Made by a program: the position numbers and the translations under genes. The notes below the pieces were generated by a model. The model was not told the DNA's origin. It worked only from the letters and a program-made list of their open reading frames with translations, and did no database searches. 64,000 bases of DNA from the NCBI GenBank assembly GCA_038496445.1, contig JALMLS010000572.1:1-64000 (forward strand), read 5' to 3'. Source of the DNA: Trichosphaerium sp. ATCC 40318. Taxonomy: Eukaryota > Protista > Tubulinea. Positions 1-64,000 of the stretch are shown here, one piece after another. Numbering within the stretch: the stretch's first letter is position 1; each line of letters begins with the position of its first letter.

Positions 1-1480
1 AATGAGCACGTAGAATCTTTTCTGAATACTGATAGTAACCAACCTACTCGAAGTGAGCACAAGAGAGGAAGCGAAAAATCCAAAAACAATCCAAAAAAAC
101 GCACGTGTGGTTTTATGTGAGATTTTGGTGCAAGGACAGAAAACATCGCTGTGACCATACCAGGAACTTGTTCCAGAACTTTAGTAGTCTCTGGGCAAGC
201 AGAGCAATTTTGCTCTATTTTGTTGTCAAAAGCGAACATGCCAAGTACATTCCATCCACGTTTACACAAATATTTCTGGCCAAGCAACCTTTGATAAAAA
301 TTTTTTATAAGTCATTACCCTTTACCAAACACAAACTACGTACTAATTTTGCCTTTAATAAGTCTTCCATTCCTTACGTATAACAGGCCATTTGTCTTCT
401 AACATTTTACAAAATGGAAACTCTGAAGGGTCATAAAAAGCTTTGCCAGGTTTTTTGCTTCCTAATTTGAGAAAAATCAGCAAACGTTTCAAACAAAAGG
501 CGGATTAAAAATGGAATGGTTTGCTTGTTCACGCACCCAGCAATATTCCTAGGTTACGCAAAATACCAAGTAACCAATCTTGTTCTTCCTCGCAGCTTGG
601 TACGCTCATTATACTAGCTGGAAGTCAGAAATAAACACAAAAAACTTCGCGAGAAAATTACCGTTTGCGAGCAGACAGCCATGGACCGTTTCTTTCTGTG
701 TCTTCTGTCTTAAGGTGCTCTCGAATAGAGTCTAATAATACAGCTACAACAATCGTCAAAAACAAAATAAAAAATATTAGTTGTACCATGTTCTGTTAGG
801 TAATAGAACGCCTTCGTAGCGTATTGGCGTTCCAATGAAGGACCTAGACGAATAAATAAGTAACTAATGAAATAATATCAAGCGTCGTATCAGGCTCGCA
901 ATGGCTACATAGAGCGAAGTATATGGCGTGGAGATGTTTAAATTTGTTTAATATAGGTACCTGCTTTCAACACATAACGCGCAAATATCGGAATACCGTC
1001 AAATTCGAGCAATGGTACGTGCGTTTCCTCTAGCGAGCGTGTGTAAGTGAATCTATGTTAGGCAACACAACCATACCTGTTTCTGTCAGAACGGCTAACA
1101 CGCACAACGCTTGCGCTCGCACGTTGTCGCCCATAGCCGTTGCGTCAAGGCTAACGTCACCGGTTGCTGCCAGGTCTAATAATCGGCGCAAAAGCGCTTT
1201 GTTATCACCTACTTCTACTTTGGCAAGGTCTGTGCACATACAGTTAGGTATTGATATTTATTGCTCAAACTGTACCTCCTGTTTCACAAAACCTCTCAAG
1301 ATTATTAAGACACGCAAGGAGCTTCTTTTTATCATCGTTTGCCAGATTTGTGGCGATGTCGCCAAGCGTGTTTTCATCAACAGATTGGAAGAATTTCTGT
1401 CTTGCGAACTCTTCCAGTTCCTCTTCTAGGTTACTTTTCTCTGCTTGCATCATCTTTGGTGTCGGTTTTTTTTTTGACAA
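1..1480 (-). CDS. Multi-exon helical (ARM/HEAT-like) protein of unknown function, runs off the left edge
   Basis: ATG at 1480 (MSKKKPTPK...). Exons ...LLACLNNLERFCET / LAKVEVGDNKALLRRLLDL...VRAQALCVLAVLTET / EETHVPLLEFDGIPIFARY show ARM-like helical patterning and are joined by GT-AG introns. Confidence 0.55.
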
Positions 1481-1661
1481 TCAAAGTTAAGGCAGCAATT
1501 TTGGTAACAATTGTATTGCCTGGATTCTAGTACATTTACCTACGCTATGCCGAGTAGCTAATAAAATAGGAAAGTAAACTGTATTTGATCAGTTCCTGTT
1601 CGCCACAATGCCACGACCCGATATTGCGATCAAACACGTTTGTCCATCGGTTGCCATGGTA

Positions 1662-3103
1662 CCCATGGTTAAAACCTGGCCTGATCGACAATCAATTCAA
1701 ACAGTTCAAAAATACCCTTACAAATCACACTTATTATATCCATACCCAAAACTCCCCTTCTAGCCGTCAACGTATGTACTCTTTTTGTACAACTCTCCTT
1801 TTATGACAAAGTTTATGTGGTACACTCAGGTGGGGTAGCCTCAGCAAGCTTGCAAAAACAATCGTGACTTGCGAATCAGCGAGTTGGAAGCATTGCGAAT
1901 ATGTTGTTATTGCCATTGAATTCTTAAGATGCATAACGAAACGTTAACATGTCATCACTGAATTATTGCTGTTTATTTCATGTAGTGTTCAAGTCGAGTC
2001 AAAACAACTACAATGTCAAAGAACTGCCACGTACTTGTTCAAAATGCAAATCTACTTACTAATGAGCGTACTATAGGTAAATACAGCTGATTCAGGGCAC
2101 TCCTTCTTATTGGACCTTCCTATTGAGCTACAGCTTGATATTATGGATTTAGATGCACAGGTGTAAAGATGCCCGGATTTATACTATCTCAATTATACTG
2201 AGATTCCGTAGGCATCTCATACTAAATAAAATAGTATGAAATCTCCCGACTAAATACTTGTAATAACTGTAAGTAATAATAAACATAATTTAATAACTAA
2301 ACTCGTGTTACACCTTCTCTTCAATCACTGACTAAGTACGTCGTGATATTATACATATACTAATTAGGTAGTAAAAGTAAATAACGGACGCTTTTACACA
2401 GGTGTACAACAAATGGCCTGTATTATCAAAATACAGTGCAAAGACAACAAGGTATGATGACAAGCTTAAAAAGCACGGAAAATGGCGTAGAGGGTATACA
2501 AACAAGGTAATGCACCACAAGTTGTATGTGAATGTTCTTGGAATCACGGACAACTACATGGAGTGTTTAAGTTATTCAATTCCAGTGGTATTCTATCTCA
2601 AGTAAACTACGTGAAAGGTAAACAAGAAGGACAGTACAACAAGTGGCATAGAGATGGTAAGCTTTGGGAACAGATTAATTATATCAATGGTAAGCGAGAA
2701 GGTGTATACAAGAAATGGTTTAAAAATGGACAGATAATGAAGGAGTATAATTATGTTAATAACCAGAATGAAGGTGATTATAAAAAATGGCATATAAATG
2801 GTACATTGCATGAGGAATTTAGATTGGAAAACAATAATGTAGGATCATATCAGAGATGGTATGATAATGGACAAGTTTGGGAGAAGTATGAGTATGTTAA
2901 TGGTAAACGAGAAGGAGACTATAAACTTTGGCATAAAAATGGAGAGTTGTACAAAAAGAGTACATACGTTGACGGTTTTCTAGAAGGGGAGTTTTGGGTA
3001 TGGTATAATAATGGAAGTGTGATTTGTAAGGGTATTTTTGTAAAAGGTAAGGCTGTTTATGAACAAGGTGAATTGTCGATCAGGCACAGGTTTTAACCAT
3101 GGG
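1662..3103. mobile_element. Non-autonomous TIR DNA-transposon-like element (~1.44 kb) carrying F-box/MORN-variant cargo
   Basis: Left end CCCATGGTTAAAACCTG-GCCTGATCGACAAT (1662-1692) is the reverse complement of right end ATTGTCGATCAGGCACAGGTTTTAACCATGGG (3072-3103), with one 1-nt indel. TA flanks both ends (1660-1661, 3104-3105) within GGTACC. No intact transposase inside. Confidence 0.8.
2101..3096 (+). pseudogene. Disrupted F-box-like + MORN-variant (MORN_2/YwqK-type) repeat gene, intronless, giant-virus-like
   Basis: 2101-2166 reads SFLLDLPIELQLDIMDLDAQV* (F-box-like LLDLPxE). 2402-2530 gives KKHGKWRRGY, then a frameshift into CSWNHGQLHGVFK.... ORF 2563-3096 has about 7 repeats of Y.NG..EG.Y..W..NG.... 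The stop codon lies inside the right TIR. Confidence 0.75.
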
Positions 3104-3119
3104 TACCACTGGTGATTGA

Positions 3120-3204
3120 AGATGCACAGGTTTCTGGAATTTCTGGAATTTCAATAAGTTCTGCACCGTCTGAATTCTGGAACGTTCCAGAAACCTGTGC
3201 ATCT
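3120..3204. repeat. Short inverted repeat/hairpin (20 bp arms)
   Basis: AGATGCACAGGTTTCTGGAA (3120-3139) and TTCCAGAAACCTGTGCATCT (3185-3204) are exact reverse complements. Confidence 0.8.
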
Positions 3205-3548
3205 CCATTGTGTCGTACAAGATTCAAACTCACTCCGAAAATGAGTGTTAATACGCTTTTGGCGTAGTGGTAGACAATGGCTCCTAACATCAACCCAAAT
3301 AAAAAAACAGGCACTTTTTTTCTTCATTTTGTTTTATCCCGTGGTATTGTAGTAACCAGTTCTACTAAGTGTAACTAACATGGTTTTGATGTTTAAACGT
3401 TTAATATTCATAATATTTATTCACATTTAAGAAACTTATGAGTCGCGTGAAGAATAGAATCATTGTATTATTGTTATTGCAAGAATTTTGTATACCTTAA
3501 TGCTTCTTTCTTTGTATGTTGCTGGAAATGTTCTTTTCTTTCTATGAA

Positions 3549-6020
3549 TTATAATGATGCAGTAAATTCCGCAGGCTTGAGGGAACCTTCTATTTCTTCT
3601 GGTGTTACCCATTTGTAAAAAACTGAATGTCCTTCTCCACGTGATAACAAGTAATTCTTATCATTTTCTTGTCCACCTTTCTTCTTGGCTTTGACCCACC
3701 ATCCATCCACAGTCTCACGACCTACAAACAAAAATAAACAAATGGCAAACTAACATTTTAAATACTTAAAAGGGAGGTACATACCTATGAAAATATCTGA
3801 AAGAGAAAACTCAATTTCTTGTCCATCCTAAGCAGTCTTTTTAGCATAAACCGGCTTGTCAAAAAACCAATACTCACGTGTAGAACGCCATGAACATAAG
3901 TCTCATTTTGAGTCTTACTATCACCGACAATACACAACTCACTATGTGCTATGCCTTGTTGAAGTATTAGCTTAAACTTTACCATCATATTTATGTCGGG
4001 AGGTACCTCTATTATCCTTACACTTGCTATCACTGTAGGATGTATCTGCTGAAATAACGTGAAGATCTCCAGCTTTAATTATATTTGGTGAATCACCTAT
4101 TAAGTTGGTTTTAAGTAAGTCGTAGGCTCAAAGTTGCTATTTTGTCGTAATCAGGAGCTTACCAAACGGTTTATGTCCAGTGACAATACGGTTGATGCCA
4201 CTCTTTTTCATATATTGTCTTACTTGTGTACTAACAGGTGTAGGGTGACCTATAAGGTATGGTAAAGAGTTTGAAACATATACTACCTCTCTGCTGTGCG
4301 CAGAACAACTATGTTTTCCAAGGGAAATGTGAGGTACCTCCAGGTATAAAATCAATAACGATAACAGTACGTCGTAGCATAGCACGACCATAACCGTATC
4401 CCATTAGAAATGAACCACCTCTTTGTGTACGGTCATCATTCCACAAAGGTTGTGCTTTCCAAGCAGCCAAACCCTCTTTTGCAAAAGTATTTAAACGGTT
4501 TATCCACTCTTGACATGAATGTGTATCCTTTAGCTCTTGTCCTGTAATATCCTATTTATAACAGAGTATTAACTCTAGAAGGCACGTATATTTGAGAGCT
4601 TGATATTTTTCATAGCAATTGAAACAAAAACAAACAGGTTCTTGTTACGTACTTCAAGTTTTTGAAGAGCATCTTTGTTGTTATGACTTGGTATGAATCC
4701 GATTGTTGAATCTGATACACCGCCTAGTTAAAATCAGTGTAAGCTATTATCAATTGATACGTGCTAGAAAAACCTTGAACATATGATTACGTACCATGAA
4801 CAAACAAAGTGTTGCCGATAACAGCTCCAATTTGTGCATTCTCCAAATATTCTTAAAATAACACGTAAGTACATTCAAGGGCTGTGATACCACAGACATA
4901 CCTCTAACTAAACCACCCTCTTGTACTGACTCAAGAACATTATCAAATACATCTTGGTCACTTATATCGCTTACAGGGCAGTTTTTAAGAGCACTTAATT
5001 CCTGGAAAGTGTCAGTTTGAAAGAAAAAAAACCTACAGCGGAACGTCTTTACCTGTCTGCGAAACTCAAAAGTATCAGGGCAACCCATAGTATGCTTAAA
5101 TAAAAACTTTAACCTATTTACTGGAGTGTTATGCTTCTCATAAAGTTCTGGGCTGTAATCTCCATTGTCCTTTAGGAGAGAAAAGAACATGTTAGTTTAA
5201 CCATGTTTTAAAAGCAAAATAATGTGATGAGATACTTACTTCTTTAGGTGCATTAATCTCATCAAGTAGCTTCCGCACAAACTTTTTTGGCGTAACTCGT
5301 CGTTCTTCATCAACCTAAAAACAGTTAAAACCACCAGTAATGTTGTCGAGTATAGCAACCCAGTAAGGTCCTGGAACTTCATCGAGTGGCCTATCTGTAT
5401 CTGTCTTATGTAACTCACTACTGAACTTCAGCTTGTTCAAATCTCGGTTACCTAGAATCACCTTAGTACTTACAGTTATCACTCTTTAAAGTACTAACCA
5501 ATAATAAGGAAAACACGCTCAGGATAACGTTTCTAAAGAGAGAACTGTAAGGTGACAAGAACGGAAACAAGCATTGCATTCTTATCACTAACCTTAAGTG
5601 ATACAAGATCTTGAGTGACACGTAAGTCACCATTACCTTTATCGCAAACATCTCCTCCATACACTTCAAAAAACAGTAAGACACAGGTGAGCTCACTAAA
5701 GGAATTCAAAAGAGACGTACCAAAGTATTTATTGTCTCTTAAATGCAACTCTACATAATCATGTAAGAACAAGGAGGTGGTAGCAAAAGGTTTTGTTTTT
5801 TGTTTGTCTTTGTTTTCACGTGCCTTTTTTGTTCTCTTCTTTTCTGTATTCAAGGACGTTACTTAGAGCGATGTATCGATTCCAATAGTCTAAATTTCCC
5901 TTTTAAAGGCGGTAAGCATTTTTCACACTAAGTACATAGAACAAGATATAAAACACTGAATACGCTATAATATTATACCTCGACGTCTGTGACGAAACCA
6001 ATTTCGAATTTATCCGTCAT
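3549..6020 (-). CDS. Calcineurin-like metallophosphoesterase (multi-exon)
   Basis: MTDKFEIGFVTDVEG (DxxG), YGGDVCDKG (GDxxDxG), VILGNRDLNK (GNxD), and IVTGHKPFG (GH) motifs across exons. Confidence 0.8.
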
Positions 6021-6259
6021 TGTACGTGAAGTATCTAAAACTGTTTATATTGAGCTTACAGAAGGCTACTTACTGCTACAATAAGCTTTAGATCTTCTAG
6101 TAGATGTTCTACGTTTTGGTATCGATTTAGGCGTGCTAAGGTAACTAGAGCGACTAAATAGGCGATATGACGTCCTACTATGGAACTTTAAAGCTAGAAT
6201 CTTGATTGTACTGGACTTTATGCCGAATGTGATTTTGAAAAACTGTCAGTGAAACCTTC

Positions 6260-6490
6260 CGTTGACTTATTGCTTATGAACTCACTTACATCAATCTTAT
6301 AGTTGTTTACTGAAGAGTATGAACTCAAGTAATAATTCCTACGTTGAGTAAACTATGAAGGGAGGACGGAGAAAGAAAAAAAATACTCATTGTTGTGATT
6401 GGCAAAAAACCAAAAAGTGTCTGTAAGTGAAAACACCACAAGGCAAAAGATCATCGCTGGCAACCTACGTACTCATGCCTTATCATAGCA
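6260..6490 (-). pseudogene. Decayed copy of the last exon and 3' flank of the CBS gene
   Basis: 6351-6485 (aactatgaagggaggac...tgtctgtaagtgaaaacaccacaaggc...agatcatcgctggcaacc) aligns in the same orientation to 13071-13200 (aactacgaaggaggac...tgtctgtaagtgataatacaccacgtggc...agatcatcggtgacaacc), with indels. Confidence 0.7.
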
Positions 6491-6653
6491 AGTGGTTCCT
6501 GTTAATAATATTCGTGCATGTTCATCTAATACAACAGACTACTAATCATTTCAAGAGATTGGCGATAATTTTATTTAATAGGTTAAAAACAATATGTACA
6601 TGTGTAGTATTATCAAACCAAATCCCCATCTATTTGTCGTCTATTTTACAAGC

Positions 6654-9600
6654 TTAGGAAAACTGCTTGCCAAGCGGTTTTCCCTCATCATATGTGGCAT
6701 TGTTGACTTCGTCAACTGTGGCAGACGTAATATTTGTCAACTTAAACTTCTCATCAAACCACGCTCCAAGTCTGTCATAGTCCATTTTTTGAGCATAGCG
6801 CATAGGTACTTTGAAATAAGCCAGGATCTTATCCCAATTCATACTGATCATCTTTTGGGCAGTAAAGCTACGGTGTGGATCATCTTTCCAATCAATTTTT
6901 TCGTATGGTTCAGTAAAGCATTCGATACGAGCATGTCTTGGTAGTGTCAAGTATGCGTACATCTTGACAAGGGATACGAGGTCGTGCCATGGTTGTGGAG
7001 TAAATTCGATGTTGGGTTCATATTCGAGACACAGCTTTGAAGGTGCGAACAGAACATTGCCTTGGAACTCAACTTGTACACCTTCTTTGGCAGCACACGC
7101 CCAGTCAATAATGTACAACTCCTCTTCAAACCATATGACATTTGTAAGTGAGATATCTCTGAAAGGAAGAAGAGTCAATAAAAAGAAGAACACTAAGTTC
7201 AGAAAGGAGGAAAAAAAACCACGTGAAACTATGTAAGGTACCTGTGTACATATCCCAAGTCATGTGCAGCCTTTAGTGTCTTCACGAGAGATGAAAATGA
7301 GCACACGAGTCCTGTAATAGAGAATTCATCTGCGCTGAGTACTTGACCAACTGGTTCAGAAACGAAAAATATCTTGTTAGGGTTCTAGTAACAACATCAG
7401 CACAAACAACAGGAACAAAAGAAACTGAGAGTAAAAAAAAAAAACAAAACGTACTGCTCTTCCAGGTTTCCAAGATGTACGTGTTACTGTTGGAACATGA
7501 GCAGTTTCACATGGCTTTAGTTCATTCAGTACTTCTACTTCATGTTTTGCCGCCTCTAAAAATAGCGGATCTGGTAGGAGATGTTTTACAGCATAAGTCT
7601 TGTCAGCTGCTCGAACCTGGTAGACAGATGCTGATGCACCTTTACCCAGAATATTCGTTGCTGCATAGTAGGTCCCACCAATTTTGAACTGAGGTACAGA
7701 CCATCCGAGTTCCTCAGGAGACCGTGCCATGAGGTGGTTGATCATCTTTGCTCCCTCAGAGTTTTTACCGACAAAGTCATACACTTTCGTAAAATAGAAT
7801 TTATCGCCATCTGCTGTAGTGCCGTCCCAGTCCATACGCAGGAACTGTACGTATTTCTCGTTTGAAATAACTGCTGTCACTGATGTACGTGTTGGTTGAG
7901 CAGCCATAACACGAATACAATACATCCTAAAAACTGTGTCAACAACACAAGCAAGAGAAAAAAAAAGATGTTCGTACATTATTTGTCCAAGTTTTGCTGG
8001 TTCAAAACTTTTGGATTGTCCCACAACCAACTTGACCTCCCATGGTACTATGATCTGATACGATGTCGGTATGGTGATACCAAGGTTTCTGGGTGCCAGG
8101 AGGATGTCTGGTTTGGCAAAGCCATGCTCAGGTGTTTTTGGAAATGTATGGTTACTTTTGCCATCAAAGGCCATCATGTAATCAGAAGTGTTATCCTTGT
8201 TCAACAGTTCAACTGTTTGCTCTGTGAGGTAATCTTCCTTTTGTTGCCAGGTTTTCTTGATTTTATCCGCGCCCTTTCGTCGTTTGGTTTTCGTGACCGC
8301 TCGCTGCTTGGGCATCTTTGCAAACACGTTTTTAGGCAATCCGCGAAAATACTTTAAATATGATCCCTCGAGCCATGACTTCACCGCGAATAGTATGTCT
8401 CCAAGGTTATCGAATCTGCTGAACAATTCTGAGTACTCTAAAAATAAAAATAAGGTGTGATGAATTCATTGAGTAGATTTGTAAAACAAAAAAGTGACCA
8501 CCAAAAACTGAGCGTACTCATTATTGAGAGAGAATGGAGGTGTGCCTTTCGCAATTTTATCAATGCGACTGCATCGGCAAGTCCTTTTAATTGTGCCTCT
8601 GTGATCGCATTTTGTGCTTGTATGGCATCATTTTGTGCTTGTATGGCTGCGTTTTGCACTTTCAATTCTCGGATCTCACGTTCATTTTTCGCATCTCTTT
8701 CAGCATGTTGCGCTTGTATGGCATCATTTTTCGCTTGTGCGGCGTTCAATTTTTGAATCTCGCGCATAAAAAAATTGTCCATGCTCCTTTCTTGTTCATA
8801 ACCCTCATTTATGACGATTGAATGTCGGAGGCGCTTAGATTTGGTAGTCTCTGGAGAATCGGATGCTTTGTATGATATTGAACCAGTTGAGCTTCCACTT
8901 GACCGCCTACTACCAGATTTGTTCGGAGATGTGGGTGTGATTGGACCAGTGGATCTCGAGGCCTTTTGGTTGCTTGTAACATGTGTAGGAGAGCCTGCAG
9001 GCCGTTTACGAGTTCGTTTTATTTTGATAATTCGGCGTCTTTTTTGTACTTTTCCAGTCAGAGGTTGGGAAGTTGGGGTACGTTTTTTGGTTCCCCTTGG
9101 TCGAATGGCCGGTTTGGGTACTACAGTACATTAATCAGGAGCACACTTATTGGTGAAAACCGTTTCAAAAACACGCGGTTAAATGCGCGCTTTGAAAATC
9201 CGCGGCAAAAAAAAAGCGTACGTTTATACTTTGTTAAGAGGCTAACAGCCAACTGCGCCTTTACTTGTTTACCAATTGGCACTTCAAGGCTTCTACACAG
9301 ATCCTTTAATTCTGGCACCCTTAAACGCTTCAATTGGACTAGAATAACGGTTATTGATGAAGTGTCATTAATACCAACCGATTTATTGCGTGTTGTTGGC
9401 TAACACAAAAAAAACACTACTAAAAGGCTACCGTACGTGTTTTAGGATGCTTTTCAATGGTATTTACTAATTGTTGAGCGGTACGGCCTTTTGTACTCAA
9501 CTTTAGAGCAGAACAAATGGCGCGCAGCTCCCTTCGCGGAAATTTTGTAATCACTGACGCCACTGTCAAGTGCTTTTGCTTTTTTGCGACCCTTCCTGTG

Positions 9601-9668
9601 GAGAGTGGCGCTTTGGCAGCTTTGCGTTTATTTGACGCTTTCTTGCGACCTCCCCTGAGTTTGGACAT
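6654..9668 (-). CDS. SAP-SAP / coiled-coil / PD-(D/E)XK nuclease-like / FunK1-type protein kinase (Crinkler-RHS-like), copy A
   Basis: MSKLRGGRKK start. SAP-like FPRRELRAICSALKLSTKGRTAQQLVNTI and LKRLRVPELKDLCRSLEVPIGKQVKAQLAVSLL. QAQNDAI heptads. Nuclease-like KPDILL...WEVK...LGQI..YC.RV..AQPTR. Kinase motifs LGKGASASVY, AVK, HRDISLTN (across an intron), IIDW, GNVLFAP, PWHDLVSL. Confidence 0.8.
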
Positions 9669-9810
9669 CAGCTGTACCCCTTTTGGGCTATATTTGATTT
9701 GCCATCAGGTGCTCATCTTGTTGTTTCGCTAAAAATACGACTTAACATCAAAGACAAGTTAAACACTTGTGAACAAAGGACACTTTGAGTTTCTTCTTGA
9801 ACTGAACGGT

Positions 9811-9975
9811 TGAAAGTTTCAATAAAATGTATGCCACGTGCTTTTTGTACTGCTGATTCCAAAGTTTTATCCATCTTTACTACTCCTTCATCTGTTTTAT
9901 CAACAGTCCCAAGTGCTTTTAAACAGTCTTATACTCAAAAGAGGATCCTCTTTGTTGGTAGCATTCCTTTATGCC
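9811..9975 (-). pseudogene. Fragment of CBS gene penultimate exon/intron in the palindrome spacer
   Basis: 9811-9930 is nearly identical to 13241-13360 (tgaaagtttcaataaaatgtatgccacgtgctttttgtactgctgattccaaag...), then decays. Confidence 0.85.
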
Positions 9976-10255
9976 TGGCGTACAGAACAAAACAATAGGT
10001 ACCACCAACACAAACAACACTTTGCAAGCAACAAAAGCACAGCTACAAATTATGGATTGGTTTGCAATGCCATGGCGTTAAGAGATAAACTATCAAACAT
10101 TTAGCATTTGAAATCATGTACCTTACGGGTGAATGTTGAAGTCATTTTCAAACAGAAACTTGATTTTAAGTCGTATTTTTAGCGAAACAACAAGACGAGC
10201 ACCTGATGATGGCAAATACCTGCTATACAAATGTAGCCCACAAGAGACAGAGATG

Positions 10256-12749
10256 ATGTCTAAACTCAGAGAAAGTCGCAAGAAAGCGTCAAATAAGCGC
10301 AAAGCCCCAAAGGCGCCGCTACATACGGACAGGGTCACAAAAAAGCAAAAAAGGGCAACCAAGAACCGTACACCAACTTCCCAACGTCTGGCTGGAAAAG
10401 TAAACAAAGGCCGCCGAATCATCAAAATAAAACGAACTCGTAAGACCACACGAGCTGCTACGCGTATTACACGCACACCAAAGGCCCGGAAGCCAACTGG
10501 AACCATCACACCCGGATATCGCTCAAACAAATCTGGTAGTAGGCGGTCAAGTGGAAGCTCAACTGGTTCAATATCATACAAAGCATCCGATTCTCCAGAG
10601 ACTACCAAATCTAAGCGCCTCCGACATTCAATCGTCATAAATGAGGGTTATGAACAAGAAAGGAGCATGGACAATTTTTTTATGCGCGAGATTCAAAAAT
10701 TGAACGCCGCACAAGCGAAACATGCTGAAAGAGATGCGAAAAATGAACGTGAGATCCGAGAATTGAAAGTGCAAAACGCAGCCATAGTAGCACAAAATGC
10801 TGAGAGAGGTGTGAAAAATGAACGCGAGATCCGAGAATTGAAAGCACAAAATGATGCCATACAAGCACAAAATGCGACCACAGAGGCACAAATAAAAGGA
10901 CTTGCCAATGCAGTTGCATTGATAAAATTGCGAAAGGCACACCTCCATTCTCTCTCAATAATGAGTACGCTCAGTTTTTGCACTCTTTTTAATACGGTGC
11001 ACTCACTTTATTTTTAGAGTACTCAGAACTGTACAGCAGATTCGATAACCTTGGAGACATACTATTCGCGGTGAAGTCATGGCTCGAGGGTTCATATTTA
11101 AAGTATTTTCGCGGATTGCCTAAAAACGTGTTTGCAAAGATGCCCAAGCAGCCAACAGTCACGGAAACCACTTGGCAACAAAAGGAAGATTACCTCACAG
11201 AGCAAACAGTTGAACTGTTGAACAAGGATAACACTTCTGATTACATGATGGCCTTTGATGGCAAAAGTAACCATACATTTCCAAAAACACCTGAGCATGG
11301 CTTTGCCAAACCAGACATCCTCCTGGCACCCAGAAACCTTGGTATCACCATACCGACATCGTATCAAATCATAGTACCATGGGAGGTCAAGTTGGTTGTG
11401 GGACAATCCAAAGGTTTCGAACCAGCAAAACTTGGACAAATAATGTACGAACATCTTTTTTTTTCTCTTGCTTGTGTTGTTGACACAGTTTTTAGGTTGT
11501 ATTGTATTCGTGTTATGGCTGCTCAACCAACACGTACATCAGTGACAGCAGTGATTTCAAACGAGAAATACGTACAGTTTCTGCGTATGGACTGGGACGA
11601 AACTACAGCAGATGGCGATAAATTCTATTTTACAAAAGTGTATGACTTTGTCGGTAAAAACTCTGAGGGAGCAAAGATGATCAACCACCTCATGGCACGG
11701 TCTCCTGAGGAACTCGGATGGTCTGTACCTCAGTTCAAAATTGGTGGGACCTACTATGCAGCAACGAATATTCTGGGTAAAGGTGCATCAGCATCTGTCT
11801 ACCAGGTTGAAGCAGACGATAAGACTTATGCTGTAAAACATCTCTTTCCACAATTCTTGGAGGAGGCGAAACATGAAGTAGAAGTACTGAATGAACTAAA
11901 GCCATATGAGACTGCTCATGTTCCAACAGTAACACGTACATCTTGGAAACCTGGAAGAGCAGTACGTTTTGGTTTTTTTTTTTACTCCAGTTTCTTTTGT
12001 TGTTGTTGTTTGTGCTGATGTTGTTACTAGAACCCTAACAAGATATTTTTCGTTTCTGAACCAGTTGGTCAAGTACTCAGCGCAGATGAATTCTCTATTA
12101 CAGGACTCGTGTGCTCATTTTCATCTCTTGTGAAGACACTAAAGGCTGCACATGACTTAGGATATGTACACAGGTACATTCCACAGTTTCACGTGTTTTT
12201 TTTTTGAACTTAGTGTTCTCCTTATTGACTCTTCTTCCTTTCAGAGATATCTCACTTACAAATGTTATATGGTTTGAAGAGGAGTTGTACATTATTGACT
12301 GGGCGTGTGCTGCCAAAGAAGGTGTAGAAGTTGAGTTCCAAGGCAATGTTCTGTTCGCACCTTCAAAGCTGTGTCTCGAATATGAACCCAACATCGAATT
12401 TACTCCACAACCATGGCACGACCTTGTATCCCTTGTCAAGATGTACGCATACTTGACACTACCAAGACATGCTCGTATCGAATGCTTCATTGAACAATTC
12501 GAAAAAATCGATTGGCGTACCGATCCACAGCGTAGTTGTGATGCCCAAAAGATGATCAGTATGAATTGGGATAATGTACTATCTTATTTCAAAGTACCTA
12601 TGCGCTATGCTCAAAAAATGGACTATGACAGACTTGGAGCGTGGTTTGATGAGAAGTTTAAGTTGAGTAATATCAGGTCTGTCACAGTTGATGACATGCA
12701 CAACGCCACATATGATGAGGGAAAACCAATTGGCCAGCAGTTTTCTTAA
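10256..12749 (+). CDS. Coiled-coil / PD-(D/E)XK nuclease-like / FunK1-type kinase, copy B (lacks SAP domains)
   Basis: MSKLRESRKK start. Four GT-AG introns (first 10965-11017) give a continuous frame through KPDILL..WEVK, GKGASASV, HRDISLTN, DW and HDLVSL to the stop at 12749. Confidence 0.82.
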
Positions 12750-13098
12750 GCTTGTAAAATAGACGACAAATAGATGGGGATTTGGTTTGATAATACTACA
12801 CATGTACATATTGGGTTCACATTAAATAAATTCATTACCACCGCTTCAACAGTAAACTTGTATTGCTAAACCACAATCATGCTTTCCTTTAGAACCTAGT
12901 GGTGTAGCTGCTCATATCTCACACTCATGTCACTATTTACAATGATGTAAAGTTGACTTTTGCATATTTAGACCTTGTTTACAGTGCATACTTATTGATA
13001 TTACCTTACTTTAATAAATCTTAATAGTTGGGGAGTATGAATTTGTATTAATAATAATGTACATTGAACAAACTACGAAGGAGGACAGAGAAAAGTGT

Positions 13099-14349
13099 TC
13101 ATTGTTTGTGCTTGGCAAAATGGCAAATAATGTCTGTAAGTGATAATACACCACGTGGCTTAAGATCATCGGTGACAACCCATAATCGATGCACTTTTAG
13201 AGAAAGCATCTATTGAATAAGAGTATTAGAAATATTGACATGAAAGTTTCAATAAAATGTATGCCACGTGCTTTTTGTACTGCTGATTCCAAAGTTATAT
13301 CCATCTTTACTACTCCTTCAGCTGTTTTATCAACAGTCCCACGTGCTTTTAAAAACTCTTGTACTGGCAAGATAAGGTCCTCCAAGTTTGTAGCATTCAC
13401 GCCTTGTAGACATTACTTAGAGTATTTATGACACAAAATGACGTTACCTCGTAAATCAGAGCTTGACAGTGTTCCACAGACTGTTCCTTTATTAGCGTCC
13501 ACAACACATAATGCATTGTGTGACAACAGTGCCATCAATCGAAAACCTTGTAATGCCTATAAAGGAAGTGTTATACTACTAAGTACACCATTGTCAATTG
13601 AATTGATTGCTTACTGTCTGGTCGTTTTTCATGGTAGCAACATCTGTAGCTTTTACTATCTTTAAATCTTCTAAAGAGGACTTCCAAGCTATCACATGTT
13701 AACAATAATGTTGTCAAAGTTGACGTTCGTACGCTTGGATTCTTTTTCTTTATTTTTGAATAAAAATCTTACGACATCAGTTTGCGACAAAATACCAACT
13801 TCTATCGTATTGTTAGATCAAGAAACACCTTGTATACTATTTAACGCACTATCTGGACCACCTAAAGTAACAAGAGCTCGATGTTTACCGGCAGCATAAT
13901 GCTAAAGAGTGATTAGTGTTTATCCGTTAAATCACGTGAGCTTACTTGAATGACACTAGATAAGCTCGTTTTACCGTCTACAGGCATAGTTATACTCTTT
14001 GAATGCTCAGCAAAGAAAGCAGACGCATCAATAGCGTATTTAGCCTTGTTATCGACTGTTTGGCTCAAAACGGTGCCATCATCGTTAAATTGAGTGAATG
14101 TAAGTGCTATCATTATATCCCATATCCCAACGAGCCCGAGGTATCTCTACAATAGCAGTTTAGGATTGTTGCCGTTTTTTCTTTTGTACGAACCTTTTTC
14201 TTCGTGTCAAGGATTGGAATAGCTGTAATATTACTCTTGCTCATTGATTGTAGCGCTTCCGCGATTGAAGACTCTGTTGTAGCGAATATAATATTCTGAT
14301 TGTCTGACACGATATCCTTTAGTGTTGTTTGTTTAATTAACGTTTCCAT
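13099..14349 (-). CDS. CBS-domain protein (SDS23/AMPK-gamma-like)
   Basis: SSIAEALQSMSKSNITAIPILD, HRALV, and ...TLESAVQK|MLSLKVHRLWVVTDDLKPRGVLSLTDII CBS repeats. Confidence 0.8.
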
Positions 14350-14558
14350 TGCGTTGTTTATGATGTAATTAGATAAAACAGAAAGCTAGGAACACTAACT
14401 TAACCAATTTCACGAAGCTCAGTGTACCTTAAATGATTCTTAGATATCTCGGCACGTTACGAATAGTTTCTTAATTTGGAATGTTTTACAACTCATTCGA
14501 GCGCTTGCAAAGCCAGCCATAGGGTATACTGAGTGGTAATACAAGTTTATTTCTATAA

Positions 14559-16572
14559 TTACAATACTGCCATCTCCGCCATTGATGCACTTGGTGCCAT
14601 TAGTAGTGAAGGTCTAGTACTTTGTACGTTGCCATATGAACTCATTTGATAATGCTTAAATGATATATCAGGCCTAATAGAGAGTTAACCAAAGGCAGCA
14701 AGCTCGTTTTTAAAAAGCAAGGTACCTTAATTGTTGTATGGCCTTTGCGATAGCTCCTATATCCTGTGCCCAAAATGGAATAGGGACAACAGTTATACCT
14801 TGCGTACGTGCTTTCTCTTGTTTCTCATCATCTCTGGCATCTTGTATTGATGCTGGACCAAACCTGGAATAGATATCTTGATAATGGTGTTGTCCTGTTG
14901 TATGTATAGTTAAGAGAAAGACAATTTTAAGATTGAAACAATACCATGATACTCTAAAGCAAGGTTGAACGCAGGAACAAATACATCAAGACTCAGCTGA
15001 CTACCAGACAAATCTAAAGGTATTCCTGGATGATATTCCTCCTTTATCTCGTATCCAGGGAACAGCCTCTTTGCACAAGATAGAACCCACCTGAATTACA
15101 AAATGTAAATGGTTGGTTTTGCGTGCATGCAACGAACTACCTTTGCATTGCTCGTTTATCATCTCTCATCAGTTTGAGTTGATTCCATTTACGTTCAGGG
15201 TACAATGTTTTGAGCGTAACTGGCCAGTGTCGTATCATTCCTGTAGCACCTAATGCACGAAGTTGATAGCTTGATATGCGATACCAATCATCAGGTTGCC
15301 GAACATCAAGTGAATCTTCAATATTCTCCAAAAACAGATTTGCTTTGCTGGAACGTTGCCAGAAGTCACGTGGCATTTTTTCTGTAATAACTTTAATAAA
15401 AACAATCATAGAAAGTATATCACGTACTAAAGCGGTAAGGAAGCCATTCATGATCAGGGTAAGTATGAGACAAGAAACGTTGCATCGATGAATAATTATT
15501 CCTTATTTTAAATCAGTCATTTAAACAGTTGCTGTAAACAACTTATACGTACATGAGTGTCCCACCACCGTGCTCCTTTAATGATTTGGTGCTTATTTTG
15601 TACCAATCATCAAGATTCTTGATACCAAATTGTAATTCTAATGGTTGTTAGAGTGCCACGGAGACGCTTTTTTTTTCGACTCACCAAAATGTCTCACAAA
15701 CCTGCGATGATTTTCCCGTGAAACCCAAAAATTTCGTACAGTATTTCCTTTGGGGGAAATCAAAATAATGGATAGGAAAGAGTTACAAACGTACGGAATC
15801 TCCAAGGAATCCACTCATTTTGAGGGTAAAATTCTTGCAACATTTTTTGAAGAGAAGAATTGTAGGGTTCTCTACAGGTTAACTGGTTAAGTATGTACAA
15901 AATTAACATATACTTACGCTCTCAAGAATCCAGAACCTCCAATTTTAGCTAAATCTTCAACAGTAATATCATACCAATCGTACAATGTGTTAATACGTAA
16001 TTTAATTTCAGCCTGCAATGTGTCAAAAAATCAGTCGAACAAAATGTCATCTTGTACCTCTTTAATAAACGCAATTCTATTGTCTCTGTGAGCCCAATAG
16101 TTTCTTCCAGTAGTAGCTAAGAATACTTAACACATAGGGGTATACTCGAAACAAGTACTGAAGTTCCAAGGCTGCCAAGCGTATTCGGGATAAACATATT
16201 TGAGAAAGTTCAATAATGAACTATGGAAGTAACTAACGGTTTTAGTTATTATCTGTGGCGACCAACGTACCCATTTATAAGGCTAACAGCCTTCGCTTTG
16301 CGAATATCTAAGTACGATACGTGGTACCAGTCTTCTATGTTTTTGATACCGAGTTTTACCTCTAGCTAACCTCACAATATGTTATATACGCGTGTGGTAA
16401 CAGTTTTACCTCTCTTGTAAATCCTACAACGTTTTCGTTTGAATTAAACCATTTATGAGGTACCCTACGCTCAGAGGGGCTAATAAAAGGTTAACTAACA
16501 ATTATTAACATTATTTCACCTGATGTTCTTGTAAGAAGCTCTAGCGCTTCGCACAGCCTCAAACGAGCGCAT
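14559..16572 (-). CDS. Repeat protein (FW...DWY...YPE.W units) with C-terminal RAP/Vsr-like endonuclease-fold domain
   Basis: About 4 repeats such as PRDFWQRSSKANLFLENIEDSLDVRQPDDWYRIS...LKTLYPERKW. C-terminus LSLDVFVPAFNLALEYHGQHHY...RDDEKQEKARTQGITVVPIPFW. Confidence 0.7.
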
Positions 16573-16722
16573 TAAAACCTAGACAGATAGCTGTCATCCG
16601 ATCTAACGCTAACGGCTCGACACGAGTGCAATGAAGTCGTTGCAAGTCACAGAAGTTCACTGATCCCTCTTTTACTCAGCGCCGGCGCTACACGCAATCA
16701 AACTACTAAACGTCTACAAGAA

Positions 16723-17592
16723 TTATTCTATTGTTACATTTTCTACTTTTTCTACTTTGCCTTCCATGGCATGAAGTTTTTTCAAGTGCGATATCACGTG
16801 ACCTTTTAGTTTAAACTTTTTATGACAAACAGAACATCTATAAGGTCTCTCTTCAGAATGAGTAGTAAGATGACGTCTAACATCAGCAAGACATGCAAAT
16901 CTTTTACTACAAAGAGTACAGGCAACCTTCCTTTCACCTTTATGTACGTTACCCAAGTGTCTTTGTAGATTACCCCTTGTAGAGAATCTTTTACCACATC
17001 CTTTCTCTTTACAAGCGTAAAGCTTCTCTGTCGCGTGAACGCCATTTTTATGTCTGTTATAATCTCCCTTTTGCTTGAAAACCTTACCACAGATACCGTC
17101 CTCTGTTTTATGTTCACATATGAACCGTTTAGCGTGTAATTCTATGTGTCGTGTTAGGCTTCCTGATCTTTTGAATATCCTTTTGCATATAGGGCACTTT
17201 TCGTTAATATTTGAAGGTTTGGGACCTGTCTTAAGCTTTTTTCTTGCTGTTGTTTGTTTTTCTGTCTTTTCTGGTTCTTCTGAATCGCTTCGCTTTCTTT
17301 TTGTGCCCTGAGGTTTTGGAAGTAAGCTAAGCGTAGTTTCGTCGCTATCTGGTTCAGTTTGAGAGCCTTCACAGTGAGGACATAAATTAGAAGCAAATGG
17401 TAGCGAACAAGCCATGCAAGACGCGCAAGCGTGATGCCCACACGGTAAAATCTGTAAATCACTGGTTTGATAACAAAAACAACAGTTTCGATCAAAATCA
17501 TCTTGTAAATCGCTGAGAAAGCTGTAATAGGTATTTAATACAAAAAAGAAAGTTTTAACGTGTTTAGAACCTCGTTGAACCATGTTGTGCAA
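16723..17592 (-). CDS. RING-like + multi-C2H2 zinc finger protein (5' end uncertain)
   Basis: CCFC...PCGHHACASC...CPHC followed by five C2H2 fingers with HSEERPY-type linker. Confidence 0.85.
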   Translation of the reverse strand: MHNMVQRGSKHVKTFFFVLNTYYSFLSDLQDDFDRNCCFCYQTSDLQILPCGHHACASCMACSLPFASNLCPHCEGSQTEPDSDETTLSLLPKPQGTKRKRSDSEEPEKTEKQTTARKKLKTGPKPSNINEKCPICKRIFKRSGSLTRHIELHAKRFICEHKTEDGICGKVFKQKGDYNRHKNGVHATEKLYACKEKGCGKRFSTRGNLQRHLGNVHKGERKVACTLCSKRFACLADVRRHLTTHSEERPYRCSVCHKKFKLKGHVISHLKKLHAMEGKVEKVENVTIE

Positions 17593-18621
17593 TCCAACTC
17601 TAATAGAACCGTTGGAGGTCGGTGAGGAGCTACTACACGCTTGGTGAAGTGCAAACCAAAGAATAGCCGTTCCTCACCTTAGTTCTCGAAGCTTTGTTTT
17701 CTTTGGCCGCGTACCTGTGACCATCTAATGCGTAAGGTACACTAAGAGTAGCCAACATTTGATCCTTCTCTGTGAGATTTCTTTTTGAATACGTCAGAAA
17801 AGCGCTGACTAAAAAACGAAGTAGGCATACTGTGCTTGAGAACAATGTTTTTAGGTGTAACCAATATCTAGTAGATAAGAGACTAGGAGTAGCATATCCA
17901 ACACAAACTAGAGTAGCAGCCACTATCACGTGCGTGGAAATCGCCTTGTTTTTTCACAGTGAATTCGCTTTGGATGCAGCTTTCATACCTACTTGTCTCA
18001 GGTTTACTTTGACTAACAAGGTCAGTCAGATTAATACGATAGATGGTGCTTCATTCAACTTTATCAAATGTTTGAGCTAAGTGCTGCCTAGTCCAAAGTT
18101 CCTTTGTTTGTTCCTGGATACATTCTCTTAAACGGACTGCAACGTCGCTAGGTGCAATGAGGTCATTACATTATTAGTGGCAGGAGATCACTGTGACATA
18201 CGCTCGTTGTATTGACCGTAGCTAATCAAACCTGGAGCAACAAAAGTAACTTGCAAAGATAAGTTTAGGGTTGACAAGACAACACAAGACATCTTTAGCG
18301 ATCGCCTAAGCCCTGAAGACAGTTTAAGGAACTAACGTTATGGTACTTTTGTTTGATCAAAAAAAACTAGCACAAAGTGATCATTTATTTGTCACAAAGC
18401 TCGCCAAAAGTACAATTGGTGCTTGTAATACTATTCCTTGATACAATAAAGGCTAAAATCAACGTTTTAAAACCTCCAGGAACTGCAAAAAAAAATTCAC
18501 GTGGTTGTAGGAACTTAATCACATTAAGTAACATAGGAACACAGGAACTCAGCTTCCTGTGCAGGAACTGTTTCGAAACATTTATTTATATTTATAGTCC
18601 ACATACCAATTAAACACGATC

Positions 18622-19467
18622 ATGTTTACCGTATCAAGCAAGAAAGTAACAATGAGGCCAGGCGGTCAGGGAGGCGCAAGCAATGTAAGAGTAGAAGCGA
18701 GACGTCACTCTAAAATAATATTAGGATGGTTATAGATGGCCTTGTTCACCAATAGCCAGAAATTTATTGGAACCAGTCATAGTGTTCCTACCTAGTAGAT
18801 CAATCGATCCTAGAAATATCACCTTTTCTATACGATGCCTAAGTACACCTTCCATTGTTTTGTGTAACAACCTGCTTACGTTGTCTCCACTAGAAAAAAG
18901 AAATGTTGGTATTGCAAAGACAGCTTCAGATTGGAATAGACTGTACATGCGGAACTTCAAGTTGTTCAGGCATGAGATGGAGTATGATAGTCCAAGGAAC
19001 GCCGTTTTGATATACTTTGAGTATGGCTGTGCAGGAGAATTTAAGGTCACAATCCACTGTAAGAGAATACCTGTAGCAAGTGCAGTATGCATAGTTAAAG
19101 GAGCTAGAGGTAAATTTTCTTTTGGTCTCAATAGTGGTTAACAACAAGTTGTTTTAGTCACAAATAGAGTTCCTCAACCTAGACAAGTTGCACATGACAT
19201 ACCTAATCGTCAGTTTAATAGAAACTATTTGGTAAGTAGAATTTTTTTAAATGCTTTCCAAGCTACCTTTTACAGGAACAAACAGCTTTTCTTTATCCGA
19301 TCTGCAGTGAAACTGTAATACAGAAATGTACTAACTATGCTTAGAGATATCAAGCCATTAGCAGCATCTCAGGGGTATTACATACGCTTGCTCGGCAGTT
19401 TCCAAAAGAGAGGGAGGAGCTTGATGACGACAACTGCGACCCAATGGAAGAAGATCCACTTGACTAG
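18622..19467 (+). CDS. Hypothetical protein, paralog of 21058-22240 (unrecognised beta-rich domain)
   Basis: MFTVSSKKVTMRPGGQGGASN|DGYRWPCSPIARNLLEPVIVFLP...ITFSIRC...KLFRHEMEYD...YFEYGCAGEFKVTI. The 3' exon phasing is uncertain. Confidence 0.55.
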
Positions 19468-21057
19468 AGTCCAATTTTTCAAAAAAATAAATAATGTAAC
19501 AGATTAAGCTACACGTGCCTTGTAATGAGTGATTGTGTAATCTTTGTGGCCTTCTCACTGATTGCCAGTAGGTGCAATTTGAACAATACGTATTCCATAA
19601 ATCCAATTTTTGTAGTACACGTCAAAAAACAGTGTTTAGTTTTGATCTTTTGACAGTCGTTTGCAAAGCAAGTTCAAAGCCTTTTCTCGACAGTGCTCGC
19701 CTGAAAATTAATACCACCGCTACATAACAACTAACTAAGGTACAAATTCGAGTCATTTTTTACCGACTTAAACATATCAATCAAGAATAATCAATATTTA
19801 TTGGTGAAAAGAATTTACGTAGTGGTTGGCCTGCTGTTCATTATGCTGAGCGTTTGTTCGATTTGCACGGTTCTACAACGAACCACAATATTTTTTTAAT
19901 AAACAATTACGCTATTCATAAACAGGTGATTGATGTTTATAACCAGGGTGAAATAAGTTGTGTCAATCACCCGGGTCGGCAGTTGAACATGAGGAAGACG
20001 AGAGGAGTAGATTCTGCCAATGGCCTACATAGGTTAACCCAAGTACATACGGGGTGCTTGGAATTGATTCTATGGACACTAGTCAGTATCGTCGCCCACG
20101 CTATATCACATGATGCACCACGAGGTATCTATAGACGTATAGTGTACCCAGTGTGATCTCATTGATATAGTTTGAGGACGTACTGGTGCATTTTGCTTTG
20201 TTGGAAAGGCAGTTTTTGTTAGATGACACCTATCAAGAACGTGATTCAAACAATATAGTTTATAAATAAACATTGAAACTAACAAGTACGTTTTTTTTAC
20301 CTACACTGTGCTGTACAGTAAACATCTGGATCCTGTTGACTGTCAAAAACGAAAGCTCAAGTACAGGCCAACATAGTAACCCATTGGCACCTAAAAGAAT
20401 GCCAATTCTTCTAGCAAAGTGCTATCTATAGAACATAAGGCATGTAGTACCTTGAGCGACGTAAGTTGATTCTCGTGCGGACCATATTGTACAAAAAGAA
20501 GTATAAACCAAGGTCACGTTGCGTGCGTGATGGAGGAACATAACTTTCATCAGTTGGCAGTCACAAAAGAGCGCTGGAATGTATTCCGATTTACACATTT
20601 TATCGGAAAAAAAAAAACCACAACGTCTTGAAATAAATTCGAACATAGTTCACATGAGAGGTATTCAACCCGATTTCGCGTTTTCGAGCACAAACACAGA
20701 TCAATTGCTTTGTGGCTACCTTGTGCGAGAGTTTGAGGTATTTTATCGAAAACCACAATGTCAAAATGAATGCCCATGAACAGTTTCATATTCTATATTC
20801 ATACCAAGGAGATGTGCGCGCACAAACTCAGAGCTACTAAACCATGTTTTGAGAAGAGGAACTCGTTTTTGGGGAAGGAACAGATAGTGACAGTCAAAAA
20901 CATTCTAGCTCAAGCGGTACATCAGTACGTTCACAAAGAGAAAAAGTGACAAGGTTCTATTTAGAATAGCTCGCTGTATGACTTCTTTGGTAGCTTGTAC
21001 AAGTCTATATTTCTCTTTCATTTTAGAAATTATCGTAACCACTTGTACTCGTCTCCA

Positions 21058-22240
21058 CTATGAGTTAGTCGCCATGTTTAACATTTGCCCAAAAGCACCA
21101 AAAAAATTGTTCGCCAGATTGTTAAAATCTGCGTCTTCCTCCTACAAAATCATTAAGTAAAACAAACAACATTTGTTTATATCATAAAAAAAACAATCTT
21201 CAAGAACTTACACCATCAGATACTGGATCTCCATTATCTTTTCTACGTTTTCTATCAGCTTGATCCCTCGCATATTGCCTATTTATTGTGCTCGAAAAGC
21301 CTTGAATAACATTCTCGAATATTCCTTTAATCTGTACAACAAAATAAGTGATTTAAATTCCATTTTATCAAACCTTTTCATTTTTCTCTTTCTCTGCATC
21401 CCTAAATTCTGGTCTTGTTTGATCACCATAATAAGGATCATCAGTTCTTTGACGCTTACTAAAACTCGTTTAAACAATAAAAGACCTATTCTTAAAGTGT
21501 ACCGTGGATTGTAATTAAATCCATGCTGAGGTACGGTCTGCTAGGCAATTGTTAATGCCAAATGATGCTATTCCTTGACGACTCACTTGACGAATATCTA
21601 GTTCATCATCATACTCAACATCCATATCTTCGTCACCAACAACTTCTGTCATATTTGGAACGTCCAAACGTCCATCAAGTAAAATTGCATCAGCACCATT
21701 AACAAATGGTTTAGGGGCTAAAATAAGCACAAGATAAGAGACTTATCCAAAAAAAATAAAAAATGACAACCCAAAATAGAATTTACCTCTTGGATGATTT
21801 CCTGTAACCACGTGACACTTTACAACACCAATTGAAAATTCAGGCTCGAGATAATATAAAAACACCTCATACACACCAACATGTGCAAACTCTATGTATA
21901 ACATCGTAGTCAAACCACATTCGCGGTCGTGTAAGAATTCGTGACGAAAAAGTTGTTTAGTGTGCCCTGCATTGTAAGCATTATTCCACTCTTCTTTGGT
22001 TTTATACTCTCCCTTTTTTTGTTTTGCTAATCACGTGAGAGTTTGTTCTATGATCCATTATGTCAACGCACATTTACACTCGATGCTAAATCTAATATCC
22101 TCAAATTGATATGCGCCGACAATTGGCATTTCCAAAATAATAGGAGCAACCATTGATATTGGTTGAGGCTTCCAGGCGTACGACTTGGTATTTTGTGAGC
22201 TAAAGACACCCAAACTTGATAAATACCTTGGTTTTGCCAT
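21058..22240 (-). CDS. Hypothetical protein, paralog of 18622-19467
   Basis: YAWKPQPISMVAPIILEMP...IRFSIEC...KQLFRHEFLHD...LYIEFAHVGVYEVFL. Exons join in frame through KRQRTDDPYY...QMLNMATNS*. Confidence 0.6.
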
Positions 22241-22565
22241 AACGCGCCCCTTTAAGCATGTAGACCTCTGGATTGGTTATAGTGATAACTGCCGTTTGGT
22301 TAGTATGAAAATGTACTGTACGTATGTATAAAACACGAAAAATCAACTAAAACAGTACACGCATTACTCTCCATGTTGTACGAACTCATAAAAAAAGACA
22401 GTTCCTGTGAAGGAAGTAGACTTAACGAAAAAAGCCAAAAGAAAAAAATAAAAGTGTTCCTCCTCTAGAACCATTCGTTCAAAAAAAAAATATATGCAAC
22501 TACGCGAATATAAATAGCACGTATTTCGTGGGGCAAAAATTGGTCTCATTATTTGTTTTTTTTTT

Positions 22566-23740
22566 TTACACGCCATCCAAGATTTCAATTTGTTGCTTTC
22601 TAGCGCGCTCCTTTAGCACTACCAATTTTTCAACTTTTTCGCCTTCAAGAGATGTGATAGATGTATCAATAACTGCCAAACGCTGTGTTATCTTAACAAG
22701 CTCTTGTTGTAATTTTTCTTGTTGTTCCAATAACAATTTACGCTCCTCACCAAGCTTATCGAGTTGTTCGTTGCATACAGAATGAATACTTGAGAGCTCT
22801 TTTTTAAAATCCAAAAGAAGGTTGCTACGTTCTTGTACGTCCTTGAGTTGCCTGTCAATTGCTTTTTGCATTTCCTCAGGGTCGATTTTATCCTATTTAA
22901 CATATTTTAGAGGACGAGAAAGTCAAAAACATAAAAAATAATGTTTTTCTATTTACGAATTCTTATGGGCTGGTACAAAAAATTGCAACGCACGCGTACC
23001 TCAACGACGACAGGTTCCTTTTTGGCTGGAGCGGCCTTTTTGCCTTGTTGACCAGAATTTTTATTCGCACCATTAGGGCGGTTCTGGCGAGGCTTTTGGG
23101 CACCGTTCGTAGCTGGAGCAGTTTTCCTACCGGTTTATGTTAATAAAAAGCAAATATCTAAAATAGTGACATGTGTACAGACGTACCTTTGGCCTGCAGG
23201 CTTAGCTGGAATGCCAGCGGCGCGGCTTACGACAGCACTCCATGGGGAAGGCTTGGCTAAAGCGTATTAGCGTTTTTTAGGTACAAGAGGGTTATAAAAG
23301 GGAGTTTGGAGGTGACAGAAAGTGATTGAGGCTGATTGTTTTAAAAAACGCTAATTACCAGTCAGAGCTTGTACAGCTCTTTGCGCATCAAAGCCGTTTC
23401 GCTTGAGAGTGAGATAAATCTCTTCCGGTGAGAATCCTCTGCCCACGGTGTTTTTGACTTGTTTTATCTTCTCCAATTGACCTGCATCAAGATTGCCAGT
23501 TGCTACCTTGGTCGATATGTTCAATTGGTCCCCTTTTCTTTGGTTGTTCCGATTTTTTTTGTTTGGCCTTTTTGGCTTATCGTTGTTGTTTCGGTCGTTA
23601 CCACGCGACTGTTTGGCTTGGCCATTATTTTTACGATCATTGTAGCGGCCTTTACCACCTCTAGGCTGGCGTCCGCCTCTACCAGAGTTATTTGACTCTG
23701 CTTTAGACGTGCCATTCGCCTTAATACCGCTATCGCTCAT
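22566..23740 (-). CDS. Low-complexity N-terminus + UBA-like domain + coiled-coil protein
   Basis: RG/N-rich N-terminus, IKQVKNTVGRGFSPEEIYLTLKRNGFDAQRAVQAL (UBA-like) followed by PWSAV, and a C-terminal heptad coiled coil. Confidence 0.6.
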
Positions 23741-24126
23741 TTTGTAGGACTGAACGTATAAAGGTAATTTTTACAGTTGAAAAAGTACCCAGAACAGTGG
23801 GTCTGAGGTGGCCAGTAATGAGAGTGTCGGAGCGACGAAGCTAGTAACACAAAAATTGAGTAAAATTCACCAAGAAGATATTACTATTACTGACTAATGA
23901 AATTTGACGGTACATCTGTCAGTTGCCCGTTAACTTTTGCGTAGTTCGACGATGGGTAGTACAGACGCGCAAAAAAGCAAATAAAAAAAAAGGTCCAGCG
24001 TGTTGGACACATAAAAAGTTGACTTAGCTCTTTTTCGCGTCTGTTGAACTAATAAGGACAATTCTCAGCACCACGAAGTACGAACCGATTATTTAAAGCA
24101 CAAAGGGTATTCCCTACGCTCTCGCC

Positions 24127-27100
24127 ATGCAACAAGACGAGTTGGATCAGTTAATAGATGACATTGAGAAGAACTTGCCGTCGTTAACAGAGGTTAATTG
24201 TTCCAATTGTTATTTGGGTGAATTGGAGATGATAGACTTGATAGACGAGCTAGAAAACAACAAATACATTACACGATTAAACTTAGAACATAACTATATT
24301 GGCAAAGAGGGTGTAGAAAAATTGGCTCAGATCTTGTCAGGAGAGTCAGTTTTGCAAGCATTGAACTTAAAACATAACCTACTATCGCCAAACGATATTA
24401 AATGTTTGGTCAGAGCGTTACGAGAGAACTTTTCTGTAACCGAGTTTGAGATCGCCGAGCACGTCAGCGATGGCGGTATACCGTCGTGGGTTTACTTGGC
24501 AGATGATTACAAGGTTAAAGACGCACCTTTGCACTGGGAAGTTTGGACCGAGGAGAATTACAAAGAGCTGCTAAAGCAAATCTCTAAAATACTGACATCG
24601 AATAAGGATTTAAACACGGTACCTTGCGCTTTTTGAATTTTTTTTGTTCATTATTAATAATTGTTGTTATCTTGATTCCATTTTTACTACGTTGGCGCTA
24701 TACCTGTTGGCGTGTAGAGCTTATTTTCGCCGTTTATTTTTTTTATTATTTTGTTTTGGTTAGATAGCCATTTTTCAGCTTCTTCGTTGAACCTCACAAC
24801 CACCATTAGGCGCTCAACGAAGGAGGAACAAAAATCAACCTTAGACAGCGCAATATAAATAACGTACCTCATTCAATTTTTTTACCTGGTATCGTCACTC
24901 TGGATCTATCTCAGAACACAATATCGGCGTTACCACCAGAAATATCACAACTGAAAAATCTTACAAACTTGAATTTGAGCAGCAACAAACTCGCTAAGCT
25001 CCCATCTGAACTTCAAACACTTGATAACCTTGAGACGTTAAAATTATCTTACAATAGATTCATTAATGTTCCAGCAGCTGTTTGTTTGCTATCAGGACTA
25101 AAGACGCTTTATATTGATAATAATCTCATAAAAGATATGCCAACTCCTTTGGCTCTTGTTGAGAATTTGAACGAACTTTATGTTGAAGGTAACCCCTTCC
25201 TTAAGTTTCTACCAACTTCAGTATCTGCTATGGCAAAACAAAATCCTATATCTATTATAAGTCATCTACGAGATCAATACATGGCAAGCAATAACGTCAA
25301 GTATCAGATGAAATGTTGTGTACGTGACATTTTTGATTTGTTTTGTTTTTTTTGAGTTTTTTTGGATTTTTTTATTGACACTAGTAGTTTGTTGGTGGTA
25401 AGGATAATACTAAATCATTCTTGTTGGACAGTCTCTTGGGTAATAAAAGAAAGCGACAGCGCGGTGTCACAATGTCATTGCGTAAAGGGATCAGTTCAAG
25501 AAAGTAAGCCTTTTTTTGTTCTTTTTTTTTTGCATACTTCGTTTTTTGTTGACACTCTCTTTAGAGTCCACAGTCGCGAGAACATCGCATCTGAGTTTAT
25601 GGACCCTGGTGGCGCTATCTATATCACAGAATTAGAGCTTAGGAATAAGGAAGTCATGCCTGAAGATGAAGCTCTTCAATTGCTGGTGTGGGACTTTGCT
25701 GGTAACGATGTACGAATAGTTATAATGTTTGATAGAATATTTTTGTTGACTCATGTGTTTAGGATTCGTATTATGCTACCCACCAATTTTTCTTGACAAA
25801 ACATACTATGTATGTTCTGGTATTTAATTTGCTTGAACCTCAAGAAGACAAGTCAAAGATTCTTTACTGGCTTCACACTATAGCCTCTCTTGGGAAAAAA
25901 GATACATTAGTTATGCTCGTAGGTGCATATAGCGATGGACATGCGCGATGCACGAATACGCACATGTACGTGCTTTTTTGGAACAAACCAAACCAACGAC
26001 AGTTTTCTTTGTTTAATTTTATCACGGTGTATTTACTTATTTTAGTGAAAATACCTTTGCAGCAATAAAGTCACGTGTATCAGCCAAGAAAAAATATAAG
26101 AATATTAAGTTTTTTGGTGCTGTATCTAATACTAAAACTGATATAAAAGACGTACGTCGTGACGTTGTTATTGTGGAAATTTTTTAGTATACCTCGGTAT
26201 CTTAATTTTTTTTTTATAGTTTAAGCGCGAGTTGATGAGAGTTGCCATGATGAACGATACTGTCAAAAAAGGTGTCCCACCAAAGTTTAATGCATTAGCG
26301 GCAAGATTGAAGCTTGTAACTGAAGCTAACCTCACACCTCCTCTGTTGAGTCAACAAAAATATAAACAGCTTGCAGAGCAGTCTGGTATACTTTCAGAGG
26401 AAGAACTTAATAATGCAACACGATATCTATATTCAAGAGGCTTATTGGTACGTTTTAGATCCATCAGCAGAACAGTTTTGCAAATAGCTTTGCTGCCCTT
26501 TAATAACTGTATTTTAATGACTTGTAGGTGCGTTTTGAAGGTGATGTATTGAGCAAGTATATTGTATTGGATAATAAATGGTTGATACAATCCTTTGGCA
26601 ACATCATTAAGAACCAAGATCTCGTGCGAGGTGGAAAATTACCAGCAGGTATGATTTTTTGCAAAGTTTTTTTTTTTCGTCTTACCGCGATTTAACAATC
26701 TTTAGACCAGTTGGGTAAGATATGGAAGAGCCCAGAGTACAAGAGGGATATATGGGATTGGTTATTAAAGCTCTTGGAAAAGAAGAATATTTGCTACAAT
26801 CTGGCGCAAAGGAAGAAATTACAAATAAAGAGGAAGTCAAGTCCGAAGTTAACAAAGATCGAAAAGCCAAAGAACGAGTACCTCATACCTTGGTTGTTGC
26901 CTTCAAGTGTCCCTGTAAATTACAGACATGTTTGGCCTGCTGGTGATCCAAAACAGTTGACAAGGTTGGCCAACCGTTTACTTTTTATTGCTAATCAACT
27001 ATTACAGGTGGTACCAACTACAATTCATTCCGCCTGGGCTATTCACTCATTTTATGGTGCGTCTATTACGTTCTCCAGAATGGGATGTCGTATTGTATTG

Positions 27101-29579
27101 GCGTGATTGCATCATTGTAAAGGTACAGAAGGGTTTTTTTTCGAAGTTTTTTTTTCCACTTGAACGCTTATTACCTTTTCAGACACTCCGTGGGTTTGGT
27201 GGTGTAACACGTATTGCTTTCTCGTTGAATCGTGAAAACTTTACTCTACAATTACAAGCACGTGGCCCAGACACAACGCTTAAGTTTATGACTGTTGATG
27301 AGCTCATTCAAAATCTTATCAATGAATCCTTGGGAGTACGTCAATCTTTGTTTACATTAAAGGTAGTTCATTCCGTAAATTTCCTTGTAGCTTGGAGATT
27401 TCCTTAAAATTATTGTGCCGTGCGCTCATTGTCTCGCTCAAGAAGGTGCGTACGGCGTTATTACTAGGAGTTTATTGACGCTATTGTAGCTAAGGATGAG
27501 GGTAAAGAAGAAGTAGGAAACTTTACGCTTGAAGAGTTGGAGATAAAAATTAGGGATAGTAAAGTTGATGAAGTTCGTTATTTGTAGTTAGCTTGATGTT
27601 GATTAACCGTGAATATAGAGTTCAAGAGGTATTTTTGCAACTTGCATTACCGATGGTAGGCCAAGAGCTGTTCGAGTTGAGCATCTTGTACCTGATGTAA
27701 CAATGGCATCCTTGGAGCGTAAAAAGATTCATTACAAGGTAACCTTTCCTTTGTTTTGTTTTCTGGTTTGCTGACCTTGGTTACAGGATCTCGAAATTGG
27801 TAGTCATCTTGGTACTGGTGGTTATGCCGAAGTGCGTAAAGGAAAATGGAATGGTGAAGTAGTCGCTATTAAGATTATGAAAATTGATAAGGATTCGATG
27901 TCTGATGAATCTAACTCAGTGTTTGGGGAGTTCCGTAAAGAAATTTATCTCATGTCGTACGTTGAGCATCAAAAAAAAAAAGAAAAAAAAAAGTAGTTTT
28001 CAAGTCTTTCTGATTGTTTATCTTCTTAGTGCCTTGGAAAACGAACATTTGGTGGTTTTACGCTGCTTCTGTTTTGATCCTATGTGTATTGTACTGGAAT
28101 TTATGGATCTTGGCAGTCTTTATGATCAGGTCCGAGAACTAGAAGAAGAAGGCTCTACAAAGTTCAAATATGTCATTGATTGGGACTACAGAATAAATTG
28201 CGCTCTTGACATGGCTTGTGGTACTTTTTTTTTCTCCTCTTTTTTTTTGTAGTATCAAGTTCATATTTTTACTGACACGTGCGATGTAGCTATGGACTTT
28301 TTACACAGTGAAAATCCTCCAATCGTACACAGAGATTTGAAGAGTTTGAATATCTTGGTGTGCACCTCCGATAAGGTACTATCCCATTTTATTATTACCC
28401 ATTCGCGGAGTTAGCTTCGTGCTAATACAGGGCTTTTTTTCAGAGTGGGTATGAAGGTTATAAGCGAGTTGAAGCTAAAGTCGCCGATTTCGGATTGAGT
28501 CGCTCGTTAACTTTTGATGATTCTCTTGGTATGTACCTCTCAACTGTTGTGTAGTATCGTACTTATTGTGTTGTATTAGATTCAAAGAGTTACGATGACC
28601 AAAACCCTGTATGGCTAGCTCCAGAAATTTTAGCTCAAAAAGACTTTTACGATGAAAGTGTAGATGTTTATTCATTTGGTATTATTTTATGGTACGTATC
28701 GTGTTGTGTAGAGTTTAAATCACGTGTTAATACTTAAAAAAGGGAGATGGTATCGCGAAGTGATTATTTTGGCGAATTGAATTTCATGGCGGATATTTGC
28801 GAAGCCGTGGTAGCCAGTGCGTGTCTTTAACCTTATTTATAAAAACAAAATATGTACTCACTTTTCTTGTAGATAAACGACCAGAAATTCCTGTCTTGGA
28901 GGATCAATTTGGCGTACAAAATCAATACGTAGAGTTAGTATCAGAGTGTTGGGCTGGAGAACCTTCTGATAGGCCAAGTTTCAGAGCTATTCGTGAACGT
29001 ATTGAAGCGATGAAGGTGAGTTTGATTAAACTGTTATTTTCTTCTCTTCCTGTGTATTAACCATGGTTACGATTTAGGCCACTATCACAGAATACAAAGA
29101 AGCACACCCTAAGTTTATCCCTGCATCTGTTTTGGATTTGAAAGTCAAACTTAAAGAACGCGCAGCAGCTAAATTAAAGAAGGCTTTGGAACCTCAACCG
29201 CCACCAGAACCTGTTATTGTTCAGGCACCAAACTCTGATGTTGGGCGTTTTAATACGACACAAGGATTAAATAAATTAAATCTCGGTGTTAATGGACAAG
29301 ATGCAGGCCCACTTAGCCTCGGCTCGCGCCCTTCAGGCAGTACGTCATAGAAACGCGATCTTTTTTCTTTTAAACTCACTTGGGCGTCGCAACTTACATT
29401 CTTCTTTTCAAGCTTTCTCTCCACCAGTCACAGCTAAATCTGAGATGACACGCATCCGATCTAACACAGCACGTCCTCGCTCAAAGACAAAAACATCAAA
29501 GAATCACGCACCGAAAAAAAAAACCTTACGCAAAAAAGGAAAAAAAGGCAAATCAAAAAAAAGAGACACTGTACAATAG
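24127..29579 (+). CDS. Roco-family kinase (LRR-ROC-COR-TKL kinase)
   Basis: RI-like and typical LRRs; WDFAG; YATHQFFLT; COR-like YLIPWLLP and FIPPGLFTHFMVR; kinase GTGGYAEV, VAIK, HRDLKSLN, ADFG, WLAPE. Confidence 0.9.
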
Positions 29580-30319
29580 AAGAACCCACTTTTTATAAAA
29601 AACAAACCACGTGAGATATAAAAGAAAAGTCTCACGCACATGTAGAAACTGTACAATATAAATTTTGAGTTGGCTCAATCCGTACCACGTTAATCAAACA
29701 AATTGTTAATTACTCAGTTTGTGACTGTTAAAAAACAACCCAACTACTCTTAACTATTCTAACGGCGTTTTCGGCCTCGTGATAAGGCGAATTGGCCGTT
29801 AAAAACCGGTACAAATGGCGGTACACTAAAAAAAATAAAGCAATCATTTGTGCAGATAGTAACTCACTACGACATCGCAAGGTGGTGTAAACGCCCAACA
29901 ACAATGTAGTACAACGTAATGAGGCCATTAATAGGCACCTATCTAGTTTTCTGCTAGAGGTTAGAAAACGTATCGCTATCAGTACCCCACTGCACAAAGC
30001 TCGCTATGGAGTTTACAATAACCTCAGTATCGCCTAGCTTACGTTAAACCGCGCTGTTATAACGTAGGGAGGGCAGAAACTGATAAAACTTCACAAAGTA
30101 GCTCGGTACAACGTAACCGATAAAAAAAGTAACGGTTAGGGAAGTATGATGTTTAATTTTAGTATCGGTTTATATTTGTTTGAAGGTATGGTATTATACT
30201 TTAATTAAAAGAGTAGGGCAACCGAAATTGTACACAGCTAAGAATTTGCATAGCAAATTTTCATTCAACTCAAATTTTTTCGAAACTAGCCGTTATAATA
30301 CGGCTTGAAGCCGCCAAGG

Positions 30320-32725
30320 ATGTCTAACAAAACGGAAAAGGATGAACTAGATGCTATTATACGCAAAGCACAGAAAGAGGGCCTCAAGCGATCATCAGGA
30401 AATAACTTGAGGTAGATGCCTTATTTTTTTGAAAACTTGTTTATTTCACACTTAAAACGACCTTTGACGTTTCTCGCACATGCGCTTAGTAATAATTTAA
30501 CTGTCTACGCAACTTCCAAGTTATTTGGTCTTTGTGTACCTGATGTTTAACAGATTCTTTTCTGATTTTTCAAATTCTGTTTTTCGTTGCGGTTGTAACT
30601 ACCACAGTTACGCCGTATTACGTACCCTAGTATATTTACGTTAACAGCATACTCCAACCGTAAAATACTAAATCTATCAAAAAGACGCTCAAACAGACGA
30701 TCACCTCGCAAGCATGATGGTAGCCCAACCAAAACCGCTTCTACACCTTCCAAAGGCAAAAAAGCGACTCAAAAGAGGTTAGATACTTTTTTTTTTCGTA
30801 TTTTGCGTACACATTATAGACACAGTGCTCTATTCAATACTGCCTTTACTTTGTCGTTTTGTCAATTTTATGAACTGTCAATCCTCCCTCTTTCTTACGC
30901 CTTCTAATTAGAAAGCGTTCTGGTAGCGCCGCCTCTTCACCTGCTAAGAAGAAGGCTAAGACGACACCCAAAAAAGCAGCCGTTAAGAAGGGTACTTGTA
31001 CTCCATTCGAACCACAAAACTTATCTAAACATTCCCTTAGCAACGCCAAAGAAGGGTAAGAAGCCTGTACCTAAAACCACACGCAGGTCGTCTAGATCTG
31101 CAGCCAAGAAAGTCACCCCAAAAAAGCCCACCAAGTCGACTCCTAAAAAGGCTACGCCAAAGAAATCTACCAGAAGGCGTTCGTCTACTAGAAGGATGTC
31201 TAATGGATCCAATGGGTCTACTCGTAAGTCTCCTAGAAGGCACGTGTACCTTATTTTCTGTACTTGTATCTAACTCTTTGTTTCACAGTAATGCTGGTCT
31301 TAAGCGTAAGAGTTCGCAGTTTTATGAGTACCGTCTACCTTCTCAGCAACAAGATTCAAGCGAAGAAGAATCTAGCGAGCAACCTGTTGGTAAGGATCCA
31401 ATTTCATTAAAATTCGGCTTTCCTCTCTTTTTTATGACGTAGTTACTACGTTTTTGAACGTAGAAAATGTGTGGTATCGCAGTCGGATGTTTACTGCGCT
31501 CAGTAACCCCGAACCCGATGTTTTTTTAAAATCGCGAGCTCAGAAATTTGATTTTTTTTCAAAACAATTGTTTTTGAGATTTCTTCGTTTGGTATTTTTT
31601 ATATCAACTGTTTCTTGTCGTGTACTAACGTCTATCCTTTTAGTAAGACGCTCATCACGTAAACCTGCTAAAAAGTCGAAGCCTAAGGCTAAACCAAAGG
31701 CCAAACCAAAGGCTAAGCCAAAACCAAAGGCTAAAGCTACCAAAAAGAAGACCACCAAGAAGGCTGTCACCAGGAAGAGACCACCAACACGTCGTTCATC
31801 TCGTGCGTCGAATGCCAGTAATTCTTCTCTTCGTACTTCCCCAAGGAAGCCAAAGAAGAGGAAGTTGGATGACTACGTTACTGATGACAAGACCCCTACT
31901 CCACGTAAATCTAAGAGGTAAGTACAAGGCGTAAAATACGCGTAGAATTCAAATATTTGAAAAAAAGTTTTTCTCTCTCCTCGTCTTGTTTAGTCTCTTG
32001 TGGGCTTTTTTTTGGTTTACTTTGATGTCTGAATGAATACTAATTGTTTTACTTCAGATCTAAAACTACCAAAGCGCCTCCACGTCGCCGTTCCACTCGC
32101 GCACGCAAAAAGGTTGTTAAGAGCTACAGTTCCGAAGAGGAAGAGAGCTCTTCAGAAGAAGTTGAAGAGAGCGTAGAAGAAAGCGTTGAAGAAAGCGAAA
32201 GCGTAGTAGAAAGCGAAGAAAGCGGTAGCGTTGAAGATAGCTCAGAAGAGGAAGAGAGCGGTAGCGTCGAAGAGAGCTCTTCAGAATCCATGTCAGAAAC
32301 TGAACAAAAAAGAACACGAAGTGCCAGAAAGAAGAAGGTCGTTGAGAGTGAATCTAGCGAGAGTGATAGTGAAATGAGTGAGTCTAGTTCTGAAGAAGTA
32401 GAGCAAAGCAGTGATGACTTTGAAGCTGCTTCTGATGATGACGAAGATGAAGAAATCGAAGATGATGCAGATGCCGATTCTGATGAAGAAATGCCTGTCC
32501 GTAGATCTTCTAGGACTCGTACTTCTAAGAGATCTCGTAAAAGGTCTAACCCTGGTCTTGAGAGACGCTCATCAAGAATTGCTGCCAGGTCAGCACCAGT
32601 ACGTCATCAGAATTTTAATGACTTTGTTCTGCATTTTTTTTGTTGAAATGATTTCGGTGCTGATTTCTTGTGTTTTTTTTTAGAAGAGGAGGAAGAGAGG
32701 AAAGAAAAGACGTGGCAGAAGATGA
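30320..32725 (+). CDS. Intrinsically disordered K/R/S/P-rich protein with S/E acidic tract (H1-tail-like/nuclear)
   Basis: TPKK/SPAKK repeats, (PKAK)n, ESSSEEVEES tract and a C-terminal KRRKRGKKRRGRR*; GT-AG introns join the exons. Confidence 0.65.
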
Positions 32726-33026
32726 AAGAGAGAAAGAAATTTGATTTGATTGATTAGTTTTATTTGTGTTGCATTTTTCTGTCTTGTTTTTGTTGGTAAA
32801 AAAAAACATTTAATTGTTGTTGTATTATTTTCAGTAAATAAAAAAAAAATAAAAAAACCGCCGTCTTGTTTTCTTACGTGCGTGGCACTACACGTGTTGG
32901 AAGGATTTGGAAAAATCTGGATTGACGATGTTGTATTTATCAATACTCTGGTGAGCTGTGATCTTACAATCAGTCATGACTTTGTACTTAAACTATGTAA
33001 GGGTGAATTTTATTATATGGTACATA

Positions 33027-36000
33027 TTAAGACTTATTGGACATAATACTATCAATATCACGTGCAAGACGTCTTAATTCAGATACAGTTTGTGCATGGA
33101 TTCTTGCATTATCTGCAGACAGTTTTTTAAGCCTATCTTGGTGGTTCATGGATGATCCAATCTTGTATTCCACCTCGTCTAGCTTTGATCTCAACTTAGA
33201 AAGTGCAATATCTTCTTTATCCTAAAACAGAGTAAGTACTCGTGCCAATACGTAAAAAAAAACTCAAAGCTCAAGTTCTTTTTTCCATAGAATGTTTATG
33301 GGTGTTGCATACCTCTTCCTCGTCTAGTACTGCTGCACGACGAATAGGAAAGAATTGAAGGAATTCACCATCTTCAATCTGAATAGACAGTTAATACTTG
33401 CTCCAAAATCAAGATGGTTGAAGAAAGAACAAGGGAAAATAAAAAACTTTGTGTTCTTTGAAAAAAAGAGGTTACCTGTTTACAAATATGCTGTTCAATG
33501 GCTGATAGACGAGAGAACTCTCTTTTTTGTTTGATTTCTTTCATGTAAACAAAGAAATACAAATAATAAAGTCTATAATGCTGTTCATTGATGTGCTCAT
33601 TGAAATCTAAGAAAAAACTGTTAAGAAGTTGTGTTCTGAGGGGTTTTCTGGTCTATATACCTTTTCCGCGTTGTTGAAATGTATCACGATCTAAAGAGCA
33701 TATAAAACATGAATTTGTCAGAGCACTTTTTGCCTCTTGCTGTTGTTGACGGAACTCTAAAGAAAAAGTAAGAAAAAAATACTACCTTACTTTCACTTTG
33801 CACAAAGCGAGGAAATTGGACTTTGGCACTAAGTGTATCTCAAAAAAAGCTCATGTGTAGTTTGGTGTATAGTTGGAGGACAGAAGAAAACAAGTATTGG
33901 CTAGGACCAAGTTGTTTCATTTTACGTACGGCCAAATGTGTCTACAATTGTAGCAAGAATAACATTAAGAATAATGACGCCAATTATTAGATAATAACTA
34001 ACAACCCATATAACCCATGCGATTGTGTTTCGGTCTCTCCATCGTATAGGCTGTAGGTATTCGAAAATACCACCAGTAGAAGGCAACCTGAGGAACAAAT
34101 TAATGCGAGAAAATAGACAACAATTCAGCAAAGATGGAGAAGATCAAACAAAAAGAAAAGCTAAAAATGACTTACCCGTGTATGAGGTTTGTAGCTGTAC
34201 ATTGTATCAAATCGTCACAATATGTACCATCTTCAGGGTTATAGTGACCTTGGAACCAAACAACGGCAATAATAGAAAACACAAAGACGACTTCAAAAGC
34301 GAGAAAGTACTAAAAAGAAAAGTACATTAGAACAACAAGTTGATGTATTATCTCTCAGAGATGTGTATGTGCGTACCATAAGTGCGATAGTTATAACGTT
34401 TGTCCACAGTGCACGTAGAACAACCTTCATTTGACTACTTCTAATCAAGATCTGGAACAAATGGAAAGTGAAGAAGAACTCAGAAACAAGGTTTCCAAGA
34501 ACTGAGAATACAAAGTATAACAAGTAGTAAACAAACATAGGATTTAAGAAAGCGACCCTAGATGAACACCAAAAAGTGAGTATAATTCATAATTAATAAG
34601 TATAGGTGTGTCGTACCAGATGGATTTGAACATATAAGGAAAAACACCAAGACGGATTTTGGTAGCCTGTAAAAAAAAAAGTTAGAAAAATGGCAAACAA
34701 ATTTCTTTTATGAAAGCATTTTGGACTCATAATGTTTTTTGCATGTCTATGTAATAGTATGGGTATACCTTAATATCTTTCCAACTCCACAACATCAAAG
34801 ATTTACCATTCTCACTTGCGGGCATCCGCTCTTGTATCCAGGTTTTCCGGTTCTCAAATGCTCCTATAAAGTGTTATTTTCTCTTACCAATGGGAAAAGT
34901 GTTGAGTCTTTACAACACTAGTTTGATGTCTAAAAAAAGGGTATATTGCTTACCTTGTTTAAGGACATAAATAATAAGGAGTAGAAGTGAGGTAATAGAT
35001 TGTACAGCACCAAGAACATCAACACTTGTTTTAATGCCTTTGTTTGCAATTTTTGTTTTGGCAAAGCTACAAACGAATATGTTATGACATGGGGTGTGGA
35101 CTAAAAATCTAGCGTACCCGTCTGCTGAAGTACCAATTACTACTAGAACGGTTGTAGCAACCGCAAGTATAAATGAGATATGCCAAAGCAGCCGAAACTG
35201 TTTAAGGAAAAAGAAACTGAACCATTGTTTTTTGATTTCTGTCTTGTGCTCCTGTTTAATCATCCACTCTTCGCACCATGAAAAAAATGTTTCAAGCTTG
35301 TCAGTGGGTTTCTTCCTAAATAATTTGTTAGAAATTACAGCGGTGTGAAGCCAAGTATATCGACAACAAATAATGACAAAAAAGAAAGAAAAATTAAGAA
35401 AAAAAAAGAGAAAGAGAAACTAACCAGTCCACTTTACTAGCTATCAGATAATCATCAATTTGTGTTAATCGACGACGCTCTTTTAGTTGTTGACTATCAA
35501 CGCCTTTGATCTTTCTTCCACCAAATTTTCTGCAAGATTTCGGTATAGGAAAGTAAATCTTAAATAACAAGTGAGTATTTTAGTTTACACTACATCATGT
35601 TGAATTGATGTGACACGTACGAGTTTAATCTCTTTACCATAAATTACTTCTATTGTTGCAATCCTGTTATGGATATTGGCTTCACACATAAGGACATACT
35701 GTTTGAGTTGCCTTATGACCTAAATGGTATAAGTGAGTTTCTCAAGTTGTTTACGAGAACGTACTTCTTTACTGCCTGTTTGAGTGATTGGTGAATCATG
35801 AAGTTCTCGCAAGAATCTGTATGATAACACAGCAAGGGACACGAGATTCTGGGGTGGTTCTTTATTTGCCCATGACTTAATGTACTCCGTGTTTGCAGCC
35901 TATTTTATGTGTTTACTAAGAACAAGTCCTTTTTTGAGCGCTGCTTGAACATACCAGGGCTTCGGTGATTTTTAATGAGCAAACTTTGTTGCCAACAGTT

Positions 36001-39000
36001 TTGATAGTCTCCGCATCGGCATCTTCCACGAGTACAAGCATAAGATCGACAATTGCGTCCTAAAATAAGAAACGTTAAAAAAAAACCTAAACAATAGAAT
36101 TATGAGAAAGTACTTTAAGTTCAATGTCAATAATAAACTCAGGCATGTCATTGACATGTGCCATTTCGAGAAGGGCAGTCTCAGATAAGTTTATTTTCGT
36201 AAGCATACGTAGTATACCAGAAAAGAGCTGACTCTTGGCGAGAATAGCCTGCAGGTGAAAAAAGATTATTAACTAGAAACAAAAAGAATTAACCACTTAC
36301 CTGGTTTGCTGGGCATCCGTTTGCAAAGTTACGTAGTGCTCTGAGGATTTGTACAGCAAGTTCGTGTACAGCTTCATGTGAAATGAAGGTTTCTATGGAT
36401 TTCAAGTACTGTACTGTAGAATGCAGCAAGTTATGAGCTGGATCTGACAGAAGTGTCTAAAAAAAAAATTGACTTAGAAAAAAAGTGCAAGGCTTGACTT
36501 AACGCTTACCTGGAATATTTTCTCGGGTGCTTTTTGGCTGTCTGTGCCCTTCTGAGAGAGCAGGTCAAGGATTTTATACAGTGCTAGAATACGATCACCA
36601 ACCAAGAACACAGCTTCATGAGCAATCTTGATTTCGTCATATTCTATACAAAAGTTGTTAGCAAACAAAACGATGTCTTTTTTCCTTCGTTTACCTGGTG
36701 TTTTGGGCTGAAGTTCAATTTCTTTATATCCATTCTTCTTATGCTTCTTTTTCATTTGATTATGAATATTCTCTGTAGTAGCGTCCAATACGTTAATACG
36801 CCTCTTTGATTTTGCAGTACGCAATGAGGTAGCAATAGCGCCAGCAGAATCGCTGTTGAAACAACGTTAGTAAGTCCTTAATCCTAAAGAAACGTACTTT
36901 TCGTCGTATGTGCCTACTCTTTCTCTTCCTCCAGCACGTAACAACTTTACTTTAGCTTCTCTAACGTAACCGCGTTCTTCGTCCAGTATTTTGTAGATGT
37001 CCACAAAAAATTGGCTGTAGCCGCTAGAAGTGAACAACAAGATGATGTTTTCCTATCGCATTAACGTAGTGAGCAATCTAAGCTTGTCTAGACAGATTTG
37101 TAGATTTGTACCTGGACGTATCTATTAGGTTCTGAACCTACGTTCTCACATCCATGGTCCTCTAGCATTGCAAGTAGCGTTGACAAGGCGGCAGCAAGAA
37201 GTTTACGGTTTTTAGTATTGAATAACGTTATGATCGCCATTGGTGCGCTGAATAGTACTAACTTCTTCTGTTTCTTTTCAATAACAGAGACGTTACTATC
37301 AGAAATGATCCATTGACGTAAAACACGTAAAAGAGATATACGAAGACTATCTTGGGTATATGATGTATCACTACAAACAATAGATTGTTAGAAACTAGCT
37401 TACGTTCATATCTTGTAAATTACCTCAAATGCTCGATTATGAGCTCAAGAAATGTCTGTTTTACTATCTCGCTAATCTCATGGTTGTCTTTGGATAGTAC
37501 TAACTGAGCAATATTCTTAGATACTTGCTGTTTGCTAAGAAAAAAAGGTGAATATTCTCGCACTTTAATGTTTTGAATGTTACTTACGTTTGTCTTTTCC
37601 AGTGTTCAAATGCAGCACTATCTTTCCAAGCAAATCTGTTCTTTTTGGTATTGGATTTATCGACAATATTAATATGCTTCAGTATAATCTCCTAAACCAA
37701 CGTCAACCACAGTCGACTAACAAGTTTTTTTCCACTAATTTTCTTCTTTTTTCTTTTCAGTTTTCTAACATTTCCGTACGTTGTCATTATCTAGTAGCGT
37801 TACACCAGAATCTTTTAGAGCTTGGATAGTGATAATTATATTATTCATTAGATATGTATCCTTTTTGTTTGTCTCGCATTGTTTGAGTCTATGAAGGCTC
37901 TCAAGCAACGTCGTTGATATCTCTTTCTCCTCACTTAAAAACAAATCAGTCACAGTCGGTTTTTGTGAAAAGAATAGAAGGGTGGAAAGGATGAATGACC
38001 GTACCCAAGTGTAGGCTTGAAGAAGCGAGAAAAGAATCCACGCAGAAAAGGTAGAATTACATTATATACACAGTCTTTAAATGCCTCTGGTGTTTTACTA
38101 CGTATTGTTAGCTCTTAACAAATCAACAGTACTATCTTACGAGAATTCTGATGCGTATAAATTGAGATCAGTGTTAAATCGCTTCATTAGCTTCCAGAGC
38201 TTGGGGTTGAATTGGAGCAATAGAACGTCAGGCATAACTTGAACTGAGCTTTCGGTATGGAAGTAAACCTAGGGTTGACAATGAGCACCAGAAAGAAATT
38301 GCACGTTTTATAAGTACCTCATCTATAAAGTGTGCATACGCTGCACGTACAGCAAATCCATTACCAGATAAATTGGTGCACGCATGTGTAAGAGCATCAT
38401 TGACTAGTACAGCATTCAGCATGATTTGACGTACTAAAGTGTAAGTACCTGGTAATAAGTTTTGACAAAGAACTTCAGTGAAGTAATTCTTTCCTCTTGC
38501 TGTTATAGCCAAAGCTCTGACAAACAGAGCTTGACGTAGAGCTTCACTGTCAACTTTCTCATCAAGTGCATATGTCCAGTCACTAAAATTAGATTTAATT
38601 ACAACGAAGTAAGAAAGCAAGGCGTACACTGGTTCCTTAGGCTTTACAATTAGTTCGACCTCTTCTTTTCCTTTTTTTTTTCGCCTCTTCTTCTTCTTTC
38701 TTGAAGACAAAGCTAAACACAAAAGTTATATACATTGCTAATAGTGTATATGTTGGCATGCTTACGTGGTTTCTCTGGAGCACTATCCGCATCTATGAGT
38801 TTTCCTTGTTCTGTTGGTATGTATACGAAGATTTGTTTCATATCCTTATGCTCCATCATTAATTTCAGTATTGACAACTGATGCTCTTTCAAAATCTTTC
38901 GACGGTTTGGATTGATAATAATCTACCAGAGAGAGTAAGCAAATTATATAGTTTTGATGAGTTTCTAACCTCGAAAAGATCCACTACTAGACCCGTGGAC

Positions 39001-42000
39001 TGGTTCTTACATAAGCACATAACAAATGGCGCCAAGTGTTTCTCAGTGAGGCACTCACATAGCTCAACATTTTCTCTAAACATTTCTATAAATAGTTCCA
39101 ACATTGGGACGCATAGATCCTGTAATAATGTTAATTAGTTTGAATTGAACGTAATCTATGCCTACTGGATTTTCCATATAACGAGTGAATTTACTAAGGA
39201 GAAATGGCATCGAACGGAAGAGATCTTTTTGGTTGTTGGCATTATTAGTACAAAACTAAAAAAGACTTAGAAAGGGGCTGAAGGGAGTGTTGTACATGTC
39301 TTAATAAAGTAATAGCGCTAGCCATTATATCTGTCGTTACATTATCCTTACTACACTTATCGCTAATTTGAAGGGGTCGCTTTATGAGGTTTAGAATTTC
39401 ACCATGAGCGCCAAGGTAAAACAATGTCTTTTTGTATATGTTGTCGCCTAAAAAAAAAATTGATTAATGATTATCGACTTTCTTTTCAACCTTACCAAGT
39501 CCACGGCGTAGGGTAGACCCGCCTATACATATACGATAGATACAGATATATAATAAGGAAAAATACAGAATATGTTACTTCAAAAAACACTTGACAACTA
39601 AAAGCGAGAAAATATTAAGAATGTACCTTCACACCAGCATGATAGTTTGTAAAGTGCTTCTAGGACTTGTTCAAAACTTTCATCGTCTAGCGGCTTTGCT
39701 GTAAGTATTTCTAGTAGAAGTATTTGTTCTTCAATTTTCGTCTTCGTCCTGACTTGAGCATTGTTAACAAGGATTTGAAGTCTTCCAATCTCTTGCAAAA
39801 TAGATGCTTGCTTCCTTATTTAAGTATTAGCAGAACAATCACAAAAAGGGTATTTAATCAAAAAACGTACGAACTAAAAGTGAGAACACGCTTTAAAAGT
39901 GCCATTCCATTAGCGCTTAACTCAGGATTTTTGTGTCTAGAAGAGATATTAGGTTTGATGTCGTATTGAAAAGTGTATCTCGTACTTTAGTAAATCAAAC
40001 AATACTCTCCAACCATCATCAGAAACGAGGTCTGCTTCATTAAATTCTTCCAGAAGGCCTAGTTGATTTTTAGAGACTGTATGAATTAGCTCAAGGCTTA
40101 CTGTTTTGTAAGGTAGCTTTGGTTGCCTCTTCTGTCTTAACTAATGACTTGAAACCCTCTGTTTGCATGTATTTATCAAAACGTAAGTTAAAGAATAAAT
40201 CAAAAATTCGATTCAACATAACAATCACTTCGAGCTTGATTTGCTAGAAAAAAGTGTCAGGCGGCACTGTACTATGATGATTCCCAACGAACTTACGACA
40301 AGAATTTGTTCATTCTCTGCTGAGAGTGTACGAGGATTGCCCATGTGATCTACAGGCAAACAGTTAAACTAAAATAGATATACAATTTTGAAATAAAAAC
40401 GTGCCTTCATTTGGCTGAATCTCTAGGATTTTCTTTAGCCTTGGTAGTACCACGCGCTCCTTTTTCTTAAATACCCCAAAGCTTAAAGAATATCTCAACA
40501 TTACAAATACCTACGAAAGCGTACTGTAAGGACGAAGAACAAGAAGTAAAAATACAGGTTTTTTGTTGAAAGAAAAGTTCTCGTTGTGAAGAGCTGAACC
40601 AGTAGATCAAGAAGTAAATTCTGACTGGAAATGGAACGTACGCGAAGGAGAAATACTGGCTGATTTGTAGCGACTTGACGGTTATCAAATCTGAAATTTA
40701 CTTCATCGAATACATATGATAGTAAAAACTCTTGAACATTTGAAGGTTTTGGAATTCTCTTGATCTCATCTTTAGAGTGCATTTCTTCCTCAAGATAAGC
40801 CCATTTACCACCGCTGTAATTTGCAACACCCAGTTTTTGATGTGCTTTCTTGGACGACTACAACAATGATTAACTTTGTACACAAAGAATATCTAAAAGC
40901 AAAAGAATGTTTTCAACTTTTTTCTTCTACGTACATATACACGCTGTAGTTGTGTTTCTCTTTGTGATTGAGGTGACCTATCAAGCTCTGTATATAGTAT
41001 AAAGTTGCAAAAAGCGGCACGGAATGCCGCTGGTATGTGAGGATCACATAACGCTGAAAAAGCTTGAGCAAATGTCATGCCTATCTTTTTAACAAGCAAG
41101 ATGCCCTTGTAGTTTCGTCCCTAAACTTTAGTGAGTAATTGTTGCATAAATAAAACATTTATTACTGCAACGTACCTCACATATATTACCGTATAGTTTC
41201 AAGAGTTCTAGAAAGTATTCACCTTTATCTTTATTTTTACCTTCTAGCCATCTATTTGTGAAATGACGAAGTGTTATGGCTTTCTGAGTCTTTCTATTGA
41301 CCACCATTACTTCTTTGTCGTGCTAAATATTAACATTAGATTGATAGAGTGTAGGAAAAGAAAAGAAGAGGAGCGTTGAGGGTAGTGGTTACCTTTGTTC
41401 GGACAAGTAATTGCGGATTTTCTAACAAACAATCTCCAATAATTTGTTGGTTTTCATGAAGTACTGTATCTCTATAACAAAAGTTTGTACAAATAGATTC
41501 GTCGTGTCAGCATAATTATACATACCCACTTTTACAAAATAGGCTTAGTAACTGTAACCATTCATGACTAGAGGTAGAATCAAGTAGTTTGAATACATGT
41601 TGTATTTCTTCTCTTGTAATATTATTCAACAAAAACGTGTTGTCTCGGTACATTTCAACAAAAATACGTGAGTACTCAACTTGCTTGTAGTATGAGAACT
41701 AAACAACATAAGATAATCACATTAAAGGATACAGAAATGAGTATACGTACAGCACGACCGCTCAAACCGATAAAGCTATCAAACTTTAAATGGTTTGATA
41801 ACAATTTGCCGTTTTTGTGGTTTTCCGCTACTATGAACCGCAAAAGTCTTGATGCAAGCACAGTCAATTCAATCTGTTGTCTCTCCCCAACAAGCAAAAG
41901 TTTAACAAGTGTACGCAGAATCTAAGGATATTTAACAACAGCGACTATAATTCTTTGATTTTAGCACCTTTGATTTTCCAAAAATATTTTGATGAGATAC

Positions 42001-44345
42001 AATAGGTATGCCTGCACGTTGGTAAATATTGGTTTCGTTCGATAGTGTAGCGAATGTTATTAAACTACTAATTGCTTCTAACATATCTGACGCCTTATAT
42101 TTTGACTTGGGCTAAAAAAGAACGTAAACACAAAAAACCAAGAAAAAGAACCAAGTTATTTTGTACGTTTTCAAGGAAGTCTGCCAGCTTATCAATACGT
42201 AACATTACAAAGTTGTAATCATCAATTTGGTACGTTGGGATTATGCCAACGGTGAACCAATCCTTAATGTTGAACTTGCTTGTAGCAAACATTTCAAAGT
42301 CACGTTTCCCTTTAATTTGAGTAGAATATCCAAGTGTACTCTCGGTATGAACCCATTTCTTGCTAAACACAAATCAGGTTAAGAAAAACAACTACCCTTG
42401 GAACTTACCTAGCTGATTGTAGAAGAAACTTTGATCCATACGGTATAGCTTCTTCAGAGTGCTCCTTATCCTAGAAGACAAAATTAATTCAACAGAATTT
42501 TTTGACTTTAACTCATTGAAATGCGAAAAAGAACTTGCACTTAGTACACTTCTTGTCGTTCAACTACTACTTTTTCTTCCAATAAAGAAACACCTCACGT
42601 TTTACTCTTATTTTCCTCAAAGGGTAAAAAAGTGAAGAAGTTTGACGATTTAGAGTGTACTAAGTTGTGACAAGATTGTGAAGAAAAGAAAACCGAAGAA
42701 ATTACCTTGTGATCAAAAGGCATCAACGAAAATGTCGATAATGGCCCAGTTGATTTCTCTGAAAGTATCAAAGCAGCACTACCATTAACAAGCTTTGTAC
42801 TTGGCGCTTCGCTCAAGCTAAGATACTTTGAGGTTCCGAAAAGCCTCAGAGTAACTCTGGTGCTCCATGTTATTTCAGTTTCACCAATAACATCATCTAC
42901 AACAGCAGGAACAACAGGAGCGACCAGAGCGGCTTCGCTATCATCAGCATCTGTTTTAGTCTCGGGATCCTCTTCGTTTTTTGGTTTCTTTGTTTTAGCG
43001 CTGGAAATAACCCACAGCGCTTTATAAGGTAGATGTTGTTCCTTGGAATAACTCTTACATCTTACAACGTCTTTGTCTTCCATACCACAGACATTGCCTT
43101 TTTTAACACAAAAATCAGAATTGTCACGAAAGAAGCGTTGATCAGTTTATAAGCACATACCTACGACATTATGTGATAGTTGTAATAGGCTGCCTTCCTT
43201 AAGAACAGCTCTATATCCCTCTCCTAAGGATAATAAGCGAATAAACGTAAAATAAAGATGAAGAGTTACCCAAGTCGGAGTGAACTATACACCATGGTGT
43301 AAATGCCCTAGAAAGATCAACCTAACACGAAATTTCAGCATAAAACAGTCTTTTTAAAATTTTGAAACTGCGTACCTCGTAGTTTGTATTCTCGTCTAGA
43401 TCTTTGGTTTGATGCAAGAAATAACCAGATTTAACATGTTCTAGGCGTATTCTATCTCCTACGAGCACCTATAATAGATTCTTCGTTAAAAAACAATGTT
43501 TCGAAATAAAGAAAAAAAAAAGCCGAAGTATTGTACCCTTGAGCCTTCATTTCGGCTATCATTATGTGGAAGTACTTTAAACCAACAACTCTTTCCAGCC
43601 TAAACCATCCACAGTTAGTTATTTCGGGATATTAAACCTCCTTTTTCATTTTTAGTCAGACGACTTTACCTCTTTTTGCATTATACATTCTGTATCCTCA
43701 TGTGAAGCTAGATACCTACTGGTTCTTTGGTGTAGTAACTATAACTCTGTAAGGGCTTTTGGGTAACAACTTGGCAATTTGACAAAAACCAAAAATGGAC
43801 CACTGCAGGTGTGTTTTAATGCCTCCGACGCGTTTATTGAGGTTGAGAACGCCAGTATTTGCTTTTTTATTATGTACGAGACTAATAAAAAACTACGGCG
43901 CGATAGTCCGATAAAAATAATGGAGCGTACCTGTATCGTTTGGCCATAGATTATAGGCTTGCCGTTGAGTTGAGACTGTAACGTTTCGTCAGTTTCGCGC
44001 TGAATTTGCTTTTGAACCTATGTTACGCTATTAGATGCGCAGAGTAGTGGTTTGGTACTTGTTCGTCGCGTTTCTTTTTTTTGCCTCTGGCAGAATCAAC
44101 CTGCGTTATTACAGCAATTTTAAATATGCAATCTACAGTGGTTGTGATGTTAAGGAGAAATAATAGCGGTGTTTCTGCCAACCTTTGTCCTTTAGCGTTT
44201 TAACGATACAACTGTCCTCCATAATATGCTTGGAGCTAATAAACCCATCGTCCACTTCCTCTTTTGAAAGTAACAGCACCAGTTCACCTGTTTTTAAATA
44301 TTTCGCTTCCTCTTTTGCGCCCCCAGCGGGCAATCTGCGCTCCAT
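33027..44345 (-). CDS. ITPR: Inositol 1,4,5-trisphosphate receptor-family Ca2+ channel
   Basis: N-terminal YLKTGELVLL...DGFISS, MIR-type segments, RIH-type segments, transmembrane region IILNVILATIVDTFG, CFICSLDRDTFQQ and HINEQHYRLYYLYFFVYM. Confidence 0.92.
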
Positions 44346-44793
44346 GAATATTGATCAGTTGTCCATAACACGAGCGAATTTTTACATGACACTTAACGCG
44401 TCTTCAATAAGTCGTCTCATTTCGTTACAATTTTAAACCATCACACGTACTTAGGCTTCAAGCAGTACTAAGAAAATAGGTACATAGCTGATATCACTCC
44501 TTCAAATAGTTTTAAACAGTAAAAATCGCCAATTGTGGTAAACACAAGCAAGTTTCAGATATTTGACACCATATTGGGGGTTAGGTTAAAATACCATAAA
44601 ACAACCTTTCGTTTTTAGTAAATGTGTTTGGCTTGACGTGTACTTCACTTATGGCTAAATCAAGGAAGCTTGATTAAGTTTTTTGATCGGAAAAACTAAC
44701 TTTCTCATTAAATTTGTTGCAACTCGACTTGGCAAATAGAACAACTGCGTAAATACGTAAAATAGTAAGCAAATCGTTTTTTCAGTAGCAATA

Positions 44794-47478
44794 ATGGCGG
44801 AACAACACTATGATCTTTTTCGCGTTTGTTTACGCACTTTTTGATCTATACAATGCGTATTATGTGTACATAACTCATACAATCACTTCTACTTGAACAA
44901 CTCCTACAACTCATAGTTACGAGATATAGGCATGCAATACTGCAATTAACGAAGAATAACAACTCATATATCGCCATATCGATAAATAATCAATAATGCT
45001 AAGTAACGTCAGGTGCGCATAAAAACTACCCAAACAAACAATAGGACAAAAACGGAGAAGTACTGCAAACTCACTCCAACTTAGAAGCTTTTTTCAGACA
45101 TTTCAAATTGACCTGACAAACAAAGTAACTCGTGCTTTTGCATTAGTAGTAGTTGTATTTTTTGGAAGTACAACATGTGGTATACTATTTGGATGGGCTT
45201 CTATGCAACTCGGTATGTTTTTCGGGATGTCACGTTATTATAAAATTGTTTATCCAATAAATCATTCGCAGAAAACTAACACTTTTTTTAAACAGTTTAC
45301 AAAAGTGAAGGCGTATATTTATCTCTATGCCCTGCCCCTGAAGCAACAAACAGCACATTATCGCCTCTTAATACAACAGCTATAAATGGCACCGACACAT
45401 CTACAGGAGTACGTGATTCTTGCTCCTAGAAGTGACGTGAACGAGTCATAATTGTTAACTTGTTTTTTAGTGTGAGGAACAAGAATTACGTCTCAACCTT
45501 GTATTTACTATAAGCACGTCGGTACTTTTATTAATGAATGTACCGCTTGGTTACGTAGTAGACTACATTGGACCTCGTTTAACTTCCCTACTTGGATTTA
45601 TAGGCCTTATTTTTAGCTCTATACTAATTGCATTCGGAAGTCCAAGTACGGCCTCTATTTCTACTGTTATCATAGTAATATCTTGCTAGGCTTTGACTCT
45701 TATATTCCTGGATTTATATTTCTCTCTATTTCAGGATTTGCTGTCTACCAAGGGTTCTTGAAACTAAGGAAAGTTTTGAGTTTATTGTCTTCAAAAAACA
45801 AAATCTTTACGTCCTTGCTAACTATTTTTGTAGTGATGCTTTTCAGGGTTGGAAGGTCATAACGTTATCTGTTGTTAGTACTAGTTTTGATGCTAGTTCA
45901 GGTGTTTTTCTAATATTTTGGGTAAGTGAAAATCGAAGCTTTTTTTTGTACCAGTAAGCTTATACAAGTATGTTAGTACACACATCGTGAAGGAGGTGTT
46001 TCAAGCCAGGATTTACTATTGTACTACCTACTTATACCATTCTTGGGTGTTATTTGGATATTCTTTTGGCCAACTGGTGTAGAATCTGACGAACCCAGAA
46101 AAATACAAGTACGTATTACACTGGTTTATTGCTTTTTTTTTTCCCATCAATTTGGCTATACATTGAACACCAATACAATGATATTTCTATTGGTATTTCT
46201 GTGGCCATACACCAAATAAAGGCGCGAACTGGCGGCAATGGCAACACAGATATGTGTCATTGTAAAAGAGTTTGCGCCACATGTTTTTTATTTGAAAAAT
46301 CAAATTTTTTTTTTCAAATCAATCTTTGTTCTTCTTATCAACCCCTCGCAAGTTTTGTGCTCAGTTTGATTATATCTCGGATAAGTGTAATACGATTAAC
46401 AAACATCAATAGAAATTAAAGAGTCAACGTAGGCTTGACCTAGTAAAAAGTGAAAAAAGCACAGACAGCAAAACAGTATATCGACCTTATGAGACGCTGT
46501 CTTTCTGGAAACAAATGATGACAGCAGAGTATATATTCCTTCAGATTTATATGGCTTTTTTCCTTCTTTGGTTGAACGCTATGTTTCCATTAGTACAAGC
46601 AAGAGCGGAAGAGATTGTTGGTGAAGAAAGAGGTACTGTAACAAAAGTTCTGCTGTTTAAACCACTTGTGAATACTAAGTGACACATTTAGCTATATTTA
46701 TGGTAGAAATATTTAGCATACTCCAACCAGCTAGTTTTATATTTGCACCACTCTTTGGTATGTGCTACACCTCGTACTTTTTTCTTGTTATTTTCTTCTT
46801 TCTTCTTCCACTTTTTTGAGCTTCTCGAGCTCATTCTTTTTCATTCGATATTTTGGGTTTCACATTATTCTAAGCCCGAAAAAGAACATATTTACGGCTG
46901 TATAAGAGTTGCCAAACACATTTCAGAGACTGACTAAGATTGACAAAGACTTACTTTTTTTTTGTATTTAGCGCTTTTTAATGAGAAGATCCATTATAGA
47001 TGGCACTTTACAATTGTTCATTTGTTGTTCCTTATATTCTCGGGCCTACTTTTCATTCCATATGAAGCACCTCAATATGCTGCATACGTTGTATTCTCAA
47101 CAATACGAATGTACTTCTTTGGTGTTCTTGCAAACTTTATAAGTAAAGTTTTTGGTTTCCGCAACTTTGGTCGTCTTTATGGTGTTCTAGGATCCATTAA
47201 CGGTACGATTCTTATACTATAACAATACATTACTCTTCTGACTATCGTTTTCAGGTATTGTATCTTTCCTAATCTATGGTGTATCAGCATTAGCGCTTAA
47301 TACTTTTCAAGGAGAATTTTTAGTTGTTAATATTATACAAGTTGTTTGTATTTCTTTGCTATCTTTCTTTCCTATTTTTCTTTTCACTGCCGCACATAGT
47401 AAAACAATGGACCCAAAATATGCAGGTTCAAAGAAGGGTTTTGTAGTATCAGTCAAAAACTTACTTGGAGGTGACTAA
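44794..47478 (+). CDS. MFS transporter, SLC43/FMP42-like (start uncertain)
   Basis: GILFGWASMQL, SEGVYLSLC, CEEQELRLNLVFTI, GYVVDYIGPR and KVFGFRNFGRLYG. Confidence 0.8.
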
Positions 47479-47518
47479 TGTACATACAAAAAAGTAAATA
47501 AAAATAACTCTAATTGGA

Positions 47519-55629
<8,111 letters not shown>

Positions 55630-57186
55630 GGTCTATACGTGTTTGGACATATAAACAAAAACTGGGCAAAGTCAGGATTCAGTCAGAGCTCTCACTACAA
55701 GTCGTAGCGCCTTTTGAGGAATAGAACCCTCCCGTTACGTCATTGCGCGCAGGAGTTGCTGCCCAACAATACGGATATTTATGTAAACAAAAACAGCGTA
55801 TGTGTCACCCGAACTTGAAACCTTGTCTTTGGCTACTCAAGCGTGCTTGTAGATATTAAGATACAGAAGTAATTGCTTTTTAAACTCTCGTTAGAACCGA
55901 AACGTTTAGAACTAATATCATACGCGAAAATAGGTGTATTAGCGCACTGTTGAGCGGTTTTACGAGCTTCACGGTTTTGACTAAAACTCGTTGTGATGGT
56001 CTGCCTTTGGTTTGTGTGGCTCTTAATCGGTACCAATTTCGCTTCTGAACCAATTGCCTGCCCTTGGCTTCGATTTATATAATACTACATGGTTTTCGGT
56101 CAGATGGTGATTGGTCAGATCATCACCAAACACGTTCGCATGAAACGACACTCTAATACCTGAAAAGGAAAAAAACAGTTCATTTCACAAGTTCGTATCG
56201 TCGTTTTCTACTTTTTCAAAACATCTCTTTCAAAAATACCCTTTCATTGCAAAAAGAAAGTAACGGGCCATTGGCGCCTGTAAACTGATAGGCCAATCCA
56301 AATTGAATAATACCAAGTTGACTAAATACAAGCGGAAAAACGCTTTCACAATACTTTTTGCTAACCAAAAGATCGCTGATACTGTCCTCGCATGCGTAGA
56401 TAGCTACCACAAGGGTTTGCGAGCGTTTTGAAATGTGCATTATCCATTTTTTGAGTACTAAAAAGGATATTTCGGTGAAGTGCATCCCACAATTTATTTC
56501 TTGGATGTTTGTACGTGTATAAAAGTCGCATCAACTTCCTAACTATCGATGAGCAATCATCTGCCTACCGTTACCTCACGTTAACCAAACGTTCTGAGTA
56601 AAGCTGTTGCGGTTTGGCCACGCAACGGGCTCAAAGTTGCGCTGTTACCTTGTTAGGGTATAAGATTGGTTGGATAGTAATGTAAACCCGATTGCAGCGG
56701 GCATTGTAGAATGCATAATGACTTTGAGCTGATGATGAGGCGTTCCGTAACAAAGGACTTCCAGCCCTCACTAATATTTTTGCAGAAATGATGTTAGACA
56801 CTTGAAGCTTACGGCCGTAGACTGTAATTCTATCAACAAATAAACTTGTACTTTTTGGTGTTCATTAGCTGTAACAGATTGGAGGCTGGAGCTTGTACTT
56901 TTGTGTTGGAAAATGCACGTTGTGCACGTTTTGAATGCTCCTGATTGCTGCAACAGTAGCACTTCCGTTGTCCAACTACCTTAGAAATTGAAAGCAAAGA
57001 AATGCTTTCGGGTGGTGATTGCAACATTCATAGAAATCTAGTTTCAGCTTAATTGTCGTTTGAAACTTCTTGCTGCTTACAGGATCCAATCACCTTGTAC
57101 ATATAAATACAGCGTTTTTTTGGCACTTATAATTTATAATACAATTTTCTTTGTTGTCTTAGTTTTTTCTTTTCTTTTTTTTCGCT

Positions 57187-60100
57187 TTAGTACAAATGAG
57201 CAGGCGTAGGGCTTTGTTCACGAGATTTTGATGCAATAGAAAGAGATGTCCTATTATTCTCCTCTTCACTAGCAACACTCATAGTAAGTGTATCTTCGTT
57301 TGTGTATTCATCTACAGAATCTAAACCAAAAGTCAGAAAAAAGTCACAAGTGATAAGTTTAAATACCAAGTTGAGTCGCTTTCTTACCTTCAGTGTCAAA
57401 TCCCCTAGGCGGCATAGCAGGCATAGCAGACTTACGTCTGGGACGTGCTTCAGGATTCATTGATTTACGAGATAACCTCGTTGAGTACCGGACAGAAGAC
57501 TTTTTATATAATAAATCGCTGGAAGAACCAGGATAATTCATAGATGAAGAATACTGCATTTCTGCAGTTGCTCTACCCTTTGGTCGGCGTATTTGAGCCA
57601 CAGACTGACTTCTCGGTGCAGAAATTTTGCTTGATCTCTTCTTTTTCCGTCGCGGTCTGAGCGGCATTACACCTTGTAGTCTTAACTGAAAAATGCTAGA
57701 GCCTTTCTGGTCAGAATAATCAGTCCAAAATATTCCACCACTGGTAGTTAAAAATTTTATATTTGTTCCATTCTTCCCATTTGGTAGCCGTATTGTTTGT
57801 ATTAAAGATCCATTCACAAGCGTACGCACTTCAACATAATTTTGGGTAAAAGCTAGAACATAAGGAAGTACAACAACTACAAAAAAAATGAGCAAACAAC
57901 ATTGAAACAATAAAAACACATAAATATGTGTTGAGCTGTGCAACAAAAAAAAAAAGAAAATAAGCTCGTACCAAATGCGCTTGGCTTTGTCGAAAACTTC
58001 ATCTCATAGTCACGACTCTCGCGGCCATACTGACGCACAAACGTGCCTCTATCTAATAGAAATATTAACAAAAAAATTGACATTATTTGTGCTGAACTTA
58101 CTATCGAATAATAGCACTACTTCGTTCCTATCCAGTGTCACAGCATCAATAGGTTCTATCCTTGTTTCTGAGGAAAACAGATCATGCATTTCAATACGGT
58201 CAATATCAATAAATGAAAACCGAGTAGCAAAGCCTACGACTAAGCCACCAAATCCAAAATTTATAGTAAGCGGCCTGTCCTTTAAGCGAACATTGACAGG
58301 TGTTTGTTTGAAGTTATCTTGCACCCACTGATATAAAGTGAGGCGAGATTTAGTTGCTATACATAAAAATAGACTACTTCCAATAGTGCCTAACGTAAAC
58401 TTTACACAAGATCTTGTGTTTTGCAATGTAAATGCTAGAACGAAAAGTCAACTCAGCATCATCATTTAAAAAGAAAAAAAAAGAAATGGATGAAAATCTA
58501 CACCACTTACCAAGTGGCTTTTTCTTCCCCTGTGCAGCATCAAGTAAGGAAGATAAATCATATATTACAATGCCAGTCTAATCAAAAAATTAATAACAAA
58601 ACAAATAAAAAGTATGATATTACCTTGTAAACAAGAGTGACAACAATCCGCAGTGCTGCGACAACAGTGATTTGTTTAAAGTACAAAAGTCGCTTTGTAT
58701 AATTAGGTATAGGAATAGGTTTAATATTCCGACGAGAAGAGAGTTTGCCACCTGAAACAGACGGCTCAAAAATGTACAATCCCGACTTTGTTCCAATAAA
58801 CATAAAACTCCCTATAACACAAGTAAGAAAAAGAATGATAAAGGTCTATTGCTTTGTACAAAACCAAACGCACCCCAAGTATCACAACACTGTATTTGAT
58901 GCTGGAATCCTTTGACTATAGCTCGTGTATGAAAAACAGCAGCCTCTTCCTTACTTTCCTTTCCCCAGCTCGTTATTTTAGCTTTTTGTTCTTTCAAGTG
59001 CTTTTGAGTCCTACGCTCGCTTTTTCGCTCTTCTTTGTTTTTTACCATTGGCGATCCAATCCGTTTCGTTGAAGAGCTTGGAAACAACGAAAAAATCTCC
59101 TGCAGAGTTTCCGAAATAATACTTGAAGTGCTGAATGATGGTGCTGAGCGATACGCCTCACGCTCGCCGTTAATCAACTTAGCAAGCATGAATTGCTTTA
59201 GCAAGTCACTATGCGGGAAACTTGGTGGGTTGGGCAATGGTGGGTGAAACGGTTTGACACTTGATTTTATAGAAAAGCCAACATTGTAAGAGCCTTTCTC
59301 TGTAGGCCGTATCACAAGATAAATATGCGGGAACTTTGAGGAAAGTGTATCAGGGCACCATGAGTACGTAGTACCATAATCCTGGAACACAATAACCTAT
59401 AATAAAGCATTAGTTTCGCATGTAATTTTTTTATTTTTTTCTGTAATTTAGACAGTGAACGTACTGCAATATCATTACCAATATGCCTCTTTCGTTCCAA
59501 CTGCTGAGAATCACCAGAACAAAAAGGAATTAATGTAGACACATGGAACATAATCTCATAGCCACTGTATTTTGTATAAATAGAGTGTGTACCACTACGG
59601 TCAGCTATTCAGCATTGATTAGCATTCTAAGATGTCAATTCATCGCGTACCTCCTGTATTATCCAAACCAGCACAGAAGCCATCGAACGCATTGAGTTTT
59701 ACCTTTTTACCAAGCAACGATAAAAACTTTGTAAACTGAGGGCTAGGGTTGCTGTTACCGAACATTTGCTCTTCGGTGGTCTGTCCAGGTTTTGCGTAAA
59801 GCACACCAAACTTATACGCGCGTTTTGCCTAAACGGTCACCGTTAGCTTTGATTTAAGCGAAATGGAAGTTTTGAAATAAAAAAAACCCAAAAAAAAACT
59901 TGTCTGTTGCCAATAATGTCGTACGCTTTGCAATTCTAGCGACAGCAACTCTTTTTGCATTTTAATATCGCGAATTAGACGTAATTTACGCCGGTTCAAA
60001 CGAGGGCGCATTCTCCTGACAATGTCGCTAGCTGCCACTCTGCCCTTCATTGTGAGGCACAAACGTTCTAATCCCTGTAGTAGAATTGAGACTCTACAAT

Positions 60101-60572
60101 TTGCAGAAAATAAAATAATACCGTTGGCAGCCATAAAATAACGCGATATTGCCTATCATCTTCCTTGCGGTAGCTCAAAGCGTATGGGCCAATTTGATCG
60201 TCAAGTCCGAGAAAGTTATGATGTTCTAAGCCATGTTAGAGCTATAGCATACAGTTTTATAATATTTCAGGACAATAAATGTTTTAGTTGCTGGAATAAG
60301 GTATAAAAACAGCAACCGACACACTCCACTCTACAAAAAGCGCCAGTGCATTGTAGTTCTGTTTTTGGCCATTATTAAAGCAAAACCTGCGTTGGTGCCG
60401 AATTTGTGTAGATCAGTTGCGTACCAGTGGCAACGAAGTATTTTGAATACCACAACACATCCTCTTCCTTATTTTCTATTACTGCAGGGTGATAAATATC
60501 TCTAGATGTAGAACCGGAGCCATCCTCCACCCGCCAGTTGTTTGTGTGTGCACATAATGGTGCGCGGTCCAT
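57187..60572 (-). CDS. RapGAP + CNH domain protein (GARNL3-like); start approximate
   Basis: [58 protein letters not shown]; CNH-type FIGTKSGLY and [24 protein letters not shown]. Confidence 0.88.
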
Positions 60573-61041
60573 CGTTGACAAAAAAAAAAAGAATTTACGT
60601 TCTATGCCAACAACATATGACTGGGGCGATGGCTATACAAATACGCTTGTTGGTATGTTGTCTAAATTTACGTTACAGATGAAGTGAGTCAAGCACTTTC
60701 CTTATGCAATTGGAATTTAAAACATTTCGTAGTTTAATGTCCGTAAAAGGGCAACGTTAAACCCAACAACAAAGCGGCAATGAACTCTCAACAGCGTAAT
60801 TTACTAAAATAGCATGCCTTATGTAAATTGAGCTCCGTACAACTTGTGCAATACTCAAAAAATGGTATAGGGCGTTAGGTAGTTAACCTTTTGTCTGTGA
60901 ACAACGTTAGTTTCCTAAAAACGAACATGTAGCTTCAACAACCTCAAAGACAGCTAAGGCTATGCAATCTATCTATAGCTGGAATTTAACGTCTCGAAAG
61001 CTATTTCTAAAGGGTTTTTTATTATTTAAACACGTGCAATA

Positions 61042-63255
61042 TTACTCTGTAGGTTGTTTTAGAAGCATAGCTATCAACCTCTTATTGTTTTGTTCTACTA
61101 ATTTTAACGGAAGAGTGCTGAGATACAGTGAATATAACTCGTAGCATCGCACATTTTTGTCTCCAGGGAATAGGTTCAACTGAAGTTTTTTATAAAAATG
61201 ACGGTTTATCGGTTGTTTATGGTCTGTATTGATTGGTTTCTCTATGCGTCGCTTGCCATTAGAATCCTCAAACCTATTCTTTCCTTAATACAATAAATAC
61301 CATATAAGCGCACCATAGTTTATAAGAGTATTGGAATTTACCAACCTGCATGACCATGTCAAAATACCCTTACAAAAAGTTAGCAAAAGTACACTATTGA
61401 TATCGTCTTACCAAGAGATAAAAACTCTTGTGCTTGGTAACACATATCCCACACTCTCTCTTTTATAACTCCCGGTTGTGTCAACTCAAAATCTGTCTTT
61501 GATGGGCACTTGTTTCCAATTAAATGCGAGATACTTGGCGCAAGGACACGGTTGAAAGTACGATCAACCAAGATGAAATGTATTATGCCAGGTAGCTAAA
61601 ATGATCTATGTTACTTCTTAATGTCTTATTTGAGGCGTACCCTGTGGATGTATGAAATCATAGTAAAACTCTTATCCAAACTCATCATGTATCCAAGGTA
61701 ATCAGAAGTAATGTTGTCACATAAATAATCAGACATTGTCCTTAACTTTTGTTTCTCCTTGTCATCTCCTTTCTTCAAAACAGTCAAAATCACGTGACTT
61801 TTCTGAGAGCAACAAAAAAACAAACTAAAAAGGTGAGCGTACCAAATTATGACCAATAATTACGAGTGTAACGTTAGGTACAATTTCAATAACGTAAACC
61901 CAGTAAGGTCTATATTTTGGCGTCCGAAAGTAAAGTATTTGAAAAACTGGCTCGGGTGGTTTAGGCGTTTGTTTTTCCTCCTTTTTCTTCTGCTGACCTT
62001 TTTCAGTAGACCTACGTTCTTCACTAGACCCTGAGTACTCTATAACTAATTAAACAAATACTATAGAGTGCAGTAGTACCTGATCCTTGCTCTGAGCCTG
62101 GATTTCCAGTGAAAAATGTCAAGAATCCTGGAGTGTTTGGTGCAGTTGTGTATTCGTCACTCACTTCTTCCCTGGATTCAGAATGCGAATCTGCGTCTGG
62201 TGTCACTTGAGACTGGTTTAACTCGCCAGTATCTAGTGGACATTCATTTGAATTAGCCTCTTCGCTTTTGGACGCTTCGTCCTCTTGCTTTTTTTCTTCG
62301 TTTTTAGCTCTTCTTTCTGGACTCAGTATTAACTTGTTATTTTATGTAAGCTCCCGTACTTTTGGGGTGAAATCGAGATGTAAGAAAGAGAATGAGCAAG
62401 AATAAATCAGCACTGCTGAGGGGAAATGATTTTTGACTACTGTACTGTGACATTAACTTGGTTCCAACAAATAACAGGCCATGAGCTACCTATACAACAA
62501 ACTAAGAAGGATTTAAACACGTGAAACATACACTAATACCAGGGAACATATTCATTGCTTGTTTTAAATAACGGTAACACCTAGTGAGCGTTAGCAACCA
62601 AGCAACACAACCTCGTAAAAAATAGGAACTGACCCGTTTTTAACTTCGTTTTTAGTATTGATAAATCTCATTATCTCTTCTATAGACTAGTATACTAATC
62701 AGATACATGGTGATTACACGATAAAATGTACCTGCACTAAAAAACTCTGTTTTTCCTCACAAAGATGACACATCGTGTCTACAGCGTTTGCAAAATGCTT
62801 TTGCCGCCTTGCTGACGCTCAGTTATAACGTTTAGAGTGCTTGCGTACCGTTGTAAATTGATTATGTGGTTTCTGTCATGTAGCTTTGATGGTCCAATTT
62901 CTAAAAGCAAAAGTTCGTGTACGAGCTCTAATTGACTGCGCAGAAAAGCTTCAGACTCCCCTAGTGTCGATTTAGTCTTTTAAGTGGAAAATTCTGACGT
63001 ACCCTCGTTACTAACAGCCAACAATGATACGTCGCCATCCTTAGAGCGTGTGAGCTATATGTCACGTATAAAACGTGAACGCACTTGTAAAAATGCCATT
63101 TTAGTGCCGTCTATACTTCTAACTGATGAATAATACTGCTTCAGCCTTTCCGACGCGAAACTTTGAGCTGTGGAGAGTACAAACGTAAGTACTTCATTTT
63201 TGTGATCAGTATAGATGGCATTGCCAGTATCATCAGCCACAAAGAATAGCTTCAT
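61042..63255 (-). CDS. HPS1: HPS1-like longin-domain protein (BLOC-3 subunit)
   Basis: MKLFFVADDTGNAIY (longin start), LPGIIHFILVDRTFNRVLAPSI, RVWDMCYQAQEFLSLG and CYELYSLYLSTLP resemble HPS1 C-terminal motifs as I recall them. Confidence 0.72.
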
Positions 63256-63381
63256 GGTAGACAAGCTTTCTACGGTTTCACGCGAAGTTAACTGCTGGAC
63301 AATTTAAAAATTGACCAAAGTACGACCAAAATACATTGTATTCCGACTCTGTTGTGTAGATTATACAAACAGCGTGCAATC
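63256..63381. promoter_or_regulatory. Putative bidirectional promoter between HPS1 and PRPS
   Basis: Only 126 bp separate the divergent ATGs (63255 on -, 63382 on +). Confidence 0.4.
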
Positions 63382-64000
63382 ATGACAGCGGCAAGAGAGA
63401 TGAAGATTTTTAGCGGTAAAGCCAATGTGTCTTTTGCCAAACAAGTTGTTCGCGTTCTTGGTACTCCTCTTGGCAAGGCAAGAACCACCAATTTCAACGA
63501 CGGCGAAACTAGGTACAAATTAGCGACTACATTGTCATAAATAACAGAATAGAGTTCAAATAGGCGAAAATGTGCGAGGATGTGATGTATTTGTAATACA
63601 GGTGACATAAAGCAATTATTACGAAGCCTTACCCAAAATGTTAGCCAACTTGCCCTCCGGTGAATGATAACCTCATGGAGCTATTGATCATGCTAGATGC
63701 ACTGCGTCGTGCTTCTGTAGAACGTATTACAGCAGTCATCCCTTACTTTGGTACGTTGCCAAACAAGAATTCCATGTCTCACAGTCTTCAGGTTATGGAC
63801 GCCAAGACCGTACGTTTTCCACTTCTAGTGTGTACAATTGCGAATGCAACATTAGGGAAACACGGATCCAGAGAGCCGATAACAGCGAAGGTAAGCATTC
63901 AAAAATAGCAAATTGAATAGCCTTATTTAGTTCTTTTTTTTTTAGTTGGTTGCAGACCTTTTGGTGGCAGCTGGTCCTCAAAGATTTCTCTTCTTGGATC
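63382..64000 (+). CDS. PRPS: Ribose-phosphate pyrophosphokinase (partial, runs off right edge)
   Basis: MKIFSG, FNDGET|[17 protein letters not shown]|[36 protein letters not shown]|YGRQDR, REPITAK. Confidence 0.93.

Follow-up and report, generated by a model that had tools for sequence, protein, structure and literature searches.

The pairing of an REase-fold domain with a protein kinase is a recurrent weapon of eukaryotic conflicts, found in Crinkler effectors, Spok gene drives and FunK1 expansions. In SPOK3, a variable repeat forms the coiled coil, killing resides in a PD-(D/E)XK domain and resistance in a kinase domain (PMC6660238); SPOK1 kills via DNA targeting (PMC9972908). For the CR proteins, PMC5289972, in summarising Zhang et al. 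2016, describes the REase as the supposed toxin and the kinase as its regulator. According to the same paper, the REase and kinase pair accounts for about one sixth of CR C-termini, and proteins of this type, such as Phytophthora infestans CRN8, act in the nucleus and dimerise. FAN1 (UBZ-SAP-TPR-VRR_nuc) is a nuclear protein with a SAP domain N-terminal to a nuclease of the PD-(D/E)XK superfamily (PMC4201288).

We analyzed a 64,000-nucleotide stretch (the window) of contig JALMLS010000572.1 from the amoebozoan Trichosphaerium sp. ATCC 40318, which holds a gene, copy A, and its paralog B. We read copy A as a header variant of the known nuclease-kinase conflict module, with a layout closest to that of Spok; its role is inferred.

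Gene structure and transcription of copy A

The coding sequence of copy A runs on the minus strand from an ATG at 9668 to a stop codon at 6654, comprising six exons and 860 aa; excision of a candidate in-frame intron of 51 nt would leave 843 aa. All introns are of the GT..AG type with GTAC donors, and the frame is consistent throughout. Exon 1 (9437..9668) is an unbroken ORF from the start codon and encodes a basic, NLS-like N-terminus common to paralog B, followed by SAP motif 1; its GTACGG donor at 9436 is predicted only. Exon 2 (9222..9338; 117 nt), whose splice sites are also predicted, carries SAP motif 2; it is stop-free with phase 1-1, so that the frame is kept if the exon is skipped. 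Exon 3 (8518..9120) encodes a basic S/T/P-rich linker and then a heptad-repeat coiled coil, and exon 4 (7455..8437) a helical linker, the PD-(D/E)XK-like domain and the kinase N-lobe. Exon 5 (7242..7384), placed by an RNA junction and the family HMM alignment, encodes the kinase hinge and the helix preceding the catalytic loop, while exon 6 (6654..7158) contains the catalytic loop, the DW(A) motif, the C-lobe and the stop codon. The domain order proposed in the initial annotation (SAP-SAP, coiled coil, PD-(D/E)XK-like domain, kinase) was recovered in full, each element lying where it had been placed.

RNA contigs confirm two introns of copy A and two of paralog B. In copy A, intron 3 (8438..8517, minus strand; 80 nt, GTACGC..TAG) is removed in a spliced contig from run X1 that joins 8437 to 8518, and intron 4 (7385..7454, minus strand; 70 nt) in a run X2 contig that joins 7384 to 7455 with zero mismatches to copy A; a loose end in run X1 shows the identical junction. 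The intron preceding exon 6 has an RNA-confirmed homolog in paralog B. Contigs specific to copy A match 7257-7539 with zero mismatches and cover a 33-nt insertion at 8253-8285, demonstrating that copy A is transcribed. Copy A is an intact, intron-bearing, transcribed gene in which the junctions of the SAP exons (introns 1 and 2) are predicted.

RNA contigs cross neither of these two introns, and the sole contig on exon 1 (run X3, kind unspecified) has 7 mismatches in 159 nt. Both observations would fit a SAP header that is an annotation artefact, with the SAP exons outside the mature mRNA of the kinase gene, whether through a different start, an intron that is kept and brings in a stop, or decay of the 5' end; the real product would then resemble paralog B, a viable form that lacks SAP. 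We consider such an artefact very unlikely, given that SAP motif 1 lies within the same unbroken ORF as the N-terminus common to A and B, that exon 2 has clean phases and no stop, and that the predicted introns match the confirmed ones in donors and lengths and restore the frame exactly.

N-terminal header

The N-terminus is strongly basic, as previously proposed, with 58 K+R versus 7 D+E among the first 215 residues, and has no hydrophobic stretch. Both of the SAP-like motifs noted initially were matched by the Pfam SAP model, one in exon 1 (residues 41-74, about 9447-9548, minus strand; E 2.4e-4, 21.1 bits) and one in exon 2 (E 3.8e-4, 20.5 bits). The matches are independent of each other and to one 37-position model, and their scores fall just below the Pfam gathering score of 23.9 (PF02037). 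Against PDB sequences, exon 2 matched only the SAP domains of Siz1 and Ku70, and a phmmer search with exon 1 gave nothing meaningful. The coiled coil (about 8518-8764, minus strand) has the heptad repeats reported earlier, in a single register over about 13 heptads (a = I/N/L/V, d = L/I), is proline-free with one glycine, and contains 21-nt tandem repeats at 8607-8738. No Pfam match to the Crinkler header PF20147 was found on exons 1-3 at E <= 1. The basic stretches and SAP motifs make the nuclear, DNA-tethered location suggested by the annotation likely.

Nuclease-like domain and a candidate mini-intron

The PD-(D/E)XK-like domain (about 7707-8180, minus strand) contains D428, E451, K453 and Q498. 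Every part of the motif series KPD...EVK...GQI..Y...Q.TR given in the annotation is present (KPD, WEVK, LGQIMY, AAQPTRT), with the qualification that ‘GQI..Y’ straddles a 17-aa stretch absent from relatives. The conserved columns of the family alignment are D, (D/E)xK and QP.R, and D428 and E451-V-K453 sit in them intact. These conserved columns, together with the hhalign profile match to the DUF6826+kinase family (probability 99.4%, E 2.8e-21), indicate that the nuclease motifs are not due to chance.

The 17-aa stretch corresponds to 51 nt within exon 4 (7927..7977, minus strand; GTACGA..TTTTTAG). Its retention would insert 17 hydrophobic residues into the nuclease domain. The stretch matches exactly a 17-column gap against all relatives in the family alignment and in hhalign, and AF2 gave a pLDDT below 50 across it. 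Its removal raised the family HMM score from 183.6 to 200.2 bits, and the alignment then covered the entire nuclease domain. The stretch looks like an unspliced 51-nt intron.

The AF2 model of relative P0010 runs alpha-beta-beta-beta-alpha-beta, and the signature D...(D/E)-x-K lies at consecutive strands of it, KPD at the second and (D/E)xK at the third. In structure comparisons, a DUF6826 representative gave TM values of 0.59-0.72 against HsdR_N-type bacterial proteins and 0.65 against a cluster 17% of whose members carry the Crinkler family. BpuSI was the only non-kinase structural match of copy A’s own model. The AF2 model of copy A exon 4 was poor (pLDDT 54) and returned kinase N-lobes only in Foldseek, and the matches of the P0010 model against the PDB were swamped by kinases. 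Sequence searches did not connect the domain with any REase that has been solved or characterised: phmmer of exon 4 against the PDB gave nothing meaningful, the nuclease-domain profile against PDB sequences gave only a chance-level match, a lipoprotein carrier, and hhalign, comparing that profile with the N-terminus of EcoKI HsdR, gave no signal. The catalytic signature, the P0010 fold order, the TM matches and BpuSI speak in favor of the REase fold, which is weakly or indirectly shown by structure.

Because DUF6826 and the N-terminal portion of the Pfam FunK1 model overlap, both domains travel as one unit. Copy A might accordingly be regarded as a chromatin-bound signalling kinase whose PD-(D/E)XK-like module is degenerate and non-catalytic and extends a FunK1-like kinase in a structural or regulatory capacity only; the indirect nature of the fold evidence and a nuclease activity that is predicted would be compatible with this. 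We find it unlikely, since no columns of the domain are better conserved among distant relatives than D, (D/E)xK and Q, all of which are intact in both paralogs, dN/dS between the copies is the lowest of the protein here (0.17), and the equivalent lysine of Spok3 is needed for killing (PMC6660238).

Kinase domain and core family

The kinase motifs named in the annotation are present as HRDIS, IIDWA and WHDL. The kinase is complete and has the eukaryotic protein kinase-like signature: G-loop, VAIK Lys (K602), HRD Asp (D694), catalytic Asn (N699) and DFG-type Asp (D711, in DW). It is a regular ePK-like kinase, nearest to CK1, TTBK and VRK.

Only DUF6826+Pkinase proteins were recovered by phmmer. 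An exhaustive search of 1.84 billion representatives yielded nine proteins at E < 1e-3, none above 35% identity, and the family alignments are shallow because these weak matches are the only ones; the closest relative of the copy A protein is only 26-35% identical. An HMM built from relatives only scored the spliced protein at 184-200 bits and aligned through exons 5 and 6, which lay outside the original homology query. The word-index homolog search gave nothing with exon 4 and only six proteins with the family profile, two of them ordinary kinases. No SAP match was found among the relatives recovered.

DUF6826 is carried by nine of the 14 aligned family members. Relative P0011 passes PF17667 (28.4 versus 24.1 bits), P0008 is at the cut-off, and P0010 has full-length structural matches to Pkinase_fungal and DUF6826 clusters. 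PF17667 (Pkinase_fungal) matched no exon piece of copy A, where the domain extends across three or four exons and was scanned piecewise, and PF20713 (DUF6826) had no direct match on copy A pieces even at E <= 10, nor on the nuclease domain when this was divided at the putative mini-intron. The profile-profile alignment at 99.4% probability does, however, span DUF6826. The label ‘FunK1-type’ is borne out as kinship of the core with the REase+kinase module, whereas PF17667 and PF20713 are reached only by relatives and by no piece of copy A. The profiles show the core to be homologous to the DUF6826+kinase family neighboring FunK1.

Paralog B, selection and genomic neighborhood

Paralog B (10256..12749, plus strand) lies head to head with copy A and encodes 766 aa in four exons (10256-10964, 11018-11961, 12031-12173 and 12245-12749), of which introns 11962-12030 and 12174-12244 are confirmed by a run X3 contig. 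It is SAP-less, its coiled coil differs in length (repeat number) from that of copy A, and its N-terminus and coiled-coil stretch share a single unbroken ORF. A 475-bp stretch found only in copy A (9099..9573, minus strand) runs from the end of exon 1 into the start of exon 3, taking in introns 1 and 2 with exon 2 between them, and includes both SAP motifs; the inverted-repeat arms on either side of it (9574-9696 and 9006-9098) adjoin in copy B (10350|10351). As paralog B shows, the function of the family does not depend on SAP.

The dN/dS value between A and B is 0.36 overall, so that purifying selection acts on both; the low value may in part stem from gene conversion between these inverted copies. 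No transposase, terminal inverted repeat (TIR) or target-site duplication (TSD) was found around the A/B pair. A clean transposon insertion was considered and rejected: the duplicated unit is bordered by neither TIRs nor a TSD, and about 45 nt are unaccounted for in the flanking segment. The ‘viral-like DNA’ reported nearby proved to be an ORF carrying MORN repeats in a setting of ordinary host genes and adds nothing to the interpretation.

Such neighbors and the purifying selection on both copies would also suit a housekeeping DNA-repair or chromatin enzyme, that is, a SAP-tethered structure-specific nuclease like FAN1 (SAP plus a PD-(D/E)XK-type VRR-nuc) or SLX4/SLX1 with a signalling kinase and no conflict role; SAP-plus-nuclease designs are well known in repair (PMC4201288, PMC8287910). 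A conserved repair factor would show clear orthologs, however, and the exhaustive search returned nine distant matches. The relatives belong to the patchy DUF6826/FunK1 group, the duplication is recent with the header lost or gained, and the number of coiled-coil repeats is unequal between the copies. A repair enzyme is in our judgment distinctly unlikely.

Comparison with known systems

Like Podospora SPOK2/3/4, copy A combines an N-terminal variable-repeat coiled coil, a PD-(D/E)XK domain with D...ExK and a C-terminal kinase in one polypeptide, and both Spok and the A/B genes are multi-copy and recently duplicated (PMC6660238). Atlas feature neighbors include SPOK2_N clusters at 0.79-0.88, which we take as a lead only; SPOK2_N had no Pfam match on copy A pieces. 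Spok differs in having a Cys-His cluster before the kinase, where copy A has no cysteine between the nuclease domain and the G-loop, in its Kdo-like rather than regular ePK-like kinase, in lacking a SAP header and in its ascomycete rather than amoebozoan host.

Copy A shares with CRN8-type CR effectors the coupling of an REase-fold domain to a protein kinase, and the Crinkler C-terminal CR-toxin module (REase fold plus kinase) is recognizable in it by homology to DUF6826+kinase, the nuclease fold being weakly shown. CR effectors have a Crinkler Ubl-type header, an LxLFLAK-type translocation motif and usually a signal peptide, whereas copy A has an NLS-like N-terminus, SAP-SAP and a coiled coil; the predicted site of action is its own nucleus rather than that of a host. 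The Crinkler/RHS-type effector claim holds for the REase+kinase kinship and fails for the header and the signal-like N-terminus. As it has neither a Crinkler header nor a signal peptide, the copy A protein is not a Crinkler. Nor would it be a secreted effector.

In fungi, rotifers and other eukaryotes, FunK1 (PF17667) and DUF6826 (PF20713)+kinase proteins have a homologous core and share with copy A a DW(G/A) motif in place of DFG, but none of those recovered has a SAP match. The likeness to FAN1 is one of design only; FAN1 belongs to an unrelated nuclease family, has no kinase and is a conserved repair ortholog. Our literature searches found neither FunK1 combined with SAP nor ‘DUF6826’ as a term, and no description of a nuclease-kinase pair with a DNA-tethering SAP front end; Zhang et al. 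2016 lay outside the search scope. We regard copy A as a new header variant.

Proposed role

We propose, with a probability of roughly 0.6, that copy A is a gene of a lineage-specific family encoding a nuclear, DNA-tethered nuclease-kinase, most likely with a conflict function. The basic stretches would direct nuclear entry, both SAP motifs together with the basic linker would anchor the protein on DNA or chromatin, and the coiled coil, with Asn at a positions, would form a parallel dimer. The PD-(D/E)XK domain would then cleave nucleic acid, most likely DNA, and the C-terminal kinase would restrain or direct the nuclease through autophosphorylation or phosphorylation of a shared target. Analogous proposals exist for Spok, with the kinase as antidote and the nuclease as killer, and for the CR-type REase+kinase module of CRN8. 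The protein may act as a toxin-antidote or selfish gene product, or as a self/non-self or anti-invader effector inside the organism’s own nuclei.

A more specific and improbable possibility is that these genes are an amoebozoan counterpart of Spok, one protein serving as toxin through its DNA-tethered nuclease and as antidote through its kinase. Its targets would be nuclei within a common cytoplasm, and it would be a meiotic or spore driver or else the effector of the lethal reaction that follows fusion of incompatible plasmodia. Specificity would in that case be set by the paralogs with and without SAP, together with the variable coiled coil. We know of no cloned gene for the post-fusion lethal reaction of Physarum. 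That reaction between incompatible plasmodia has been known since the 1960s, according to work cited in bioRxiv 10.1101/2025.01.31.634296.

Copies A and B constitute a natural experiment: recent, selected paralogs that differ by the clean, in-frame presence or absence of a tandem SAP DNA-binding header and by coiled-coil length. The pair makes it testable whether the target of the nuclease and the protective effect of the kinase are set by DNA tethering and dimerisation. Copy A also carries the Spok-like layout into Amoebozoa, whose plasmodia are syncytial, hold many nuclei in a common cytoplasm and show lethal incompatibility on fusion, a setting where a nucleus-directed toxin-antidote could matter.

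Gene structure and transcription

The window is eukaryotic in character, with approximately 38% G + C and short GT..AG introns. Copy A, the gene under study, was represented by a frame-consistent model of six exons on the minus strand (9668-9437, 9338-9222, 9120-8518, 8437-7455, 7384-7242 and 7158-6654), running from an ATG at 9668 to a stop at 6654 and encoding 860 aa. Exon 2, bounded by phase 1 introns on both sides, is symmetrical (phase 1-1). The introns are 70–101 nt long, and GTAC opens each donor. Intron 3 (8438-8517) was confirmed by a spliced contig from the public sequencing run X1, and intron 4 (7385-7454) by one from run X2 with no mismatches to copy A. In the head-to-head paralog, copy B (10256-12749, plus strand, 766 aa), both 3′ introns were confirmed by spliced contigs from public runs; support for intron 5 of copy A comes from copy B only, where the homologous intron is RNA-confirmed. 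The RNA contigs span neither intron 1 nor intron 2, so the SAP-exon junctions are predicted. A 33-nt insertion specific to copy A (8253-8285) is covered by an RNA contig with one mismatch, indicating that copy A itself is transcribed.

All donors in the two copies are GTAC-initial (GTACGG, GTACGC, GTACGT, GTACCT and GTACAT; four RNA-confirmed), which may be a splice-site habit of the whole genome or a peculiarity of this gene family. A contig from run X1 matched 12290-12749 with 14 mismatches in 460 nt, and a contig carrying SAP1, from run X3 (of unknown kind), matched 9452-9610 with 7 mismatches in 159 nt. This 3–4% mismatch points to additional paralogs that are expressed, or to divergent alleles, with SAP1 present in one.

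Nuclease-like domain and kinase

Only nine relatives were found among 1.84 billion representative proteins (E 1e-7 to 6e-4, 26–35% identity). Pfam DUF6826 is present in seven, four of which match Pkinase as well. The KPD (D428), WEVK (E451, K453) and AAQP (Q498) residues of the nuclease-like domain sit in columns conserved in the alignment with these nine, bearing out the KPD...EVK...Q nuclease-like module recognized in the initial annotation. Comparison of a profile of copies A and B and the related protein P0003 with a profile of ten relatives gave 99.4% probability (E 2.8e-21). The 196 aligned columns start ahead of KPD and extend through the kinase N-lobe.

For exon 4, AF2 gave a poor model, with a mean pLDDT of 54 (30–56 in the nuclease-like region). 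The model of P0010, a distant metagenomic relative with a DUF6826+kinase core, was better, with a mean pLDDT of 73 (66–86 within the nuclease-like domain). In it, one helix is followed by three strands, a second, long helix and then more strands; KPD starts strand 2 and (D/E)xK lies in strand 3. As modeled, this is the canonical restriction-endonuclease (REase) order of elements. The top ESM Atlas feature neighbour of both the copy A and P0010 domains was a DUF6826 representative of 248 aa. This representative superposes on stand-alone cyanobacterial and 'type I restriction endonuclease subunit R / HSDR_N' proteins (TM 0.59–0.72, ~188 residues), and gave TM 0.65–0.69 against Pkinase_fungal N-termini and a cluster with the Crinkler family in 17% of its members. 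No sequence-level link of the domain to solved REases was found. The evidence is consistent with a restriction-endonuclease fold for the middle domain without being strong, and we place its probability at about 80–85%.

At its N-terminal end (residues 1-120), P0010 too has a small helical domain (pLDDT ~65–78), and a helical stretch precedes its core. Variable headers ahead of the DUF6826+kinase core may be a general feature.

A family HMM built from the relatives alone scored 183.6 bits against the spliced copy A protein and aligned the VHRD, DW(G/A) and helix F D motifs in exons 5 and 6. These exons lay outside the original query, and the alignment links the exons as parts of one kinase. The G-loop, K602, D694, N699 and D711 were all found, in agreement with the kinase originally proposed.

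Exon 4 contains a further 51-nt in-frame, stop-free stretch (7977-7927, minus strand), identical in copy B (11446-11496, plus strand). Its GTACGA start, T-rich composition and TTTTTAG end read as an intron whose donor is of the type seen at the other introns; at 51 nt it is below the 70–101 nt of the gene's introns. It encodes 17 hydrophobic residues within the long helix of the nuclease-like domain, absent from all relatives and with AF2 pLDDT <50. With them removed, the family-HMM score was 16.6 bits higher and one alignment covered the whole nuclease-like domain. The stretch is likely an extra, predicted intron.

N-terminal region

Residues 1-32 and 117-235 of copy A are extremely basic, and the first 215 residues contain 58 K+R against 7 D+E, as the earlier description of a basic N-terminus held. 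Several basic clusters resemble nuclear localisation signals (NLS); no signal-peptide-like stretch was found in the N-terminus. The insertion at 8253-8285, present in copy A only, encodes another basic, NLS-like cluster, located after the coiled coil and ahead of the nuclease domain.

The two SAP/HeH-like motifs noted previously, in exons 1 and 2, both match Pfam SAP slightly below the 23.9-bit cut-off (E 2.4e-4, 21.1 bits and E 3.8e-4, 20.5 bits, respectively). Among PDB sequences, exon 2 matched solely Siz1 and Ku70, in both cases in their SAP domains. Two independent matches to one short model, together with the PDB matches, make SAP the sensible reading of these sequences.

The reported heptad repeats form a coiled coil (residues ~236-318), partly encoded by 21-nt tandem repeats, that keeps a single register through ~13 heptads, with I/N/L/V at position a and L/I at d; it contains a single glycine and is free of proline. 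Asn at position a is typical of parallel dimers.

Paralog B and history of the locus

At the DNA level, the two copies share 88% identity overall, rising to as much as 98% where the nuclease and N-lobe are encoded. Copy B lacks exactly 475 bp of copy A (9099-9573), comprising SAP1, intron 1, SAP2 and intron 2, and is joined in frame there, so that a single ORF runs from the N-terminus through the linker and the coiled coil. The 4% divergent SAP1 contig from another run would favour loss in copy B over gain in copy A. Copy B also lacks an 11-residue basic insertion and one heptad of copy A. Its coiled coil has an 18-residue insertion from a 75-nt tandem duplication (10711-10875; 2.2 copies, 82% matches), and an additional 21-nt unit occurs at a different place in the coil of copy A; coil length is therefore evolving through repeat slippage. 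The dN/dS between the copies was 0.36 overall, falling to 0.17 within the nuclease domain, indicating that both are kept functional; gene conversion may be part of the low value.

Copy A lies between two halves (6265-6465 and 9811-9966; 72% and 90% identity) of a diverged duplicate of a segment downstream of copy B (12990-13398), with ~45 nt of the intact segment missing. That segment is apparently the 3′ end of a neighbouring minus-strand gene that contains a CBS-like ORF (14113-14349). No terminal repeats or target-site duplication were found around the duplicated unit, making rearrangement more likely than clean transposition. The larger Pfam-matching ORFs elsewhere in the window are ordinary host-type genes, among them C2H2 zinc finger (16723-17592), leucine-rich repeat (24127-24636), CNH domain (57359-57946) and Rap-GAP (58812-59390). 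The ORF (2563-3096) inside the element taken for the viral-like DNA initially placed a few kb away encodes a MORN-repeat protein (MORN_2, E 3.8e-15), a match not specific to viruses.

Relation to known systems and proposed working

The core is of a recognised type, being the REase+kinase module found in CR effectors (summarised in PMC5289972), FunK1, DUF6826 proteins and Spok; Pfam membership in FunK1, DUF6826 or SPOK2_N was not demonstrable for the copy A protein. The link to Crinkler/RHS-type effectors first suggested holds for this core, not in the strict sense: Crinkler header and secretion signal are both absent, so the protein is not a Crinkler. FAN1 is a known case of SAP placed beside a PD-(D/E)XK nuclease. 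What seems novel is the front end of NLS-like stretches, SAP-SAP and coiled coil, although a SAP/HeH header may already stand in Zhang et al. 2016; its occurrence in this organism; and the pairing of SAP-plus and SAP-minus paralogs.

The architecture, intact catalytic residues, homology and selection come from the analysis itself, and the mechanism proposed here leans on analogy with Spok3, SPOK1 and the CR module. In Spok3, a variable repeat gives rise to the coiled coil, and a nuclease lysine is required to kill and a kinase aspartate to resist (PMC6660238); SPOK1 kills through targeting of DNA (PMC9972908). By this analogy, the copy A protein would be imported into the nucleus, tethered to DNA by its SAP motifs and dimerised, and would cleave DNA with its nuclease held under control by the kinase; the gene would have a putative role in conflict.
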